In this document: piece after piece, positions 1-64,000 of the stretch
How the letters are laid out: every line of letters starts with the position of its first letter
Position numbering within the stretch: the stretch's first letter is position 1
DNA from: an uncultured Blautia sp.
Lineage (GTDB): Bacteria > Bacillota > Clostridia > Lachnospirales > Lachnospiraceae
Assembly (NCBI GenBank): GCA_934372025.1
Contig: CAKROJ010000009.1
Location: forward strand, 760 to 64,759
Direction of reading: 5' to 3'
Length of the DNA: 64,000 nucleotides
Translations under genes and position numbers: made by a program
The notes under the pieces: model-generated
Database searches by the model: none
Seen by the model: only the letters and a program-made list of their open reading frames with translations
Told to the model about the DNA's origin: nothing

Positions 1-455
1 CCATACATGCCAGCACTCATACAATCCTTAACAATATCCAGTGTATCCTTTGCCGCATCTCTGCTGTGTATCATAAACGGCATCTTTTCTTCCCTTGCAA
101 TCTCCATCTGTGCAAGAAACATTTTCTTCTGAACCGCATGCTCCTGTTCTTCTTTATGCCAGTAATAATCCAGTCCGATCTCGCCGATTGCAACTGCCTT
201 AGGCAGACGAACCAGACGACGGATTTCCTGCAATGTATCCTCTGTCATCTTTTCTGCATCATCCGGATGAATTCCAAAAGCACCATACACGAACGGATAT
301 TTTTCTGTCAGCTCTTCTGTTTCCTTCAGACTCTCGAGCGATGCACATGCATTTACGATATATCCAATTCCATTCTCATTCATAGAATCCAGAAGTAGCT
401 CTCTGTCTTCGTTAAAAGCATCATCATCATAATGTGCATGCGTTTCAAAAATCAT
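1..455 (-). CDS. TatD-family metal-dependent hydrolase (N-terminal part; the C-terminus lies beyond the left window edge)
   Basis: Absent from the ORF track because it has no stop inside the window. My reverse-complement translation from the ATG at 455-453 gives MIFETHAHYDDDAFNEDRELLLDSM..GAFGIHPDDAEK..AIGEIGLDYYW..PFMIHSRDA. These are the HxH, GxHP, EIGLD and HSR motifs typical of TatD/YabD. Confidence 0.8.
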   Translation of the reverse strand, partial: MIFETHAHYDDDAFNEDRELLLDSMNENGIGYIVNACASLESLKETEELTEKYPFVYGAFGIHPDDAEKMTEDTLQEIRRLVRLPKAVAIGEIGLDYYWHKEEQEHAVQKKMFLAQMEIAREEKMPFMIHSRDAAKDTLDIVKDCMSAGMY

Positions 456-466
456 ATGTGTCTCCA

Positions 467-907
467 TCAGTCTTTCTGCTCCTCAATCACAAATTCGTCT
501 CCTTTATGGATAATTCCTCCATGAAGAACTCTTGTAAAAACGCCCTCACGCGGCATAATGCAATCCCCCATTTTCTGGAAGATCACGCATCCCTGATGAC
601 ATTCTTTGCCAATCTGTGTCATTTCAAGCAATACATCACCACATCGGAATTTTGTTCCAACTGGAAGAACTGCAAAATCAAACCCCTGCACTACAAGATT
701 TTCTCCAAAAGCACCATCTTCCACTTCTGCGCCTCTCGCACGAAAAGCTTCAATTTTGTCATAAGACAAAAGACTTACCTGGCGATGCCATTTACCTGCA
801 TGTGCATCATTTTTGATTCCCCATTCCTCTATAAATTCCGCTTCCTGCACGGAATGCTTCTGTGTTCCCTTTTTTTCACTGATACAAATTGCAATTACTT
901 TACCCAT
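467..907 (-). CDS. MOSC domain-containing protein
   Basis: ORF 467..961. The sequence from MGKVIAICISEKKGTQKH..GENLVVQG..LLEMTQIGKECH resembles a stand-alone MOSC beta-barrel domain. I chose the internal ATG at 907, preceded by GGAGAG, as the start. It sits in a Moco gene cluster. Confidence 0.75.
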   Translation of the reverse strand: MGKVIAICISEKKGTQKHSVQEAEFIEEWGIKNDAHAGKWHRQVSLLSYDKIEAFRARGAEVEDGAFGENLVVQGFDFAVLPVGTKFRCGDVLLEMTQIGKECHQGCVIFQKMGDCIMPREGVFTRVLHGGIIHKGDEFVIEEQKD

Positions 908-972
908 AATCAAATTCTCTCCTATATTACAATTGACCAGTCTTTGACTGGCCAGCTGCACTCCTGTTCCTG

Positions 973-1464
973 TTATTTTCGTGCACAGTTTCCTGCTTCG
1001 CCTGTCAGGATTTCAATTCCATGTCCCAGCGCACCTATAATATATTCCAGGCTCTCTCTGACTGCCTTAGGACTTCCCGGAAGATTGATAATCAGCGTCT
1101 TTCCCCGAATTCCTGCTGTTGCACGGCTCAACATGGCACGCTTCGTGATCGTCATGCTGTACGCACGCATCGCTTCCGGAATTCCCGGCACCTTACGTTC
1201 GATGACTTCTTCTGTCGCTTCCGGTGTCACATCTCTTTCTGAAAATCCGGTTCCTCCTGTTGTCAGAATCAGCTCCGCTTTCTCTGAATCTGCTATTTCC
1301 TGCAGTTTTCCTGCAATCATTACCTGATCATCTGGGATAATATCCATGGAAATTACCGCATATCCTTCTTTTTCAAGGATTTCTTTGATAACAGGCCCAC
1401 TTAAATCCTCCCGCTCTCCTCTGTATCCTGAATCACTTACTGTTATAATTGCTGCGCGTTTCAT
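973..1464 (-). CDS. mogA: Molybdopterin adenylyltransferase / MoaB-MogA family protein
   Basis: ORF 973..1491. AIITVSDSG..TTGGTGFSERDVTPEAT..GIRGKTLIINLPGSPKA is the classic MogA/MoaB signature. The ATG at 1464 lies 6 nt after a GGAGG. Confidence 0.85.
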   Translation of the reverse strand: MKRAAIITVSDSGYRGEREDLSGPVIKEILEKEGYAVISMDIIPDDQVMIAGKLQEIADSEKAELILTTGGTGFSERDVTPEATEEVIERKVPGIPEAMRAYSMTITKRAMLSRATAGIRGKTLIINLPGSPKAVRESLEYIIGALGHGIEILTGEAGNCARK

Positions 1465-1466
1465 TC

Positions 1467-2447
1467 TCATCCTCCTATCTGTGACATGCATAAACTTTCT
1501 GTATCGTCCTTTTTTGTTTTCTCTGTAAAATGATGCCCATCCGGCTTCTCTGCCAGTGCAGCTCTGATCACATCTTTCAATTCATCATCTGTTCCACCAT
1601 TTCTCAGTACAGCTCTCAGATCACGTCCTGCAGTATATTGCAGACAGGTCTTCAGATATCCCTGAGATGTCAGGCGTATACGATTACACTGATTGCAGAA
1701 CTTATGGCTGATCGCACTGATAAAACCAATCTTTCCTGCGAACCCGTCAACACTATGATACCTGCATGGTCCATTTCCAAGAGGTTTCCCTTCATATGGT
1801 ACCAGTTTTCCGAATTTCTGCTCCAGTAAAACAACAATTTTCTCCTGCGACATTCCCTCAAAAGAACTTCCATATCCGATCGGCATCATCTCAATAAATC
1901 GCACATGTACCGGATATTTCTGTGCAAATTCAACGATTTCACACAGATTTTGCTCCTGTATTCCTAATGGAACACAGTTGAGTTTTAGCTGTACCTGAGA
2001 ATATTTCATAGCCTCTTCAATTCCCGCAAGAGTCTCATCCAGCAGATCTCTTCTGGTGATTTCACGGAAACATTCACGATCTCTCGTATCCAGACTGACA
2101 TTCAGACTGTCCAGTCCGGCATCTGCAAGTGCCCGCATCTGTTCTTTCAGGAGAATCCCATTCGTCGTTAATGTAACTTTCTCAATACCAGGAATTTCTT
2201 TTATCTGACGGACAAGCTCAGGAACACCCCGACGGACCAGAGGTTCACCCCCCGTAATTTTTATCCTGGTAATCCCAAGTTCTGCCATAACCCTGCATAT
2301 CCGAAGGATCTCATAATCCCGCAGGATCATTTCATATCCTGTCAAACGTATTCCTTCCTCCGGCATACAATAGATACAGCGAAGATTACAGCGATCTGTA
2401 ACAGAAATTCTGAGATAATCTATCTTTCTTCCACAACGATCGATCAT
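1467..2447 (-). CDS. moaA: GTP 3',8-cyclase (radical SAM)
   Basis: 326 aa. Contains the [13 protein letters not shown] radical-SAM CxxxCxxC motif and a C-terminal [13 protein letters not shown] cluster motif. Overlaps its neighbours in operon style. Confidence 0.92.
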
Positions 2448-2932
2448 TTTCTCTCCTCGAAACGGAAATCACCGCTCTTTCCTCCTGTTTTTTCTGTCAG
2501 ATGAATCTCTGACATCACCATGTGTTTATCAATCGCCTTACACATATCATAAATCGTCAGAAGTGTGATCTGTACACCGGTCAGGGCTTCCATTTCCACA
2601 CCGGTTTTTCCTTCTGTTTTTACTGTACAGAAAACATGGATCCGATTCTGTTCCTGGTCCAGTTCATAATCAATAGAACACTTCTGGATTGGAAGCGGAT
2701 GGCACATCGGAACCAGTTCAGAAGTCTTTTTTACTCCCATGATACCGGCTACACGCGCCACACCAAGAACATCACCTTTTTTGACATTTCCTTCTGTAAC
2801 ACACGCCATAATCTCTGGTCCTACCGCGATATATCCGGTTGCCAGCGCTGTCCGGTAAGTTACTTTCTTGCCGGAAACATCCACCATCACTGCATTTCCT
2901 TCTTTGTCAAAATGTGTAAGTCCATTCTCCAT
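2444..2932 (-). CDS. moaC: Cyclic pyranopterin monophosphate synthase
   Basis: ORF 2444..2995. [32 protein letters not shown](V)[13 protein letters not shown] is typical MoaC. The ATG at 2932 lies 7 nt after AGGAGG. Confidence 0.9.
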
Positions 2933-3107
2933 GGCCGTTCCTCCTGATATCTTCTGCAGATTTTTAAGAATGTCATCTGCATTCCTGCTGCACATCTCTG
3001 CAATAATTATCTACAGTATACTCGTAAAACACACCTCTCCGCAATAGTAAGGCAAAAACTTTTAGCATTATTGATTTTTTTTGTATTAAAACATTTTTCA
3101 TCCTATA

Positions 3108-3163
3108 AAAATCCCCTGTGCTCATAACTATGATACACTCATAATCACGATACACAGGGGATT
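3108..3163 (-). terminator. Probable intrinsic terminator downstream of metG
   Basis: On the minus strand AATCCCCTGTG .. CACAGGGGATT (11-bp stem, large loop) is followed by TTTTAT. It lies about 65 nt after the metG stop. Confidence 0.55.
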
Positions 3164-3228
3164 CCAGCTTTCCTCTATAACATTTTTAGTCTCATCAGCT
3201 GCAAAAATCTATCGTCTTCTGCAGCACA

Positions 3229-5187
3229 TCAGCAAATTTCTGCTCCTGCCGGCATCTCTTTCTCTGGTACCATCAGAGAAAGTTTTCCTTCTGCATCTTC
3301 CGCACAGAGGATCATACCTTCACTGAGAATTCCTGCAAGTTTGGCAGGTTTCAGGTTGGTAACAACCATAACTTTCTTTCCTACCATTTCCTCTGCACTG
3401 TAATCCGATTTGATTCCGGATACGATCTGGCGCACCTTGCTTCCGATCTTAACCTGAGAACAGAGAAGCTTACGGGATTTTTTCACTTCTTCACAGGCAA
3501 TGATCTCTCCAACCTGGAACTGAAGTTTTTCAAAATCATCAAATGTGATCTCTGGTTTTGCTTCAATATCAACTACATTTTCGTCTTCCGCTTCTGCTGC
3601 AGGCTCTTCCTGTTTTGGATGAAGCTCTTCTACCTTTGCAAGAACTTCTTTAAGATCAAGACGTGCAAACAGGATTTCCGGTTTTTCTGTTACCTTGTTT
3701 CCTGACGGATACAGACCAAATGTTTTAAGATCTTCCAGAGTACGTTTTTCTGCATTTAACTGTGCAAGGATACGCTCTGTTGTCTCCGGCATAAAGGATT
3801 CCAGAAGAGTTGCTCCAATTGTGATTCCCTCAACCAGGTTGTAAAGAACTGTTGCAAGACGATCCTGTTTTGCTTCATCTTTTGCAAGTGCCCATGGCAT
3901 AGTCTCATCGATATATTTGTTCAGACGTTTGAACAGAGTAAATACTTCTGTCATTGCATCTGCAACACGCAGTTTATCCATCTTCTCAGCAACTTTGCCC
4001 GGAACAGCCAGTACAAATGATTTAAGATCATCATCAACCGGTTCAACAACACCTTTATTCTCTACAAGTCCGCCGAAATATTTATTTGACATGGAAATTG
4101 TACGGTTTACCAGGTTTCCAAGTGTGTTTGCAAGTTCAGAGTTCAGTCTTTCTACCATCAGTTCCCATGTGATAACGCCATCGTTTTCGAATGGCATTTC
4201 ATGAAGTACGAAATAACGTACAGCATCTACACCAAAGAAATCTACGAGTTCATCTGCATAGATTACGTTTCCTTTGGATTTACTCATCTTACCATCACCC
4301 TGGAGCAGCCACGGATGTCCGAATACCTGTTTCGGAAGCGGCAGGTCAAGTGACATCAGGAAGATTGGCCAGTAAATAGTATGGAAACGAATGATGTCTT
4401 TACCGATCAGATGAAGGTCTGCCGGCCACAGTTTGTTGAACTGTTCAGAGCTTTCGCCATCGCAGTCATAACCGATTCCTGTGATATAGTTTGTCAGGGC
4501 ATCCAGCCATACATAAACAACATGTTTTGGATCGAAATCTACCGGAATTCCCCATTTGAAGGATGTTCTGGATACGCAGAGATCCTGAAGACCCGGAAGA
4601 AGGAAGTTGTTCATCATCTCGTTCTTACGTGATTCCGGCTGAATGAAATCCGGATGTGTTTTGATGTGCTCGATCAGACGGTCTGCATATTTGCTCATTT
4701 TGAAGAAATATGCTTCTTCTTTTGCAGGAACGCACGGACGTCCACAGTCCGGACATTTACCATCTACAAGCTGTGATTCTGTAAAGAAGGATTCGCAAGG
4801 TGTACAGTACATTCCTTCGTAATGTCCCTTGTAGATATCTCCTTTTGCGTACATTTTCTTGAAGATCTTCTGAACCTGTTTCTCATGGTCAGCATCTGTT
4901 GTACGGATGAACTTGTCATAGGATGTGTTCATCAGATCCCAGATTCTCTTAATCTCGCCGGATACGTTATCAACGAATTCCTTTGGTGTAATTCCTGCTT
5001 CTTCTGCCTTGAGTTCGATCTTCTGACCATGTTCGTCAGTTCCTGTCTGGAAAAATACATCGTAGCCTTCCTGTCTTTTGTAACGTGCAATTGCATCTGC
5101 CAGTACGATCTCATAGGTATTACCAATATGTGGTTTACCGGATGTGTAAGCGATCGCGGTTGTAATATAATACTTCTGCTTGTCCAT
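3229..5187 (-). CDS. metG: Methionine--tRNA ligase, with a C-terminal tRNA-binding (EMAP/Trbp111-like) domain
   Basis: 652 aa. Has the HIGN (HIGH) motif, KMSKS, a CPxCG zinc knuckle and a C-terminal ..VVTNLKPAKLAGILSEGMIL OB-fold domain. Confidence 0.95.
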   Translation of the reverse strand: MDKQKYYITTAIAYTSGKPHIGNTYEIVLADAIARYKRQEGYDVFFQTGTDEHGQKIELKAEEAGITPKEFVDNVSGEIKRIWDLMNTSYDKFIRTTDADHEKQVQKIFKKMYAKGDIYKGHYEGMYCTPCESFFTESQLVDGKCPDCGRPCVPAKEEAYFFKMSKYADRLIEHIKTHPDFIQPESRKNEMMNNFLLPGLQDLCVSRTSFKWGIPVDFDPKHVVYVWLDALTNYITGIGYDCDGESSEQFNKLWPADLHLIGKDIIRFHTIYWPIFLMSLDLPLPKQVFGHPWLLQGDGKMSKSKGNVIYADELVDFFGVDAVRYFVLHEMPFENDGVITWELMVERLNSELANTLGNLVNRTISMSNKYFGGLVENKGVVEPVDDDLKSFVLAVPGKVAEKMDKLRVADAMTEVFTLFKRLNKYIDETMPWALAKDEAKQDRLATVLYNLVEGITIGATLLESFMPETTERILAQLNAEKRTLEDLKTFGLYPSGNKVTEKPEILFARLDLKEVLAKVEELHPKQEEPAAEAEDENVVDIEAKPEITFDDFEKLQFQVGEIIACEEVKKSRKLLCSQVKIGSKVRQIVSGIKSDYSAEEMVGKKVMVVTNLKPAKLAGILSEGMILCAEDAEGKLSLMVPEKEMPAGAEIC

Positions 5188-5261
5188 TTTATCTCCTCCT
5201 GAATATATATTTCATAGTGATACCCTACGGATTGCTGCGCAGCACGCTGCTCCCAGAGTAT

Positions 5262-5640
5262 AAAAAAACGCCCTCTCTATTCTATATAGAGAAGACGAGT
5301 CCTGCCCGTGTTACCACTTCTGTTCGTTCCTGCCTCGCGGTCAGAAACCTTATCGGGTACGATTTCATTCCGACATTCCAAACACATCTGTAACGTTCTG
5401 TCGCTGTCCTGATACCCTTCCGCTATAACAGGCGGTCCTGTTGCAGTCTGAATAGTAAATGAACCTTCGATGTCAGTATGCCACAGTATCTTCTCACCGG
5501 CATTAATACTCATCTCGACTGCACCTCTCCCAAGCCATCTTCCATCTGTACCTGCACTTCCCTCTCAGCCATGGGAAATCTGAAATTTCCTCCGGGGAAT
5601 TCTCTGTAATGTGGTCAGCAAATGTACTCTCTTGTTCTTT
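5262..5640 (-). promoter_or_regulatory. T-box leader (tRNA-sensing riboswitch) of metG
   Basis: Read on the minus strand. There is an AGAGAGUA stem-I motif (rc of 5625-5632) and a candidate specifier AUG followed by A-GUA (5513-5507). The T-box sequence AGUGGUAACACGGG (rc of 5304-5319) lies directly 5' of a terminator hairpin plus a U7 run (5262-5297). The position upstream of an aminoacyl-tRNA synthetase fits. Confidence 0.7.
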
Positions 5641-5757
5641 GAGTTTGCTTATATTTTGCGAAAACTATGATTTCGCTTCTTTCAAAATAGTAGCATATTT
5701 GTGGAAGTTTGTAAATGAGAAAACAATAGAAAATTAAAACCTCTGTATGTATCATCT

Positions 5758-5960
5758 CAGCTGAATGAATATATATCCGTGGCAACAGGGCTTCGGATTC
5801 GGTAAGTTCTAAAATGCTTTGTCACTGCTAGAAACATAAATAAAAATTGTGAACTCGCTGACGCTCACACAGCACAATTTTTATTTATAACGCAGTTCCA
5901 AACCATCAAGAACTTGCACAAATCCTGCAGAGAGTTGCCACGGATATATATTCACCAGCT
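5758..5960 (-). repeat. Long imperfect hairpin repeat, copy A (about 200 nt)
   Basis: Perfect 20-bp outer arms GAATATATATCCGTGGCAAC (5767-5786) / GTTGCCACGGATATATATTC (5934-5953). Inner arms ATAAATAAAAATTGTG (5836-5851) / CACAATTTTTATTTAT (5873-5888). The apex AACTCGCTGACGCTCACACAG is the reverse complement of the family loop motif. Confidence 0.85.
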
Positions 5961-6176
5961 GCTTGATATTTACAGAAGTTTCCATAAAATCTATTGTTTT
6001 GAATCATTAGAGTGATGACGCGGCCCGGATCTTGACGGGCCGTGGCCGCATAACGGCGGCTACGCCGCCGCTTTTCTACTACTGATAAAATCAACATGAA
6101 TTAATGTGTGTATGAAAGTAGAATATTGGTGATTATTTTTTTATCCTATGATACAACAATGTCTGGATATTGAAAT

Positions 6177-6271
6177 AACCCTCCCAGACTTCCTGCAGGA
6201 GTTCTGGAAGTTCTTAGATATGATGCACATATCTCTAGAACTTCCGAACGACGAAGCCTGTCTGGAGGGTT
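6177..6271. repeat. About 95-nt imperfect hairpin downstream of the histidine kinase gene
   Basis: AACCCTCCCAGAC (6177-6189) pairs with GTCTGGAGGGTT (6260-6271). The inner arms are GGAAGTTCT..AGAACTTCC (6206-6245). There is no adjacent T-run on either strand. Confidence 0.7.
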
Positions 6272-6359
6272 GTTTCATATATCACAGACATGTAAATCTT
6301 ACTATAATAATTTCAGATATTATATCTTTCTATACATTTAATTCACGTTATTTTATTTC

Positions 6360-8972
6360 CTATTTCACCTCAAATTCAATTGTTACTTTGAAGAGATCTC
6401 CATCAAGATACAATTTGAACTCTCCGCCCTGGAGCTGCACCAGATCCTTCGCGATTGACAATCCCAGTCCGCTTCCTTCGGTATTTCTTGATACATCGCC
6501 ACGAATAAATCTTTCTGTGAGTTCGTCTGCTGAGATATTGAGTGGCTGTGCAGAGATGTTTTTGAGGGAAAGCTGCACGTTTGGACGGTTTATTTTTACG
6601 TCTACATAGACTCTTGTATTTTCCATCGCATACTTTGATACATTGCCAAAAACATTCTCTAATACTCTCCAGAGTCTGCGTCCATCCGCGCAGATCATTG
6701 CTTCTTCTTCATCAAAATGAACCACCATCTTCAGGTTTCTTTCTTCGAATTTTTCTTCGAATTCTCCGATTACCTGATTCACTAATTCGATGAAATTGAG
6801 TTCTGTCATCTCCAATGCAATGTTTCCGGTGCTGGCTTTGGATGCCTCTACAACGTCCTCTGTCAATACTTTAAGACGCTGCGCTTTGTTCTCCAGAACC
6901 TCCAGATATCCTCTGATCTTAGGATCTTCGGGGTTCTCTCGTTTAAGGAGATCGATGTAATTTATGATCGATGTCAGAGGTGTTTTGATGTCATGGGAAA
7001 CATTCGTGATCAGCTCTGTTTTCATTCTCTCATTCTTAAGACTGTTCTCCACTGCGGCATCCAGACCTTCACCGATATGATTGATATAATCTGCCATTGT
7101 CGCCTGTTCGCCACTCAGTTTTTCTGTCGAGATTTTGTACTGAAGTTCTCCGTCTGTAATCTTTTTCAGACCTTCAAGAATCTGTTCTCTTCCCCAGGCT
7201 TTTCTGAGAAGATAATAGAGAACTATGCAGTCCAGCACAAACAGCAGAAGAAGGGAAACTACTGAGCCACCTCCATCTAATACAGCTCCGGTAAGCATAA
7301 ACTGCAGGAAGAGGAATCCGCCAAACAACACAATTGTTTTTATTCTGCTGATCGTGTTGCTGCTGAGAAACACAAGTATATCACCAAACTTCAAGAATAT
7401 CTTTCTGATCCATATCAGAATATGTCTCAGCAGGCTGTCTCTCCAGAGAGATTTTGCTTTGATACGGCGCACCAGACTGAGCCATCCAATCAGAAACCAT
7501 ACACTTCCCCAGAGTCCCAGAAGTCCGATTCCCATCAGAAAAATGGCCATTCGCAAGTCTACAGCACCCAGCATCTGCATTATGATCGCAGTTCCAAACA
7601 ACCAGATACCGACTACCAGACCGGCCGCAATCTCTGTATACCATCTGTCAAAAAAGTTTAATTTCACTTCCTGATCTTCGTTATTTCGACCGGCTGCTAT
7701 TGTCAGGATCACCAGGCCTGCCAGTGTCAGAACAAGTGCCACCGCGGCAATAATGATCATTGGAATGAGCAATGGTGCAAATTTATCGTAGTATATTTTT
7801 TCCTGCGCTATACTGTCTGATACAGAAAAATCTTTGTCTACAGAAACAGCATAGACATAATCTGAATCCGCCAGTCCGACATTTGCGATCATAGTCTGCC
7901 AGTAGTTCACCGTCTGATTAGTAATACCTGTAAAGCCTGTCTCACAGTCCTGTTCCTCTGGATAAATGATCATATACGGATCTGGTAAATTTCTTATTTT
8001 TTTATCAAGAATCTTTTCATAGTTATCAACAGTAACTGATTTCATATTGCTGTATACTTTACCAGATTTTTTATCCACAAACAGATAGCCGAGATTTGTT
8101 TTACTCTGTGCATATGTTTCCAGTATCTTCTCTGCATCTGCTGCATTGCTATACTTTTCAAGAGCTGCATATAAATACTGATATGCTTTGCTGATATCTC
8201 CCTTCCATTTTGTACTGTCATTCACAATATCAAGAATGCTGTCTGCTCCATCCGGTTTGTATTTTTCTGCCAGTGCAGAGTCGTTATATTCTCTGGATTC
8301 ATAATTCCAGACATTTGTATATGCAATATTTCCATCTGCATCCGCAACATATTCTACTGGATCTCTTCGGATTCCTGTATCACTATAAGAACTGTCATAA
8401 TACGAATATTCTTCTTCTGAAAGCATAGAAAGTACATCTTTTGTGTATTCCTGGCTCGTCTCAGCATCACTGTCAAACACCAGCTTTAACTCTCCGGTAA
8501 TGATCTTATCTGCAAAATCGTTACAGTACATATAATAGTTGCTTCCATCTGGTTTTCTGCACATAAGAACATTTGCACTTTGATCCCAGGAGCTCTGGGA
8601 CCAGTTGATCAGATCCTCTGCTTTATATGCAAGACCGGAAGTATTTTTATGAGAAAGTGTCTTTCCTTCTTTCAATTCCACCAGATCGATCAGGTCATCA
8701 TTGCTGTTTTCATCGAGAATTTCCCGCTCTTTCAGTGCTTCCAGAATCGTATGTGACATACTGTAAACACTGTTTTCAAAGCTCTCTGAATCCACATATT
8801 TTCTGCTGTCCAACGGCTGAACACCCTTATGCATAATCCATACAGATGCTCCTGCACTTACGCAGGCTGTCACCAGAAACACAATCGTCAAAAAAATAAA
8901 CAGCGCTTTTATTCCGCTTTTCCTATACCATTTTTTCTTCATTTTACCCCATTTCCTTTCCATGTTTTCCAC
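6360..8972 (-). CDS. Sensor histidine kinase with a large extracytoplasmic N-terminal domain and a multi-TM block
   Basis: 870 aa. N-terminal TM, about 370 aa of extracellular region, several TM helices, H-box ITNVSHDIKTPLTSI, and an HATPase_c domain with GSGLGLSIAK. The start is uncertain (GTG 8972, ATG 8963 or ATG 8942). Confidence 0.88.
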   Translation of the reverse strand: MENMERKWGKMKKKWYRKSGIKALFIFLTIVFLVTACVSAGASVWIMHKGVQPLDSRKYVDSESFENSVYSMSHTILEALKEREILDENSNDDLIDLVELKEGKTLSHKNTSGLAYKAEDLINWSQSSWDQSANVLMCRKPDGSNYYMYCNDFADKIITGELKLVFDSDAETSQEYTKDVLSMLSEEEYSYYDSSYSDTGIRRDPVEYVADADGNIAYTNVWNYESREYNDSALAEKYKPDGADSILDIVNDSTKWKGDISKAYQYLYAALEKYSNAADAEKILETYAQSKTNLGYLFVDKKSGKVYSNMKSVTVDNYEKILDKKIRNLPDPYMIIYPEEQDCETGFTGITNQTVNYWQTMIANVGLADSDYVYAVSVDKDFSVSDSIAQEKIYYDKFAPLLIPMIIIAAVALVLTLAGLVILTIAAGRNNEDQEVKLNFFDRWYTEIAAGLVVGIWLFGTAIIMQMLGAVDLRMAIFLMGIGLLGLWGSVWFLIGWLSLVRRIKAKSLWRDSLLRHILIWIRKIFLKFGDILVFLSSNTISRIKTIVLFGGFLFLQFMLTGAVLDGGGSVVSLLLLFVLDCIVLYYLLRKAWGREQILEGLKKITDGELQYKISTEKLSGEQATMADYINHIGEGLDAAVENSLKNERMKTELITNVSHDIKTPLTSIINYIDLLKRENPEDPKIRGYLEVLENKAQRLKVLTEDVVEASKASTGNIALEMTELNFIELVNQVIGEFEEKFEERNLKMVVHFDEEEAMICADGRRLWRVLENVFGNVSKYAMENTRVYVDVKINRPNVQLSLKNISAQPLNISADELTERFIRGDVSRNTEGSGLGLSIAKDLVQLQGGEFKLYLDGDLFKVTIEFEVK

Positions 8973-8988
8973 AGATCACTATGAAATC

Positions 8989-9681
8989 TCAGATCTTTTC
9001 CACCTTATACCCAAGACCCCACACAACCTTAAGATAGCGTGGTTCTTTCGGATTGATTTCAATTTTTTCTCTGATATGGCGAATGTGAACCGCTACCGTA
9101 TTATCTGCAGCAATCGCTTCCTCATTCCAGATACTCTCATATATCTGATTGATAGAAAAAACTCTTCCCTGATTTCTGACCAGAAATAAAAGAATCCTGT
9201 ATTCAATCGGAGTCAGCCTTACACTTTCTCCATCAACCATAACTTCTTTGCGGTCATCATCAATCTCAAGTCCGCCCGTCCTGTATACATTTGCTTTCTT
9301 TTCCGCCATAGCGCCCAGCTGAGTATATCTTCGAAGCTGTGATTTGACTCTCGCCATCAGCTCCAACGGATTAAAAGGTTTTGTCACATAATCATCTGCT
9401 CCGACATTCAGTCCGAGGATTTTATCTGCATCCTCCGATTTTGCCGATAAAATTATAATAGGAAGAGCGTTTTCTTCACGAATCTTCAATGTTGCCCGGA
9501 TTCCATCCAGCTTTGGCATCATCACATCAATGATCAGAAGATCCACCTTATTATTCTGCAGTACCTGTATTGCCTGCTCACCATCGTATGCTTTCAGAAT
9601 GTGATGTCCTTCCTGCGTCAGATAAATCTCGATCGCTTCCACGATTTCTTTATCGTCATCACATACCAGTATCTCTGCCAT
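8989..9681 (-). CDS. OmpR/PhoB-family response regulator
   Basis: 230 aa. Receiver domain (DDD..D54-like DVMMPKLDG..K) plus a winged-helix C-terminus (LTPIEYRILLFL..YLKVVWGLGYK). GGAGG lies upstream of the ATG. Confidence 0.92.
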   Translation of the reverse strand: MAEILVCDDDKEIVEAIEIYLTQEGHHILKAYDGEQAIQVLQNNKVDLLIIDVMMPKLDGIRATLKIREENALPIIILSAKSEDADKILGLNVGADDYVTKPFNPLELMARVKSQLRRYTQLGAMAEKKANVYRTGGLEIDDDRKEVMVDGESVRLTPIEYRILLFLVRNQGRVFSINQIYESIWNEEAIAADNTVAVHIRHIREKIEINPKEPRYLKVVWGLGYKVEKI

Positions 9682-9855
9682 TTCCCTGCCTCCTGTATTT
9701 TATATAGTTACTATACATGTTAAGAATTAATATCTATGGGGTAAAATATTAAGATTCTCTTATTTTTATAATTGCCGAAATGTATAATACAAGGCAATCT
9801 GCAAACATTCTATATTATAACAAAAAACAGGTCATATAAAAATACAATTTCCTTA

Positions 9856-9884
9856 TTGACAATTCTTGACCATTATGGTACAGT
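9856..9884 (+). promoter_or_regulatory. Putative sigma-A promoter of rubrerythrin copy 1
   Basis: TTGACA (9856-9861), 17 nt, then TGgTACAGT extended -10 (9876-9884). The same architecture occurs upstream of copy 2. Confidence 0.5.
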
Positions 9885-9903
9885 ATAGTCACAGTAAGAA
9901 ATC

Positions 9904-9922
9904 AATAACAATTACTATTATT
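9904..9922. promoter_or_regulatory. Candidate Fur-family (PerR-like) operator
   Basis: AATAACAATTACTATTATT is an AT-rich quasi-palindrome between the promoter and the RBS. A related AATAACAATAATAATT (rc) sits at the same relative position before copy 2. It resembles the 7-1-7 TTATAAT-n-ATTATAA class of Fur/PerR boxes. Confidence 0.45.
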
Positions 9923-9959
9923 AAATAAAACAATTCAAAACGAAAAGGAGAATAAGATT

Positions 9960-10502
9960 ATGGCTAAATGGGTATGTAGTGTATGTGGATATGTTCATGA
10001 AGGTGACACAGCTCCGGAAGTATGTCCAGTATGTAAAGCACCTGCTTCTAAATTTACAAAACAGGATGAAAATATGACATGGGCTGCTGAGCACGTTGTT
10101 GGTGTTGCTCAGGGTGTCAGCGAAGACATCCTTGCTGATCTGAGAGCTAACTTCCAGGGTGAATGCTCTGAAGTTGGTATGTATCTTGCAATGGCAAGAG
10201 TTGCTCACAGAGAAGGTTATCCGGAGATCGGACTCTACTGGGAAAAAGCTGCTTACGAAGAAGCTGAACATGCTGCAAAATTCGCTGAACTTCTTGGCGA
10301 AGTTGTTACTGACAGCACAAAGAAAAATCTTGAGATGCGTGTAGAAGCTGAAAACGGTGCTACTGCCGGTAAATTCGACCTTGCAAAACGCGCAAAAGCC
10401 GCTAATCTTGATGCAATCCATGACACTGTTCACGAGATGGCAAGAGACGAGGCAAGACACGGCAAAGCATTCGCTGGTCTGCTTAAGAGATACTTCGGCT
10501 AA
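9960..10502 (+). CDS. rbr: Rubrerythrin with an N-terminal rubredoxin-like domain ('reverse' rubrerythrin), copy 1
   Basis: 180 aa. N-terminal CSVCGY..CPVCKAP rubredoxin-type knuckles are followed by a ferritin-like diiron domain (ExxH motifs EEAEHA and DEARHG). Confidence 0.9.
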
Positions 10503-10534
10503 GCTACAAGCCGTCCATGAGGAAGTAGCATAGC

Positions 10535-10586
10535 GAATTCCGAATGGTACATGGCTTATAATAATTCCGAATGGTACATGACTTAT
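10535..10586 (+). repeat. 27-bp tandem direct repeat (x2) in the rbr1-perR spacer
   Basis: GAATTCCGAATGGTACATGGCTTATAAT is followed by AATTCCGAATGGTACATGACTTAT. The offset is 27 bp, and a TATAAT lies at 10557-10562. Confidence 0.8.
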
Positions 10587-10619
10587 GTAAAATATTAAAC
10601 CACAGAAAGGAAACGATAT

Positions 10620-11006
10620 ATGGCAGCACTGAAATACAGTCGCCAGAGAGAATCTATTAAAGAATTCCTTATGACGCGCAAAGATCATCCAACCGCAGAT
10701 GTTGTTTATGAAAATGTAAGAAAGATTTATCCCAACATCAGTCTGGGAACCGTATATCGTAACCTCTCTCTGTTATCTGAGCTTGGTGAGATCCAGAAAC
10801 TGTCCAATTTTGGCGGCGCAGATCATTTTGATGGCTGCGTTACCCCACACTGTCACTTCATGTGCAAGAAGTGTGGTGCAGTCCTTGATCTGGAAACAGA
10901 AGATATAAATTCATTTGCAGAGAAATCCGTCAAAGATTTCCCGGGCAAAATTCTGGAATGTGATATACGTTTTTTTGGAATCTGTCCAAACTGTGTGAAC
11001 AATTGA
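10620..11006 (+). CDS. perR: Fur-family transcriptional regulator, PerR-like
   Basis: 128 aa. Winged-helix ..TVYRNL.., HHF/DH metal ligands and two CxxC pairs (CKKCG, CPNC). It sits between two peroxide-stress rubrerythrin genes. Confidence 0.8.
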   Translation: MAALKYSRQRESIKEFLMTRKDHPTADVVYENVRKIYPNISLGTVYRNLSLLSELGEIQKLSNFGGADHFDGCVTPHCHFMCKKCGAVLDLETEDINSFAEKSVKDFPGKILECDIRFFGICPNCVNN

Positions 11007-11024
11007 TGTCTTTTTGGCACTTGC

Positions 11025-11053
11025 TTGACTTTAAACTTTTGATATGGTAGATT
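11025..11053 (+). promoter_or_regulatory. Putative sigma-A promoter of rubrerythrin copy 2
   Basis: TTGACT (11025-11030), 17 nt, then TGgTAGATT extended -10 (11045-11053). Confidence 0.5.
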
Positions 11054-11071
11054 GAAACTACAGTTATTGAA

Positions 11072-11087
11072 AATTATTATTGTTATT
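11072..11087. promoter_or_regulatory. Candidate Fur-family (PerR-like) operator, second site
   Basis: AATTATTATTGTTATT is the reverse complement of AATAACAATAATAATT and matches the site at 9904-9922. Confidence 0.45.
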
Positions 11088-11126
11088 AAACTAAACTAAC
11101 TTAAATTTGAAAAGGAGATTACGATT

Positions 11127-11672
11127 ATGGCAAAATGGGTATGTAGTGTATGTGGATACGTTCATGAAGGTGACACAGCTCCGGAAGTCTGTCCGGTATG
11201 TAAAGCACCTGCTTCTAAATTTACAAAACAGGATGAAAATATGACATGGGCTGCTGAGCACGTTGTTGGTGTTGCTCAGGGTGTCAGCGAAGACATCCTT
11301 GCTGATCTGAGAGCTAACTTCCAGGGTGAATGCTCTGAAGTTGGTATGTATCTTGCAATGGCAAGAGTTGCTCACAGAGAAGGTTATCCGGAAATCGGTC
11401 TTTACTGGGAAAAAGCTGCTTATGAAGAAGCTGAACATGCTGCAAAATTTGCTGAACTCCTTGGCGAAGTTGTTACTGACAGCACAAAGAAAAATCTTGA
11501 GATGCGTGTAGAAGCTGAGAACGGCGCTACTGCTGGTAAATTCGACCTTGCTAAACGTGCAAAAGCTGCTAACCTTGATGCAATCCATGACACTGTTCAT
11601 GAAATGGCAAGAGACGAAGCAAGACACGGAAAAGCATTCGCCGGTCTGCTTAAGAGATACTTCGGAGAATAA
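11127..11672 (+). CDS. rbr: Rubrerythrin with an N-terminal rubredoxin-like domain, copy 2
   Basis: 181 aa. The protein is identical to copy 1 over 180 residues plus one extra C-terminal Glu. Confidence 0.9.
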
Positions 11673-11709
11673 TTTCCATCAGAAAATCGTATAAAATAAA
11701 GCTTTTTAT

Positions 11710-11739
11710 GAGAGGGAATCACGAAAGTGGTTCCCTCTT
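11710..11739 (+). terminator. Weak terminator-like hairpin after rbr copy 2
   Basis: GAGAGGGAATCAC gaaa GTGGTTCCCTCTT. No clean T-run follows. Confidence 0.35.
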
Positions 11740-11792
11740 CATGCCATAATATTGTTGTTTTGTGAATCTTATTTATAAAGGAATAAAGTCAA

Positions 11793-12572
11793 ATGAAAAC
11801 TTACGAAGAATTACTTTTTGATATCGAAGATGACATGGAACTCATGGGTTCCTCTCATATAATTTATGTCCGGGAAGAAAACGGCATCCCCACAGACTAT
11901 GATTATCTCCCATCTGATTTTTATACCATTTCCAGGACATTAAAAGATCTTCAGGACGAGCTTCATCAGAGAATACTTTTTGAAAAAGCATCTGATTTTT
12001 CTGCCGAACATAACAAAAACGGCCAGAAACTGGCCATCATTTTCCCGGGTATCGGATATACTGCTGACAAGCCGCTCTTGTATTATAGCAGCAGACTTGC
12101 CAGACAATATAACTATCAGATACAGACTGTATCCTATCATTCACTTCCAGAAAATGTCAAAGGCGACCCAGCCAAGATGAAGCAGGCTTTTGACATTGCA
12201 TTCCGGCAGACTGAACAGTTTCTGCAGGAGATTGACTGGAATTCCTATGGAAGTATTCTTTTTATTTCCAAGAGCATCGGAACAGTTATTGCTTCTGCAT
12301 ATGCCTCTAGACACAATCTGACTGTAAAAAGCATCCTCTTTACTCCACTGGCAGAGACTTTTGATTTTTCACTTCCAGGAAGTATTGCTTTTCATGGCAC
12401 TGCAGATCCATGGGCAGAAACAAACTCCATATGTGCACTGGCTGAGCAAAAAGAAATTCCTCTTTTTCTCACCAAAAATGCGAATCATTCTCTGGAAACC
12501 GGCGATATTCAGAGAGATATTTTCAACCTGAAAACTACGCTGAAATATGTTGAAGATTTTATTCAGAAATAG
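11793..12572 (+). CDS. Alpha/beta-fold hydrolase
   Basis: 259 aa. Has a nucleophile-elbow-like SKSIG, plus FHGTADPW and NANHSLE, which fit the catalytic Asp/His regions of dienelactone-hydrolase-like esterases. Confidence 0.6.
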   Translation: MKTYEELLFDIEDDMELMGSSHIIYVREENGIPTDYDYLPSDFYTISRTLKDLQDELHQRILFEKASDFSAEHNKNGQKLAIIFPGIGYTADKPLLYYSSRLARQYNYQIQTVSYHSLPENVKGDPAKMKQAFDIAFRQTEQFLQEIDWNSYGSILFISKSIGTVIASAYASRHNLTVKSILFTPLAETFDFSLPGSIAFHGTADPWAETNSICALAEQKEIPLFLTKNANHSLETGDIQRDIFNLKTTLKYVEDFIQK

Positions 12573-12609
12573 TATTAACAGAAATAAATCTGTTTTGGTT
12601 TTTACTGTT

Positions 12610-13431
12610 TTAGTATTTCCACGGAATCTTTACACGATAAACTCTTGATAATCCATATGTTTTGTAAGATACACCATAGTTCTTGCTGTAACTTTTAGCC
12701 TGTGCAAAAAGCGGATCATATACCCGGCCATTAATCTCGGCCCATGCATGTGCATTGCGATTGCTCCGCTTTCCATCTGCACATACATAAACTTTTTCAT
12801 ATCCCAGTACTTTTGCCAGATAGGCAAAAGCAGATGCGTCCGCAACACAGTTTCCGCGTCCTCTTTCAAAATGGTCATTTGCATTTACAGCATACCACGC
12901 CTTGCCACCCTGATCAAACCGTCTCCATGTATGATAATATTTGCTCATTACCCAGTCAAAACATACCTTAAGTTTTTGACTTTTGGACATTTTGCTGTTG
13001 GTGATCTTGGCTACAATTTTTCTGGCATTCTGTGATGCGCGGAATTCATTTGTCTCATCTTTATTCAGACGTTTACCATTTGCATCATAATATGCCTTTC
13101 CTTTTTTCCAACCCAGTACTCTGCCATTCTTCTCTATGTAATAAGTAACCTTCTGATATGTCGTATTCTTCTTCTGCATAATTCCATTTTTATTAAAGAA
13201 ATATACAGTTTTACCGATTTTCTGGCGTCCGACAAGATACTTACCGTTTTTAAAATACTTCTTCTGCCCGTTTTTAAGCTTATACCAGCCATTTTGCGGT
13301 ATTTCTGAGGAAGCTGTCGTGCTTTTTGCAGGTGCTGCCTGTACAGCTGTTTCAGAATAAACTGGTGTCAGCAAAAGTGCCGAGCACAATACAACTGCCA
13401 TACATTTTTTGATTTTTTTCATGCTTTTCAT
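12610..13431 (-). CDS. Secreted transglutaminase-like cysteine peptidase-domain protein with putative cell-wall-binding repeats
   Basis: ORF 12610..13458. I chose the ATG at 13431, which follows GGAAGGAG. It has a signal peptide and GW/YF-type repeats (GWYKLKNGQKKYFKNGKYLVG..KTVYFFNKNGIM). The C-terminal core has Cys (GRGNCVADA), His (HAWAEI) and Asp (YDP). Confidence 0.65.
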   Translation of the reverse strand: MKSMKKIKKCMAVVLCSALLLTPVYSETAVQAAPAKSTTASSEIPQNGWYKLKNGQKKYFKNGKYLVGRQKIGKTVYFFNKNGIMQKKNTTYQKVTYYIEKNGRVLGWKKGKAYYDANGKRLNKDETNEFRASQNARKIVAKITNSKMSKSQKLKVCFDWVMSKYYHTWRRFDQGGKAWYAVNANDHFERGRGNCVADASAFAYLAKVLGYEKVYVCADGKRSNRNAHAWAEINGRVYDPLFAQAKSYSKNYGVSYKTYGLSRVYRVKIPWKY

Positions 13432-13503
13432 TTCTTTCTCCTTCCTGATCAGGCTCACTGATTTTACCTGGTTCTCATTGCCTGTTATGTTTTTTCTTTT
13501 TAT

Positions 13504-14508
13504 CTACTTCCCATACAGCACTGACGATGCTTCACCCAGGCGATTATAAAGCTTTACCGCATCATCAATATGTGGTGTACCTGTACCGGCTGCACCTGCT
13601 GTTACGAGAATGTATTCCACTCCGTCAATTTCAGCAAAACTTGCAAGGCAATGTCCTGCCTGACTGGTATATCCTGTCTTGCCGCCAAGAATTTTACCGT
13701 CGATCACGGACGGATCTGATAAATTCTTAAACATAGTACTGTAGAATGTGATTCCACCCGGATGGATATTTGTTCCTGCTGTGGAATGATACGGACTCTC
13801 AATAATCTCACGGAATGTACTGTTCTTTATTGCATACCGGAGTAAAATTGCAATGTCCTTTGCAGTACTGTAATGATCTTCTCTGTGAAGTCCTGAAATA
13901 GAACTGAAATGAGTACCTGTCATTCCAAGCTTTTCAGCTTTTTCGTTCATAAGAGTTACAAAATCACTTACTGAACCTGCAACCGTATCTGCCAATGCTA
14001 CGCAGCACTCTGCTCCGGACGGAAGCATAATCCCATACAGAAGATCAATTGCCTGTACCGTTTCATTTGGCTGAAATCCTGCCTGCATTGCATCCTGCAC
14101 ATAAAGATCCGCAACCATATCGTTAGTGATCGTAATCTCCTGATTCAGATTCTTAAGGTTCTCAATCGCAAGTATCGTGGTCATGATCTTGGTCATAGAA
14201 GCAGGATACATTTTCTCCTCGCTGTTAATGCTTCCTATCACCTGTCCGCTCTTCGCATTCATAAGCACTGCATAGGGACTGTTGATTCCTGTAATATCCA
14301 GTTCTTCAACTGCAGGCTTGCGGATACTGTTTACAAAATTTGTGATTCCTGTTCCCAGCCCCAGATTATGTCCCACGATCATTACAAGAACAAGAACTAC
14401 GATCAGTTCGGCAGCGATCAGACCTTTGAGTTTTCTTTTCTTTTTTCTTCGACCGTTGTTTCTTTTATTTCTTGTATTTGGAGTATCTCTACGTTTCTTC
14501 TCAGCCAT
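13504..14508 (-). CDS. Serine-type D-Ala-D-Ala carboxypeptidase (peptidase S11 / PBP5-like)
   Basis: 334 aa. Basic N-terminal tail plus a TM helix, SMTKIMT (SxxK), LPSGAE (SxN-like) and KTGYT (KTG). Confidence 0.85.
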   Translation of the reverse strand: MAEKKRRDTPNTRNKRNNGRRKKKRKLKGLIAAELIVVLVLVMIVGHNLGLGTGITNFVNSIRKPAVEELDITGINSPYAVLMNAKSGQVIGSINSEEKMYPASMTKIMTTILAIENLKNLNQEITITNDMVADLYVQDAMQAGFQPNETVQAIDLLYGIMLPSGAECCVALADTVAGSVSDFVTLMNEKAEKLGMTGTHFSSISGLHREDHYSTAKDIAILLRYAIKNSTFREIIESPYHSTAGTNIHPGGITFYSTMFKNLSDPSVIDGKILGGKTGYTSQAGHCLASFAEIDGVEYILVTAGAAGTGTPHIDDAVKLYNRLGEASSVLYGK

Positions 14509-14692
14509 ACCGACCCTTCTTTTCTGTTAAAATTCCGGTACTGCTCCATCCTGCGGCTCAGTTCTTTAATCGGAATCTCTTTCATTCTTTATATCTGTTA
14601 TTCTATCATATTACCACAAAAACCTGTAAAAAACTTTATTATTTTCTTAAGAAAAGAAGGGAACCCTGTGATGAAATATGTGTAAGAACGTA

Positions 14693-14900
14693 GGGGCGGG
14701 GGAGGGTGTATCCGGGAGTGGCAAAATTCATCAGTTCTAAAGTACTAAGGCCCTGGAATTTTGCTAAAAGCGATCATAAAAATGTCAAACTCGCTTCGCT
14801 CAGACAATGCCATTTTTATGCTCAACGCAAAATCCCATAACCTAAGTACTTTCACGAACTTCTTCAGGCTTCCCCCTCTCGGATACACCCTCTCCCCGCC
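14693..14900 (-). repeat. Long imperfect hairpin repeat, copy B (about 208 nt)
   Basis: GGGGCGGGGGAGGGTGTATCCGGGAG.. pairs with ..CTCTCGGATACACCCTCTCCCCGCC. The apex AAACTCGCTTCGCTCAGAC (14787-14805) is the reverse complement of CTGAGCGAAGCGAGTTT. It shares TATCCG..TGGCAA, AGTTCTAAA and AACGCA islands with copy A. Confidence 0.85.
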
Positions 14901-15038
14901 TCTAGCCCTTCCCACATACTCACGCACCAACCCTAGAAAATACGTGTTGGCTAGCTGCACCACTTCACAAGCACCTTCAAAGTTTCCACATATATTTCTC
15001 TTTATCAGATCTTTTCAGCGTGGCCAACAAGGGGGAGC

Positions 15039-15094
15039 CCGAGGGGGAACAGCGGCCTTCGCAACTGTGAGCGAGTTCCCCCTCGGATTTTTTT
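15039..15094 (+). terminator. Orphan plus-strand terminator-like hairpin carrying the family loop motif
   Basis: CCGAGGGGGAAC (15039-15050) .. GTTCCCCCTCGG (15075-15086) is followed by T7. The loop contains ACTGTGAGCGAGTT. No plus-strand gene lies upstream for about 2.4 kb. Confidence 0.6.
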
Positions 15095-15140
15095 CATATT
15101 TTCAAAAATAAAAATATATTAAAGAGAAAAATTAGGGAAA

Positions 15141-15171
15141 TAAAAAAGACACCCTTTTAAAGGATGTCTTT
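15141..15171 (-). terminator. Intrinsic terminator of the rplK-rplA operon
   Basis: Minus strand: AAAGACATCC tttaaaa GGGTGTCTTT, then TTTTAT. It lies 14 nt after the rplA stop. Confidence 0.8.
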
Positions 15172-15184
15172 TTCTCTCATTTAT

Positions 15185-15877
15185 TTAGGCGAATTTAACC
15201 GGGTTAACCTTCACACCAGGTCCCATTGTAGGTGTGAGAACAACACTCTTCAGGTACTGACCTTTCAGTGTGCTTGGTCTGGCTTTAACAATCGCCTCCA
15301 TCAGCGTCTGGAAGTTGTCGCTTAACTGTTCCTCAGTAAAGGAAGCTTTACCGATCGGAACATGGATGATATTGGTTTTGTCAAGACGGTATTCAATCTT
15401 ACCTGCTTTGATATCATTGATTGCTTTTGTAACGTCCATAGTTACTGTTCCAGCTTTCGGGTTCGGCATAAGACCTTTTGGTCCAAGTACACGACCAAGA
15501 CGTCCTACAACACCCATCATGTCTGGTGTAGCAACAACAACGTCGAAATCCAGCCATCCTTCATTCTGAATTCTCGGAATGAGATCATCTGCTCCTACGT
15601 AATCTGCTCCAGCTGCTTTAGCTTCTTCAGCTTTAGCGTCTTTAGCGAATACAAGAACACGAACTTTTTTACCAGTTCCGTGTGGCAGAACTACTGCTCC
15701 ACGAATCTGCTGATCTGCATGACGTCCATCACAGCCTGTACGGATATGAGCTTCGATAGTTTCGTCAAATTTTGCAACTGCAGATTTCTTTACAAGGCTG
15801 ATAGCTTCAGCGGTATCATATAATGTTGCGCGGTCTACTGCTTTAGCAGCTTCCACGTATTTCTTTCCTCGTTTCAT
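15185..15877 (-). CDS. rplA: 50S ribosomal protein L1
   Basis: ORF 15185..15919. The true start [12 protein letters not shown].. is at the ATG at 15877, preceded by GGAGG. The L1 sequence is canonical throughout. Confidence 0.95.
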
Positions 15878-15939
15878 TTCTATAACCTCCTGTGGTAATT
15901 GCGGGAATTTCCCTCCCACTCACTTCAATTAATTTTTTC

Positions 15940-16365
15940 TCAGTCTACGACTTCGATTCCCATACTTCTAGCAGTACCAGAGATCATGCTCATAGCTGCT
16001 TCAAGGGATGCTGCATTCAGGTCTTTCATTTTCAGTTCAGCGATTTCCTGAACCTGAGCTTTTGTTACTTTTGCAACCTTTGTTTTGTTCGGTACGCCGG
16101 AACCTGATTTGATGTTAGCTGCTTTCTTAAGAAGAACAGCTGCCGGCGGAGTTTTGGTTATGAAGCTGAAACTTCTGTCTGCATAAACAGTGATAACTAC
16201 AGGAATGATAAGATCTCCCTGATCTGCTGTTCTTGCATTAAACTCTTTTGTGAACTGTACAATGTTTACACCGTGCTGTCCAAGAGCCGGACCAACCGGT
16301 GGTGCTGGAGTTGCTTTACCAGCAGGAATCTGTAATTTAATATAGCCTGTTACTTTTTTTGCCAT
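15940..16365 (-). CDS. rplK: 50S ribosomal protein L11
   Basis: 141 aa, [35 protein letters not shown].. is canonical L11. Confidence 0.97.
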
Positions 16366-16421
16366 TTTTCGGCACCTCCTATGTGGTATTGGCGGGGGTT
16401 CTTCCCTCCCACTTGAATGTG

Positions 16422-16937
16422 TTACGCTTTCTTAATTTCTGCGAAACTTATTTCTACCGGCGTTTCGCGGCCAAACAATTCAACATTGATGGTAACCGTC
16501 TGCTTCTGAGTGCTGATCGCAGTAATAACACCTGCTGTGTCTTTCCAGGCTCCGCCTGTTACAACAACCATGTCACCCTCTGCAAAATCCACCTGAATAT
16601 CGTCTGCTTTGATTCCCAGCGGAAGCATTTCCTCTTCGGTAAGCGGAACAGGTTTTGATCCCGGTCCTACGAATCCGGTTACGCCTCGGGTGTTGCGGAC
16701 AACATACCAGGTATCATCATTCATGACCATGTTGAGAAGCACATACCCAGGAAACATTTTCTTCTGGACCTGCTTGGCAGCGCCGTTACGCATTTCCACT
16801 ACGTCCTGCAGCGGAACGCGAACCTCCAGAATCTGGTCTTCCAGGTGTCTGTTTTCGATTGTTTTTTCAATGTTGGCTTTTACTTTGTTTTCATACCCTG
16901 AATAAGTATGAACAACATACCATTTTGCTTCTGACAT
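16422..16937 (-). CDS. nusG: Transcription termination/antitermination factor NusG
   Basis: 171 aa. [15 protein letters not shown] (NGN domain) and a C-terminal KOW motif ([18 protein letters not shown]). Confidence 0.95.
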
Positions 16938-16953
16938 ACAATCACCGTTATCC

Positions 16954-17163
16954 TTATTTCACTAAAAGATTTATTCCTTCCAGAATAGCTGAGTCAAATA
17001 CACTGATGATCACAGCAAGTACAACTGTAATGATTGTAACTGCTACGGTCTGCTTTGCAAGTGTGTTATTATCAACCCAGACAATCTTTTTGAATTCCGA
17101 TTGAAGTCCCTGAAACCAATTTTTCTTCTGACCTTTGCCAGCAGATTTTTCTTTCTCTTGCAT
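16954..17163 (-). CDS. secE: Preprotein translocase subunit SecE
   Basis: 69 aa with a single C-terminal TM and EFKKIVWVDNNTL. It occupies the conserved position between rpmG and nusG. Confidence 0.88.
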   Translation of the reverse strand: MQEKEKSAGKGQKKNWFQGLQSEFKKIVWVDNNTLAKQTVAVTIITVVLAVIISVFDSAILEGINLLVK

Positions 17164-17188
17164 AGTCTAACCTCACAATTCTATGTGA

Positions 17189-17338
17189 TTATTTTGTTTC
17201 CTTGTGCAGAGTATGGGTACGGCAGAACTTACAATATTTCTTTGTTTCAAGACGCTCAGGATGATTCTTTTTCTCCTTGGTCATATTGTAGTTACGCTGC
17301 TTGCACTCCGTACATGCCAATGTAATCTTAACGCGCAC
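17189..17338 (-). CDS. rpmG: 50S ribosomal protein L33
   Basis: Too short for the ORF track. My translation is (GTG)[57 protein letters not shown] lies 5 nt upstream of the GTG, and the gene is in the conserved rpmG-secE-nusG context. Confidence 0.88.
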
Positions 17339-17427
17339 AACTTCCACCTCCAGTGTTTTCATTTGCGTGAGTCTTTTTTCCCTTTTTCAGGCATAAAAAA
17401 AAGACCTAACTTCCATGTCGCTTGTCT

Positions 17428-17457
17428 AGTTTAGCACAGTCACCCCGTATAAGTCAA
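17428..17457 (-). promoter_or_regulatory. Possible promoter of the rpmG-secE-nusG cluster
   Basis: Minus strand TTGACT (17457-17452), 18 nt, then TAAACT (17433-17428). Confidence 0.35.
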
Positions 17458-17675
17458 GCTTTTTCCTGCAAAACGCAGTGTTTCTCACAATTTTTTTTGA
17501 GTTTTCTTTATATAAGGAAAGAATTGTTAATATCCGACAAAATATTTCTTTTTTCTGCTCTAATATTTCTCTTGTCAACGTTCATTTCGTAGTGTATGAT
17601 AAATAAAGTCACAATCACAACCCTCAGATTACTGAGGGTTCTACAATTTAATAAGAAAATATAGGAGCGGATTTT

Positions 17676-18461
17676 ATGTTTAAACGATTTAGGGATGACA
17701 TGAAGAAGTACTGGAAATATGCCATCTACTCTTCTAAAGCCCAGCTGAAATCCGAAATAGCCAATTCCTACCTGAACTGGCTCTGGTGGATACTGGATCC
17801 CCTGTGCTTCATGCTGATCTATGTATTCATGTTCGGATATGTATTCAAATCAAGAGAACAGTATTTTGCAATCTTTATCTTTATCGGTATCACTCTCTGG
17901 GATTTCTTCAACAAAACTCTCATTCAGAGTGTTAAAGTCATTAAGACAAATAAGGCAATCGTATCCAAAGTTTATATACCGAAATTTATTCTCCTTGTTG
18001 TCAGGATGGGCGTTAACGGTTTCAAAATGTTCATTTCACTGCTCATCATTGTTGCCATGCTTGCGTTCTGGCGTGTACCGATAACATGGAATGTTCTTTA
18101 CACTGTTCCGATCCTGCTGACACTGGCAATTCTTGTTTTTGGTTTCGGATGTTTTCTGCTTCACTATGGTGTCTTTGTAGAAGACCTTTCCAATGTACTT
18201 AACATTGCTCTGCGTTTTCTTTTTTATCTGACCGGTATTTTCTGGAATATCATGGATAAACTCCCGGCACCGATCAACAGTTACATCGGAAAAGGAAATC
18301 CTATCGCATTTTTGTTAACATCCATGCGTCAGTGCCTGATCTACGGTAAAACACCACATCGCAAATTATTGCTTCTGTGGTTTGTCGTTGGTCTTATCAT
18401 CAGTATTCTGGGTGTTCGCAAAATTTACAAGAACGAAAACAGTTATGTAAAGGTGATTTAA
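17676..18461 (+). CDS. ABC-2 type polysaccharide / teichoic-acid export permease (TagG/Wzm-like)
   Basis: 261 aa with 6 predicted TM helices. The N-terminus has the typical ..YWKY..S..QLKSEIANSYLNWLWWILDP ABC-2 signature. Confidence 0.85.
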   Translation: MFKRFRDDMKKYWKYAIYSSKAQLKSEIANSYLNWLWWILDPLCFMLIYVFMFGYVFKSREQYFAIFIFIGITLWDFFNKTLIQSVKVIKTNKAIVSKVYIPKFILLVVRMGVNGFKMFISLLIIVAMLAFWRVPITWNVLYTVPILLTLAILVFGFGCFLLHYGVFVEDLSNVLNIALRFLFYLTGIFWNIMDKLPAPINSYIGKGNPIAFLLTSMRQCLIYGKTPHRKLLLLWFVVGLIISILGVRKIYKNENSYVKVI

Positions 18462-18465
18462 TAAT

Positions 18466-19203
18466 ATGGAAGAAAAACATGCAATTGAAGTTTCTGATCT
18501 GGTCATCAGCTACCAGAATCTGAAGAAAACTTCTATAAAAAAGAACCTGCTTCATTTCAGACGCCAGAAGGCTGACCGTTTTGTTGCTGTAAAAGGAATT
18601 TCTTTTTACGTACGTGAGGGCGAAATTCTTGGTATTATCGGCAAGAACGGAAGCGGTAAATCTACTACTTTGAATGCACTTGCCGGTATTTTTTCACCTG
18701 ACAGCGGAACCATTGATCTTAAAGGACACAGCATTTCTCTTCTGTCTATCGGTGTTGGTTTTCAGCGTGAAATGACGGGAAGAGAAAACATCACCCTTTC
18801 AGGTATGCTTCTTGGTTTCTCTGAACATCAGGTTAAGGAAAAAGAGCAGGAAATCATTGATTTTGCCGAGCTTGGAGAATTTATTGACATGCCGGTCAGA
18901 ACCTATTCCAGTGGTATGTATTCCAAACTGGCATTTTCTATTACTGCAATTCTGGAAACAGACATCATGCTCATTGATGAGGTATTAAGTGTCGGTGACC
19001 AGAAATTCAAAAAGAAAAGCTATGAAAAAATGAAAAGTCTTATTTCCAATAAGGAACGTACTGTAGTCATCGTGTCTCACAGTATCGATACGCTTAAAGA
19101 GCTCTGTGATACTGTCATGTGGATGCATGACGGACAGATTCGCCGCATCGGAGAACCGGAACCAGTTCTTAAAGAATATGTTGATTTTATGGAAAAAAGC
19201 TGA
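18466..19203 (+). CDS. ABC exporter ATP-binding protein (TagH/Wzt-like)
   Basis: 245 aa. Walker A GKNGSGKST, signature YSSGMYSKLAF (the LSGGQ variant typical of TagH/Wzt) and Walker B IMLIDEVL. Confidence 0.88.
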   Translation: MEEKHAIEVSDLVISYQNLKKTSIKKNLLHFRRQKADRFVAVKGISFYVREGEILGIIGKNGSGKSTTLNALAGIFSPDSGTIDLKGHSISLLSIGVGFQREMTGRENITLSGMLLGFSEHQVKEKEQEIIDFAELGEFIDMPVRTYSSGMYSKLAFSITAILETDIMLIDEVLSVGDQKFKKKSYEKMKSLISNKERTVVIVSHSIDTLKELCDTVMWMHDGQIRRIGEPEPVLKEYVDFMEKS

Positions 19204-19216
19204 TTCCAGCACATAT

Positions 19217-19247
19217 AAAAGCCTGCATCAATGCGATGCAGGCTTTT
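19217..19247. terminator. Bidirectional intrinsic terminator
   Basis: AAAAGCCTGCATC aatgc GATGCAGGCTTTT lies between convergent genes. Confidence 0.8.
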
Positions 19248-19268
19248 CATTTATCTTATCAGATCAAT

Positions 19269-20696
19269 TTATTCATCTTCCGTATCCTGAATCTCAGGTT
19301 CATCTGTTACCAGATCCTTTACCACTGAATCCTTCAGTGCATTTGTCTGATCATCATTTACGCCTTCTGATACCTCTTTCTGGAAGAAAATCTTTACAGT
19401 CATAAGAAGCAGCTTCAGATCAAGCCCAAATGAGTAGTTCTCAATATAAAACAGATCAAGCTTCAGCTTATCATATGGTGTAGTATTGTATTTGCCATAT
19501 ACCTGTGCATACCCCGTGAGACCGGCCTTGACCTTAAGTCTGTAATAAAATTCCGGAATTTCCCTGCAGTATTCTTTGACAAGTGTTTTTCTTTCCGGTC
19601 TTGGACCGACCAGTGACATATCCCCTTTAAAAACATTAAATAACTGCGGCAATTCGTCAAGGTGAAGGTTTCGAAGAACCATTCCTACCGGTGTAATTCT
19701 GCTGTCATGCTTGGCAGCCAGTCTTGCTCCGTTTTTTTCTGAATCTACACACATACTGCGGAATTTACATATCTTGAAAGGTTTCCCGCCTTCTGTAAGT
19801 CTGTCCTGGAAATAAAATACAGGGCCTCTGTCATAAAGCTTTACACAAAGAGCAATGATCAGCATCAATGGTGACGCCACAACAATTCCAATTCCTGATA
19901 CGACAATGTCAAGCAATCTCTTCGCTGCCCGTTGTTCAATAGAAAGTCCCATATTCTTTGAAACCAGAAGAGGTGTATCAAATAAATGAATTCTTTCACT
20001 TCCCATCAGAATAACATCTGAAATCTTCGGACTCAGATAACATCGAATAGAATGTGCAAAACAATGCTTCAGATATCTGTTTCGAATATTGGACGGAAGA
20101 TCCCAGATAATCACTCCATCGTAATCCTTCATCATTCGATAGATTTCTTTTTCTCCGACTCTTATGTGTACTTTTCCACTGATATTATATTTGTCACGTC
20201 TGGAATTCATTTTGTGGATCAGATCACCAGGATCACGATCCCCATAAATCACCAGCAGTCTTCTTGCCTGATATAATCTGGAGTAAATGAATCTGGAACC
20301 CCATATCCAGATAAGAATGATCACAAACTGAACCAGTGTCATCTCTACCATCGGCCATGGTTTCAGAAACCATCGGTTGATCAGTGTAATCTGGAAATAA
20401 GTTACAATATTCGTACAAAGTGTTGCCAGTGTAAGCGAATAAAATACATCAATGCGTTTCAGATATCCTACCTTCAGTCCACCATAAAGCCTGGAGAACA
20501 ACACGTTGATCAATCCATAAATTGCGATCAGAACCCAGTTACCTTTTCTCCAGAATGGTTCAAAAATAAGCTCTCTGTAATAATCATACCAGATATATGC
20601 AAAAACAGCTGTCTGTGCAATTACAACAAGGCTTGCCAGGCAAAAGACTATGGTCCGTTTATATTTTTCCCGTCTGCTCACTGTTATCCCTCTCAT
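19269..20696 (-). CDS. Undecaprenyl-phosphate sugar phosphotransferase (WbaP/WcaJ/EpsL-type priming glycosyltransferase)
   Basis: 475 aa. N-terminal TM block, central Rossmann-like region and the C-terminal bacterial sugar transferase domain (RPLLIIALCVKLYDRGPVFY.Q.R..GG..F...KFRSM..D..DELPQL.NV..G.MSLVGPRP). Confidence 0.88.
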   Translation of the reverse strand: MRGITVSRREKYKRTIVFCLASLVVIAQTAVFAYIWYDYYRELIFEPFWRKGNWVLIAIYGLINVLFSRLYGGLKVGYLKRIDVFYSLTLATLCTNIVTYFQITLINRWFLKPWPMVEMTLVQFVIILIWIWGSRFIYSRLYQARRLLVIYGDRDPGDLIHKMNSRRDKYNISGKVHIRVGEKEIYRMMKDYDGVIIWDLPSNIRNRYLKHCFAHSIRCYLSPKISDVILMGSERIHLFDTPLLVSKNMGLSIEQRAAKRLLDIVVSGIGIVVASPLMLIIALCVKLYDRGPVFYFQDRLTEGGKPFKICKFRSMCVDSEKNGARLAAKHDSRITPVGMVLRNLHLDELPQLFNVFKGDMSLVGPRPERKTLVKEYCREIPEFYYRLKVKAGLTGYAQVYGKYNTTPYDKLKLDLFYIENYSFGLDLKLLLMTVKIFFQKEVSEGVNDDQTNALKDSVVKDLVTDEPEIQDTEDE

Positions 20697-20804
20697 CCGT
20701 TTAATTTCACTTTTATTTTGTCCTTTAACCTTATTATTATAACTTAAATCATTCTCCTCGTCCAGTGATTGACGTTTCCTTTCCCGGCTTGTATACAGTA
20801 TCTG

Positions 20805-20865
20805 TTTTGTTTTTGGTCGTTTTTGTCACTTTTTGATATTTTTGTCGATTTTTTTCGTTTGTTTT
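20805..20865. other. Phased T-tracts (about 10-bp period), predicted intrinsically curved DNA
   Basis: tgTTTTgTTTTTggtcgTTTTTgtcacTTTTTgataTTTTTgtcgaTTTTTTTcgTTTgTTTT. T-tracts start at 20810, 20820, 20830, 20839 and 20849. Confidence 0.7.
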
Positions 20866-20997
20866 AATACAGACTTAACAATCATAAAAAAAAACTATTA
20901 ATTAAAAGCATTTTTTTGTTCAAAAACGTAGAAATATTTTTGTAAAAAATGTATAATAGATTATACAAGCAATTTAAAAGGAAAGTGAGGGTTCACT

Positions 20998-22137
20998 ATG
21001 AAACAAAACAACATGTTAGCGATGATTCTGGCTGGTGGACGTGGAAGCCGTCTTCATGAACTGACCAACAAAGTAGCCAAGCCGGCAGTTTCATATGGCG
21101 GAAAATACCGCATCGTTGATTTCCCGCTGAGCAACTGCGCTAACAGCGGTGTAGACATTGTCGGTGTACTGACTCAGTACGAATCCGTTCTTCTGAATAG
21201 TTATGTAGCAGCTGGCGGACGCTGGGGACTTGATGCCAGAGAAAGCGGCGTCTTTGTTCTTCCACCTCGTGAAAAAGCAGATGCTGATCTTGACGTTTAC
21301 AGAGGTACCGCTGATGCGATTTCTCAGAATATTGACTTTATTGATAAATATTCACCGGAATATCTTCTGGTTCTTTCCGGTGACCACATTTACAAAATGA
21401 ATTACGACAAGATGCTGGATTACCACAAAGAAATGAATGCCGATGCAACAATCGCAGTCATCGAAGTACCGATGAAAGAAGCAAGCCGTTTCGGTATCAT
21501 GAACACAGATGGCAACGGACGTATTGTTGAATTTGAAGAAAAACCAGAACACCCGAAGAGCAATCTTGCTTCCATGGGTATTTATATCTTCAACTGGAAG
21601 CTTCTCCGCAAGATTCTTCTTGCAGATATGAAGAATCCTGATTCCCACCATGACTTTGGTAAGGATGTTATCCCGTGTCTTCTTAATGACAACAAGACAC
21701 TTGCAGCTTACAAATTCAAAGGCTACTGGAAAGATGTTGGAACCATTGACTCTCTCTGGGAGGCAAACATGGACCTTATCGATTCCAGAAACGAACTGAA
21801 TCTGAATGATCCAACATGGAAGATCTACACAGAAGACACTCCTGCTCTTCCTCAGTACATAGGACCGAATGCAAAAATTAACAAAGCCTTCATTACTCAG
21901 GGCTGCGTTGTTGAAGGTGAGGTAAACCATTCCGTACTGTTTACCGGATGTACAGTGGGCGAAGGCGCTAAGATCATTGACAGTGTACTGATGCCAGGCG
22001 TAGAAGTAGCCGCCGGCGCAGTTGTACAGCGTGCACTCGTTGCTGACAATGTCAAGATCGGACCGGGTGCTGTTGTCGGCAGTGCTGACAGCGAAAACAT
22101 CGAACTCGTGTCCAAACGTGTAAAGGGGGTAGAATAA
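20998..22137 (+). CDS. glgC: Glucose-1-phosphate adenylyltransferase
   Basis: 379 aa. [11 protein letters not shown]...[22 protein letters not shown], followed by a left-handed beta-helix C-terminus. Confidence 0.95.
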
Positions 22138-22138
22138 T

Positions 22139-23254
22139 ATGGCAAGAGCATTTGGAATTGTCACATCTTCCGGAACCCATATTAAAGTAGAAGGAATGCA
22201 GCAGTACCGTCCGATCGGTGCATTCTCCTTCCTTGGAAGATATCGTGTCATCGACTTTCCTATTTCAAATATGAGCAACAGCGGAATCGACCGCATCCAG
22301 GTATATGTACAAAGCAAACCGCGTTCTCTGGCTGAGCACCTTGGAACCGGCCGCCATTACAATATCAACTCCAAACGCGGCAAACTTCAGCTTATGTTCG
22401 CTCAGAACAGTTCTGAAAACGACGTATACAACACAGATATCGCTGCTTTCCATGAAAACATCGAATTCATCGAGCGTATGCATGAACCATATGTAATCAT
22501 CGCACCATCTTACATGGTATATGCACAGGATTACAAAGAGCTTCTTGATACACATATCGAATCCGGAGCAGATATCACTCTTCTGTATCAGTCAGTAGAT
22601 AACGCAAGAGAAGCATTTATCAACTGCGATATTCTGAATCTGAACAAACAAAAAGGTGTTGAATCCATCGAAAAGAACCGCGGAAGCGCTCAGAAACGCA
22701 ACATCTTCATGGATACCTACATTATGAAAAAAGAGCTTTTCATTGAGCTGATCAAAAAAGCCAGAAAAATCTCTTCCATGTACACTCTGCCACAGATTGT
22801 AAACAGTCTTGCAGGTGAGCTTGATATCCGCGGAGTTGCTCACAGAGGTTACTTTGCTTCTATCACAGATTTCAACAGCTACTACAATGCAAACATCTCA
22901 CTGATCGACTTCAAGACAGCAGATGCACTGTTTAATCCGGAATGGCCAATCTATACAAGAACCAATGATTCCTGCCCTACCCAGTATCTGGAAGGTGCAG
23001 ATGTTAAGAATTCCGTTATTTCCAATGGCTGCATGATCGAAGGAACTGTTGAGAATTCTGTAATCGGACGTGGCTGCGTCATCAAACCTGGTGCTGTTAT
23101 TAAGAACAGTGTTATTCTGGCACATACCGTTGTTGGAGAGAATGCTCATCTCGAAAATCAGGTTATGGATAAATGGGCTAAAGTTATTCATGGCAATGAA
23201 ATTGTTGCTGAAGAAGGACATCCTGGATACATCCGCAGAGATGATGTACTTTAA
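22139..23254 (+). CDS. glgD: Glucose-1-phosphate adenylyltransferase, GlgD (regulatory) subunit
   Basis: 371 aa paralog immediately after glgC. It lacks the GGRGSRL loop (..PIGAFSFLGRYRVIDFPISNMSNSG), as in Firmicute GlgD. Confidence 0.9.
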   Translation: MARAFGIVTSSGTHIKVEGMQQYRPIGAFSFLGRYRVIDFPISNMSNSGIDRIQVYVQSKPRSLAEHLGTGRHYNINSKRGKLQLMFAQNSSENDVYNTDIAAFHENIEFIERMHEPYVIIAPSYMVYAQDYKELLDTHIESGADITLLYQSVDNAREAFINCDILNLNKQKGVESIEKNRGSAQKRNIFMDTYIMKKELFIELIKKARKISSMYTLPQIVNSLAGELDIRGVAHRGYFASITDFNSYYNANISLIDFKTADALFNPEWPIYTRTNDSCPTQYLEGADVKNSVISNGCMIEGTVENSVIGRGCVIKPGAVIKNSVILAHTVVGENAHLENQVMDKWAKVIHGNEIVAEEGHPGYIRRDDVL

Positions 23255-23289
23255 TAAGCCTTTATCATACATACTTTTTCTTTAACATC

Positions 23290-23321
23290 AAATACCCGAC
23301 CAGTTTGGTCGGGTATTTTTT
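23290..23321. terminator. Bidirectional intrinsic terminator
   Basis: AAATACCCGACC agtt GGTCGGGTATTTTTT lies between convergent glgD and the histidine kinase gene. Confidence 0.85.
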
Positions 23322-23345
23322 ACTTCATATGCTCATAAATTCATT

Positions 23346-24599
23346 TTATAACAGCACTGTAACAGTCAGTCCATTGCCATTTCTGTTTTCTGCGGTAATT
23401 TTTCCTTTATGTGTCAGAACGATTGCCTTTGCAACTGACAAACCGATTCCTGAACCACCAGTACCAGAGTTTCTGGAACTGTCCAAACGGTAAAACCTCT
23501 CAAACAACACATCCAGTTTTCCTTTTGGAAGTTCCTCCGCATCATTATAAACTTCCAGCAGAATCTTTCTTCCTTTCCGCTTCAGCGTCAGTTTGATATT
23601 TCCTTTATCAGAAGAATATTTCACTGCATTATCCATCAGAATTCCCGAAAGTTGTCGAATGGATTTTTCATCTCCCACATAAAAAATGTTGTTTTCAATC
23701 TCCAGTTCCAGATTCTTTTCCTTCGTCTGTGCCAGTGCTTCATATGACTCTACACTTTCTGATACTGCTTCTGAAAGATTAAATTCCGCAGGATTCTGAA
23801 GTCCTTTTTCCTCATCCAGACGACTCAGGGTTACCAGCTGCTGCACCAGTCCTGACAGACGCTGAATCTGTTTACGGGTACTCTTTGTCCACTGAGACTC
23901 CCCATTTTCCATTTCCATCACTTCTGTATTGGCATCTATGATCGTCAGTGGTGTTTTCAGTTCATGACTGGCATCTGTGATAAAACGCTTCTGTTTCTGA
24001 ATACTTTCTTCGACTGGCTGGAAAACCATTCGCGAAAAAATAACAACAAGAACAAAAACCGCAGCAAGTCCAAGAACAGAAACCGATACCGTCGTAATAA
24101 GTACTGTACGGAAATTTGAAAGTTCTCTCCTGCAGTCAAGGAATACGTATTTCACTTCGTCATCTGTATCCGTAACTCTGTAACGATAAATCCCGACAAA
24201 ACCTGTTGTATCTGCTTTCTTGCTGATTTCTTCTGCATATTCTTCTGCTGTACTTTCATCAACTGCTGCAATTCTGTCCAGATCACAGTCTGTAATTTCA
24301 CCATCTGAATCTTCTGTCACAGTAAAATATCGCGTCTCAAACGGTGTTTCTGCTGAAAAATGTGCTTTCTCCTCTGGTTTTTCCGGCGGTTCCGTTTTTT
24401 TATTTCCTTCATTCGGTTTCTGCCCGGTTCCTTCCGGGAACTTCCCGTCGTTCTGAGCAAGAAGAGATGTCATTTCATCTGCCCTGACCAACAGCTCTTT
24501 GTAATTACTGATATTGACAACACTCATAATGGCTGCAAGCACTACTAATGTGGAAAGCATCGCCACCAGAATAAATTTTTTTCTCAGTTCCCGTATCAT
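23346..24599 (-). CDS. Sensor histidine kinase
   Basis: 417 aa with two TM helices. H-box FITDASHELKTPLTII, and HATPase_c with GTGGSGIGLSVAK. Its start overlaps the response-regulator stop (ATGA). Confidence 0.9.
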   Translation of the reverse strand: MIRELRKKFILVAMLSTLVVLAAIMSVVNISNYKELLVRADEMTSLLAQNDGKFPEGTGQKPNEGNKKTEPPEKPEEKAHFSAETPFETRYFTVTEDSDGEITDCDLDRIAAVDESTAEEYAEEISKKADTTGFVGIYRYRVTDTDDEVKYVFLDCRRELSNFRTVLITTVSVSVLGLAAVFVLVVIFSRMVFQPVEESIQKQKRFITDASHELKTPLTIIDANTEVMEMENGESQWTKSTRKQIQRLSGLVQQLVTLSRLDEEKGLQNPAEFNLSEAVSESVESYEALAQTKEKNLELEIENNIFYVGDEKSIRQLSGILMDNAVKYSSDKGNIKLTLKRKGRKILLEVYNDAEELPKGKLDVLFERFYRLDSSRNSGTGGSGIGLSVAKAIVLTHKGKITAENRNGNGLTVTVLL

Positions 24600-25270
24600 G
24601 GCTGTATCTCCAGATAATATCCCTGTCCTCTTGCTGCTTTAATTTTCACATTTGCCTTAAGCCCAGTCAGCCGCTTTCTCAGATAAGAAATATATACCCA
24701 TACAACTCCAACGTCTGCCTCACTGTCATAACCCCAGATTTTTTCCATAAAGCGTTCCGTAGAAATCACCTGTCCCGGATTGGCTGCCAGAAGTTCCATG
24801 ATCTGAAATTCCTTGTTCGGCAGACGTATCACATCTGTTGGGGACTTCAGTTCAAAAGTTGTACAATCCAGCGAAAGATTACCAACGTTCAGTACAGAGC
24901 TCACCGCTTCTGTCCGTCTCCTTGTCACAGAACGTATTCTTGCCAGAAGTTCTTTCGCCGCAAATGGTTTACTCAGATAATCATCTGCACCACTGTCCAG
25001 TCCAAGCACACGATCATCCACCTCTGACCTGGCAGTCAGAATCAGTACCGGGACATCATTTCCCTGTTTACGGATATTTTTTAACACGGTAATTCCATCC
25101 ATCTTCGGCATCATAATATCCAGGATTGCTCCGTCATAGTTATCTGCTTCCAGATATGACAGTGCATCCTCACCATTATAAACAGCATCTACGGAATAAT
25201 TATTATGTTTGAGAATAACCACCAGAGCATCTGACAGCTCTTTTTCGTCTTCTGCAAGTAAAAGTCTCAT
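24596..25270 (-). CDS. OmpR/PhoB-family response regulator
   Basis: 224 aa. MRLLLAEDE..DIMMPKMDG..SKPF receiver plus a winged-helix output domain. Confidence 0.92.
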   Translation of the reverse strand: MRLLLAEDEKELSDALVVILKHNNYSVDAVYNGEDALSYLEADNYDGAILDIMMPKMDGITVLKNIRKQGNDVPVLILTARSEVDDRVLGLDSGADDYLSKPFAAKELLARIRSVTRRRTEAVSSVLNVGNLSLDCTTFELKSPTDVIRLPNKEFQIMELLAANPGQVISTERFMEKIWGYDSEADVGVVWVYISYLRKRLTGLKANVKIKAARGQGYYLEIQP

Positions 25271-25288
25271 ACGCCTGCTCCTCTTTTA

Positions 25289-26932
25289 TCATGCAAGTTC
25301 TTCCGGTTTTTCCACCTCATAATCTGTCCACTGTGTTGTAGAAGAAGCACCGGAAAGATCTGCGTTATCTGAATAAGAATCTACAGTTACAGTATAACTG
25401 CTTTCGCCTTCCACGTAAACTGTTCCGTCTGCTCCTTTTATAGTTACTGTATTTCCATCCGCATCAACGATCGTTCCGCTGTTGGAGAGACTTGTCAGCG
25501 TACTGTCACCTGTTACAGTCCATGTGCATCCATCACCGATATACAGATTACAGTATCCGTCTCCACCTTCACCGGCATTACTCTCATCATCTGTTACCAC
25601 ACCGGTAAGTGTACTGCCATCGGTCATATAGAAATCAAGCTGGCTGATACTGTCCCATACCACATCTCCCTGCATCTCCTGCTGTGTTGCAGTAAACAGA
25701 CAATCCGCTCCATTTTTTCCACTTTCACCCCAACCACGCTGGTTACTGTTTCCTGTACATTTCAGGAAGAAATCATTGTCATCTGCATACGTGATATTTA
25801 CATCGGAGAGTGTAATTGTAGATTCCGTATTGGTTGTGTAGAACATACCTCCATTCTTTGCTGTCAGAGTGCCGCCATCCATTTCAAAAGTGCTGTTTCC
25901 AACTTCAGAATCTCCTGACATACTCTGATAAAGAATTACATTCCAGGTACAGTCATTCTGTTCATCATCACTCATATTTCCTGTGAGATCTGAATCAAAA
26001 AGATGAATCGAGTTCAGACCTTCAATACAGATTGCTTCTGAACCATTTGCTGTCAGCGTTGCATTGTTCACTGAAATATCTGCTGTACTGTAAATTGCCG
26101 GAGAACCAACTCCATTAGAAGTATAGGTTCCGCCATTTACTACCATTGTTCCGCCGCCTCTGTCACTTCTGATGGCCGCCGAAGATTCTCCATTCGTCTC
26201 AACTGTCATATCCCATGCATAAAGCTTTCCTCCACCTGCTGCATGAATACCACCTGATGTATCCTGTTTGGTCGTAATCGTATCATTTGCTGCATAGACT
26301 GTTCCATCACCATAAGCAAACAGTCCGGCTGCTCCTTTGGAGTCCGTATCAATCGTAGAATTACTTACATAAGCCTCTCCGTCTGTCGCAAGGATTGCTG
26401 CCCCAACACCATAGAAGCTGGAGTTATCGCCGCCCTGACTGTCAGAGGATTCTCTTGTAATCGTTGAATTTTTGATAGAAACCTTTGCCCCATCCGAAAT
26501 ATGAGCCACATTTTCGTCAGTTCCTGTGGAACTCAATGTCTCTCCGTCTACGGTCGTGTCTTCTGTATAATCATTTACTGCATCATAGTTTTCCACGCCC
26601 TGAGACTGTCCTCCAGGTCCTCCCTTTCCATCTCCCTGCGGTGGTTCTCCATCTGGCTTTTCACCTGACGGGGCTTCCCCGTTATTTCCATCCGGCTTTT
26701 CGCCTGACGGAGCTTCTCCGTTATCTCCATCCGGCTTTTCCGGCGGTTCGCCATCTGGTTTCTCGCCCTGTGGGGCATTCTTGTCATCCACTGAAGTACT
26801 TTCCGAATCATCTGATTTGCTGTCTGCGGTACTCTCAGCTGCTGTCTCAGCGGTACTCTCAGCTGCATAGACACTTGCGGTTGACATACTTAACATTAAT
26901 CCAAGCATTACTGCTACATATTTTTTCTTCAT
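25289..26932 (-). CDS. Secreted protein with a Pro/Glu/Gly-rich tandem-repeat linker and a predicted parallel beta-helix (carbohydrate-binding-like) domain
   Basis: ORF 25289..26959. The ATG at 26932 follows AGGTGGA and gives MKKKYVAVMLGLMLSMSTASVYA (signal peptide). It has repeated GEKPDG(E/N/D).. units. Then comes a long Gly/Thr/Asn/Asp-rich region with a periodic ..G.A.V.NSTI.. pattern. It is the first gene of the operon with the two-component system. Confidence 0.6.
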   Translation of the reverse strand: MKKKYVAVMLGLMLSMSTASVYAAESTAETAAESTADSKSDDSESTSVDDKNAPQGEKPDGEPPEKPDGDNGEAPSGEKPDGNNGEAPSGEKPDGEPPQGDGKGGPGGQSQGVENYDAVNDYTEDTTVDGETLSSTGTDENVAHISDGAKVSIKNSTITRESSDSQGGDNSSFYGVGAAILATDGEAYVSNSTIDTDSKGAAGLFAYGDGTVYAANDTITTKQDTSGGIHAAGGGKLYAWDMTVETNGESSAAIRSDRGGGTMVVNGGTYTSNGVGSPAIYSTADISVNNATLTANGSEAICIEGLNSIHLFDSDLTGNMSDDEQNDCTWNVILYQSMSGDSEVGNSTFEMDGGTLTAKNGGMFYTTNTESTITLSDVNITYADDNDFFLKCTGNSNQRGWGESGKNGADCLFTATQQEMQGDVVWDSISQLDFYMTDGSTLTGVVTDDESNAGEGGDGYCNLYIGDGCTWTVTGDSTLTSLSNSGTIVDADGNTVTIKGADGTVYVEGESSYTVTVDSYSDNADLSGASSTTQWTDYEVEKPEELA

Positions 26933-27059
26933 AAAAAAATTCCACCTTTCATAGTACATATATCTTTTTGAAATACTTTGTTTTCGTTTCGATATACATA
27001 CTATAAAGGTGGAACTTTAATTCTACTTTAAATAATCCGTGAAGATTATGTGTATTATA

Positions 27060-27608
27060 TTATCTGTAATAATGTCTGCCATCGATTCCATTCAGGATGC
27101 ATTCCACTCCCTCAAGAATCAGATAAGCGCCGATCAGCACTCCCATAGAAAAGATCGTAATCATCGGTCGGAATATCAGAAGGATTCCGACTGCCAGTCC
27201 CAAAATATTCAGAACCAGTGAAATATTATAATAGGTACTTCCAAAATGCATCTTCATATACTGCAGATGAGAAAGTCTGGAAATACAGTGTGCAATGATC
27301 CATATCGGAAGAATCATTGCAAGTGCCCAGGTTCCTGCTCCCGGATGAGCGATCAACATAAAGCCTGCCATCACCGTCAGGATTCCGGTCACCAAAGATA
27401 TAATCGGACCAAACCCGGTAAAGTGTTCCACTTTTACATAAAGTACAATATCCGCAATTCCTGTGAAAATTGCAAGAATACCACACAAAATAACAATCCA
27501 GTTGATCACACCGATCGGCTGACGCATGATCACAACTCCAAGAATGATCAGGATTATTCCCATGACCAGTTCAAACCAGCCAATTTCAGACTTTCTGTTC
27601 ATTTGCAT
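27060..27608 (-). CDS. DUF308/HdeD-family membrane protein
   Basis: 182 aa, about 6 TM helices. GWFELVMGIILIILGVVIM.. is typical of the HdeD/DUF308 repeat. It overlaps the ftsH 3' end by 23 nt; an alternative ATG lies at 27602. Confidence 0.65.
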   Translation of the reverse strand: MQMNRKSEIGWFELVMGIILIILGVVIMRQPIGVINWIVILCGILAIFTGIADIVLYVKVEHFTGFGPIISLVTGILTVMAGFMLIAHPGAGTWALAMILPIWIIAHCISRLSHLQYMKMHFGSTYYNISLVLNILGLAVGILLIFRPMITIFSMGVLIGAYLILEGVECILNGIDGRHYYR

Positions 27609-29496
27609 CCGCCTCCTTTATCTCCGGTTTTATTTCAGTTTCTGTCTCAGATCTTGTTTCCGTAAGTGTCTCATTTTTTTCATCTTTCAGGATTTTCATG
27701 AACTCGTCACCGGTGATCGTCTCTTTCTCATAAAGATAGTTTGCCAGTGCATCCAGTTTTTCACGGTTATCCAGAAGGATTTTTTTTGCTTTCTCATGTT
27801 CTCTTTTGACAAGTTCAACTACTTTGCGGTCAATCTCGTTCTGGGTATCTGCCGAACATGCCAGAGAAGCATCCCCGCCCAGATACTGATTTGTCACAAT
27901 TTCCATTGCAACCATATCAAAATCCTCGCTCATACCGTAACGGGTGATCATCGCACGTGCAATCTTGGTAGCCTGCTCGATATCATTGGAAGCTCCTGTT
28001 GTTACTTCACCAAAAACAACTTCCTCTGCGGCACGACCGCCGGTAAAGGTTGCGATCTTATTCTCCAGTTCTTTTTTGGTCAGAAGATATTTATCTCCCT
28101 GCTCTACCTGCATGGTATAGCCAAGTGCACCTGAAGTTCTTGGGATGATCGTGATCTTCTGGACCGGTGCAGAATGTGTCTGCATTGCCGCCACAAGAGC
28201 ATGACCAATCTCATGATAAGCCACAACCTTCTTTTCCTGATCAGAAAGTACTGCATTTTTCTTCTGATATCCGGCAATAACAACTTCAATACTTTCTTCC
28301 AGGTCCGCCTCCGTTACTACTTCACGATTGTCACGGACTGCACGAAGTGCTGCCTCATTTATGATATTGGCAAGCTCTGCACCGGATGCACCGGATGCCA
28401 TCCTTGCAATCGTATGGAAATCCACATCATCTGAAAGTGGAACTTTCTTTGCGTGGACTTTAAGAATTGCCTCACGGCCTTCAAGATCCGGAAGTTCAAC
28501 CGGTACACGACGGTCAAAACGTCCCGGACGGGTCAGAGCCGGGTCAAGAGATTCCGGACGGTTGGTTGCCGCCAGAATGATAACACCATTATTTCCTTCA
28601 AAACCATCCATCTCTGTAAGCAGCTGGTTCAGTGTCTGCTCACGTTCATCATTTCCGCCTGCCATCTGGCCGTCACGCTTTTTACCAATGGCATCAATCT
28701 CATCGATAAATACAATACACGGAGCTTTTTCCTTCGCCTGTTTGAAAAGGTCACGAACTTTGGAAGCTCCCATACCGACAAACATTTCCACGAATTCAGA
28801 ACCTGACATGGAGAAGAATGGTACATTTGCTTCTCCTGCCACAGCCTTTGCAAGCATAGTTTTACCAGTACCTGGAGGACCTACAAGAAGAACTCCCTTC
28901 GGCATGGACGCACCGACTTTTGTATATTTTTCAGGATTGTGCAGATAATCTACAATCTCCTGGAGGTTTTCTTTTGCCTCTTCTTCACCGGCTACATCAC
29001 TGAAACGAATTCCCTCCGTTGATGGAACGTAAACTTTTGCATTGCTCTTTCCCATTCCAAATGCCATGGAATTCTTTCCGCCCATCTGATTCATCATCTT
29101 GCGGCTCAGGTACTGTCCCAGTGCGATAAAGATAATCAGAGGGAGCACGCCTGTGAGCAAAAAGTTTGCAACCGGCGACATCTGCTGGTCGATCTCCTTG
29201 GAAAATTTTGCCCCGGCCTTATAAAGGCGCTCTGTCAAAGTCGGATCTTCCATCACGCCGGTTTTGTAGATTGTGGTTTTGTCATCCTTGTCTGTAAAAA
29301 GGATCTGGTTGTCTTCTACCTGGACATCGTCGATCTTTTTATCCTCGATCTTGGTCATAAAGGTTCCATAATCGACTTCTTTAACCATCGTTTTTGTGAG
29401 CATCGGAGTGATAAGCACATTAAAGATGATTATGACCAGAAGTACCATTCCATAATAAAAGAGCAAGGGCTTTTTGGGTGTTTTTACTTCCTTCAT
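27586..29496 (-). CDS. ftsH: ATP-dependent zinc metalloprotease FtsH
   Basis: 636 aa. Walker [12 protein letters not shown] region, and the HEIGHA zinc motif. Confidence 0.97.
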
Positions 29497-29589
29497 TCGA
29501 ATTCCTCCGTTTCTTATTTTTACTATATATTATAGTGCTGTTGGAGGAGATTTAACATAGACAAAATTGGGGAAGTGGTGAAAAGAAGG

Positions 29590-29895
29590 GGTGGGTTGTG
29601 GGGGTAGTTACGGCAGGGGCTTCAAATATATTATAATGTCGATATACGTACAGATACTGATAAACATATGGCTGGCAGACCAGAGCAACGGTCTGCTGAA
29701 CTAACTGCCAACTACGTCTACGCATTCTCTCAACAATAGTCTCGAGAATGAGACTTCGTAGGCAGTGGATTTCATCAGTACCTAAAAGCGCTCTGTAAGT
29801 GTCTGCTGCGCCTATATGTTTACAGTATCTTGTGTATTATCGATATACAGTCGAGGAAAAGAAGCCCCTGCCTGTTTACCGACCCCAAACGCACT
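29590..29895 (-). repeat. Long nested hairpin repeat, copy D (about 300 nt)
   Basis: Arms are GGCAGGGGCTTC (29612-29623) and GAAGCCCCTGCC (29861-29872). The AT-rich second tier is GATACTGATAAACATAT / ATATGTTTACAGTATC. The interior holds sub-hairpins GCAGACC..GGTCTGC and CTACGCATTCTC..GAGAATG..CGTAG. The reverse complement ends ACAGGCAGG...CCTGCCGTAAC, like the 55-kb copies. Confidence 0.8.
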
Positions 29896-29952
29896 GAGCG
29901 AAGAAGTACGTCGCGTGGGCGATGTATCCGCGACAGCAACTTGTGGCGTGTG

Positions 29953-30009
29953 AAAATAATCTGCATTTGTGGGGATCCGCGGATGTAGTCATTTATTTGG
30001 CACAAATTC
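29953..30009 (-). repeat. Single 52-53-bp short-unit repeat (reverse orientation)
   Basis: AAAATAATCTGCA..CGCGGATGTAGTCATTTATT..CACAAATTC is the reverse complement of the GAATTTGTG..GACTACATCC..TGCAGATTATTTT unit type of the 54.8-kb array. Confidence 0.75.
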
Positions 30010-30062
30010 AAGAATGCCTCGGCATTCTTGCTGCGAGATGCGCGTCATGCAATGCATGACAT
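30010..30062 (+). repeat. 53-bp double-palindrome module (copy 1 of 2)
   Basis: AAGAATGCCTCGGCATTCTTGCTGCGAGATGCGCGTCATGCAATGCATGACAT. Its exact reverse complement occurs at 51811-51863. Confidence 0.9.
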
Positions 30063-30101
30063 ACTTCTTCTGCGCATCTCTGCAATCCTGCCGGAGGCTA
30101 T

Positions 30102-30183
30102 ATCAGATGGGGGATTGACTCCCACTACTGATACTGATTTATTGCTCGCAACCTACAGAGGTGGGAGTCATCTCACATCTGAT
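30102..30183. repeat. About 82-nt hairpin repeat (F type)
   Basis: ATCAGATG.GGGATTGACTCCCAC pairs with GTGGGAGTCATCTCACATCTGAT. A homologous, degraded copy lies at 32572-32642. Confidence 0.8.
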
Positions 30184-30201
30184 ATGATCTACTTTGGGCA
30201 T

Positions 30202-30303
30202 AATCGCAGATGCAGTCACTTATTCAGCGCAATTTTTAATCTGCTTTGGGAAGATTCGCGGATGTAGTCATTTATTCAACACAATTTTTAATCTGCTTTT
30301 AAG
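30202..30303 (-). repeat. Two tandem 52-bp short units (reverse orientation)
   Basis: ..CGCAGATGCAGTCACTTATTCAGCGCAATTTTTAATCTGC.. and ..CGCGGATGTAGTCATTTATTCAACACAATTTTTAATCTGC.. are offset by 52 bp. Confidence 0.8.
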
Positions 30304-30405
30304 ATTATTTCTAATGTAGATTAGATTTCTAGAAATGAGAATAAGTATAATGAAAATAAATTCAAGTGAAGCTAATAGAATAGATATTGATTATATATTT
30401 ACAGT

Positions 30406-30683
30406 ATCTTGTCTGATATTTCATACACAGACAGAATAAGCCCCATATCCAGATTAAAAACACTCGTGAGTACTGCGTGATGAGATGCAGGCTTAGCTTC
30501 CACCACCAAGCCCACTGTCTGAGCGAAGCGAGTTTGGGCGACTGGTGGATAATAAGCGCATGCATCGAGTAGCAGACGCAGCGGTGTTTTATATCCTGGA
30601 TATGGGGCTTATTATGTCGTATGTATAGATATCACATAAATACTTAATCAAATATCTTGCGTGATATTTCATACACAGACAGA
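30406..30683 (+). repeat. Long hairpin repeat, copy E (30435-30613), bracketed by 30-bp direct repeats
   Basis: Outer arms are AATAAGCCCCATATCCAG (30435-30452) and CTGGATATGGGGCTTATT (30596-30613). The loop motif CTGTCTGAGCGAAGCGAGTT is at 30515-30534. The direct repeats ATCTTG(TC/CG)TGATATTTCATACACAGACAGA are at 30406-30435 and 30654-30683. Confidence 0.88.
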
Positions 30684-30688
30684 GTTAT

Positions 30689-32479
30689 CTAGAACTTACG
30701 GAAGCGTGTATATCTGCGTTCCAGGAGTTCATCTTCGGAAAGGTTTGTATACTGCTTAAGGAATTCGCAGATCTTGTCGTTCAGGCGTTCTGCCACCTGC
30801 CACAGACTCTCCACTGTCAGATTCTCCGGTTCCGGAATCACCTGCTCAATGATTTCCTTATCATACAGATCCGCCGCAGTCAGCTGCATAACCCCCGCAG
30901 CCTCCTTCGCCCTGGCACTGTCCTTCCAGAGAATACTTGCAAATCCCTCCGGAGAAAGAATCGAGTATACTGAGTTCTCAAGCATCCAGACCTGATCCCC
31001 TGCGGCAAGCGCAAGCGCTCCGCCACTACCGCCTTCTCCTGTTACAATAGACAGAACCGGTGTCTTAAGCCCTGCAAGTTCCCAGAGATTACGAGCAATT
31101 GCTTCACCCTGTCCTCTCTCTTCTGCTTCGATACCACAGAAAGCTCCCGGAGTATCGACAAAACAAATTACCGGACGATGGAACTTCTCCGCCTGCTTCA
31201 TAAGACGAAGAGCCTTGCGGTAACCCTCCGGCATCGGCATTCCAAAGTTATGCTCGATATTTTCCTTTGTGTTGGTTCCTTTTTCCTGTACGATAACGGT
31301 GACAGGTCTGCCATGAAATTTTGCAATTCCGCCAATGATTGCCTTATCATCACCGTAGTTGCGATCTCCATGGAATTCCATAAAATCCGTAAAAAGTGCT
31401 TCTATATAATCACTGCCAGACGGACGATCAATCTTACGAGAAATCTGGACACGATCCCATGCTGTGAGATATGGATTGATACCGATGTGGTCATCATTGT
31501 TTTCTATCGTAGTCTCATCCTGACTTGCTTGGTTCTTATTTACAGATATGATGCTATCTGTTGATTCAAAGTCTCCCTTGTCGTCTCTGCCAATTTTTTC
31601 GGTCTGACTCTCAGCACCTGTATCTTCATGCATTTCCAGAATTCTTCCAAGCTTTTCTTTAAGTTCTTCTCGTCTTACGATGTCATCCACAAAACCATGT
31701 TCTACTAAAAATTCCGCTCTCTGAAATCCTTTTGGAAGCTTCTGGCGAATCGTCTGCTCGATAACACGCGGACCGGCAAAACCGATCAGTGCACCAGGCT
31801 CTGCCAAAATAATATCTCCAAGCATTGCAAAACTTGCCGTCACACCTCCGGTCGTAGGTTCGGTCAGCACGGATACGTACAGAAGCCCTGCTTTGCTGTG
31901 ACGTTCCAGTGCCGCAGAAGTTTTGGCCATCTGCATCAGAGAAGTGATTCCCTCCTGCATTCTGGCTCCGCCTGAACAGGCAAAAATAATCACTGGAAGC
32001 TTCTCCTCTGTCGCGCGCTCTACCGCTCTGGTGATTTTTTCGCCAACAGCCCAGCCCATGCTCGCCATCAGAAATCTTCCGTCGCAGACTGCAATTACAG
32101 TATCTCTTCCATTGATTTTTCCTTTTCCGGTGACTACTGCTTCTTTGAGCCCTGTTTTTTCCTGAAGTGCCTGTACTTTTTCCGGATAGCCTTTGTAATT
32201 AACAGGATTTCCGCCAACCAACTCATGATCCCATTCTTCAAAGCTTCCTTCGTCAATCACCATCTGGATTCTGCGGTATGCATGCACGCGGAAGTATCCT
32301 CCACATTTCGGACAGATATAATATCCCTGTTTTACATCTTCTGTAATAATAGCAGCCCCACACTTATTGCATTTACGCAAAAGTCCTTCCGGGACTTCCG
32401 GTCTGGAAGCACGAGCCGTATTATGACTCTGTATTCTGGAAATAATCCTTGTCTTTTTGAACATGTTATCCAACTTCAT
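30689..32479 (-). CDS. accD/accA: Acetyl-CoA carboxylase carboxyltransferase, fused beta (AccD) and alpha (AccA) subunits
   Basis: ORF 30689..32485. The ATG at 32479 lies about 10 nt after AGGAG. The N-terminal half has the AccD zinc ribbon CNKCGAAI..CPKCGGYFR and GGARMQEG. An acidic, low-complexity linker of about 60 aa follows. The C-terminal half is AccA-like (RP..DYI..F..HGDR.., FVDTPGA..G..AEERGQ). Confidence 0.9.
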   Translation of the reverse strand: MKLDNMFKKTRIISRIQSHNTARASRPEVPEGLLRKCNKCGAAIITEDVKQGYYICPKCGGYFRVHAYRRIQMVIDEGSFEEWDHELVGGNPVNYKGYPEKVQALQEKTGLKEAVVTGKGKINGRDTVIAVCDGRFLMASMGWAVGEKITRAVERATEEKLPVIIFACSGGARMQEGITSLMQMAKTSAALERHSKAGLLYVSVLTEPTTGGVTASFAMLGDIILAEPGALIGFAGPRVIEQTIRQKLPKGFQRAEFLVEHGFVDDIVRREELKEKLGRILEMHEDTGAESQTEKIGRDDKGDFESTDSIISVNKNQASQDETTIENNDDHIGINPYLTAWDRVQISRKIDRPSGSDYIEALFTDFMEFHGDRNYGDDKAIIGGIAKFHGRPVTVIVQEKGTNTKENIEHNFGMPMPEGYRKALRLMKQAEKFHRPVICFVDTPGAFCGIEAEERGQGEAIARNLWELAGLKTPVLSIVTGEGGSGGALALAAGDQVWMLENSVYSILSPEGFASILWKDSARAKEAAGVMQLTAADLYDKEIIEQVIPEPENLTVESLWQVAERLNDKICEFLKQYTNLSEDELLERRYTRFRKF

Positions 32480-32571
32480 GATCACTAACTCCTGTCAATA
32501 CCAATACTGTACGTATCCAAATTCTCGGACACCTGCCTGTTATTTTTAACCCACTCTCTTCTCTGATTCAA

Positions 32572-32642
32572 GATTGACACCCACCACTGATACTGATTTT
32601 TTGCTCGCCACCTACTGAGATGGGTCATCTCACATCTGATAT
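32572..32642. repeat. Degraded copy of the F-type hairpin repeat inside the fab/acc operon
   Basis: GATTGACACCCACCACTGATACTGATTTTTTGCTCGCCACCTACTGAGATGGGTCATCTCACATCTGATAT aligns with 30113-30185 with about 10 mismatches by eye. It abuts the accC stop codon. Confidence 0.8.
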
Positions 32643-34006
32643 CAGTTTCTATACGTTGACTTCGTATCTGCTTCCATGCGTTCAATAAATTCCACATCTG
32701 TATTTCCGGACTGGAAATCAGGATGCTCCAGAATCTCATACTGATAATCCACATTGGTGTCAATTCCCTCAATGATCACCTCACCAAGGGCACTCTGCAT
32801 CTTGCGGATCGCCTCTGTACGATTTTTCGCCCACACGATCACTTTAGCAATCATTGAATCGTAATACGGTGGAATCGTATAGCCACTATACACAGCAGAA
32901 TCAATACGAATTCCTTTTCCTCCCGGAAAATACATATCCGTAATTGTTCCCGGTGAAGGCCGGAAGCCTTTAGCCGGATTTTCTGCATTGATCCTGCATT
33001 CGATCGCATGACCTGTCAGATGAATCTCTTCCTGTTTGCAGGAAAGCGGAAGCCCGGATGCAATACGGATCTGTTCTTTGACAAGATCTACACCTGTTAC
33101 CCATTCTGTCACCGGATGCTCAACCTGGATTCGAGTATTCATTTCCATAAAATAAAATCTGCCTTCTTTATCAAGAAGGAACTCTATCGTTCCGGCATTT
33201 TCATATCCTGCTGCCTTTGCTGCTCTGACCGCAGCTTCTCCCATTTTTTCACGAAGTTCATCAGAAATCACTTCACATGGAGATTCCTCTATCATCTTCT
33301 GATGATTTCGCTGGATAGAACAGTCACGTTCACCTAAATGAATAACATTTCCAAATTTATCTGCCATAATCTGGAACTCAATGTGTCTCGGATGACGCAC
33401 AAAATGCTCCACATACATCGTAGAATCTCCAAATGCCATCTGCGTTTCCTTCTGAGCAGTACGGAAACTTTCTTCAAAATCTTCCGGAGTATCTGCAACG
33501 CGCATGCCTTTACCGCCTCCGCCAAGAGCAGCCTTAATGATAACTGGATAACCAATTGTTTCTGCTTCTTTCATTCCTTCTTCTACTGTGTAGATTGGAT
33601 TTTTGCCGCCTGGAATGATCGGAACACCGGCATTTGCCATTGTATTTTTGGCTGCCTGTTTATTTCCAAGACTCGCAATTACACTGGATGGAGGTCCGAT
33701 AAATGTAATGTTGCACTGCTCACAAAGTTCTGCAAAACGACTGTTTTCAGAAAGAAAACCAAAGCCCGGATGAATCGCATCGGCGCCTGTAACAATCGTT
33801 GCACTGATGATATTTTCCATGCTGAGATAGCTCTGGGATGACGGTGCCGGTCCGATGCAGACTGCCTCATCTGCAAGCTGTGTATGAAGAGCATCCCTGT
33901 CTGCCTCTGAATAAACAGCCACTGTCTCTATTCCCATTTCTCTGCATGCACGGATAATCCGCACCGCAATCTCCCCTCGATTCGCAATCAGCACTTTTTT
34001 TATCAT
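32642..34006 (-). CDS. accC: Acetyl-CoA carboxylase, biotin carboxylase subunit
   Basis: 454 aa. KVLIANRGEIAVRIIRAC.. and the ATP-grasp motifs are canonical AccC. Confidence 0.96.
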   Translation of the reverse strand: MIKKVLIANRGEIAVRIIRACREMGIETVAVYSEADRDALHTQLADEAVCIGPAPSSQSYLSMENIISATIVTGADAIHPGFGFLSENSRFAELCEQCNITFIGPPSSVIASLGNKQAAKNTMANAGVPIIPGGKNPIYTVEEGMKEAETIGYPVIIKAALGGGGKGMRVADTPEDFEESFRTAQKETQMAFGDSTMYVEHFVRHPRHIEFQIMADKFGNVIHLGERDCSIQRNHQKMIEESPCEVISDELREKMGEAAVRAAKAAGYENAGTIEFLLDKEGRFYFMEMNTRIQVEHPVTEWVTGVDLVKEQIRIASGLPLSCKQEEIHLTGHAIECRINAENPAKGFRPSPGTITDMYFPGGKGIRIDSAVYSGYTIPPYYDSMIAKVIVWAKNRTEAIRKMQSALGEVIIEGIDTNVDYQYEILEHPDFQSGNTDVEFIERMEADTKSTYRN

Positions 34007-34016
34007 AGTGTTTCAC

Positions 34017-34445
34017 CTATCCAATCATAAAAGTCAGTTCTGCATCAACTACTACTTTGCCGTCAACACTTGCAACAGCATGTCCGACGCCAACCGGTCC
34101 CTTGCATTTAATGATCGTTGTTTCCAGACGAAGCTTATCTCCCGGAACAACTTTCCCACGAAATCTACAATTCTTGATTCCGCCGAAATATGCAATCTTA
34201 CCCTTATTTTCTTCCAGACTTAAAATTGCCACCGCACCAGTCTGCGCAAGAGCTTCCACCATCAGAACACCCGGCATTACCGGTTCCTGTGGGAAATGTC
34301 CCTTAAAAAAATCCTCACGGAAAGTCACACATTTATAGCCGACTGCAAACTTACCTGGCTCATAATCCTCAATATAATCCACCAGAAGAAATGGATGTCT
34401 GTGAGGAAGAATCTGCTCAATTTCTTTTACACCTAATCTGTTCAT
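34017..34445 (-). CDS. fabZ: 3-hydroxyacyl-ACP dehydratase
   Basis: ORF 34017..34520. ILPHRHPFLLVD..GHFP..PVMPGVL..EA.AQ is canonical FabZ. The ATG at 34445 lies 6 nt after GGGAGT. Confidence 0.92.
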   Translation of the reverse strand: MNRLGVKEIEQILPHRHPFLLVDYIEDYEPGKFAVGYKCVTFREDFFKGHFPQEPVMPGVLMVEALAQTGAVAILSLEENKGKIAYFGGIKNCRFRGKVVPGDKLRLETTIIKCKGPVGVGHAVASVDGKVVVDAELTFMIG

Positions 34446-34543
34446 AATCATACTCCCATTTATAACTGACAATTCCATGTTATCCACAGGAATTTCTCTG
34501 TTACCATAAATTGTCCACAATCTTCAGGCTTGTCCACCGCTTT

Positions 34544-35011
34544 TTATACAATCCGGAATAACGGCTGTCCATACTCTACTGCCTGTCCGTTTTCTACATA
34601 GATTTCTGCAACCTTGCCTTCAAATTCACTCTCGATCTCATTCATCAGTTTCATTGCTTCAACGATAGCAAGTGTCTGGTCCTTTTTGACCAGATCCCCA
34701 ACTGACACGAACGGAGCCGCATCCTCTGCAGGTGCTGTATAAAAAGTTCCTACCAGAGGAGATTTTACGATCATACCCTCTGGTTCACTGTTGTCAGCCT
34801 GAGCATTCGTTGTGTTCACTACAGCTGCATTCCCAACTGTCTGAATCTCATCAAGTCCCATAACCGGTACATCAGAAGATTTCCCTGAAACTATTACTGT
34901 TTCTTTTTTCTTCTTCAGTCGAATACGGGTACCATTTTCTTCATAATCAAAATCTGTCAGTTCAGAATCTGATACTGTTTTTATTAATGTAAGAAGATTT
35001 TCAAATTCCAT
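34544..35011 (-). CDS. accB: Acetyl-CoA carboxylase biotin carboxyl carrier protein
   Basis: ORF 34544..35020. Has the EAMKLMNEI biotinylation motif. The ATG at 35011 is the likely start. Confidence 0.92.
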   Translation of the reverse strand: MEFENLLTLIKTVSDSELTDFDYEENGTRIRLKKKKETVIVSGKSSDVPVMGLDEIQTVGNAAVVNTTNAQADNSEPEGMIVKSPLVGTFYTAPAEDAAPFVSVGDLVKKDQTLAIVEAMKLMNEIESEFEGKVAEIYVENGQAVEYGQPLFRIV

Positions 35012-35016
35012 AATTA

Positions 35017-36258
35017 TCAACCCTCATATTTCTTTACAAGAAGTGTTGCGTTGTGTCCGCCAAATCCAAGAGAATTGCTCATTGCATAATGAATCTCTTT
35101 TTCTACCGGAGCACCAATCGCATAGTTCAGATCACACTCTTCGTCCGGATCTGTCGTTCCAACTGTCTGATGGATAAATCCTTCTTCCAGAGATTTAACG
35201 CAGGTCACAAATTCCACTCCACCGGCTGCACCAAGAAGATGTCCGATCATGGATTTTGTTGAGTTCACAACCAGGTCTTTTGCCGCATCACCAAATGCCT
35301 TGTGAATTGCTCTGGTCTCAAACAGATCATTGTGATGTGTGCTTGTTCCATGCGCGTTGATATATTCTACCTCAGACGGCTGAACACCTGCTTCTTCCAT
35401 TGCAAGCTCCATTGCTCTGGCAGCACCTGCTCCGTCTTCTGCCGGAGAAGTGATGTGGAAAGCATCCGCTGTTGCACCATAACCAACCAGCTCGGCATAG
35501 ATCCTTGCACCTCTTGCCTTTGCATGCTCCAGTTCCTCAAGAACTACGATTCCGGCACCTTCGCCAAGAACAAAACCGCTTCTCTCTTTATCAAAAGGAA
35601 TGGATGCTCTTGCAGCATCTTCGGTCTTGGTCAGTGCGGTAAGTGCGGTAAAGCCAGCTACTCCTGTCGGACAGATGCAGCTTTCGGTTCCACCTGCAAG
35701 CATAACCTCAGCGTCACCATACTGAATTGCACGGAATGCATCACCGATGCTGTGTGTTCCGGATGCACAGGCTGTCACAACATCTGTACATTTGCCGCGA
35801 AGTCCCAGCTGAATAGAAATATTTCCTGCAGCCATGTTGGAGATCATCATCGGAACCATCAGTGGATTTACTTTTCCAGGTCCTTTGGTGAGGATCTTTT
35901 CATAGTTGTTTTCTACCTGCGGAAGACTTCCGATACCGGAACCAACAATAACACCCACACGGAAAGAATCTTCTTTTTCCATATCAAGGCCAGCATCCTC
36001 AAAAGCTTCTTTTGCTGCTGTCACAGCATACTGGCAGAACGGATCCATACGTCTTGCGGCTCTCGGATCCATATGGTCTTTTGCATTAAAATCCTTAACC
36101 TCTGCAGCAATCTTTACCTTATAATCTGTCGTGTCGAATTTTGTGATCGGTCCGATGCCGACTTTTCCTTCACGGATTCCTGCCCAGAAATCCTCAACGT
36201 TATTTCCAATAGGAGTAACGGCGCCAAGTCCGGTTACAACTACTCTTCTCTTACTCAT
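35017..36258 (-). CDS. fabF: 3-oxoacyl-ACP synthase II
   Basis: 413 aa. Active-site ACASG, and the HGTST and GHLLGAAG motifs. Confidence 0.95.
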
Positions 36259-37004
36259 ATGACCATTCCTCCATCAACCTGAATCACCTGTCCGGTAATG
36301 TATGCTGCATCGTCAGATGCCAGAAAAGCTACTGCTTTGGCAATGTCCTCCGGTCTGCCAAAATGTCCCAGCGGAATCTGTGCCGCAGATGCTTTTTTTA
36401 CTTCTTCTGATAAAACTGCAGTCATCTCTGTCTCAATAAATCCCGGAGCAACTGCATTAACTGTAATACCTCGAGATGCAAGCTCTCTTGCCGCACTTTT
36501 GGTCATACCAATAATCCCTGCTTTGGATGCCGCATAATTTGCCTGTCCGGCATTTCCTGCGATCCCCACAACAGATGCCATGCTGATCATGCGTCCTGAA
36601 CGCTGACGGAGCATCTGTCTGGAAACAAAACGCATCATGTTGAAAGTTCCCTTGAGGTTGACATCGATCACCTGATTAAAATCTTCTTCGGACATTCCCA
36701 TCAGAAGTCCGTCTTTTGTAATTCCGGCATTGTTTACCAGAATATCAATACTTCCATGAGTTTTTACGATGTCCTTTACGGCACTTTCGCAGGCCTTGTA
36801 ATCCGCAACATTCCACTGTCTGATCTCAGCCTCGCCGCCTTTTTCCTCAATTTCTTTCTGCACTTCCCGTGCCCGTTCCTCAGAACCGTTATAATTGATT
36901 ACAACTGCTGCACCTCTGGAAGCAAGCTCCAGGGCAATGGCTCTTCCGATTCCTCTGGAAGCACCTGTTACAACAGCAACTTTCTTTTTATTCTGCTCTG
37001 CCAC
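36255..37004 (-). CDS. fabG: 3-oxoacyl-ACP reductase
   Basis: 249 aa [15 protein letters not shown] and YAASKAG motifs. Confidence 0.95.
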
Positions 37005-37066
37005 TTATTTCTCTCCTCTCGGCATCTGCTGTGACCAGATGTACCTTTATCCGGTCTTATCAAATT

Positions 37067-37987
37067 TTATTTCAATTCCTCACACACCTGAACTGCTTCT
37101 TCCCAGCTGCCGATGTGATAAGCTTTTACATTTTTATCGATCTTACGAAGGAAACCTGTCAGGGTTTTGCCCGGTCCGATCTCAACGAAGGTGTCCACGC
37201 CTTCACGGATCATGGTCTCTACACTCTGCTGCCAGCGGACAGATCCACTGACCTGATCCACCAGAAGTCCTTCGATTCTTCCACAATCTGTGATCACTTC
37301 TGCGTTAATGTTCGCCACATATGGAATTTTCAGAGGGTTCATGCTGATTCCAGCAAAAACCTTTGCCAGCTCTTCTCCTGCAGGTCTCATCATCGGTGAA
37401 TGGAATGGTCCGCTCACCTTAAGTGGAAGTACTCTTCTTGCTCCTGCTTCTTTCAGTGCAGTTCCTGCCTCAGCAACCGCTGCTGCCTCACCGGTGATAA
37501 CGATCTGTCCCGGACAGTTGTAGTTTGCAATAGAAACGCCCTCTCTGCCATTTAAAACATCCTCAATCACCGCCGCATCCATTCCAAGCACTGCAGACAT
37601 TGCGCCACTTCCTTCCGGTGCCGCATGCTCCATAAAAATCCCTCTGGAACGCACTGTGCGGATCGCATCCAGATCACACATACCGCCAGCAACAGCGATC
37701 GCGCAGTATTCGCCAAGGCTTAAACCTGCTGTCATGTCTGCATGAAGTCCCATGGATTCAACCGCTCTTGTCATTGCCAGACAGGCGGTCACCATTGCAA
37801 CCTGTGTATATTCTGTTTTGTCCAGAAGATCATTTTCTTCAAAACAAAGCTTCTTAAGGTCAAGGCTCACTGTCTCAGATGCCTGATCAAATACTGTCCT
37901 GGATAAAGGACTTTTTTCATAAAAGTCTTTTCCCATTCCAACTGCCTGTGCACCCTGTCCCGGATAAATAAAAGCAATCTTACTCAT
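37067..37987 (-). CDS. fabD: Malonyl CoA-ACP transacylase
   Basis: ORF 37067..37993. FIYPGQGAQ and GLSLGEY motifs. The ATG at 37987 follows GGAG. Confidence 0.94.
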   Translation of the reverse strand: MSKIAFIYPGQGAQAVGMGKDFYEKSPLSRTVFDQASETVSLDLKKLCFEENDLLDKTEYTQVAMVTACLAMTRAVESMGLHADMTAGLSLGEYCAIAVAGGMCDLDAIRTVRSRGIFMEHAAPEGSGAMSAVLGMDAAVIEDVLNGREGVSIANYNCPGQIVITGEAAAVAEAGTALKEAGARRVLPLKVSGPFHSPMMRPAGEELAKVFAGISMNPLKIPYVANINAEVITDCGRIEGLLVDQVSGSVRWQQSVETMIREGVDTFVEIGPGKTLTGFLRKIDKNVKAYHIGSWEEAVQVCEELK

Positions 37988-38918
37988 TTTCACTTACTCC
38001 ATTCATCAGTCTGCATGCTTCAGAAACAGTAGATCTGATAATATCCTCACAGGAACGTTCTTCTTTGATCATACCTGCGATCTGTCCTGCCATCAGGCTG
38101 CCATTCTTAGCGTCACCATCCTGGACTGCTCTTCTAAGACTGCCAAGAGTCATCTTTTCCAATTCTTCAAATGGTGCACCCTCTTTTTCCATTTCCAGAT
38201 ATTTGCGCGCCATATCATTGCGAAGAACACGGATCGGATGTCCGGTACTTCTGCCTGTTACACGGCTGTCGATGTCTTTTGCTTTAAGAATACTGTTCTT
38301 GTAATTTTCATGGATCACAGATTCCTTAGATGCTGCAAAAATTGTTCCCATCTGGATTCCTTTGGCGCCCAACATAAATGCCGCTGCCATTCCTCTTCCG
38401 TCTGCAATACCGCCTGCTGCGATCACCGGAATATTCACTGCATCAACAACCTGCGGAACCAGTACCATTGTGGTAAGCTCTCCGATATGTCCTCCGGCCT
38501 CTGTACCTTCGGCAACGACTGCATCTGCACCGCAGCGCTCCATACGTTTTGCAAGTGCTACTGATGCAATGACCGGAATGACCTTAACTCCGGCTGCCTT
38601 CCAGTCTGCCATGTATTTTTCCGGGCTTCCGGCACCTGTAGTCACCACCTTGATGTCCTCTTCCAGGATTACCTTTGCAATCTTATCTGCTTCCGGATTC
38701 ATCAGCATGATGTTTACACCAAACGGTTTATCCGTCAGCTTCTTTGCCTCACGGATCTGTTCTCTTACCCACTCTGCCGGTGCGCCGCCTGCTGCAATCA
38801 GTCCAAGGCCTCCTGCATTGGATACGGCTGCTGCCAGATGATGATCTGCAACCCATGCCATACCGCCCTGGATCACCGGATACTCAATTCCTAATAGTTC
38901 TGTGATTTCTGTCTTCAT
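37980..38918 (-). CDS. fabK: Enoyl-ACP reductase II (FMN-dependent, nitronate monooxygenase fold)
   Basis: 312 aa. YPVIQGGMAWV.., a TIM-barrel FMN protein in the fabK position of a FASII cluster. Confidence 0.88.
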   Translation of the reverse strand: MKTEITELLGIEYPVIQGGMAWVADHHLAAAVSNAGGLGLIAAGGAPAEWVREQIREAKKLTDKPFGVNIMLMNPEADKIAKVILEEDIKVVTTGAGSPEKYMADWKAAGVKVIPVIASVALAKRMERCGADAVVAEGTEAGGHIGELTTMVLVPQVVDAVNIPVIAAGGIADGRGMAAAFMLGAKGIQMGTIFAASKESVIHENYKNSILKAKDIDSRVTGRSTGHPIRVLRNDMARKYLEMEKEGAPFEELEKMTLGSLRRAVQDGDAKNGSLMAGQIAGMIKEERSCEDIIRSTVSEACRLMNGVSENE

Positions 38919-38992
38919 AAATCAAATCTCCTCGATCGTCATAGGTCACTGTTATATCAGAACAGCCGACCCAAAACCTTTCTGTTTTAGTT

Positions 38993-39220
38993 TTATGCCT
39001 GATGCTCTGTCAGATAGTTCATTACATCTGCAACTGTTGTGATCTGCTCAAGATCCTCGCTTGGGATCTCTACAGAAAATTCTTCCTCGAATGCCATTGC
39101 AAGTTCAAAAAGATCCAGGGAATCTGCATGAAGATCATCTTTAAAAGATGTCTCTGCTGTGATTGCTGCTGCGTCTGCTCCTAAGTTTTCTGCTGTAAGT
39201 TCAATAATTCTTTCTAACAT
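38993..39220 (-). CDS. acpP: Acyl carrier protein
   Basis: 75 aa with the LHADSLDLFEL phosphopantetheine-attachment motif (DSLD). Confidence 0.95.
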   Translation of the reverse strand: MLERIIELTAENLGADAAAITAETSFKDDLHADSLDLFELAMAFEEEFSVEIPSEDLEQITTVADVMNYLTEHQA

Positions 39221-39316
39221 TTTTGTTTTCTCCTTTTTCTGTTAAATTTTGATTTAAATTTATAGTTAAGTCACAGAACTTGTTTGCATTTTCAAATCCC
39301 GTTCCTTCTTTACTTT

Positions 39317-40318
39317 TTATCTTTCCAGATCCCAGTCTAACACACTTGCTCCCCAGGATAGTCCTGCTCCAAATCCTGCCAGAACCAGTCTCTGTCCTTT
39401 TTTCAGAATGCCTTTTTTATTCAGCTCATTCAGTAAAATTGGGATGCTGGCTGAAGAAGTGTTTCCATACTCCTGAAGATTCATTGGAAATTTATCAATT
39501 TCCAGATGTAGTCGTCTTGCAACTGCATCTACAATCCTTGCATTTGCCTGATGAAGAACAAACCAGTCGACGTCTTCAAGAGAAAGAGTGTTTAACTCGA
39601 TGACTTCCTGTATCACCTGCGGAACCTTGCGGACTGCAAACTGAAAGACATCCTTGCCATTCATCGTAATGTATTCTGTTTTTGTTTCTCCCTGATCCCG
39701 GTCAATACTGCGGACTCTTCCATGTACTCCTGGTCCGGTCAGTGCCGGTCCGCCTCGTCCATCCGAATGAGAGACTGGCTGGTAGCTTTTTCCTTCCTTC
39801 GCCTGAAGGAGAACCGCTCCGGCTCCATCACCAAACAAGATGCATGTTCCGCGGTCAGTCCAGTCAACGATACGTGAAAGACTCTCACTTCCAATGACCA
39901 GGATCGTCCGGTAGATTCCGGATGTTATGTAAGCCTGCGCGGTATTGTAGGCAAAAAGAAATCCGCTACATGCGGCATTGAGATCAAATCCAACTGCTCC
40001 GGCAGCTCCAAGCGCTTCCTGTACCTGACAGGCTGTACATGGAAATACTCTGTCGGCAGAACCGGTTGCTACCAGGATCATGTCAATTTCTTCCGGTGAG
40101 ATCCCGGCTTCTTCAATTGCCTGGCGCCCGGCCTCGACCGCCATAGAAACGGTTGTTTCCTCTTCTGCAATATGTCGCCGCTCCACACCAGTCCGTTCCC
40201 GGATCCATTCATCACTCGTATCTACAAAACCGGCAATTTCATGATTATCCAGAATTCTCTTTGGAACACAGGCTCCCGTTCCCCGGATGACACCGGTTAT
40301 GGTCTGTTCTTTATTCAT
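39317..40318 (-). CDS. fabH: 3-oxoacyl-ACP synthase III
   Basis: 333 aa. AACSGF active-site Cys, HQAN and GNTSSASIP motifs. Confidence 0.95.
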   Translation of the reverse strand: MNKEQTITGVIRGTGACVPKRILDNHEIAGFVDTSDEWIRERTGVERRHIAEEETTVSMAVEAGRQAIEEAGISPEEIDMILVATGSADRVFPCTACQVQEALGAAGAVGFDLNAACSGFLFAYNTAQAYITSGIYRTILVIGSESLSRIVDWTDRGTCILFGDGAGAVLLQAKEGKSYQPVSHSDGRGGPALTGPGVHGRVRSIDRDQGETKTEYITMNGKDVFQFAVRKVPQVIQEVIELNTLSLEDVDWFVLHQANARIVDAVARRLHLEIDKFPMNLQEYGNTSSASIPILLNELNKKGILKKGQRLVLAGFGAGLSWGASVLDWDLER

Positions 40319-40362
40319 AATGCTTATTTCCTCATATTCCTGATTTGTTTTGGTTTTAGAAT

Positions 40363-40379
40363 ATTTTGATTATCAAAGT
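40363..40379. promoter_or_regulatory. FabT-like palindromic operator overlapping the fab promoter
   Basis: ATTTTGATTATCAAAGT is an inverted repeat, TTTGAT-T-ATCAAA. It resembles the streptococcal/enterococcal FabT box (AnTTTGAnTnTCAAAnT as I recall it). It abuts the -10 element. Confidence 0.5.
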
Positions 40380-40405
40380 ATATCTCCAAAAAAAGCACTT
40401 GTCAA
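40377..40405 (-). promoter_or_regulatory. Putative sigma-A promoter of the fabH..accDA operon
   Basis: Minus strand TTGACA (40405-40400), 17 nt, then TATACT (40382-40377). Confidence 0.6.
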
Positions 40406-40410
40406 GTAGA

Positions 40411-40456
40411 AAAAATAATAAATGCCAGGAAGCATAAACCACATGCTCCCTGGCAT
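40411..40456 (-). terminator. Intrinsic terminator of the nucleotidyltransferase gene
   Basis: Minus strand ATGCCAGGGAGCAT gtggttt ATGCTTCCTGGCAT, followed by TTATTATTTTTT. Confidence 0.8.
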
Positions 40457-40516
40457 AATCTCTGCTGCTAATTATTTATCTCTGCAAATAATCTGGACAA
40501 AATACAGCTCACAGAT

Positions 40517-41419
40517 TTACAAATCGGAGAATAAATCTTCTTTGTAGACACCATTCTCAAGCATTTCTCTGAAGCTTTCCTTTACTGCTGCAACATCTTC
40601 TTTGTATGTCATGCCATACCATGTATCATTGGTTCTGAGTACTTTTACGGACATTTCATCTTTTGCCAGCAGTTCTCCGATAAATGTCGGAATCAGATAT
40701 TCTGATTTCAATGGATTCTCCGGAACTTCTTTTTCAAAGAATTCTGCAAATCCGTCTTCCAGCGTTTTCAGAAATTGCGGTGTCAGTCCCCACATATTCA
40801 TAGATACAAGAGACTCTATATCCAGAACTGTACCTTCTGTCTCCGCTCCCTCTGCTGTCTTCACAATGTTTTTGGTTTCTACAACTTCTGTCAGATTGTT
40901 CTCTGCATCCATCTTACAGATACCACGAGTCACACCACCATTGTCTGACAGTGTGTTTTTCAGAACAAAGCCAGCCATACAGGAGTTTCCGCCATTTACA
41001 AGGTATTCATGGACTGCGCGGAATCCTTCTTTTCCATAATAGTCGTCTGCATTGATTACAATAAATGGTGTGGTCAGTACCGATTTTGCTGCCAGCACAG
41101 CCTGTCCTGTTCCCCATGGTTTCGTACGACCTTCCGGCAGAGTACCCGGAATATCATTAATATCCTGAAATGCGTAGTCTACTGTTACTCCATGTGCTTT
41201 ACATATAGAGGCAATTCGATCGCCAATGACTTCTTTAAATTCTTTTTCGATGTCTTTACGAATAATAAATACAACCTTATTAAATCCTGCCTCGATCGCA
41301 TCATGAATTGAATAATCCATAATAATATGATTCTGCGCATCCACAGGTTCCAGCTGTTTGATTCCACCGCCAAATCGAGAACCGATTCCGGCAGCCATGA
41401 TAAGTAATGTTGTCTTCAT
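40517..41419 (-). CDS. Sugar-phosphate nucleotidyltransferase family protein
   Basis: ORF 40517..41488. The ATG at 41419 follows GGGAGAA and gives MKTTLLIMAAGIGSRFGGGIKQLEPV (the G-x-G-x-R NTP-transferase loop). The remainder resembles a GT-A nucleotidyltransferase fold. Confidence 0.75.
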   Translation of the reverse strand: MKTTLLIMAAGIGSRFGGGIKQLEPVDAQNHIIMDYSIHDAIEAGFNKVVFIIRKDIEKEFKEVIGDRIASICKAHGVTVDYAFQDINDIPGTLPEGRTKPWGTGQAVLAAKSVLTTPFIVINADDYYGKEGFRAVHEYLVNGGNSCMAGFVLKNTLSDNGGVTRGICKMDAENNLTEVVETKNIVKTAEGAETEGTVLDIESLVSMNMWGLTPQFLKTLEDGFAEFFEKEVPENPLKSEYLIPTFIGELLAKDEMSVKVLRTNDTWYGMTYKEDVAAVKESFREMLENGVYKEDLFSDL

Positions 41420-41868
41420 AAATTTTCTCCCTCTGAATCTTTTATGTTTTGTACCGTGTTTTCGTATTGAAAGCCCACCTTTTCTCACATATACAAGCCA
41501 TTCCGTTCACCTTATAATTCAAAATATGCGCAATCAATTCTTACAACACGGGGTTGAATTACCACGCCAGTAATTCGTAATGTGTTCTCATTATACCATG
41601 AAAAACATAAAAAGTCCTGCCTGATCAAAGATTTCCTTCCACTTATTCTCTTTTATCCTCTTTTTATTACCGTCCACAGCAATTTGAAACATTGCAATCC
41701 ATTCCTGTACTGCATGGTTCATATGTTTTTTTTCATGGCTCGGCATCCCCCTGGGAGGCTTGTTTTTACCACCTGTTTTGTTAAAATATAAACAACACAA
41801 AGAACTGTGTTATCTCCCAAATAAAGTGCATGACCTCCACATATTGATGCACATTCAATTCAACCCAT

Positions 41869-41907
41869 AAAAAAAGTACTTCCAAATCCGCGGGAAGTAC
41901 TTTTTTT
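41869..41907. terminator. Intrinsic terminator after the ABC importer operon (bidirectional shape)
   Basis: AAAAAAAGTACTTCC aaatccgcg GGAAGTACTTTTTTT. Confidence 0.8.
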
Positions 41908-41917
41908 AGTAATTACT

Positions 41918-42676
41918 CTATAAAACTGACTCGACCAGTTTCTTTGTATAATCCATCTTCGGATGATTGATGATTTCATCCGGAGTCCCATATTCTACAA
42001 CCTTCCCCTGATAAAGCACCAGGACTTTGTCGCAAAATTCCTGCACCAGTGCAAGATCATGGCAGATAAAAAGAAACGACAGTTCTTCCTTCTCCTTTAA
42101 TTCTTTCAGGAGCTCCAATATCTGCTTCTGCACCGTCACATCAAGAGCGCTCGTGGCTTCATCACAGATCAGTATCTCAGGTCCGACTGCCAGCGCCCTT
42201 GCGATTGCAGCTCTCTGGCACTGACCACCGCTGACCTGATGTGGATAACGGTCTGCATATTCCTTATTCATTCCACATTTTTCAAGAAGCTTTTCCACGC
42301 GTTTGCGTGTTTCGTCACGACTTATCCCCATATTCCGAAGACTTTCCCCAATTCCGTCTCCTAGCGTACATCGCGGATCAAAAGATTCCATCGGCATCTG
42401 AAAGACCATCTGGATATCCTGGTAAATATCACGCAGCGCCTTCCCCCTGGTATGCGTAATATCCTGTCCTTTAAGAAAAATCCGTCCCTCTGTGGCAGGC
42501 TCCAGATGCGTGATCATCTGCGCGATCGTGCTCTTTCCGGAACCGGATTCACCTACAATCCCGAGGCACTCACCCCGCTCCAGTTCAAAACTCACATCAT
42601 CCACAGCTGTAAACTCTTTTTTCCCCGATACAAAAACTTTTTTCAGATTCTCTGCCCGTAAAACAATTTCTGACAT
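41918..42676 (-). CDS. Peptide/nickel-type ABC transporter ATP-binding protein (OppF/DppF-like)
   Basis: 252 aa. Walker A GESGSGKST, signature VSGGQCQR and Walker B LICDEATSALD. Confidence 0.9.
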   Translation of the reverse strand: MSEIVLRAENLKKVFVSGKKEFTAVDDVSFELERGECLGIVGESGSGKSTIAQMITHLEPATEGRIFLKGQDITHTRGKALRDIYQDIQMVFQMPMESFDPRCTLGDGIGESLRNMGISRDETRKRVEKLLEKCGMNKEYADRYPHQVSGGQCQRAAIARALAVGPEILICDEATSALDVTVQKQILELLKELKEKEELSFLFICHDLALVQEFCDKVLVLYQGKVVEYGTPDEIINHPKMDYTKKLVESVL

Positions 42677-42725
42677 ATCAAACTTTCCTCTTCAGAATAC
42701 ACACTTCATAACATTTTTGACGTAC

Positions 42726-43520
42726 TCACATCCCTGATTTTTTCAGTCTCAGCACAGATCCCATTAGCTTCTTTGTATACGGATCCTGCGGATTTTCCAG
42801 AACGTTTTCCGTCTCTCCATACTCTCTGACATGCCCGTTCTGAAGCACCAGAATCCTGTCTGCCATCATCCTCACCACACCGATATTGTGGGTTACAAGG
42901 ACCATCGCTGTGTTGTATTCTTCCCGCATAAACAAAAGCTCTTCCACTACCTGTTTCTGCACCGTTACATCAAGCGCACTCGTCGGTTCATCTGCCAGCA
43001 AAAGCTTAGGCCGCATGATCATGGCTGTACAGATTCCCACTCTCTGATTCATTCCACCAGAGAGTTCAAACGGATAGCTGTCCAGCACCCGATCCACGTC
43101 ATTAAGCCCAATCTTTTTCATAATCTCACCGGCACGATTTCTGACCTCATGTCTGCTTGCTTTTTCATGCTCTGACACCGCCTCATGTATCTGAACCCCG
43201 ATCTTTCGTACCGGACACAGCGCAGATTTGCAGTCCTGAAACACCATTCCGATCTCTTTTCCAAGGTATTTACGAAGTTTTTTAACACTCATATCTGTAA
43301 GATTTTCACCCTTATACCAGATATCTCCCTGTGTAACCAGACCTTCTTCCCCCAGAAGCCCCATAATTGCCTTGATGATCGTACTTTTTCCACTGCCGGA
43401 CTCGCCTACAATTCCCAGAATCTCACCCTGCTTCAATTCAAAACTTACATCCTGTACTACTGGTTTTCCATTATAAGAAATTGTCACATGCTCTACACGA
43501 AGCAATGAACTCATAATCAA
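42726..43520 (-). CDS. Peptide/nickel-type ABC transporter ATP-binding protein (OppD/DppD-like)
   Basis: 264 aa. GESGSGKST, LSGGMNQR and LLADEPTSALD. The start is ambiguous (TTG 43520 or ATG 43514). Confidence 0.9.
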   Translation of the reverse strand: MIMSSLLRVEHVTISYNGKPVVQDVSFELKQGEILGIVGESGSGKSTIIKAIMGLLGEEGLVTQGDIWYKGENLTDMSVKKLRKYLGKEIGMVFQDCKSALCPVRKIGVQIHEAVSEHEKASRHEVRNRAGEIMKKIGLNDVDRVLDSYPFELSGGMNQRVGICTAMIMRPKLLLADEPTSALDVTVQKQVVEELLFMREEYNTAMVLVTHNIGVVRMMADRILVLQNGHVREYGETENVLENPQDPYTKKLMGSVLRLKKSGM

Positions 43521-43562
43521 TCATTCTCCTCAGACTTTAATTGCTGTAAACAGCAACAGCAT

Positions 43563-45098
43563 TTACTCTACATCCAGATCTGCAGTGATCTCATAATAAT
43601 CACATGGATGTGCTGACATTCCTTTAACATTGGATTTTGTCACGATTCCCATGTTCAGATGAGATACAAAGAAGAATGCATCATCATCTAAAATATCCTG
43701 CTGAAGCTCTACTGCAAGCTTGCCTCTTTCGTCCTTATCAAAGGTCTGGTGAAGCTTATCTGTCAGCTTGGTAACCTCATCATTCTGGTATTTTCCATAG
43801 TTCTTGGAGCCTACTACAGTACTGGTAAAGAAGTACTCCGGATCACCGGTCGGTGCAGTTGTTGTGGAGCTTACATATACATCAAAATCTCCGTTTTCTG
43901 CAAAAGTTCTGTGGTCAGACGTGTTATTTACCTGCACATCAATACCGATATCTTTCAGTGTAGACTGTGCATATTCTGCAAGCTTTGGCTGCTCCAGACG
44001 AGTCGGATAAGTCAGCCAGTTGATGCTCAGTTTCTGACCATCCTTATTCACATATCCGTCACCATCTGTATCTGTCCAGCCGGATTCTTCAAGAAGTTTT
44101 TTTGCTCCCTCCGGATCATAAGAAACAGTTTCTACTGCATCATTTCCATAAGAAAAGCTGCTCGGGAATGCTGCCTTGGCCGGAACTCCACGGCCCTGCA
44201 TGATCACAGAACAGAAGCCTTCTTTATCGATTCCCATCTCAACAGCCTTGCGGATATTCTGATCCTGCATAAGCTCTGATTCCATATTAAACTGTCCAAA
44301 GAAACAGCGGCTGGTCGCACAGGAATTGATGGTATAATCCGGATTATTTTCAAATAACGGATAGTTATCATACTGCAGTCCATAAGTACCCTGAATGTCC
44401 CCTGTCTGCAGTGCTGCAGTCAGCGCGCTTCCGTCCGCAAATGATTTTACTGTGATATTATCAACCTTGACATCACCGCCCCAGTAGTCTTCATTTTTAA
44501 CAAGATCAATCTGAGTTGGTGTTACATTTGTCGCAACATATGGGCCTGTTCCGGCTACATTTGCAGAGCCGCCTTCACCCTGGATTCCGTATTCCATATC
44601 AATGATCGCACCATATGGATCGCCAAGATAGTTAATGATCGCCGGGCATGGTTCTGTAGTATAAATGGTGAGTGTCAGTCCATCCGCATCAATATGATCG
44701 ATCTTCAGATCATAAGGAGCACGGTCATGAACTGTGATCAGATCTTCCAGGCATTCCTTGACAGCTTCTGCATCCATGGTGCGTCCACTGGAGAATTTTA
44801 CCCCATCACGAAGTGTGATCTTTACGGTTGTATCATCCACAAACTCATAATCTGTTGCCAGCCACGGCTCCACTTCCATGTTGTCATTATACTTAAAAAG
44901 AGTCTCTCCAACGCCATAACGTATTGCACTCCAACCGGAATAATTGTCATGTGGATTCAGCCCAGCATCACCCATTTCTTCGCTGTATCCTGTCGTTCCA
45001 TAAACAAAAGATTTTCCTCCGTCTGCCCATACACTTGTGGTCATTCCTGCTGCAAGCATAGCTCCTGTAAGAATTGCTGCGATCAGTTTCTTCTTCAT
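43563..45098 (-). CDS. ABC transporter substrate-binding protein, family 5 (peptide/nickel/opine type)
   Basis: 511 aa with a signal peptide. The family-5 SBP layout shows ..W.A.DYEFVDDTTVKITLRDGVKFS.G... Confidence 0.85.
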   Translation of the reverse strand: MKKKLIAAILTGAMLAAGMTTSVWADGGKSFVYGTTGYSEEMGDAGLNPHDNYSGWSAIRYGVGETLFKYNDNMEVEPWLATDYEFVDDTTVKITLRDGVKFSSGRTMDAEAVKECLEDLITVHDRAPYDLKIDHIDADGLTLTIYTTEPCPAIINYLGDPYGAIIDMEYGIQGEGGSANVAGTGPYVATNVTPTQIDLVKNEDYWGGDVKVDNITVKSFADGSALTAALQTGDIQGTYGLQYDNYPLFENNPDYTINSCATSRCFFGQFNMESELMQDQNIRKAVEMGIDKEGFCSVIMQGRGVPAKAAFPSSFSYGNDAVETVSYDPEGAKKLLEESGWTDTDGDGYVNKDGQKLSINWLTYPTRLEQPKLAEYAQSTLKDIGIDVQVNNTSDHRTFAENGDFDVYVSSTTTAPTGDPEYFFTSTVVGSKNYGKYQNDEVTKLTDKLHQTFDKDERGKLAVELQQDILDDDAFFFVSHLNMGIVTKSNVKGMSAHPCDYYEITADLDVE

Positions 45099-45114
45099 GA
45101 TCTGTACTTCCTTT

Positions 45115-45990
45115 CTACTTTTTAGCTCTTTCTTTTGGATCCATAAAATCCCTGAGCGTATCGCCCAGAAGATTAAATATCATAACTGTAATAAAGATCG
45201 CCAGTCCCGGTGCAAGCGCCATCCACGGCGAGATCTGAAGCATACTTCTTCCATCATTGATCATACTTCCCCACTCTGCCATCGGCGGTTTTACGCCAAG
45301 TCCAAGGAAGGAAAGTCCTGCCAGTTCCATCATCATCGTTCCGATATCAAGAACCGCTGTGACCAGGATCGGCCCTGCGATATTCGGCAGAATATGCTTG
45401 AACATAATCTTAAATGTCCTGCTTCCTGACAGCCTTACTGCCATCAGATACGGGGAATCTTTCTGTGCAAGCGTCAGCCCTCTGGCAAGTCTGGCAAACT
45501 TCGGCCAGCCGATCACGGCAAGTGATATAACTGCATTTTGTATGCCTCCGCCAAGCACACCCGCCACTGCAAGTGCAAAAACAAGGCTAGGAAATGCCAG
45601 AAAAAGATCCGATATTCGCATCAGGATTGTGTCTGCAGTTCCGCCGCACCAGCCACAGATAATACCGATCACTGTTCCAACTACTGTGACAATTGCTACC
45701 AGAAGAAGCGTCGCATAGATACTGATCGTACTTCCAACCAGCACCCTTGAAAACATGTCTCTTCCATACCGGTCTGTCCCCAAAATATGCTCCGCGCTCG
45801 GCGGTTTCTGCGCCTGCAGAAGATCCTGAATGTCCGGATCATATGGACAGAGTTTCCGTGCAAAAGCTGCCACGATCAACAAGATCAAAGCCAGTATTGC
45901 AAAGAAGATCAGCTTCTCTCTGACATGATTTTTGCGCACCTTCTGCCTGCGTACAGTGACTGTTTTTTTCTTATTATTCTGCTCACTCAT
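45115..45990 (-). CDS. ABC transporter permease (OppC/DppC-like)
   Basis: 291 aa, 6 TM helices. Has the BPD_transp_1 EAA-like loop and the N-terminal ..HILGTDRYGRD motif. Confidence 0.9.
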   Translation of the reverse strand: MSEQNNKKKTVTVRRQKVRKNHVREKLIFFAILALILLIVAAFARKLCPYDPDIQDLLQAQKPPSAEHILGTDRYGRDMFSRVLVGSTISIYATLLLVAIVTVVGTVIGIICGWCGGTADTILMRISDLFLAFPSLVFALAVAGVLGGGIQNAVISLAVIGWPKFARLARGLTLAQKDSPYLMAVRLSGSRTFKIMFKHILPNIAGPILVTAVLDIGTMMMELAGLSFLGLGVKPPMAEWGSMINDGRSMLQISPWMALAPGLAIFITVMIFNLLGDTLRDFMDPKERAKK

Positions 45991-46931
45991 GCTCTGTCAC
46001 CTCCCAGTCTTACGCGAGGATCCAGATAATGATAGATGATATCTGTGATCAGATTTACCACCACATAGATGATTGCCATCCATGCCACATATGCCTGGAT
46101 GATCGGATAATCTCTCATAGTGATCGCATCTACTGCCATCTTTCCAACGCCATCCCACATAAAGATCGTTTCAACGATCGTCGTGCCCCCGAGCAGGTTT
46201 CCGATCGACAAAGCAAGCAGAGTGATGATCGTAAGCATCGAAGATTTCATGACATTTCGCCAGATGATCACGCTGCCTCGCACTCCTCTTGCACGTGCTC
46301 CAATGACATAATCTTTATTCAATTCCTCCAAAACCGTTGCTCTCACCTGACGGGTATATTTGGATGCCATCGATATTGCAAGTGTAAGCGTTGGCAAAAC
46401 AAGACTCAATGCGACATTATCTGTTGTGATCACCGGAAGCCATCCAAGCTTGATCGAGAAGAAATACATCAGTACCAGTGCCGCAAAAAAGTTGGGCATC
46501 GAGTTCCCGATAAAGCTCAGAAAACGTATCAGATAATCACTCCATTTATTGTGTTTTACCGCTGAAATAATACCCAATGGGATTGCAATCAGCATCGTTA
46601 AAAGCACCGAAGATACCGTAAGAAGGATCGTTGCCGGAAGCTTTTCTGCAAAAGTATCGTAAACATCCCTCTTGGAAACATAGCTCGTTCCCATGTCGCC
46701 AGTCACCATTCCTGCAAACCACTTTGCATACTGCACAAGAAACGGCTGATCCAGTCCGTATTCCTTTTTTGTCTGGTCGATAACCTCCTGCGAGACAGCT
46801 GATCCTGCATTATCATACATATAGGTAACCGCATCACCACCCGCCAGGCGCATCATCGCAAAAGACAAAAAAGTGATCCCGATTAAAATCGGAATCAACT
46901 GAAGAAGCCTTTTAATAATGTATTTAATCAT
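45987..46931 (-). CDS. ABC transporter permease (OppB/DppB-like)
   Basis: ORF 45987..46961. The ATG at 46931 follows GGAG and gives MIKYIIKRLLQLIPILIGITFLSF, a canonical OppB N-terminus. Confidence 0.9.
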   Translation of the reverse strand: MIKYIIKRLLQLIPILIGITFLSFAMMRLAGGDAVTYMYDNAGSAVSQEVIDQTKKEYGLDQPFLVQYAKWFAGMVTGDMGTSYVSKRDVYDTFAEKLPATILLTVSSVLLTMLIAIPLGIISAVKHNKWSDYLIRFLSFIGNSMPNFFAALVLMYFFSIKLGWLPVITTDNVALSLVLPTLTLAISMASKYTRQVRATVLEELNKDYVIGARARGVRGSVIIWRNVMKSSMLTIITLLALSIGNLLGGTTIVETIFMWDGVGKMAVDAITMRDYPIIQAYVAWMAIIYVVVNLITDIIYHYLDPRVRLGGDRA

Positions 46932-47006
46932 GAGTACTCCTTTATGTCTGTCTGAAAACAAGTAAAAATATCCGTATATTAATTCGATAAATAAAGTCTA
47001 ACAAAT

Positions 47007-47045
47007 GAAAAAAAAGCACACAACCCCCAGGGAGGGTTATGTGCT
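47007..47045 (-). terminator. Intrinsic terminator after the LysR gene
   Basis: Minus strand AGCACATAACCC tccctg GGGGTTGTGTGCT, followed by T8. Confidence 0.75.
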
Positions 47046-47090
47046 ATTCCAAAAAAGAATATCTTTTGCATATTACGGAATAAGTCTGTT

Positions 47091-47999
47091 TTAACTTTCA
47101 TTCAACTGTGCCATCAAAAAATCAATCAGTTCCTGTACACTTTCATCGACTTTCTCTCCCTTGTGGATGATATAGCCAAAAAGCACCTTGCCATCCCCCA
47201 TATCCAACGGAATTCCAGGTGTTGTACCCGTCTTGTTCTCTGAAAGATAACTTCCACTCACATTGGAGACCCTGCTGTTTTTTAACATTTTTTCCATAAT
47301 ATAGTCACTGTTGGTCAACACGGAAATATCGATATCTTTCCACTGAAAAGACTCCTCATGCACAGAACCAATGTCAAAAAACTCATCCTGATAGTTCTGA
47401 ATAAACCGGACTCCCTCCAGATCTTTCAACTCAACTTTGCTCTCACCAGAGTTATAAAGTTCCGTCTTACGTCCTGGATAAAACATCACATCTGTCTCAT
47501 ACATCGGAATAAACTGCAGCTTATTCCGGGATAATTCATGCAGAAAATTCTCCTTCTGCTGACTCAGAATATAGACAAAACCAATGTCATCCATATAGTC
47601 TCTGACCCGGTCCATAACGCTCCGTACCCCTGCCGTAGTCAACTGAAAATGATAGTTTTTCTCATAAGTTTCGTTATAAAAATCCACAAACTGATTTGCA
47701 AACCAGGAACTCGGGTTCAGCGAAATTCGAAGCCATTTCGTCATTCCGTGCGCCGCCATATTCTCCAGTGCACCAATCTCATTCGTGATCCTGCACGCAT
47801 ATCGATACACCTTCTGCCCCTGTACAGTCAGCCGGATTCCCCGCGGAAGGCGCTCAAAAAGCTGCATTCCAAGCGCATCCTCCAGTGCCTTGACCACCTT
47901 GCTCACACTCGGCTGCGTGGAATAGAGAACCTTCGCCGCATCACTGAACGATCCAGTCTGTGCACATGCTACAAAATACTGTAATTGTTTTAAATCCAT
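47091..47999 (-). CDS. LysR-family transcriptional regulator
   Basis: 302 aa. N-terminal HTH MDLKQLQYFVACAQTGSFSDAAKVLYSTQPSVSKVVKALE, then a LysR substrate-binding domain. Confidence 0.92.
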   Translation of the reverse strand: MDLKQLQYFVACAQTGSFSDAAKVLYSTQPSVSKVVKALEDALGMQLFERLPRGIRLTVQGQKVYRYACRITNEIGALENMAAHGMTKWLRISLNPSSWFANQFVDFYNETYEKNYHFQLTTAGVRSVMDRVRDYMDDIGFVYILSQQKENFLHELSRNKLQFIPMYETDVMFYPGRKTELYNSGESKVELKDLEGVRFIQNYQDEFFDIGSVHEESFQWKDIDISVLTNSDYIMEKMLKNSRVSNVSGSYLSENKTGTTPGIPLDMGDGKVLFGYIIHKGEKVDESVQELIDFLMAQLNES

Positions 48000-48064
48000 A
48001 TAATCTCCGCATATAATTTATGGTGTCGAAAAAATTTCCCAACTATATTACTTTGTCTTATTTG

Positions 48065-50515
48065 TTATTTCACTGTCCTCAACATAAACAGTGGGGTTGG
48101 ATTATAGAATTCATCCTTTTCCAGATAAATTCTGCTGCTGATACCCAGATCCACATGAAATTCCTTCAGATTCATTGCTCCCAGTGTTTCCAGATCCCAG
48201 GCAGGACGGCTGTAAGAACTGATCGGGAGCTGACGTTTGATTTCCTCACATTCACGCATCATGTCATTTCCAAGCATATTGTGTGCATGATTTTCCGGCA
48301 GGTCCTCCACATTTGAAAAATCTGTAATTCCATAATTTGCATCAAAATTCAACAGTACCCCGCCCTTTTTGAGTACGCGAATCCATTCACGATACGCATG
48401 ACTGACATGTGGCAGCGTCCAGGTAAGATTTCTGGAAATGATCACATCAAAGGTATCGTCCGGAAATTCCGGATTTTCTGCATCCATTACCGCAAATTCA
48501 CAATCTGTTTTTTCTTCTTCTGCAAGAAGCTTCGCATTCTTGATCATATCAGGGGTCAGATCGATTCCAGTTACCTGATGACCTGCTTTTGCCAGAAGAA
48601 TCGAGAAAAATCCTGCTCCACATCCAACATCCAATATACGCATTTTTTTGTTACACGGAAGCTGCGCACAAATCTCTTTCATCCAGCGCTCAGCCATTTC
48701 ACTATGAAGTTCTGCTCTTCTTTGCTCCAGAAAACTGTCGCTTCGTTTTTCCCAGTAATTTACGATTCGTTCCTTACGTTCATCATAACGACTGACAATA
48801 CGACCATATGTCACCATCGGGCCATTTCCAAGCACCTGCAGTGTACCGGTCTGATACAGAAGTACACCGTCAAATTCAGCAACACTGACTTCTTTTACCT
48901 TACCTTCATAATCACGGACTTCTCCAAGAATCTCACCTTTCTGGATCATATCACCAACTTTTTTAAATGGATACCAGAGACCATTCTCTTCCGCATCCTG
49001 ATAACGTACATCCGCAACATCTAATGGATAATAGGTACGGAAATCTTTCAGTCCCTGATAAATTCCCATATGACACAGAATATTCCGAACATCTCTCCGG
49101 GTGGAACGAACTTCTTCATAATTCCAGTCACCCATGCCGCCACGCTCGATCAGAATACTTGGTATCCCCTGCGAAGCTGCATAATTATATGAACCACCGG
49201 AAGCTACGTTGGATTTTACCATATATGGTACATCCACCTGCTCTGCCATCTCACGGGAAATTTTTATAATATCCTCTGGTGCAGCTCCTGCGTAATATAC
49301 ATATGGAGTCAGTTTTTCATAATCATCACCACTGTGAAGATCAATGTAAAAATCTGTAACCGGCTGCAGTTCCTGAGAGATTGCCCATGCCAGACGTTCC
49401 ATCTCTGTACCGTCCGGATTTCCCGGAAATTCTCGATTAAGGTTCTTATTGTCTATCAGTCCCATACTTCCATTACGTTGTTCAAATGCCGGTCGGTTTG
49501 TGACCTTTACAATAATGATCGTACCGGTGACTTTCTCAATCTTCAGTTTCTGGGACAGTTCAATCGCAGCCTGAATTCCTACATATTCTCCCGCATGTAC
49601 ACCTGCTGTGATCAGCATGGTCTTTCCTGCGCCATGCCCATGAAATACTGTCACAGGAAATTTAAATTCTCCATTGGCCAGTTCCAGTTCTCCATTCCAT
49701 TTTTCTCCTGGTTCTGCCGTAATATTTTTCAGCTGAAAGGACTCTCTTTTTCTTCCGCTCAGAAGAAAGATCGGAGAGGAACTGTTATTAATGATTTCTT
49801 CTTCTGTCCATACTTCTTTCCATACATTTTCATCACAGGAAACATCCAGAAATCCTGTCTTTCGCATCATTTCCAGATCCCATTTCGGACGCTCCAGACG
49901 ACTCAGCGGAACCTGACGTGCAATCGCTTCCATCCTTTCAATATCCGTACCGCTGTAATAATCCTCTACATTCTGTTCTTCTGTCTGCTGACGGTCTTTC
50001 TCGTAACTAATGCGCTTCTCTTCATTATATAAATGTCCATACCAGTCCGCATCAAAGTTATAAAGAATTCCTCCCGGTTTCAGAACACGAAGCCATTCTT
50101 TATATGCAAGATCCGGCCTCGGCAGATTCCAGGTCACATTCCTCGTTACAATCGCATCAAAGCTGTTGTTTTCCACATCCAGTGCCTGTGCATCACCTGT
50201 TTTCCACACAATACACTCTGTTAATCCACCGGCATTCTGCTTTGCTTCTTTGATCATTTCCTCTGTATAGTCAACTGCCGTCACCTGATATCCTGCTTCC
50301 GCAAGCAGAATTGCAAAAAAGCCAGGACCGGTTCCTACATCCAGGATTTTAATCTCCTGTGGTTTGCGTTCCGGGAACTGATTTTCCAACAAAGTAAGAA
50401 GTTTCTCTCTCCACATCGTTCTTCTGGCATCTGCCATTTCCTGCTGGTTATATTCTGAATATCCTCTGGCGCGATTAGTCCAGTAGTCATGAATTTCATT
50501 TTTTAGATTGTTCAT
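48065..50515 (-). CDS. Tri-domain fusion protein: class I SAM methyltransferase + succinylglutamate desuccinylase/aspartoacylase (AstE/AspA, M14-like) + second class I SAM methyltransferase
   Basis: 816 aa. Residues about 1-265 have ILDVGTGPGFFAILLAEAG..NVTWNLP..WLRVLKPGGILYNFDA. Residues about 280-570 have ITAGVHAGEY..EFPGNPDGT..YIDLHSGD, the Zn ligands of the AstE/AspA family. Residues about 575-816 have ILDVGCGAGFFSILLAKAG..NLTWTLP..WIRVLKKGGVLLNFDA. Confidence 0.8.
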   Translation of the reverse strand: MNNLKNEIHDYWTNRARGYSEYNQQEMADARRTMWREKLLTLLENQFPERKPQEIKILDVGTGPGFFAILLAEAGYQVTAVDYTEEMIKEAKQNAGGLTECIVWKTGDAQALDVENNSFDAIVTRNVTWNLPRPDLAYKEWLRVLKPGGILYNFDADWYGHLYNEEKRISYEKDRQQTEEQNVEDYYSGTDIERMEAIARQVPLSRLERPKWDLEMMRKTGFLDVSCDENVWKEVWTEEEIINNSSSPIFLLSGRKRESFQLKNITAEPGEKWNGELELANGEFKFPVTVFHGHGAGKTMLITAGVHAGEYVGIQAAIELSQKLKIEKVTGTIIIVKVTNRPAFEQRNGSMGLIDNKNLNREFPGNPDGTEMERLAWAISQELQPVTDFYIDLHSGDDYEKLTPYVYYAGAAPEDIIKISREMAEQVDVPYMVKSNVASGGSYNYAASQGIPSILIERGGMGDWNYEEVRSTRRDVRNILCHMGIYQGLKDFRTYYPLDVADVRYQDAEENGLWYPFKKVGDMIQKGEILGEVRDYEGKVKEVSVAEFDGVLLYQTGTLQVLGNGPMVTYGRIVSRYDERKERIVNYWEKRSDSFLEQRRAELHSEMAERWMKEICAQLPCNKKMRILDVGCGAGFFSILLAKAGHQVTGIDLTPDMIKNAKLLAEEEKTDCEFAVMDAENPEFPDDTFDVIISRNLTWTLPHVSHAYREWIRVLKKGGVLLNFDANYGITDFSNVEDLPENHAHNMLGNDMMRECEEIKRQLPISSYSRPAWDLETLGAMNLKEFHVDLGISSRIYLEKDEFYNPTPLFMLRTVK

Positions 50516-50592
50516 AATTTATTTTCTCTCTTATTTTTAGTTATACTCTCCCAGTTTGTAACATCGTTTTATTATCGCATCCTCGCGGAGCG

Positions 50593-50640
50593 TTTTTATA
50601 TAATAAGAATATTACGGAGTAATTTCTTATTATATAAAAA
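50593..50640. repeat. Perfect 17-bp AT-rich inverted repeat
   Basis: TTTTTATATAATAAGAA (50593-50609), a 14-nt loop, then TTCTTATTATATAAAAA (50624-50640). It lies upstream of the fusion-enzyme gene. Confidence 0.85.
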
Positions 50641-50671
50641 AAATCCCCCTGTCACAAGCCTGTGGGGGGGA
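50636..50671 (-). terminator. Probable intrinsic terminator of the AEC transporter gene
   Basis: Minus strand CCCCCCCACAGGCTTGTGACAGGGGG (imperfect stem), followed by ATTTTTTTT. Confidence 0.6.
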
Positions 50672-50685
50672 TAGGATAACAAAAT

Positions 50686-51591
50686 CTACTGCAGAAATAT
50701 ACTCCACAGACAAATTGTGGGAAGTGACAGCAGCGTAGAAAATATAACCATTTTCGTCGCAAACGGTGAATCCACCTGATACTTTTCCGCCAGGATACTG
50801 GTTGTCGCGCCCGCCGGCATCGCCGCCAGAAGAACACTTAATCCAATAACCGTCTTGCTCAATGGCAGAAATCTGCAAACAATATATACTACCGCCGGAA
50901 TGATCACCAGTCTGTGAATTGTATACTTCACAACTGTCCAGTCCCAGAAATCTTTCAGATCAATATCTGCAAGGATCATACCGATAACCATCATGGACAT
51001 TGCTGTATTACAATTTCCGACAGCAGTTACTGCCCCGTCAAGTCCCATCGGAAGCTGCCATCCCGTAGCCATCATAATTATTCCAAGAACACATGCCAGG
51101 ATGCACGGATGCGTTACAACTTTTTTCATCGTTTTTATCTTATCATTCGTTCCTGAAAAAACAGCCAGCCCGGAAGACCACATCATAATCCTCTGTGGAA
51201 TCAGGTAAACACTTGCCAGCACCAGGCCTTCTGCACCGTAAATCCCCTCAGCAATCGGATTACCAAGAAAACCCGCATTTGAACAGATAGTTCCGTACTG
51301 CAGGCATTTATATCTCCCCTCCTTTTCCCCTCGGAACATAACTTTTCCATATATTACACAAAACACCTGAATACCTATAGATATCACAAGAATTTCCAGA
51401 TATTTTATAAAATTTCCATCTGCTGCGCTCTGCGTAAATGCATGTAAAATATTGCATGGCAAAATCAGATAGATAACAAGATCGTTGATGTTTTTCTGAC
51501 CCTGCGGTCCGATGATCTTTATTTTTTTCATCAAAAATCCCACCGCCACAAGAAGAAAAATCGTAAGCTGCAATGTAAGAAGAGTTTTCAT
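50686..51591 (-). CDS. AEC (auxin efflux carrier) family transporter
   Basis: 301 aa, about 9-10 TM helices. The N-terminal ..PQGQKNINDLVIYLILPCNIL and the overall layout are typical of the membrane transport protein / AEC family. Confidence 0.8.
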   Translation of the reverse strand: MKTLLTLQLTIFLLVAVGFLMKKIKIIGPQGQKNINDLVIYLILPCNILHAFTQSAADGNFIKYLEILVISIGIQVFCVIYGKVMFRGEKEGRYKCLQYGTICSNAGFLGNPIAEGIYGAEGLVLASVYLIPQRIMMWSSGLAVFSGTNDKIKTMKKVVTHPCILACVLGIIMMATGWQLPMGLDGAVTAVGNCNTAMSMMVIGMILADIDLKDFWDWTVVKYTIHRLVIIPAVVYIVCRFLPLSKTVIGLSVLLAAMPAGATTSILAEKYQVDSPFATKMVIFSTLLSLPTICLWSIFLQ

Positions 51592-51694
51592 TTTTATATG
51601 CAGGCTGCCTCGCCCGGCCTGCTTCCTTTCCTAGAATCCTATTTCACTTTAGTGTATCACATCGTAGAAGCCCTAGCAAGATGATGTCTCGGGA

Positions 51695-51716
51695 TTTTGC
51701 CATATTCATGGCAAAA
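51695..51716. promoter_or_regulatory. Palindrome TTTTGCCAT-N4-ATGGCAAAA (candidate operator)
   Basis: Perfect 9-bp arms. A near-identical palindrome lies at 53244-53265, upstream of the MATE gene. Confidence 0.35.
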
Positions 51717-51810
51717 CACCTCGCGCAATATTACCTGCGAACAGTTACTTAATATTCGATGTATTAGCTACTGTTCATTGACGCATTTCCTCATTTCCTG
51801 TAAGATAAAT

Positions 51811-51863
51811 ATGTCATGCATTGCATGACGCGCATCTCGCAGCAAGAATGCCGAGGCATTCTT
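51811..51863 (-). repeat. 53-bp double-palindrome module (copy 2, inverted)
   Basis: ATGTCATGCATTGCATGACGCGCATCTCGCAGCAAGAATGCCGAGGCATTCTT is the exact reverse complement of 30010-30062. Confidence 0.9.
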
Positions 51864-51907
51864 GAAAAATGTCGCTATTGGCGGCAAGACAAGCCCGGAG
51901 GATTACC

Positions 51908-53116
51908 ATGGAAAATTCTGTATGGGAAAAACGCCGGAAACGGCTTTTTGAACTCATCGAAATCGGCTCCAACTACGACGCCTGGTGTTGGGGCTATGAC
52001 TTTTTTAATACATTTACAATCATTCTGAATCTGGCCGTGAGTATCATGTATACCTTTGACAACATGGAGCTCAAATATGGTCCGCTCCTTCTTACTCTGG
52101 AGCGCCTGACGGTTGCTTTTTTTGCTGTTGATTTCCTGCTTCGTGTAATCACTGCCAAGTATCTGTATCCGGATATTTCAGAGCCCCGGGCAATCTGGAA
52201 GTATCTTACTTCTTTCTCCGGAATCGTCGATATGCTGTCATTTATTCCTTATTATATGCCGTTCTTTTTCCCGGCAGGTGCTGTCGCATTCCGTATGCTT
52301 CGAATCATTCGTATTTTCCGTTTGTTTCGTATCAATGCCTATTATGATTCGCTGAATGTCATTACAGAAGTCATTATCAGTAAAAAACAACAGCTACTTT
52401 CATCTGTTTTTATCATTCTGGTTCTGATGATTTCTTCCAGTCTCTGTATGTACAGTCTGGAAAACAAAGCACAGCCGGAGGTTTTTACAAACGCTTTTTC
52501 CGGCATCTGGTGGGCGGCTTCTACTCTGCTTACAGTGGGCTATGGTGATATTTATCCAGTTACTATTATGGGGAAAATTTTTGGTATTTTTATTGCTTTT
52601 CTCGGTGTTGGTATGGTTGCCATTCCCACCGGTATTATTTCTGCCGGCTTCGTTGATCAGTACTCTCGTCTGAAACGCATCGGTGAATACGGACAGGAAG
52701 AGGATATACACTTTATTCGTATTCGTCTGATGCCAGATGATGACTGGATCAATCATCGTATCGCAGATCTGCAGCTTCCTGAAAGGATCATCATCGCTGT
52801 CATTCAGCGTGAACATCGCATCCTTGTTCCGAAGGGAAACACTATTCTTCGAGCCGGAGATGTCATGGTGATCGGTGCAGAATCATTCCAGGATAAAGAT
52901 CACATTAAGCTGAAAGAGATCACTCTTCAGCATCGAAATCCATGGACCAACCGGAAAATCTGTGAACTTGATATTTCCCGTCATTCGATTATTGTTCTTG
53001 TCAAACGTAACAAAAAAATACTCATTCCAAGTGGAAATCTGACCCTGCTCGAAGGCGATACTGTCGTGCTTTATACACAAACATACCTCGCCAATGCCGA
53101 TGATCTGGAGATATAG
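51908..53116 (+). CDS. Voltage-gated-type K+ channel with two C-terminal RCK_C/TrkA_C domains
   Basis: ORF 51869..53116. The ATG at 51908 follows GGAGGA. There is an S4-like RMLRIIRIFRLFR and the selectivity filter TVGYGD, then two TrkA-C-like repeats (..ILRAGDVMVIG.., ..LLEGDTVVLY..). Confidence 0.88.
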   Translation: MENSVWEKRRKRLFELIEIGSNYDAWCWGYDFFNTFTIILNLAVSIMYTFDNMELKYGPLLLTLERLTVAFFAVDFLLRVITAKYLYPDISEPRAIWKYLTSFSGIVDMLSFIPYYMPFFFPAGAVAFRMLRIIRIFRLFRINAYYDSLNVITEVIISKKQQLLSSVFIILVLMISSSLCMYSLENKAQPEVFTNAFSGIWWAASTLLTVGYGDIYPVTIMGKIFGIFIAFLGVGMVAIPTGIISAGFVDQYSRLKRIGEYGQEEDIHFIRIRLMPDDDWINHRIADLQLPERIIIAVIQREHRILVPKGNTILRAGDVMVIGAESFQDKDHIKLKEITLQHRNPWTNRKICELDISRHSIIVLVKRNKKILIPSGNLTLLEGDTVVLYTQTYLANADDLEI

Positions 53117-53178
53117 AACAGCAGACAGGTTTCTGTTCTCTCCTTTGAAGCGAATTGAGAATTTGCTATGCAATCTTA

Positions 53179-53208
53179 TTGACGTTTTTCCGGAATCTAT
53201 GGTACAAT
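53179..53208 (+). promoter_or_regulatory. Putative promoter of the MATE gene
   Basis: TTGACG (53179-53184), 18 nt, then TGgTACAAT (53200-53208). Confidence 0.5.
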
Positions 53209-53243
53209 CTGATTACTGTTTACAGGCAGTATTCATTGAGATG

Positions 53244-53265
53244 TTTTGCCATGAATATGACAAAA
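53244..53265. promoter_or_regulatory. Palindrome TTTTGCCAT-N4-ATGACAAAA (candidate operator, second site)
   Basis: One mismatch to the site at 51695-51716. It lies about 40 nt downstream of the putative -10. Confidence 0.35.
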
Positions 53266-53329
53266 TCTCGAGACATAACACAATTTTTCCAAAACATAGT
53301 GTGGACTTTTCTGGTCTGGCCATTTTTCG

Positions 53330-53370
53330 CCACACAATTACCCTTTGCGGTAGTTGTGCGGCATTTTTTT
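53330..53370 (+). terminator. Terminator-like hairpin inside the MATE 5' leader (possible attenuator)
   Basis: CCACACAATTACC ctttgc GGTAGTTGTGCGG (with G-U pairs), followed by CATTTTTTTA. It lies about 60 nt upstream of the MATE start. Confidence 0.45.
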
Positions 53371-53427
53371 ATGTCTGTCGTACACTTTACAGCTGCTTGC
53401 AGACTGCAATTCGAAAGGAGCTTCTTA

Positions 53428-54759
53428 ATGAACGATACATTTATGAAAGAAAAGCCGGTCTTTCCGCTGATCTTATCCATGGCGATGCCAATGGTTATTT
53501 CCATGCTCGTAAATTCTCTGTACAATATTGTGGATAGTTTCTTTGTAGCACAAATCAGCGAAAACGCAATGACTGCACTGTCACTTGTTTTTCCAATACA
53601 GAATTTTGCCAACGCAACTGCAATCGGTTTTGGTATTGGTATCAGTACTCAGATAGCAATTGCGCTTGGTTCAGGCAAAAAAGAAACCGCTTCAAAAGCA
53701 GCTACTCACGGTGTAGTTTTATCTGCTCTTCATGGACTGATTCTGATGATTGGATGTATACTCATCATGCCTGGATTTCTGGCACTTTTTACTTCTGATT
53801 CAGATGTTTGTGATCTTGGAATCCGCTATTCAACAATCGTTTTTCTCTTCGCTATTGTAAATAATATCAACCTTGCTTATGAAAAAATCTTCCAGGGCGT
53901 CGGTAAAATGAAAGTTACTATGATTGGTCTGATGGTTGGATGTATTTCCAATATCATCCTCGATCCTCTGATGATTTTTGGTATCGGTCCATTCCCCGCA
54001 ATGGGAATTGAAGGGGCTGCTATTGCAACCGGACTTGGTCAGGTTTTTAACCTTGTTTTCTATCTGATCGTCTATAAAACACAGTCTCTCCAGGTCAGAT
54101 TAAGCCGGAAATATTTACATCCGGACAGGGCTCTGATCGCCAGATTATACTCTGTTGGCATTCCAGGAGCGCTGAATCTTGCGCTTCCATCTGTGCTTGT
54201 TTCTGCGCTAAACGGACTCCTGGCTGCCTACTCACAAAGCTATGTTGTGATTCTTGGAATCTACTATAAACTACAGACATTTCTGTACCTTCCAGCAAGC
54301 GGAATCGTACAGGGAATGCGTCCAGTGATTGGTTACAATTACGGCGCCGGCGAACATAATAGAGTTAAAAAAATCTACTTTGTTACACTTGGTATGAGTG
54401 GTGTAATCATGCTGATCGGAACCATCATCTGCCTGACAATTCCAGGACAGCTGATTGGAATGTTCACCACCAATCCAGCAACCATCGCTGCTGGTAAGAC
54501 AGCTCTCCGCATCATCTGCGCAGGCTTTCTTTTTTCCTCTGTATCTGTTACTGCCTGTGGCGCTCTGGAAGGACTTGGCCGCGGAGGTGCGTCACTCGTC
54601 GTTTCCCTGTGCCGCTACCTGATCCTCATCCTCCCTGCAGCATTTATCCTGAGTTACTTCCTCGGAGCTGCCGGCGTATGGCATGCCTTCTGGATTGCAG
54701 AGGTTCTCACTGCAGGAGTCTCCCTGCTACTCAGTCGAAAGATTATTCGAACCCGATAA
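53428..54759 (+). CDS. MATE-family multidrug/toxin efflux transporter
   Basis: ORF 53155..54759. The ATG at 53428 lies 7 nt after AAAGGAG and gives a 443-aa, 12-TM protein with ..PMVISMLVNSLYNIVDSFFV.. typical of MATE N-termini. Confidence 0.88.
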   Translation: MNDTFMKEKPVFPLILSMAMPMVISMLVNSLYNIVDSFFVAQISENAMTALSLVFPIQNFANATAIGFGIGISTQIAIALGSGKKETASKAATHGVVLSALHGLILMIGCILIMPGFLALFTSDSDVCDLGIRYSTIVFLFAIVNNINLAYEKIFQGVGKMKVTMIGLMVGCISNIILDPLMIFGIGPFPAMGIEGAAIATGLGQVFNLVFYLIVYKTQSLQVRLSRKYLHPDRALIARLYSVGIPGALNLALPSVLVSALNGLLAAYSQSYVVILGIYYKLQTFLYLPASGIVQGMRPVIGYNYGAGEHNRVKKIYFVTLGMSGVIMLIGTIICLTIPGQLIGMFTTNPATIAAGKTALRIICAGFLFSSVSVTACGALEGLGRGGASLVVSLCRYLILILPAAFILSYFLGAAGVWHAFWIAEVLTAGVSLLLSRKIIRTR

Positions 54760-54795
54760 AAGTTCGACAATCAGATATCTCTCTACATTACATAT

Positions 54796-54832
54796 GGAGT
54801 CAACCATTCCATCCGGTTGACTCTATTTTTTT
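54796..54832 (+). terminator. Intrinsic terminator of the MATE gene
   Basis: GGAGTCAACC attccatcc GGTTGACTC, followed by TATTTTTTT. Confidence 0.8.
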
Positions 54833-54843
54833 ATTTCCGCTTA

Positions 54844-55212
54844 TGCAGATTATAGTTTGCGATATATTTGTGACTGCATTCGCTTTTTCCTCTATTGCGG
54901 ATTATTTTTCCGCCCAAATCATTGACTGCTTTCGCTTTTTCCTCTATTGCAGATTATTTTTTTCGCCAAATTTGTGACTGCATTCACATTTTTCCTCTAT
55001 TGCAGATTATTTTTTCCGCCAAATCATTGACTGCATTCGCATCTTTCTTCTGTTGCAGATTATTTTTTCCGCCAAATTTGTGACTGCATTCACATTTTTC
55101 TTCTATTGCAGATTATTTTTTCCGCCCAAATCATTGACTGCATTCGCTTTTTCCTCTATTGCGGATTATTTTTCCGCCCAAATCATTGACTGCATTCGCT
55201 TTTTTCCTCTAT
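54844..55212 (+). repeat. Tandem array of seven 52-53-bp units
   Basis: Unit consensus: TGCAGATTATTTTTTCCGCCAAAT(TTG/CAT)TGACTGCATTC(ACA/GCT)TTTTTC(T/C)TCTAT. Units start at 54844, 54896, 54948, 55001, 55054, 55107 and 55160. Two variants roughly alternate. Confidence 0.9.
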
Positions 55213-55535
55213 TGCAGATTATTTTCCGCCGCCCTCTTCCACCGTTTATGCTTGCTGTCAACTTACAGGCAGGAGAAATCCCGTGTATGGACAGGAATAC
55301 TCGTGAGGCTTGCGTAATGAGATGCAGGCTAGTTTCCACCATCAAGCCCACTGTTTAAGCGCTAGCGAGTTTGGGCGACTGGCGGATAACAGACGTCTGC
55401 ATCGAATAGCAAACACAGCGGTATTCCACGTCCATACACGGGAACTCCCTGCCGTAAATGATGCCAACACATCCACCCCATTTCCAGATTAATATTTCCA
55501 CCGAATTTGTGACTGCATTCACATTTTTCTTCTAT
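55213..55535 (+). repeat. Composite repeat copy C1: a short unit interrupted by an about 265-bp foldback element (hairpin 55268-55453)
   Basis: The hairpin has GGCAGGAGAAATCCCGTGTATGGAC..GGAATAC on one side and GTATTCC..GTCCATACACGGGAACTCCCTGCC on the other. The loop motif CTGTTTAAGCGCTAGCGAGTT is at 55351-55371. TTCCRCC(G) occurs at both junctions. Confidence 0.88.
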
Positions 55536-55856
55536 TGCAGATTATTTTCCGTCGCCCTCTTCCACCGTTTATGCTTGCTGTCAGCTTACAGGCAGGGAAA
55601 TCCCGTGTATGGACAGGAATACTCGTGAGGCTTGCGTAATGAGATGCAGACTAGTTTCCACCATCAAGCCCACTGTTTAAGCGCTAGCGAGTTTGGGCGA
55701 CTGGTGGATAACCGACGTCTGCATCGAATAGCAAACGCAGCGGTATTCCACATCCATACACGGGAACTCCCTGACGTAAATGACACCAACACATCCACCC
55801 CATTTCCAGATTAATATTTCCACCGAATTTGTGACTGCATTCGCTTTTTCCTCTAT
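55536..55856 (+). repeat. Composite repeat copy C2 (hairpin about 55591-55775)
   Basis: Near-identical to C1, offset by 323 bp, with a few substitutions. Confidence 0.88.
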
Positions 55857-56014
55857 TGCAGATTATTTTTTCCGCCATATTTGTGACTGCATTCGCAATT
55901 ATCCTCAATTGCAGATTATTTTTTCCGCCAAATTTGTGACTGCATTCACATTTTTCTTCTATTGCAGATTATTTTTTCCGCCAAATCATTGACTACATTC
56001 ACATTTCCCTCTAT
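55857..56014 (+). repeat. Three further 52-53-bp short units
   Basis: TGCAGATTATTTTTTCCGCC.. units start at 55857, 55910 and 55963. Confidence 0.85.
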
Positions 56015-56290
56015 TACAGATTATTTTCCGTCGCCCTCTTCCACCGTTTATGCTTGCTGTCAGCTTACAAGCAGGAGAAATCCCGTGTGTGGACAGGAAT
56101 ACTCGTGAAGCTTGCGTAATGAGATGCAGGCTAGCTTCTGCCACCAAGCCCACTGTTTGAGTGCAAGCAAGTTTGGGCGACTGGTGGATAACAGACGTCT
56201 GCATCGAATAGCAAACGCAGCGATATTCCACGTCCATACACGGGAACTCTCTGCCGTAAATAGCACCAACACATCCATCCCATCAAATAT
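56015..56290 (+). repeat. Composite repeat copy C3 (hairpin about 56070-56255)
   Basis: Same structure as C1 and C2 but more diverged (apex CTGTTTGAGTGCAAGCAAGTT). It ends directly at the csoR promoter. Confidence 0.85.
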
Positions 56291-56296
56291 TTCCTC

Positions 56297-56325
56297 TTTA
56301 CAAATACCCTCAGAGGGTATACAAT
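56297..56325 (+). promoter_or_regulatory. Putative csoR-copA promoter
   Basis: TTTACA (56297-56302), 17 nt, then TACAAT (56320-56325). Confidence 0.6.
56304..56320. promoter_or_regulatory. CsoR operator 1
   Basis: ATACCCTCAGAGGGTAT is a GC-cored palindrome of the TACCC-N-GGGTA CsoR type. It lies exactly in the -35/-10 spacer. Confidence 0.7.
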
Positions 56326-56339
56326 ACAATTATCCTAAT

Positions 56340-56356
56340 ATACCCCCACAGGGTAT
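56340..56356. promoter_or_regulatory. CsoR operator 2
   Basis: ATACCCCCACAGGGTAT, 20 nt downstream of operator 1. Confidence 0.65.
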
Positions 56357-56404
56357 TACAGTAATTCACTTCAATCATTCTACCCAACGAAAGGAACCAA
56401 ATCC

Positions 56405-56746
56405 ATGGACAACAATACATCAGTTTCCACACCAGATGCACCGACAACCGCCCCTTGCTCCTGTTGCTCTAAACACACCCACCGCCCGGACTCCGACCGC
56501 AAAAAACTCATCAACCGCCTCAAACGCATTGAAGGCCAGATCCGCGGAATCATCGGAATGCTCGAGAACGACGCCTACTGCAACGACATCCTCATCCAGT
56601 CCGCTGCCGTCAACGCCGCCGTCAATTCCTTCAACAAAGAACTCCTTGCCAACCATATCCGCACCTGCGTGGCACGAGATATCCGCGAAGGCAAAGATGA
56701 GACAATTGACGAACTCGTAACAACCCTACAGAAATTAATGAAATAA
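56405..56746 (+). CDS. csoR: Copper-sensing transcriptional repressor CsoR (DUF156 family)
   Basis: 113 aa. RLKRIEGQIRGI..M.E.D.YC.DIL.Q..AV..A is the canonical CsoR/RcnR helix bundle with Cys/His ligands. Confidence 0.9.
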   Translation: MDNNTSVSTPDAPTTAPCSCCSKHTHRPDSDRKKLINRLKRIEGQIRGIIGMLENDAYCNDILIQSAAVNAAVNSFNKELLANHIRTCVARDIREGKDETIDELVTTLQKLMK

Positions 56747-56752
56747 TATATC

Positions 56753-56924
56753 ATCCTAGTACATCGTTTTCGAAATAACTATACCACTCACTTGTCTGCG
56801 AATCCGATTGCACAGGTCTAAAAGCCTCAGCGTAGCCCGCTACGCCTGCACTTTTTATACCAGCACACTCGAATCCGCATCCTACGCGATTGGTATAGTT
56901 ATTTACGAAACGATGTACTAGGAT
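56753..56924. repeat. 172-bp long hairpin filling the csoR-copA spacer
   Basis: 34-bp arms: ATCCTAGTACATCGTTTTCGAAATAACTATACCA (56753-56786) and TGGTATAGTTATTTACGAAACGATGTACTAGGAT (56891-56924), with 1 mismatch and 1 indel. The interior is imperfectly paired. The apex is GCGTAGC-CC-GCTACGC (56830-56845). Confidence 0.88.
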
Positions 56925-56952
56925 TAGGACTCATATAAAAGGAGGAATCATC

Positions 56953-59508
56953 ATGGAACAATACAACGTCACCGGCATGAGCTGCGCTGCCTGCAGCTCC
57001 CGCGTAGAAAAAGCTGTCTCCAAAGTACCTGGAGTCACCTCCTGCTCGGTCAGCCTTCTCACCAACTCCATGGGAGTTGAAGGCGAAGCTTCCGCCCAGG
57101 CTATCATCAACGCCGTTGAGCAGGCAGGCTACGGAGCCTCACTCAAGGGCACAGACAAACAAAAACTTTCCATCTCTGAATCAGAAGAAGCACTCGAAGA
57201 TCACGAGACCCCAATCCTCAAACGGCGCCTGATCGCTTCTATTGGATTTTTACTCGTACTCATGTATTTCTCCATGGGGCACATGATGTGGGGCTGGCCG
57301 CTCCCGGCATGGTTCAACGACAATCACATCGCAATGGGCCTCGTTCAGATGCTGCTCGCCGGAATCGTCATGGTCATCAACCAGAAATTTTTTATCAGCG
57401 GATTCAAGAGCCTCTGGCACCGCGCCCCAAACATGGATACACTCGTTGCTCTGGGCTCCATGGCCTCTTTCGTATGGAGTGTTTATGCACTCTTCGCTAT
57501 GACCAGAGCACAGGTGGACGGTGATTCCGCCGCGGTCATGAGCTACATGATGGATTTTTATTTTGAATCCGCAGCAATGATTCTGACTCTGATCACAGTC
57601 GGAAAAATGCTCGAAGCCCGCTCCAAGGGAAAAACCACCGATGCACTTAAAAGTCTGATGAAACTGGCACCCAAAACAGCTGTTGTTCTTCGTAACAATG
57701 AGGAACTCACAATCCCGATCGAGCAAGTACACAAGGGCGATATCTTCGTGGTTCGTCCTGGCGAAAATATACCTGTCGATGGTGTGATCATCGAGGGAAA
57801 CAGCGCCGTTAACGAGTCTGCCCTGACTGGCGAAAGTATCCCGGTTGATAAAACTTCAGGAGATCTCGTCTCTGCTGCAACGGTCAACCAATCCGGATTC
57901 ATCAAATGTGAAGCAACCCGCGTGGGCGAGGATACAACCCTTTCCCAGATCATCAAAATGGTGAGTGATGCAGCTGCCACCAAGGCTCCGATTGCTAAAA
58001 TCGCAGACCGTGTTTCCGGTGTTTTTGTCCCGACTGTTATCACGATTGCTGTCATCACAACCATCATCTGGCTTCTGACCGGACATGAATTTGGCTACTC
58101 TCTTGCCCGCGGAATCTCAGTTCTCGTTATCAGCTGCCCATGCGCCCTCGGACTTGCCACTCCCGTAGCAATCATGGTCAGCAACGGAATGGGGGCTCGA
58201 AATGGCATCCTGTTCAAGACTGCTGTTTCACTTGAAGAGGCAGGCAAAGTTCAGATCGTCGCCCTGGATAAAACCGGTACGATCACCAGCGGACAGCCCG
58301 AAGTTACTGACCTGCTTCCTGCAGATAATATCTCCGAACAGGAGCTTCTTACTCTGGCATTTGCCCTTGAAAAAAAGAGCGAGCATCCTCTTGCCAAGGC
58401 GATCTTAACACACGCCGAAGCGCAGAATCTCACGGCACCGGAGGTCTCTGATTTTCATGCACTTCCTGGGAATGGTCTTTCTGCTTTATTAAATAATAAA
58501 CCTTTGATTGGCGGAAGCCTCAAGTTTATCAGCAGCAAAGTAAGCGTCCCGGCTGCCCTCTCAAAGAAAGCAGAAAAGCTTGCAGAAGAAGGAAAAACTC
58601 CTCTTCTTTTTGCCCATAATGACAGGTTGATCGGCATTATCGCGGTTGCCGATGTTATCAAAGAAGACAGTCCACAGGCAATCAAAGAACTTCAGAATAT
58701 GGGAATCCGTGTGGTCATGCTGACCGGTGACAATGAACGTACTGCACAGGCAATCGGTAAACAGGCAGGTGTAGATGATGTCATTGCAGGAGTTCTCCCG
58801 GACGGAAAAGAAAGCGTGATCCGTTCTCTCAAAGAACAGGGCAAGGTTGCCATGGTCGGAGACGGAATCAACGATGCACCTGCACTTACCCGGGCAGATA
58901 TCGGCATCGCGATCGGTGCCGGCACGGACATTGCAATCGACGCTGCGGATATTGTCCTGATGAAGAGCCGCTTAAGTGATGTTCCGGCTGCAGTACGACT
59001 CAGCCGTGCCACTTTGAAAAATATCCACGAAAATCTATTCTGGGCATTTTTCTATAATATAATCGGTATTCCGCTGGCCGCCGGTGTATGGATTCCAATC
59101 TTTGGATGGACTCTGAATCCAATGTTCGGTGCCGCTGCAATGAGTCTTTCCAGCTTCTGCGTTGTCACCAACGCACTGCGCCTGAACCTTTTTAAGATCC
59201 ATGATGCAAAAAAGGACAAAAAAATCAGGCAAGCTACTTCCATTCCGTCAGAAATTGATTATAATATAAAAGAAAAGGAGCAAAAAACTATGGTAAAAGT
59301 TACAGTTAATGTTGAGGGAATGATGTGTCCGCACTGCGAAGCACACGTAAACGAGGCAATCAAAAAAGCTTTCGGAGTTGAAGATGTTGTATCTTCTCAC
59401 GAAAACAAAACAACCGTCTTCACAGTATCTGAAAGAGTAGACGAAGATAAGGTTCGCCAGACAATTAAAGATGCCGGATATGAGGTCACCGGTATCACTC
59501 AGGAATAA
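56953..59508 (+). CDS. copA: Copper-translocating P1B-type ATPase with an N-terminal HMA domain and an additional C-terminal CopZ-like HMA domain
   Basis: 851 aa. N-terminal [12 protein letters not shown], the TM CPC motif ([11 protein letters not shown]), [13 protein letters not shown], and a C-terminal ..[18 protein letters not shown] ferredoxin-fold domain (residues about 780-851). Confidence 0.95.
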
Positions 59509-59529
59509 AACACAATATTATTTGAACAC

Positions 59530-59565
59530 AAACGGTTCCGCAAATATTCTACGGAACCGTTTATT
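59530..59565 (+). terminator. Probable terminator of copA
   Basis: AAACGGTTCCG caaatattcta CGGAACCGTTT, followed by ATT. The T-run is short. Confidence 0.6.
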
Positions 59566-59568
59566 GAT

Positions 59569-59605
59569 TACTCGTAACTGTTCGCTACCCTCACAGTTAC
59601 GAGTA
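59569..59605. repeat. Perfect 13-bp-stem hairpin upstream of the CLC gene
   Basis: TACTCGTAACTGT tcgctaccctc ACAGTTACGAGTA. The 12-mer GTAACTGTTCGC recurs as its reverse complement at about 51739-51750. Confidence 0.75.
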
Positions 59606-59627
59606 CTTTCAGGGGGAGGAAATAGCT

Positions 59628-60920
59628 ATGAAAATCAGTCCAGATCCGAACGAACCGGATCAGAAAAACCTTCAATATTACATCAGCCATATCTGGCGAG
59701 ATGTATCAAACCTTGTCAAGTGGCTGATCCTTGCAGTTCTGACCGGACTGATCGTCGGATTCATCAGTACACTTTTTGCAAGAGCACTAAAGTTTGTCAC
59801 CACTTATCGAACAGAACACTACTGGGTATTCTTCCTGCTTCCTGTTGCTGGTCTGATCATTGCATTTCTTTATCAGAAACTCGGCCAGGATGACGGTGGA
59901 ACCAACCAGGTACTTTCTACAATCCGTTCACAGGACGACGTACAGTTTCGTTCAGCACCGCTGATCTTTGTCTCCACAATCCTGACTCACTTTACAGGCG
60001 GTTCTGCCGGTCGTGAGGGCGCTGCGATCCAGCTTGGTGGAAGCATCGGCAACCAGCTCGGAAGCTGGCTGCGCCTCGACGAAGAGGACTGCCATGTTAT
60101 GGTTATGTGCGGAATGAGCGCTGCTTTCTCCGCAGTTTTTGGAACTCCGATGGCTGCAGCTGTTTTCTCCATGGAAGTTGTAAGTGTTGGAATCATGTAC
60201 TACGCAGCTCTGGTTCCGTGCGTGATCGCATCCATTATTGCATCAAAATTTGCTGCCAGCTTTGGTATCAATCCAGAGTCTTTCCACGTAGTCAATATTC
60301 CGGAACTTACGATTGAAACAGGACTCAAAATGATCGTGGTAACCGTAGCCTGCGCCGCGATCAGTATTATTTTCTGCATGATTCTCACCGGTGTCGGAAA
60401 GCTTTATAAACGTTATCTCCCCAACCCATACATACGTATTATAGCAGCCAGTATGATCATCATCGTGATTACTCTTTGCCTCAGAACCACTGACTATATG
60501 GGTGCCGGAAATAATCTGATCGAGCTTGCCATTGAAGACGGTCAGGCACGGCCTTTGGACTTTTTCTGGAAAATTCTGCTCACAGCACTGACTATGCGCG
60601 CCGGTTTTCGTGGTGGGGAAATCGTCCCGGCCTTCTGCATCGGTGCTACTTTTGGCTGTGTTATGGGACATCTGATCGGACTGTCTCCATCACTCTGCGC
60701 CGCTGCCGGAATGGCCGCTCTTTTCTGCGGCGTTACCAACTGTCCGATCACCTCTATCCTGATTGCATTTGAGCTGTTTGGTTTCCGCGGTGTATCTTAT
60801 TATCTGATCGCCGTTTCCATCAGTTACGCAGTTTCCGGATATTATGGTCTGTACAAAGATCAGACAATCGTATATTCCAAATATAAAGCAAAATACATCA
60901 ACCGTCATACCAGATTCTGA
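59628..60920 (+). CDS. CLC-family anion channel/antiporter (no CBS domains)
   Basis: 430 aa, about 10-12 TM helices. GGSAGREGAAIQLG (GREG gating-Glu motif), GTPMAAAVFSME and GGEIVPAF motifs. Confidence 0.88.
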   Translation: MKISPDPNEPDQKNLQYYISHIWRDVSNLVKWLILAVLTGLIVGFISTLFARALKFVTTYRTEHYWVFFLLPVAGLIIAFLYQKLGQDDGGTNQVLSTIRSQDDVQFRSAPLIFVSTILTHFTGGSAGREGAAIQLGGSIGNQLGSWLRLDEEDCHVMVMCGMSAAFSAVFGTPMAAAVFSMEVVSVGIMYYAALVPCVIASIIASKFAASFGINPESFHVVNIPELTIETGLKMIVVTVACAAISIIFCMILTGVGKLYKRYLPNPYIRIIAASMIIIVITLCLRTTDYMGAGNNLIELAIEDGQARPLDFFWKILLTALTMRAGFRGGEIVPAFCIGATFGCVMGHLIGLSPSLCAAAGMAALFCGVTNCPITSILIAFELFGFRGVSYYLIAVSISYAVSGYYGLYKDQTIVYSKYKAKYINRHTRF

Positions 60921-61061
60921 TCTGGTACGGCGGTTTTCTGTTCCTTTTTCTTAATTAATATTAAGGTAATATCAACAAATTTATCTAAAACTTTACTTGT
61001 ACATTGAAAATATTGTGTTAGAATATAAGTGTATTTTTTAGGAAAAAACAGGAGGAATTAT

Positions 61062-62486
61062 ATGCGCAAAACAAAAATTATCTGTACCCTTGGTCCGTCT
61101 ACTGACAAAGATGGAGTTCTCGAAGAACTTATCAAAGAAGGAATGAACGTTGCACGTTTTAACTTCTCTCATGGTTTACACGACGAACAAAAAGGCCGTA
61201 TCGATAAATTGAAAGAAATCCGTACACGTCTTGGCAAACCGATCGCTGCGCTTCTTGATACAAAAGGTCCTGAAATCCGTATCTGCGAATTTGCAGATGG
61301 CAAGATTACTCTGAAGGAAGGTCAGCTGTTTACCTTAACCCCAGATGATATAGAAGGAAATGAAAATATTGTTTCCGTTACTTACAAAGAGTTATATAAA
61401 GATGTCAGACCAGGCAACCATATTCTGATCGATGATGGTCTGATCGAACTTGAAGTCCAGAAGATCAAAAGTCATGATATTGTCTGTAAGGTAATCAATG
61501 GTGGTGTTCTCGGCAACAAAAAAGGTGTCAACCTTCCTGGTGTTGAAGTAAATATGCCATTTATCAGTCCTAAGGATCGCGACGATATCCTCTTCGGTAT
61601 CAAAGAAGGCTATGATTTTATCGCAGCTTCCTTTACCAGAACAGCAGCCGATATCAAAGAGATCCGTGATATCCTTGAAAAGAATGGTGGACAGGGAATC
61701 AAGATCATTGCAAAAATCGAAAATCAGCAGGGTGTTGACAACATCGACAGTATCATCGAAGCTGCTGACGGTATCATGATCGCCCGTGGTGATATGGGTG
61801 TTGAGATCCCGCTTGAGGACGTTCCGGTCATTCAGAAGGATATCATTTCCAAAGTTTACACAGCTGGAAAACAGGTTATCACCGCTACTCAGATGCTGGA
61901 TTCCATGATAAAAAATCCTCGTCCGACCCGTGCTGAAACCACTGATGTTGCCAATGCGATTTATCAGGGAACAAGTGCGATCATGCTCTCCGGTGAAACT
62001 GCTGCCGGCAAATATCCGGTAGAAGCACTCAAGACTATGGTCAAGATCGCAGTCCGTACAGAGGCAGATGTTGAATACAACAAACAGTTCCGTGTTCGCT
62101 ACAACGGCGGAGCATCCAACATGACTACTGCGATTTCTCATGCTACCTGCATGACAGCGATCGATCTGGATGCAAAAGCAATCATCGCCATCACACGCTC
62201 CGGAAATACAGCTCGCATGGTCTCCAAATATCGTCCAGGATGTATGATCATTGGATGTACTCCGGATGAGCGTACCTGCCGTCAGATGAACCTTGCATGG
62301 GGTGTTACACCAATACATATGAAAGAAGAATACAGCATGGAGATCCTTCTCCTTCACGCTACAGAAGCTGCTGAAGAAAAAGGTTATGTTAAAAAAGGCG
62401 ATGTTGTTGTTCTTACCGTTGGTGTTCCGCTTGGACGTTCCGGCAATACCAACCTGCTTAAAGCCACTGTTGTTGGTGAATATTAA
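61062..62486 (+). CDS. pyk: Pyruvate kinase
   Basis: ORF 61029..62486. The ATG at 61062 follows AGGAGGA and gives MRKTKIICTLGPST... Also MNVARFNFSHG and MIARGDMGVEIP motifs. Confidence 0.96.
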   Translation: MRKTKIICTLGPSTDKDGVLEELIKEGMNVARFNFSHGLHDEQKGRIDKLKEIRTRLGKPIAALLDTKGPEIRICEFADGKITLKEGQLFTLTPDDIEGNENIVSVTYKELYKDVRPGNHILIDDGLIELEVQKIKSHDIVCKVINGGVLGNKKGVNLPGVEVNMPFISPKDRDDILFGIKEGYDFIAASFTRTAADIKEIRDILEKNGGQGIKIIAKIENQQGVDNIDSIIEAADGIMIARGDMGVEIPLEDVPVIQKDIISKVYTAGKQVITATQMLDSMIKNPRPTRAETTDVANAIYQGTSAIMLSGETAAGKYPVEALKTMVKIAVRTEADVEYNKQFRVRYNGGASNMTTAISHATCMTAIDLDAKAIIAITRSGNTARMVSKYRPGCMIIGCTPDERTCRQMNLAWGVTPIHMKEEYSMEILLLHATEAAEEKGYVKKGDVVVLTVGVPLGRSGNTNLLKATVVGEY

Positions 62487-62531
62487 TTACCTCTATTACT
62501 TTTTACAATAATTATACTTCAAAATAAAGAA

Positions 62532-62567
62532 GGTCATTGTCACCTGCTCTCTCAGGTGACAATGACC
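62532..62567. terminator. Bidirectional intrinsic terminator
   Basis: GGTCATTGTCACCTG ctctct CAGGTGACAATGACC, a perfect 15-bp stem between convergent genes with A/T-rich flanks. Confidence 0.85.
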
Positions 62568-62574
62568 CTGTATT

Positions 62575-63849
62575 TTATTTCTTATAGACTGTAATTACAA
62601 TCGGTTCCTGTTTCTCATCGCCATACGGCTGAATCCAGTATAATCCTTCATCTGAATTCTTCTTTTCTGAATTTGCAGAAGTTTTTCCTTTCTCAAATAC
62701 AACTTCGTCTTCTGTCTTTGCATATGTAAGTTCCAGATATGGTCCGCTGCCGTTCACATCATTCAATATAATCTGATTCTTTCTGTCCTGAATTTTCTTT
62801 TCAGAAAAATTCTTGTTCTGACCACCAGAGAGTTTCCAACTGTTCTTATTTATCACACAGGTTCCTGCAGTAGATGTAGTCAGGATCACTTCTTTTTCTG
62901 TCTCAGAAATTTTGACAATATTCAACACTTTTTCATTTTCTGTAAGCGTTATGATGGTCTTATCATCCTTTGCATGAAGACGAATTCCAAGTTCAGATGC
63001 TGCTTTCTTTGCACTTAATGTAATCCAGTGAACTTTCGGATCCTTTGGATCAATCATAGCAATTGAATGAAGCTTCTTATTTTCGCTGATCAGGGAAAAT
63101 CCATTTTTCACTTCCTCGATTTCCATTGACAATACCAGATCTGTAATGTTTCCATCTGAATCCTGCTTAATTTCAGTTGTTCCTGGTGGAACTGTCATAC
63201 CCGTGACTTCTTCTGTTTCTTCCTCATTATCGGCATTCATTTGAGTCACCTGAAGCGTACCGGCTGCTGTCTCCGGATCATATTCTGTTACTATATCTGT
63301 GGAAGTTGCTGAAGCATATGCCACGTCTTCTTCATCAATGTCTTCATCTGGTAATTCTTCGTCTGTTTTCTCATCGTCAGAATCATCCCCCTCCGGCAGA
63401 TTATCTTTCTTTTCCGTCTTCTGCTCTGTATCTGTATCTGGTTTTTCATCTGGTTTTGTGTCTGATTCAGTTACTTTATCCTCACTCTTATCATCTGAAG
63501 TATTTGGATCTTTTACCGGTACTTCTACCAGTTCCATATAATCACAACCTTCTCTCTGACATCTGATGATAACAATTCCTGGCTTCTCATCAGTTACTTC
63601 CTGCATAAGCAGCTCCGTCAGATCATGTCCAAGGGCCTCCGTCTCATCTCTCTTTTCTTCATAATTACAGTCGTCCTCTTTGCAGCGATAAACTGTATAT
63701 CCCTTTTCTGTACAGGTTGGAGGAACTATCTTATATTCGATAAGTTCATGAAGTTCTCCACTCTCTTCTGCATATACAACAGAAGCTCCGGACAATGATA
63801 CTGCCATCATTATTGCCAGTACTGCTGTACCTTTATTTTTTCTTTTCAT
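62575..63849 (-). CDS. Secreted hypothetical protein (signal peptide, Cys-rich N-terminal module, acidic low-complexity linker)
   Basis: 424 aa. MKRKNKGTAVLAIMMAVSLSGASVVYA signal peptide, CTEKGYTVYRCKEDDCNY / CQREGCDY Cys pairs, and a D/E/K/T-rich stretch. I recognise no family. Confidence 0.6.
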   Translation of the reverse strand: MKRKNKGTAVLAIMMAVSLSGASVVYAEESGELHELIEYKIVPPTCTEKGYTVYRCKEDDCNYEEKRDETEALGHDLTELLMQEVTDEKPGIVIIRCQREGCDYMELVEVPVKDPNTSDDKSEDKVTESDTKPDEKPDTDTEQKTEKKDNLPEGDDSDDEKTDEELPDEDIDEEDVAYASATSTDIVTEYDPETAAGTLQVTQMNADNEEETEEVTGMTVPPGTTEIKQDSDGNITDLVLSMEIEEVKNGFSLISENKKLHSIAMIDPKDPKVHWITLSAKKAASELGIRLHAKDDKTIITLTENEKVLNIVKISETEKEVILTTSTAGTCVINKNSWKLSGGQNKNFSEKKIQDRKNQIILNDVNGSGPYLELTYAKTEDEVVFEKGKTSANSEKKNSDEGLYWIQPYGDEKQEPIVITVYKK

Positions 63850-63875
63850 ATGGCTTCTCTCTCTTCCACTTTTGC

Positions 63876-64000
63876 TTACTTCACAGCCAGATCCTTAATT
63901 ACTTCTCCCGCAATGATAAGGCCAACCACTGACGGAACAAATGCTGTAGATCCTGGAATTGCACGGCGCTCTGTACATTTGTGTGCAGCACCCGGAGGGC
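63876..64000 (-). CDS. ThiF/MoeB-fold protein, TcdA-like (C-terminal 41 codons only; the rest lies beyond the right edge)
   Basis: My reverse-complement translation is ..PPGAAHKCTERRAIPGSTAFVPSVVGLIIAGEVIKDLAVK*. The PGS.AFVPSV.GL..AGEV tail resembles tRNA t6A dehydratase TcdA / YgdL-type ThiF proteins. Confidence 0.5.
   Translation of the reverse strand, partial: PPGAAHKCTERRAIPGSTAFVPSVVGLIIAGEVIKDLAVK

What the first reader, a model, noticed from the sequence alone, without database searches (positions are those of the whole stretch)
55213..56290. Three copies of a ~265-bp foldback element, each interrupting one unit of a 52-53-bp tandem array directly upstream of the csoR promoter
Each composite copy begins as a normal short unit (TGCAGATTATTTTCCGCC). 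It then diverges into about 265 bp containing a ~185-235-nt imperfect hairpin. It rejoins the short unit at ..ATTTCCACCG|AATTTGTGACTGCATTC.

The junctions carry a near-identical direct repeat (TTTCCGCC on the left, TTTCCACCG on the right). This looks like a target-site duplication left by a non-autonomous foldback (MITE-like) element inserted into a short unit and later amplified with the array.

The element ends ACAGGCAGG...CCTGCCGTAAAT recur, inverted, on the unrelated-interior copy D at 29612-29872.

No transposase, recombinase or reverse transcriptase gene is present anywhere in the window. Copy C3 ends only ~10 bp before the csoR -35 element, so read-through or DNA structure could influence copper-operon expression.
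Basis: partly seen in the sequence, partly recalled or inferred. Interest (0 to 1): 0.62.

Follow-up and report, generated by a model that had tools for sequence, protein, structure and literature searches.

The report
Amplified hairpin repeat with priming-site tip
The three 265-bp hairpins upstream of the copper-repressor gene csoR are tandem copies of one module, not three transposon insertions, and each carries a ~20-base loop that is conserved across many bacterial phyla and matches the sequence found at PriA-dependent DNA-priming sites of phiX174, ColE1 plasmids and pAMbeta1.

Summary
Three copies (92-96% identical) of a ~265-bp element, each a ~195-235-nt imperfect hairpin, lie in a 53-bp tandem array that ends 3-10 bp before the csoR -35.

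The MITE reading is mostly not supported.
- The claimed target-site duplication is array periodicity. The right junction is a ~24-nt diverged copy of the unit start.
- Other strains of this species carry 1 or 2 hairpins where this genome has 3, and 2-7 short units. The multiplicity is therefore tandem (VNTR-type) amplification.
- The same array-to-hairpin junction (GCAGATTATTTTC) precedes copy D upstream of ftsH. Array and outer hairpin are thus one composite, present twice.

Inside the outer hairpin sits a member of a hairpin family with about 25 copies in this genome. The exact tip occurs in at least 120 loci from many phyla. Stems are unrelated between copies but self-complementary. The loop YTGTYTGA-GCGNAGC-GAGTT is invariant.

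The loop core RAGCG-N-AGCGMR is the only occurrence of that word in phiX174 (complementary-strand origin) and in a ColE1-type plasmid (~130 nt past ori). It is one of two in pAMbeta1 (~180 nt past ori).

My best reading is a single-stranded-DNA hairpin that presents a primosome-assembly-like signal. Function is unproven. I found no partner transposase.

The parts
54790..54838 (+). Intrinsic terminator after the MatE gene (GAGTCAACC...GGTTGACTC followed by a T-run); left boundary of the repeat region
   Evidence: Read directly from the sequence. MatE assigned by Pfam. Used as the anchor in strain comparisons.
54871..55225 (+). 53-bp tandem array, block 1 (6.7 units, two alternating subtypes)
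   Evidence: TRF. nhmmer shows the unit is confined to this locus, with only a weak relative at 30 kb. 2-7 units in other strains.
55213..55534 (+). Composite unit C1: unit start, ~45-nt leader, hairpin 55265-55459, C-rich trailer, diverged unit start
55350..55373 (+). Apical loop of C1, ACTGTTTAAGCGCTAGCGAGTTTG (one change from the family consensus; mini-hairpin form GCGNNAGC)
55535..55855 (+). Composite unit C2 (hairpin 55587-55780; loop 55672-55695)
55807..56027 (+). 53-bp tandem array, block 2 (4.2 units); constant in every strain that has two or more hairpins
56012..56294 (+). Composite unit C3 (hairpin 56067-56261; loop 56152-56175, two changes from consensus). This csoR-proximal copy is present in every strain examined.
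56297..56356 (+). csoR promoter TTTACA-17-TACAAT with two operator-like palindromes, ATACCCTCAGAGGGTAT (56304-56320) and ATACCCCCACAGGGTAT (56340-56356)
   Evidence: Promoter scan, 10 of 12 matches. The same operator/promoter layout is seen in same-genus species that lack the array.
56405..56746 (+). csoR (metal-sensitive repressor), followed by copA
   Evidence: Pfam PF02583, E = 1.9e-31.
29612..29872 (-). Copy D: same outer hairpin base and flanks as C1-C3 but an unrelated interior with no tip; lies upstream of ftsH
29945..30299 (-). 52-bp unit array homologous to the csoR-locus unit (70-73%); 2 units here, 7-9 in other strains; ends in GCAGATTATTTTC immediately before the leader of copy D
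   Evidence: (I3-I5).
30430..30618 (+). Copy E: same conserved core as C1-C3 (80-88%) with a consensus loop at 30514-30536, but unrelated and still complementary outer arms
   Evidence: (D5-D7, I7).
5758..5960 (-). Hairpin A (short-type family member), present or absent between strains. Filled allele: ATATATAT-CCGTGGCAAC...GTTGCCACGG-ATATATAT. Empty allele: a single ATATATAT at the centre of a ~120-nt palindrome.

Best explanation
**Shown**
- The three elements are tandem duplicates of one composite module. They are not three insertions.
- The module has four parts: a run of 52-53-bp units; a leader; an outer hairpin (base ACAGGCAGG/CCTGCCGTAA) with a C-rich trailer; and, nested at the apex of that hairpin, a ~190-nt member of a widespread hairpin-repeat family.
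- The composite occurs twice in this genome, upstream of csoR and upstream of ftsH. Both copies have the same orientation relative to the downstream promoter.
- Both arrays expand and contract between strains.
- Family members share only an invariant ~20-nt apical loop (YTGTYTGA-GCGNAGC-GAGTT) and a few internal-loop blocks. Their stems are unrelated in sequence but self-complementary.
- Within this species, apical modules are gained, lost or swapped inside constant outer hairpins.

**Inferred**
- The functional form is a hairpin on single-stranded DNA.
- Its loop presents a GA-clamped GCGNAGC mini-hairpin. The core RAGCG-N-AGCGMR is the word found at the PriA-dependent priming sites of phiX174, ColE1/p15A plasmids and pAMbeta1.
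- The loop is therefore most likely a recognition signal for the host priming/primosome machinery, probably PriA.
- The hairpins behave as patchily distributed, selfish or neutral repeats that nest in the tips of other palindromes, rather than as host regulatory RNAs.
- Any effect on csoR would be secondary, for example insulation from matE read-through or altered promoter-upstream DNA structure.
For: **Tandem amplification**
- 322-bp period at 95%.
- Ten metagenome contigs encoding an identical CsoR carry 1 or 2 hairpins and 2-7 short units, and always retain the csoR-proximal hairpin.
- Same-genus species have no array. One keeps MatE-csoR synteny with a spacer of about 240 nt.

**Composite unit**
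- The junction GCAGATTATTTTC, then leader, then ACAGGCAGG, is shared with copy D upstream of ftsH. That array varies from 2 to 9 units between strains.

**Family**
- About 25 loop-bearing hairpins in this genome.
- The exact 22-mer occurs in at least 120 loci from many phyla but in only 11 of 401 genomes sampled across the phylum, with 2-15 copies each. The reversed-pattern control gave 0.
- Outer arms are 54% identical between copies (shuffled sequence: 52%) yet 70-84% self-complementary in 9 of 11 copies.

**Loop structure**
- N is any one base or two bases, as GCGNAGC/GCGNNAGC allows (review PMC13037366).
- One copy adds a compensating G:C pair. Another replaces the mini-hairpin with GCACC-GTAA-GGTGC.

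**Priming-site link**
- AGCGNAGCG occurs once in phiX174 (expected 0.16), at 2357 on the viral strand. It lies in the ori(-) small hairpin, which is mutation-sensitive.
- It occurs once in ColE1-type pECO29 (expected 0.12), about 130 nt past ori on the displaced strand. A p15A-like variant has N = T.
- pAMbeta1 has GAGCGAAGCGAA about 180 nt past ori on the displaced strand. The ssiA/PriA context comes from PMC3167613 and PMC5703833.
- In three inovirus-like prophage lineages the motif lies on the gene (packaged) strand.
- PriA is present in all seven tip-positive genomes tested.

**Nesting and swapping**
- Presence/absence of hairpin A, and apex swaps, in the metG spacer.
Against:
- Chromosomal copies show no orientation bias relative to replication (9 against 11 by GC skew) or to genes. 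A host role in lagging-strand priming is therefore unlikely, and an RNA-level role is not excluded.
- G-U exceeds A-C mismatches on the tip strand in other genomes (341 against 212), which mildly favours RNA.
- The published limits of the phiX174, ColE1 and pAMbeta1 ssi sites are from my memory. The original papers were not held.
- Only the ~12-nt core is shared with those sites. The 5' TGTYT part of the loop is not.
- The loops of C1-C3 deviate from consensus by 1-2 bases, so these particular copies may be decaying.
- How new copies arise is not shown.
Confidence: 0.55

Rival explanations
1. A non-autonomous foldback (MITE-like) element inserted into one short unit, creating an 8-bp target-site duplication. 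It was then amplified with the array and is mobilised in trans by a transposase encoded elsewhere.
For: - Amplification with the array is correct.
- A related hairpin (A) is present or absent between strains, with an 8-bp flanking direct repeat and 10-bp inverted termini.
- The patchy, multi-copy distribution is typical of mobile elements.
Against: - The flanking repeat at this locus is a ~24-nt diverged unit start, not a target-site duplication.
- The array-hairpin junction is shared with the ftsH locus.
- The ends are not conserved across the family, whereas the centre is.
- BLAST of the element against the genome finds only other hairpins and no IS with matching ends.
- There is no shared neighbouring protein in 120 loci.
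- The empty allele of hairpin A can equally be a slippage deletion between two (AT)4 repeats.
Confidence: 0.12
2. The hairpins are transcribed structured RNAs, for example mRNA 3'-end stabilisers or insulators like REP/ERIC, or a protein-binding non-coding RNA. The conserved loop would be an RNA-protein recognition site.
For: - Alternating conserved internal loops and covarying helices look like a structured RNA.
- G-U exceeds A-C mismatches on the tip strand in other genomes (341 against 212).
- In this genome 8 of 9 gene-end-proximal copies share one orientation relative to the upstream gene.
Against: - No Rfam family matches, even at E <= 10.
- Orientation relative to genes is random overall (31 against 37; 21 against 16).
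- In this genome G-U equals A-C (39 against 42).
- The dominant GNA triloop form GCGNAGC is the hallmark of the DNA mini-hairpin.
- The motif recurs at ssDNA priming sites and on the packaged strand of filamentous phages.
- No T-run follows the hairpins, so they are not intrinsic terminators.
Confidence: 0.18
3. A REP/REPIN-like system. The hairpins are mobilised by a RAYT (Y1 HUH) transposase acting on single-stranded DNA.
For: - In Ralstonia many copies form inverted doublets 215-300 bp apart, as REPINs do.
- In one genome (G060) a RAYT-like gene is flanked by two tip hairpins.
Against: - PF01797 is found in 12 of 14 tip-positive and 18 of 22 tip-negative genomes.
- It is absent from two tip-positive genomes that carry 4 and 13 copies.
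- The Y1 gene is adjacent to a tip hairpin in only 1 of 12 genomes.
- The hairpins are 5-10 times longer than REPs and have no GTAG head.
- This genome has only two ordinary IS200-type genes, on other contigs.
Confidence: 0.07
4. The array plus hairpin is a host cis-regulatory module placed upstream of promoters: protein-binding iterons, weak tandem promoters or a structural insulator that tunes csoR-copA and ftsH expression.
For: - Both copies of the composite lie just upstream of a promoter in the same relative orientation.
- Five units carry a weak promoter-like TTCACA-16-GATTAT pointing at csoR. Overall there are 9 promoter-like sites against 4.5 +/- 2.3 expected.
Against: - Copy number varies freely between strains.
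- Same-genus species regulate csoR without it.
- The promoter-like matches are weak (9 of 12).
- No binding protein is identified.
Confidence: 0.08

Closest known systems
PriA-dependent (phiX174-type, n') primosome assembly sites / single-strand initiation signals: phiX174 ori(-), ColE1/pMB1/p15A ssiA, pAMbeta1 ssiA
   Same: - All are hairpins on single-stranded DNA.
- They share the core RAGCG-N-AGCGMR, which contains the GCGNAGC mini-hairpin with a free N.
- That word is the sole occurrence in phiX174 and in a ColE1-type plasmid, and one of two in pAMbeta1. In each case one copy lies at the expected place and on the expected strand.
- PriA is the one restart protein conserved in all bacterial phyla (PMC5778457), which would explain cross-phylum invariance of the loop.
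   Different: - Known sites are single copies next to a replicon origin. These are 2-54 chromosomal copies with no strand bias relative to replication.
- These sit on much longer hairpins (150-265 nt).
- Their loop has an extra invariant 5' part (YTGTYT) that the plasmid and phage sites lack.
- Priming activity is untested.
REP / BIME / REPIN elements with RAYT transposases; ERIC and other intergenic palindromic repeats
   Same: They are intergenic, multi-copy, gene-less palindromic repeats. Inverted doublets occur in some lineages. They sit at gene ends.
   Different: - There is no GTAG head.
- These are 5-10 times longer.
- The centre is conserved and the arms are not.
- There is no RAYT co-occurrence.
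- The identical loop is shared across phyla, whereas REP families are lineage-specific.
MITEs (non-autonomous DDE-transposon derivatives)
   Same: - Both are foldback-forming, non-coding and patchily distributed.
- One related copy shows presence/absence with an 8-bp flanking repeat and 10-bp inverted ends.
   Different: - Family-wide terminal inverted repeats are absent.
- There is no parent IS.
- At the csoR locus there is no true target-site duplication.
- Elements nest at the apex of other palindromes.
Single-strand origins (ssoA/ssoU/ssoW) of rolling-circle plasmids and ICEs
   Same: - Both are 150-300-nt imperfect hairpins that act only as ssDNA, with a conserved loop element. The ssoA CS-6 TAGCGT/A (recalled from memory) resembles nAGCGA in the tip.
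- ssoW is reported to contain a primosome assembly site (PMC5703833).
   Different: Among 72,556 plasmids the tip is found almost only on Ralstonia megaplasmids, and not on small rolling-circle plasmids. The RSB element was not looked for.

Membership tests
MITE | Terminal inverted repeats conserved among copies and matching an autonomous IS | tested here: not met
   The outer 50 nt of the arms are 54% identical between 11 copies, against 52 +/- 5% for shuffled sequence. Only C1-C3 and D share ends. BLAST finds no IS with these ends. No shared neighbouring ORF in 120 loci.
MITE | Short target-site duplication flanking each insertion | tested here: not met
   At the csoR locus the flanking repeat is a ~24-nt diverged unit start. 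For hairpin A an 8-bp (AT)4 direct repeat exists but is self-complementary and equally fits a slippage deletion.
MITE | Insertion polymorphism between strains | tested here: inconclusive
   The csoR and ftsH loci vary only in tandem copy number. Hairpin B is invariant in 10 strains. Hairpin A and one apical module are present or absent.
REP/REPIN-RAYT | A cognate Y1 (PF01797) transposase co-occurring with, and flanked by, the repeats | tested here: not met
   PF01797 is in 12 of 14 tip-positive and 18 of 22 tip-negative genomes. It is absent from G131 and G146, which carry 4 and 13 copies. It is flanked by tips only in G060.
REP/REPIN-RAYT | A 20-40-nt palindrome with a conserved 5' GTAG head | tested here: not met
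   The hairpins are 80-265 nt. The conserved part is the loop, and there is no GTAG.
PriA-type primosome assembly site (ssi) | Sequence and structure shared with established sites | tested here: met
   RAGCG-N-AGCGMR is present once in phiX174 (2356, + strand), once in pECO29 (2965), and at 2911 in pAMbeta1. Expected counts are 0.02, 0.01 and 0.11. N is free in both the tip family and ColE1/p15A.
PriA-type primosome assembly site (ssi) | Lies on the strand that becomes single-stranded, downstream of an origin | tested here: not met
   This is met for the phage and plasmid sites and for 3 of 3 inovirus-like lineages. Chromosomal copies show no strand bias (9 against 11 by GC skew) and are not next to an origin.
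PriA-type primosome assembly site (ssi) | PriA-dependent, orientation-specific conversion of ssDNA to dsDNA | not testable with these tools
   Needs an M13 origin-deficient vector assay or PriA ATPase/binding assays. priA is present in all 7 tip-positive genomes tested.
Rfam structured RNA families | A covariance-model match | tested here: not met
   No match at gathering thresholds in the whole window. Only chance-level hits at E <= 10 in 54700-56500.
VNTR / tandem array | Head-to-tail units whose copy number varies between strains | tested here: met
   TRF. 1-3 hairpin units and 2-7 short units at csoR. 2-9 units at ftsH. Caveat: the other strains are short-read metagenome assemblies, which can collapse repeats.

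The most novel reading that the evidence does not exclude
Long chromosomal hairpins capped by an invariant PriA-type primosome-assembly loop form a previously unrecognised, cross-phylum class of gene-less selfish DNA. They would exist and spread as folded single strands, recruit the universal restart primosome through the loop, and colonise the apices of other palindromes. That mode of spread would explain nested hairpins whose stems are unrelated but always paired.
Probability: 0.25. Interest if true: 0.85.

Novelty: new variant of a known kind. Interest (0 to 1): 0.66.

Why it matters
- If the loop is a primosome-assembly signal, then the phiX174, ColE1 and pAMbeta1 priming sites share a definable sequence word, although as far as I recall they have not been credited with a strong consensus. 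That word is dispersed by the dozen in chromosomes of some species from many phyla.
- This gives a directly testable handle on what PriA, or another conserved priming factor, recognises.
- It also bears on how gene-less palindromic repeats arise and nest, and on a source of rapid strain-level variation next to promoters. Here the affected genes are the copper-stress operon csoR-copA and ftsH.
- For annotation, it warns against calling tandemly amplified hairpins independent MITE insertions.

Tried and rejected
- **Rfam.** The gathering and E <= 10 scans found nothing.
- **Literature search by sequence.** Searches for the loop returned only rRNA and cloning-vector coincidences. The vector hits led to the ColE1 link.
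- **Shared neighbouring protein.** None across 120 loci.
- **RAYT/Y1 partner.** No co-occurrence.
- **Small-plasmid sso.** The tip is found only on megaplasmids.
- **Strand tests.** G-U against A-C counts, gene orientation and GC skew gave no consistent strand signal for chromosomal copies.
- **RNA motifs.** A kink-turn and a hammerhead core were considered for the loop by inspection and rejected because key positions do not fit.
- **Technical artefact.** A hairpin adapter or chimaera was considered and rejected. The stems are imperfect, copies diverge by 4-8%, and the locus recurs in independent metagenome assemblies.
- **Original ssi papers.** Not held. The supplementary annotation of PMC3167613 was not held either. 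A guessed accession for pWV01 was not found.
- **One protein look-up failed,** probably because of a wrong start codon.
Full report
**1. The observation**

The region between the MatE-family gene (53155-54759) and csoR (56405-56746; Pfam) is a 1.65-kb non-coding stretch. Tandem Repeats Finder reports:
- a 53-bp array at 54871-55225 and 55807-56027;
- a 322-bp period at 55187-55869 (95% matches, score 1257).

The three long units align at 92% mean identity. Each contains a long imperfect hairpin, with cores at 55265-55459, 55587-55780 and 56067-56261. The C1 region folds at -98.4 kcal/mol (z = -5.05 against dinucleotide shuffles). The complementary strand folds at -113 kcal/mol (z = -4.26). The third copy's homology ends 3-10 bp before the csoR -35 of TTTACA-17-TACAAT at 56297-56325.

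**2. The locus is a tandem amplification, not repeated insertion**

- The right junction of each insert (CCCCATTTCCAGATTAATATTTCCACCG|AATTTGTG...) is itself a diverged copy of the first ~24 nt of a short unit. The 8-bp 'target-site duplication' is array periodicity. Its two copies differ by about 25%, whereas the hairpins differ by 4-8%.
- Ten metagenome contigs encoding an identical CsoR show 1 or 2 hairpins and 2-7 short units. They always retain the csoR-proximal hairpin and differ by whole blocks. Short-read assemblies can collapse repeats, so exact counts are provisional.
- Species of the same genus have the CsoR operator/promoter but no array. One keeps MatE-csoR synteny with a spacer of about 240 nt.
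- The short unit is confined to this locus, apart from a ~70% relative at 29.9-30.3 kb.

**3. Array and outer hairpin are one composite, present twice**

On the minus strand at 29.5-30.3 kb the order is:
1. a 52-bp array;
2. GCAGATTATTTTC;
3. a leader;
4. a hairpin with base ACAGGCAGGGG/CCCCTGCCGTAA (copy D);
5. a C-rich trailer (CCACAACCCACCCC);
6. the ftsH promoter.

This is the layout, the junction position and the orientation relative to the downstream gene seen at csoR. That array has 2 units here and 7-9 in other strains. Copy D has an unrelated interior. The outer hairpin is therefore a carrier whose apex holds different inserts.

**4. The nested insert belongs to a large family defined by its loop**

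BLAST and pattern scans find about 25 hairpins in this 2.6-Mb genome that share the loop ACTGTYTGAGCG-N-AGCGAGTTTG. There are two sub-types:
- a long type (C1-C3, copy E and others) with blocks GCTAGCT...CCACC-AAG-CCC / GGG-CGACTGG.GG...AAATAAGCGCA;
- a short type with CCTGCAGGA..TAGAAGTACTTAGG..TGCGTTG / GCTTTTAGCA..CCTAGTACTTCT..CCGAAGCC.

Between copies the outer 50 nt of the arms are 54% identical, which equals shuffled sequence (52 +/- 5%). Within a copy they are 70-84% complementary in 9 of 11 copies. The centre is conserved and the ends are free, which is the opposite of a MITE.

The exact 22-mer occurs in at least 120 loci from Lachnospiraceae, Peptococcaceae, Ralstonia, Variovorax, Xanthomonas, Desulfobulbaceae, Nitrospirales, Bacteroidota, Gastranaerophilales, Parcubacteria, Acidobacteriota and others. 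Yet it occurs in only 11 of 401 genomes sampled evenly across this phylum, with 2-15 copies each, and the reversed-pattern control gave zero. Ralstonia sp. 25C has 54 copies, many as inverted doublets.

This agrees with earlier notes e1-4139440 and e1-2049218. No Rfam family matches, and sequence searches of the literature found no description.

**5. No partner gene**

- No protein family recurs beside the hairpins in 120 loci.
- Y1/RAYT transposases (PF01797) are as common in tip-negative genomes (18 of 22) as in tip-positive ones (12 of 14). They are missing from two tip-positive genomes with 4 and 13 copies.
- Only one genome (G060) has a RAYT-like gene flanked by two tip hairpins.

**6. 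What the loop is**

The centre of the loop is GCGNAGC. N is any base, or two bases (TC, TA, CA, GC, CT, AT, TT). One copy inserts a compensating G:C pair (GGCGAAGCC). Another replaces the motif with GCACC-GTAA-GGTGC. So it is a small stem-loop, flanked by GA...GA.

GCGNAGC/GCGNNAGC is the 'extraordinarily stable' DNA mini-hairpin. It has been found at the priming sites of the ssDNA phages G4, St-1 and alpha3, at RSF1010 ssiA and in N4 promoters (PMC13037366).

The 12-mer search in papers returned cloning-vector sequences, which led to ColE1. I then checked three replicons known to use PriA:

| Replicon | Sequence | Position and strand | Count of AGCGNAGCG, both strands |
|---|---|---|---|
| phiX174 | GACC-AAGCGAAGCGCG-GTAGG | 2356; ori(-) small hairpin 2353-2373 on the viral strand. 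A saturation-mutagenesis preprint reports 16 detrimental mutations there, next to the PriA-binding hairpin. | 1 (0.16 expected) |
| ColE1-type plasmids (>2,100 records) | GACC-GAGCGCAGCGAG-TCAGTGAGCG | About 130 nt downstream of the RNA II end, on the displaced strand. p15A-like plasmids have N = T. | 1 in pECO29 (0.12 expected) |
| pAMbeta1 | CAGTGA-GAGCGAAGCGAA-CACTTG | About 180 nt downstream of the ori core TGCCATTACATTTAT, on the displaced strand | 2 (0.85 expected) |

Reviews state that Pol I extension from ColE1 ori exposes the n'-pas/ssiA (PMC3167613). They also state that pAMbeta1 carries a PriA-dependent ssiA downstream of ori (PMC5703833). The exact published limits of these sites are from my memory, because the original papers were not held.

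Against ColE1 the tip matches 16 of 20 positions, including an exact 13-mer. In three lineages of inovirus-like prophages the motif lies on the strand of the phage genes. From general knowledge, that is the packaged strand. In one phage group the motif sits inside a lambda-O-like replication gene next to ATCTATAA iterons. PriA is the only restart protein conserved in all bacterial phyla (PMC5778457), and it is present in all tip-positive genomes tested.

**7. Evidence on dynamics**

In the metG-histidine kinase spacer of this window, strains differ as follows.
- Hairpin A (5758-5960) is present or absent. The filled allele reads ATATATAT-CCGTGGCAAC...GTTGCCACGG-ATATATAT. The empty allele is a single ATATATAT at the centre of a ~120-nt palindrome. 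This is either insertion into the apex of an existing hairpin with an 8-bp duplication, or slippage deletion between the two (AT)4.
- Other strains have the same inner core (97-100% identical) with outer arms about 40% different, yet still paired.
- A second short-type element has only GTGCATCA at its apex in this genome. In other strains it carries an 84-nt tip-bearing hairpin there.

Tip modules are therefore gained, lost or swapped at the apices of constant outer hairpins. That is the same relationship as between C1-C3 and copy D. Hairpin B, downstream of rplA, is invariant in 10 strains.

**8. What argues against a simple host function or an RNA**

- Orientation is random relative to genes (31 sense against 37 antisense at gene ends; 21 against 16 in Firmicutes loci).
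- Orientation is random relative to replication (9 against 11 by local GC skew).
- C1-C3 lie on the C-rich strand, which is the leading-strand template.
- G-U against A-C mismatch counts give only a weak tip-strand excess in other genomes (341 against 212) and none here (39 against 42).
- No T-run follows the hairpins.
- The loops of C1-C3 carry one or two departures from the consensus, so these copies may be under relaxed constraint.

**9. Verdict**

The finding is real. It is better described as tandem amplification of a composite 'array plus carrier hairpin' that holds a nested member of a cross-phylum hairpin-repeat family.

The most likely nature of that family is a single-stranded-DNA hairpin presenting a primosome-assembly-like loop. 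It behaves as a patchily distributed, gene-less repeat. This is inferred, not shown.

The MITE/TSD model, a RAYT-mobilised REP model and a structured-RNA model remain as rivals with lower weight. Any influence on csoR-copA expression is untested.

Noticed in passing
genome contig C6:21.4-25.6 kb (outside the window): Next to a ParA/Soj-like gene there are at least four ~800-bp tandem units. Each carries a long tip hairpin, a perfect parS site (TGTTTCACGTGAAACA) and a short inverted tip hairpin. A centromere-like site is therefore being amplified together with the hairpins.
   Followed up: partly
window 30007-30066 and 51807-51866: A 60-nt sequence (TTCAAGAATGCCTCGGCATTCTTGCTGCGAGATGCGCGTCATGCAATGCATGACATACTT) recurs 98% complementary 21.7 kb away, and again on contig C70. 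It is another dispersed hairpin-containing repeat, unrelated to the tip family.
   Followed up: no
window 30100-30170 and 32572-32624: A 53-71-nt repeat (GATTGACTCCCACTACTGATACTGATTTATTGCTCGC...) with further copies on contigs C16 and C4 (89-94% identical).
   Followed up: no
window 56753-56924: A 172-bp hairpin with 37-nt arms (89% complementary) fills the csoR-copA spacer. It has no tip motif.
   Followed up: no
window ~5200-5260 (metG leader side of the spacer): A 44-nt hairpin-forming segment (atgtaataggaaattactccgtaatattcctatcacacaaaaa) is present in 6 of 10 other strains and absent here. A GC-rich double hairpin at 6010-6075 also varies in length between strains.
   Followed up: partly
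L281 (pAMbeta1) 12999-13010, minus strand: A second copy of the priming-site word (GAGCGTAGCGAA) lies about 30 nt upstream of the mobQ relaxase gene. This may be an ssi for the transferred strand near oriT.
   Followed up: no
L270 (genome G060, contig C3:739.5-755.5 kb): Five tip hairpins cluster within 14 kb around rplKA-nusG and mgtE genes. A 160-aa RAYT-like Y1 gene there is flanked by two of them in direct orientation. This is the only such association seen.
   Followed up: partly
L162 and about 45 similar viral contigs: The tip word lies inside a 356-aa lambda-O-like replication-protein gene (encoding ..NSLRSNK..) directly beside ATCTATAA iterons, with no long hairpin around it. This suggests use at a phage theta-type origin.
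   Followed up: partly
window 51-62 kb: By GC skew the whole contig replicates right to left (the plus strand is C-rich throughout). The csoR-copA, CLC-channel and pyruvate kinase genes are therefore head-on to replication.
   Followed up: no
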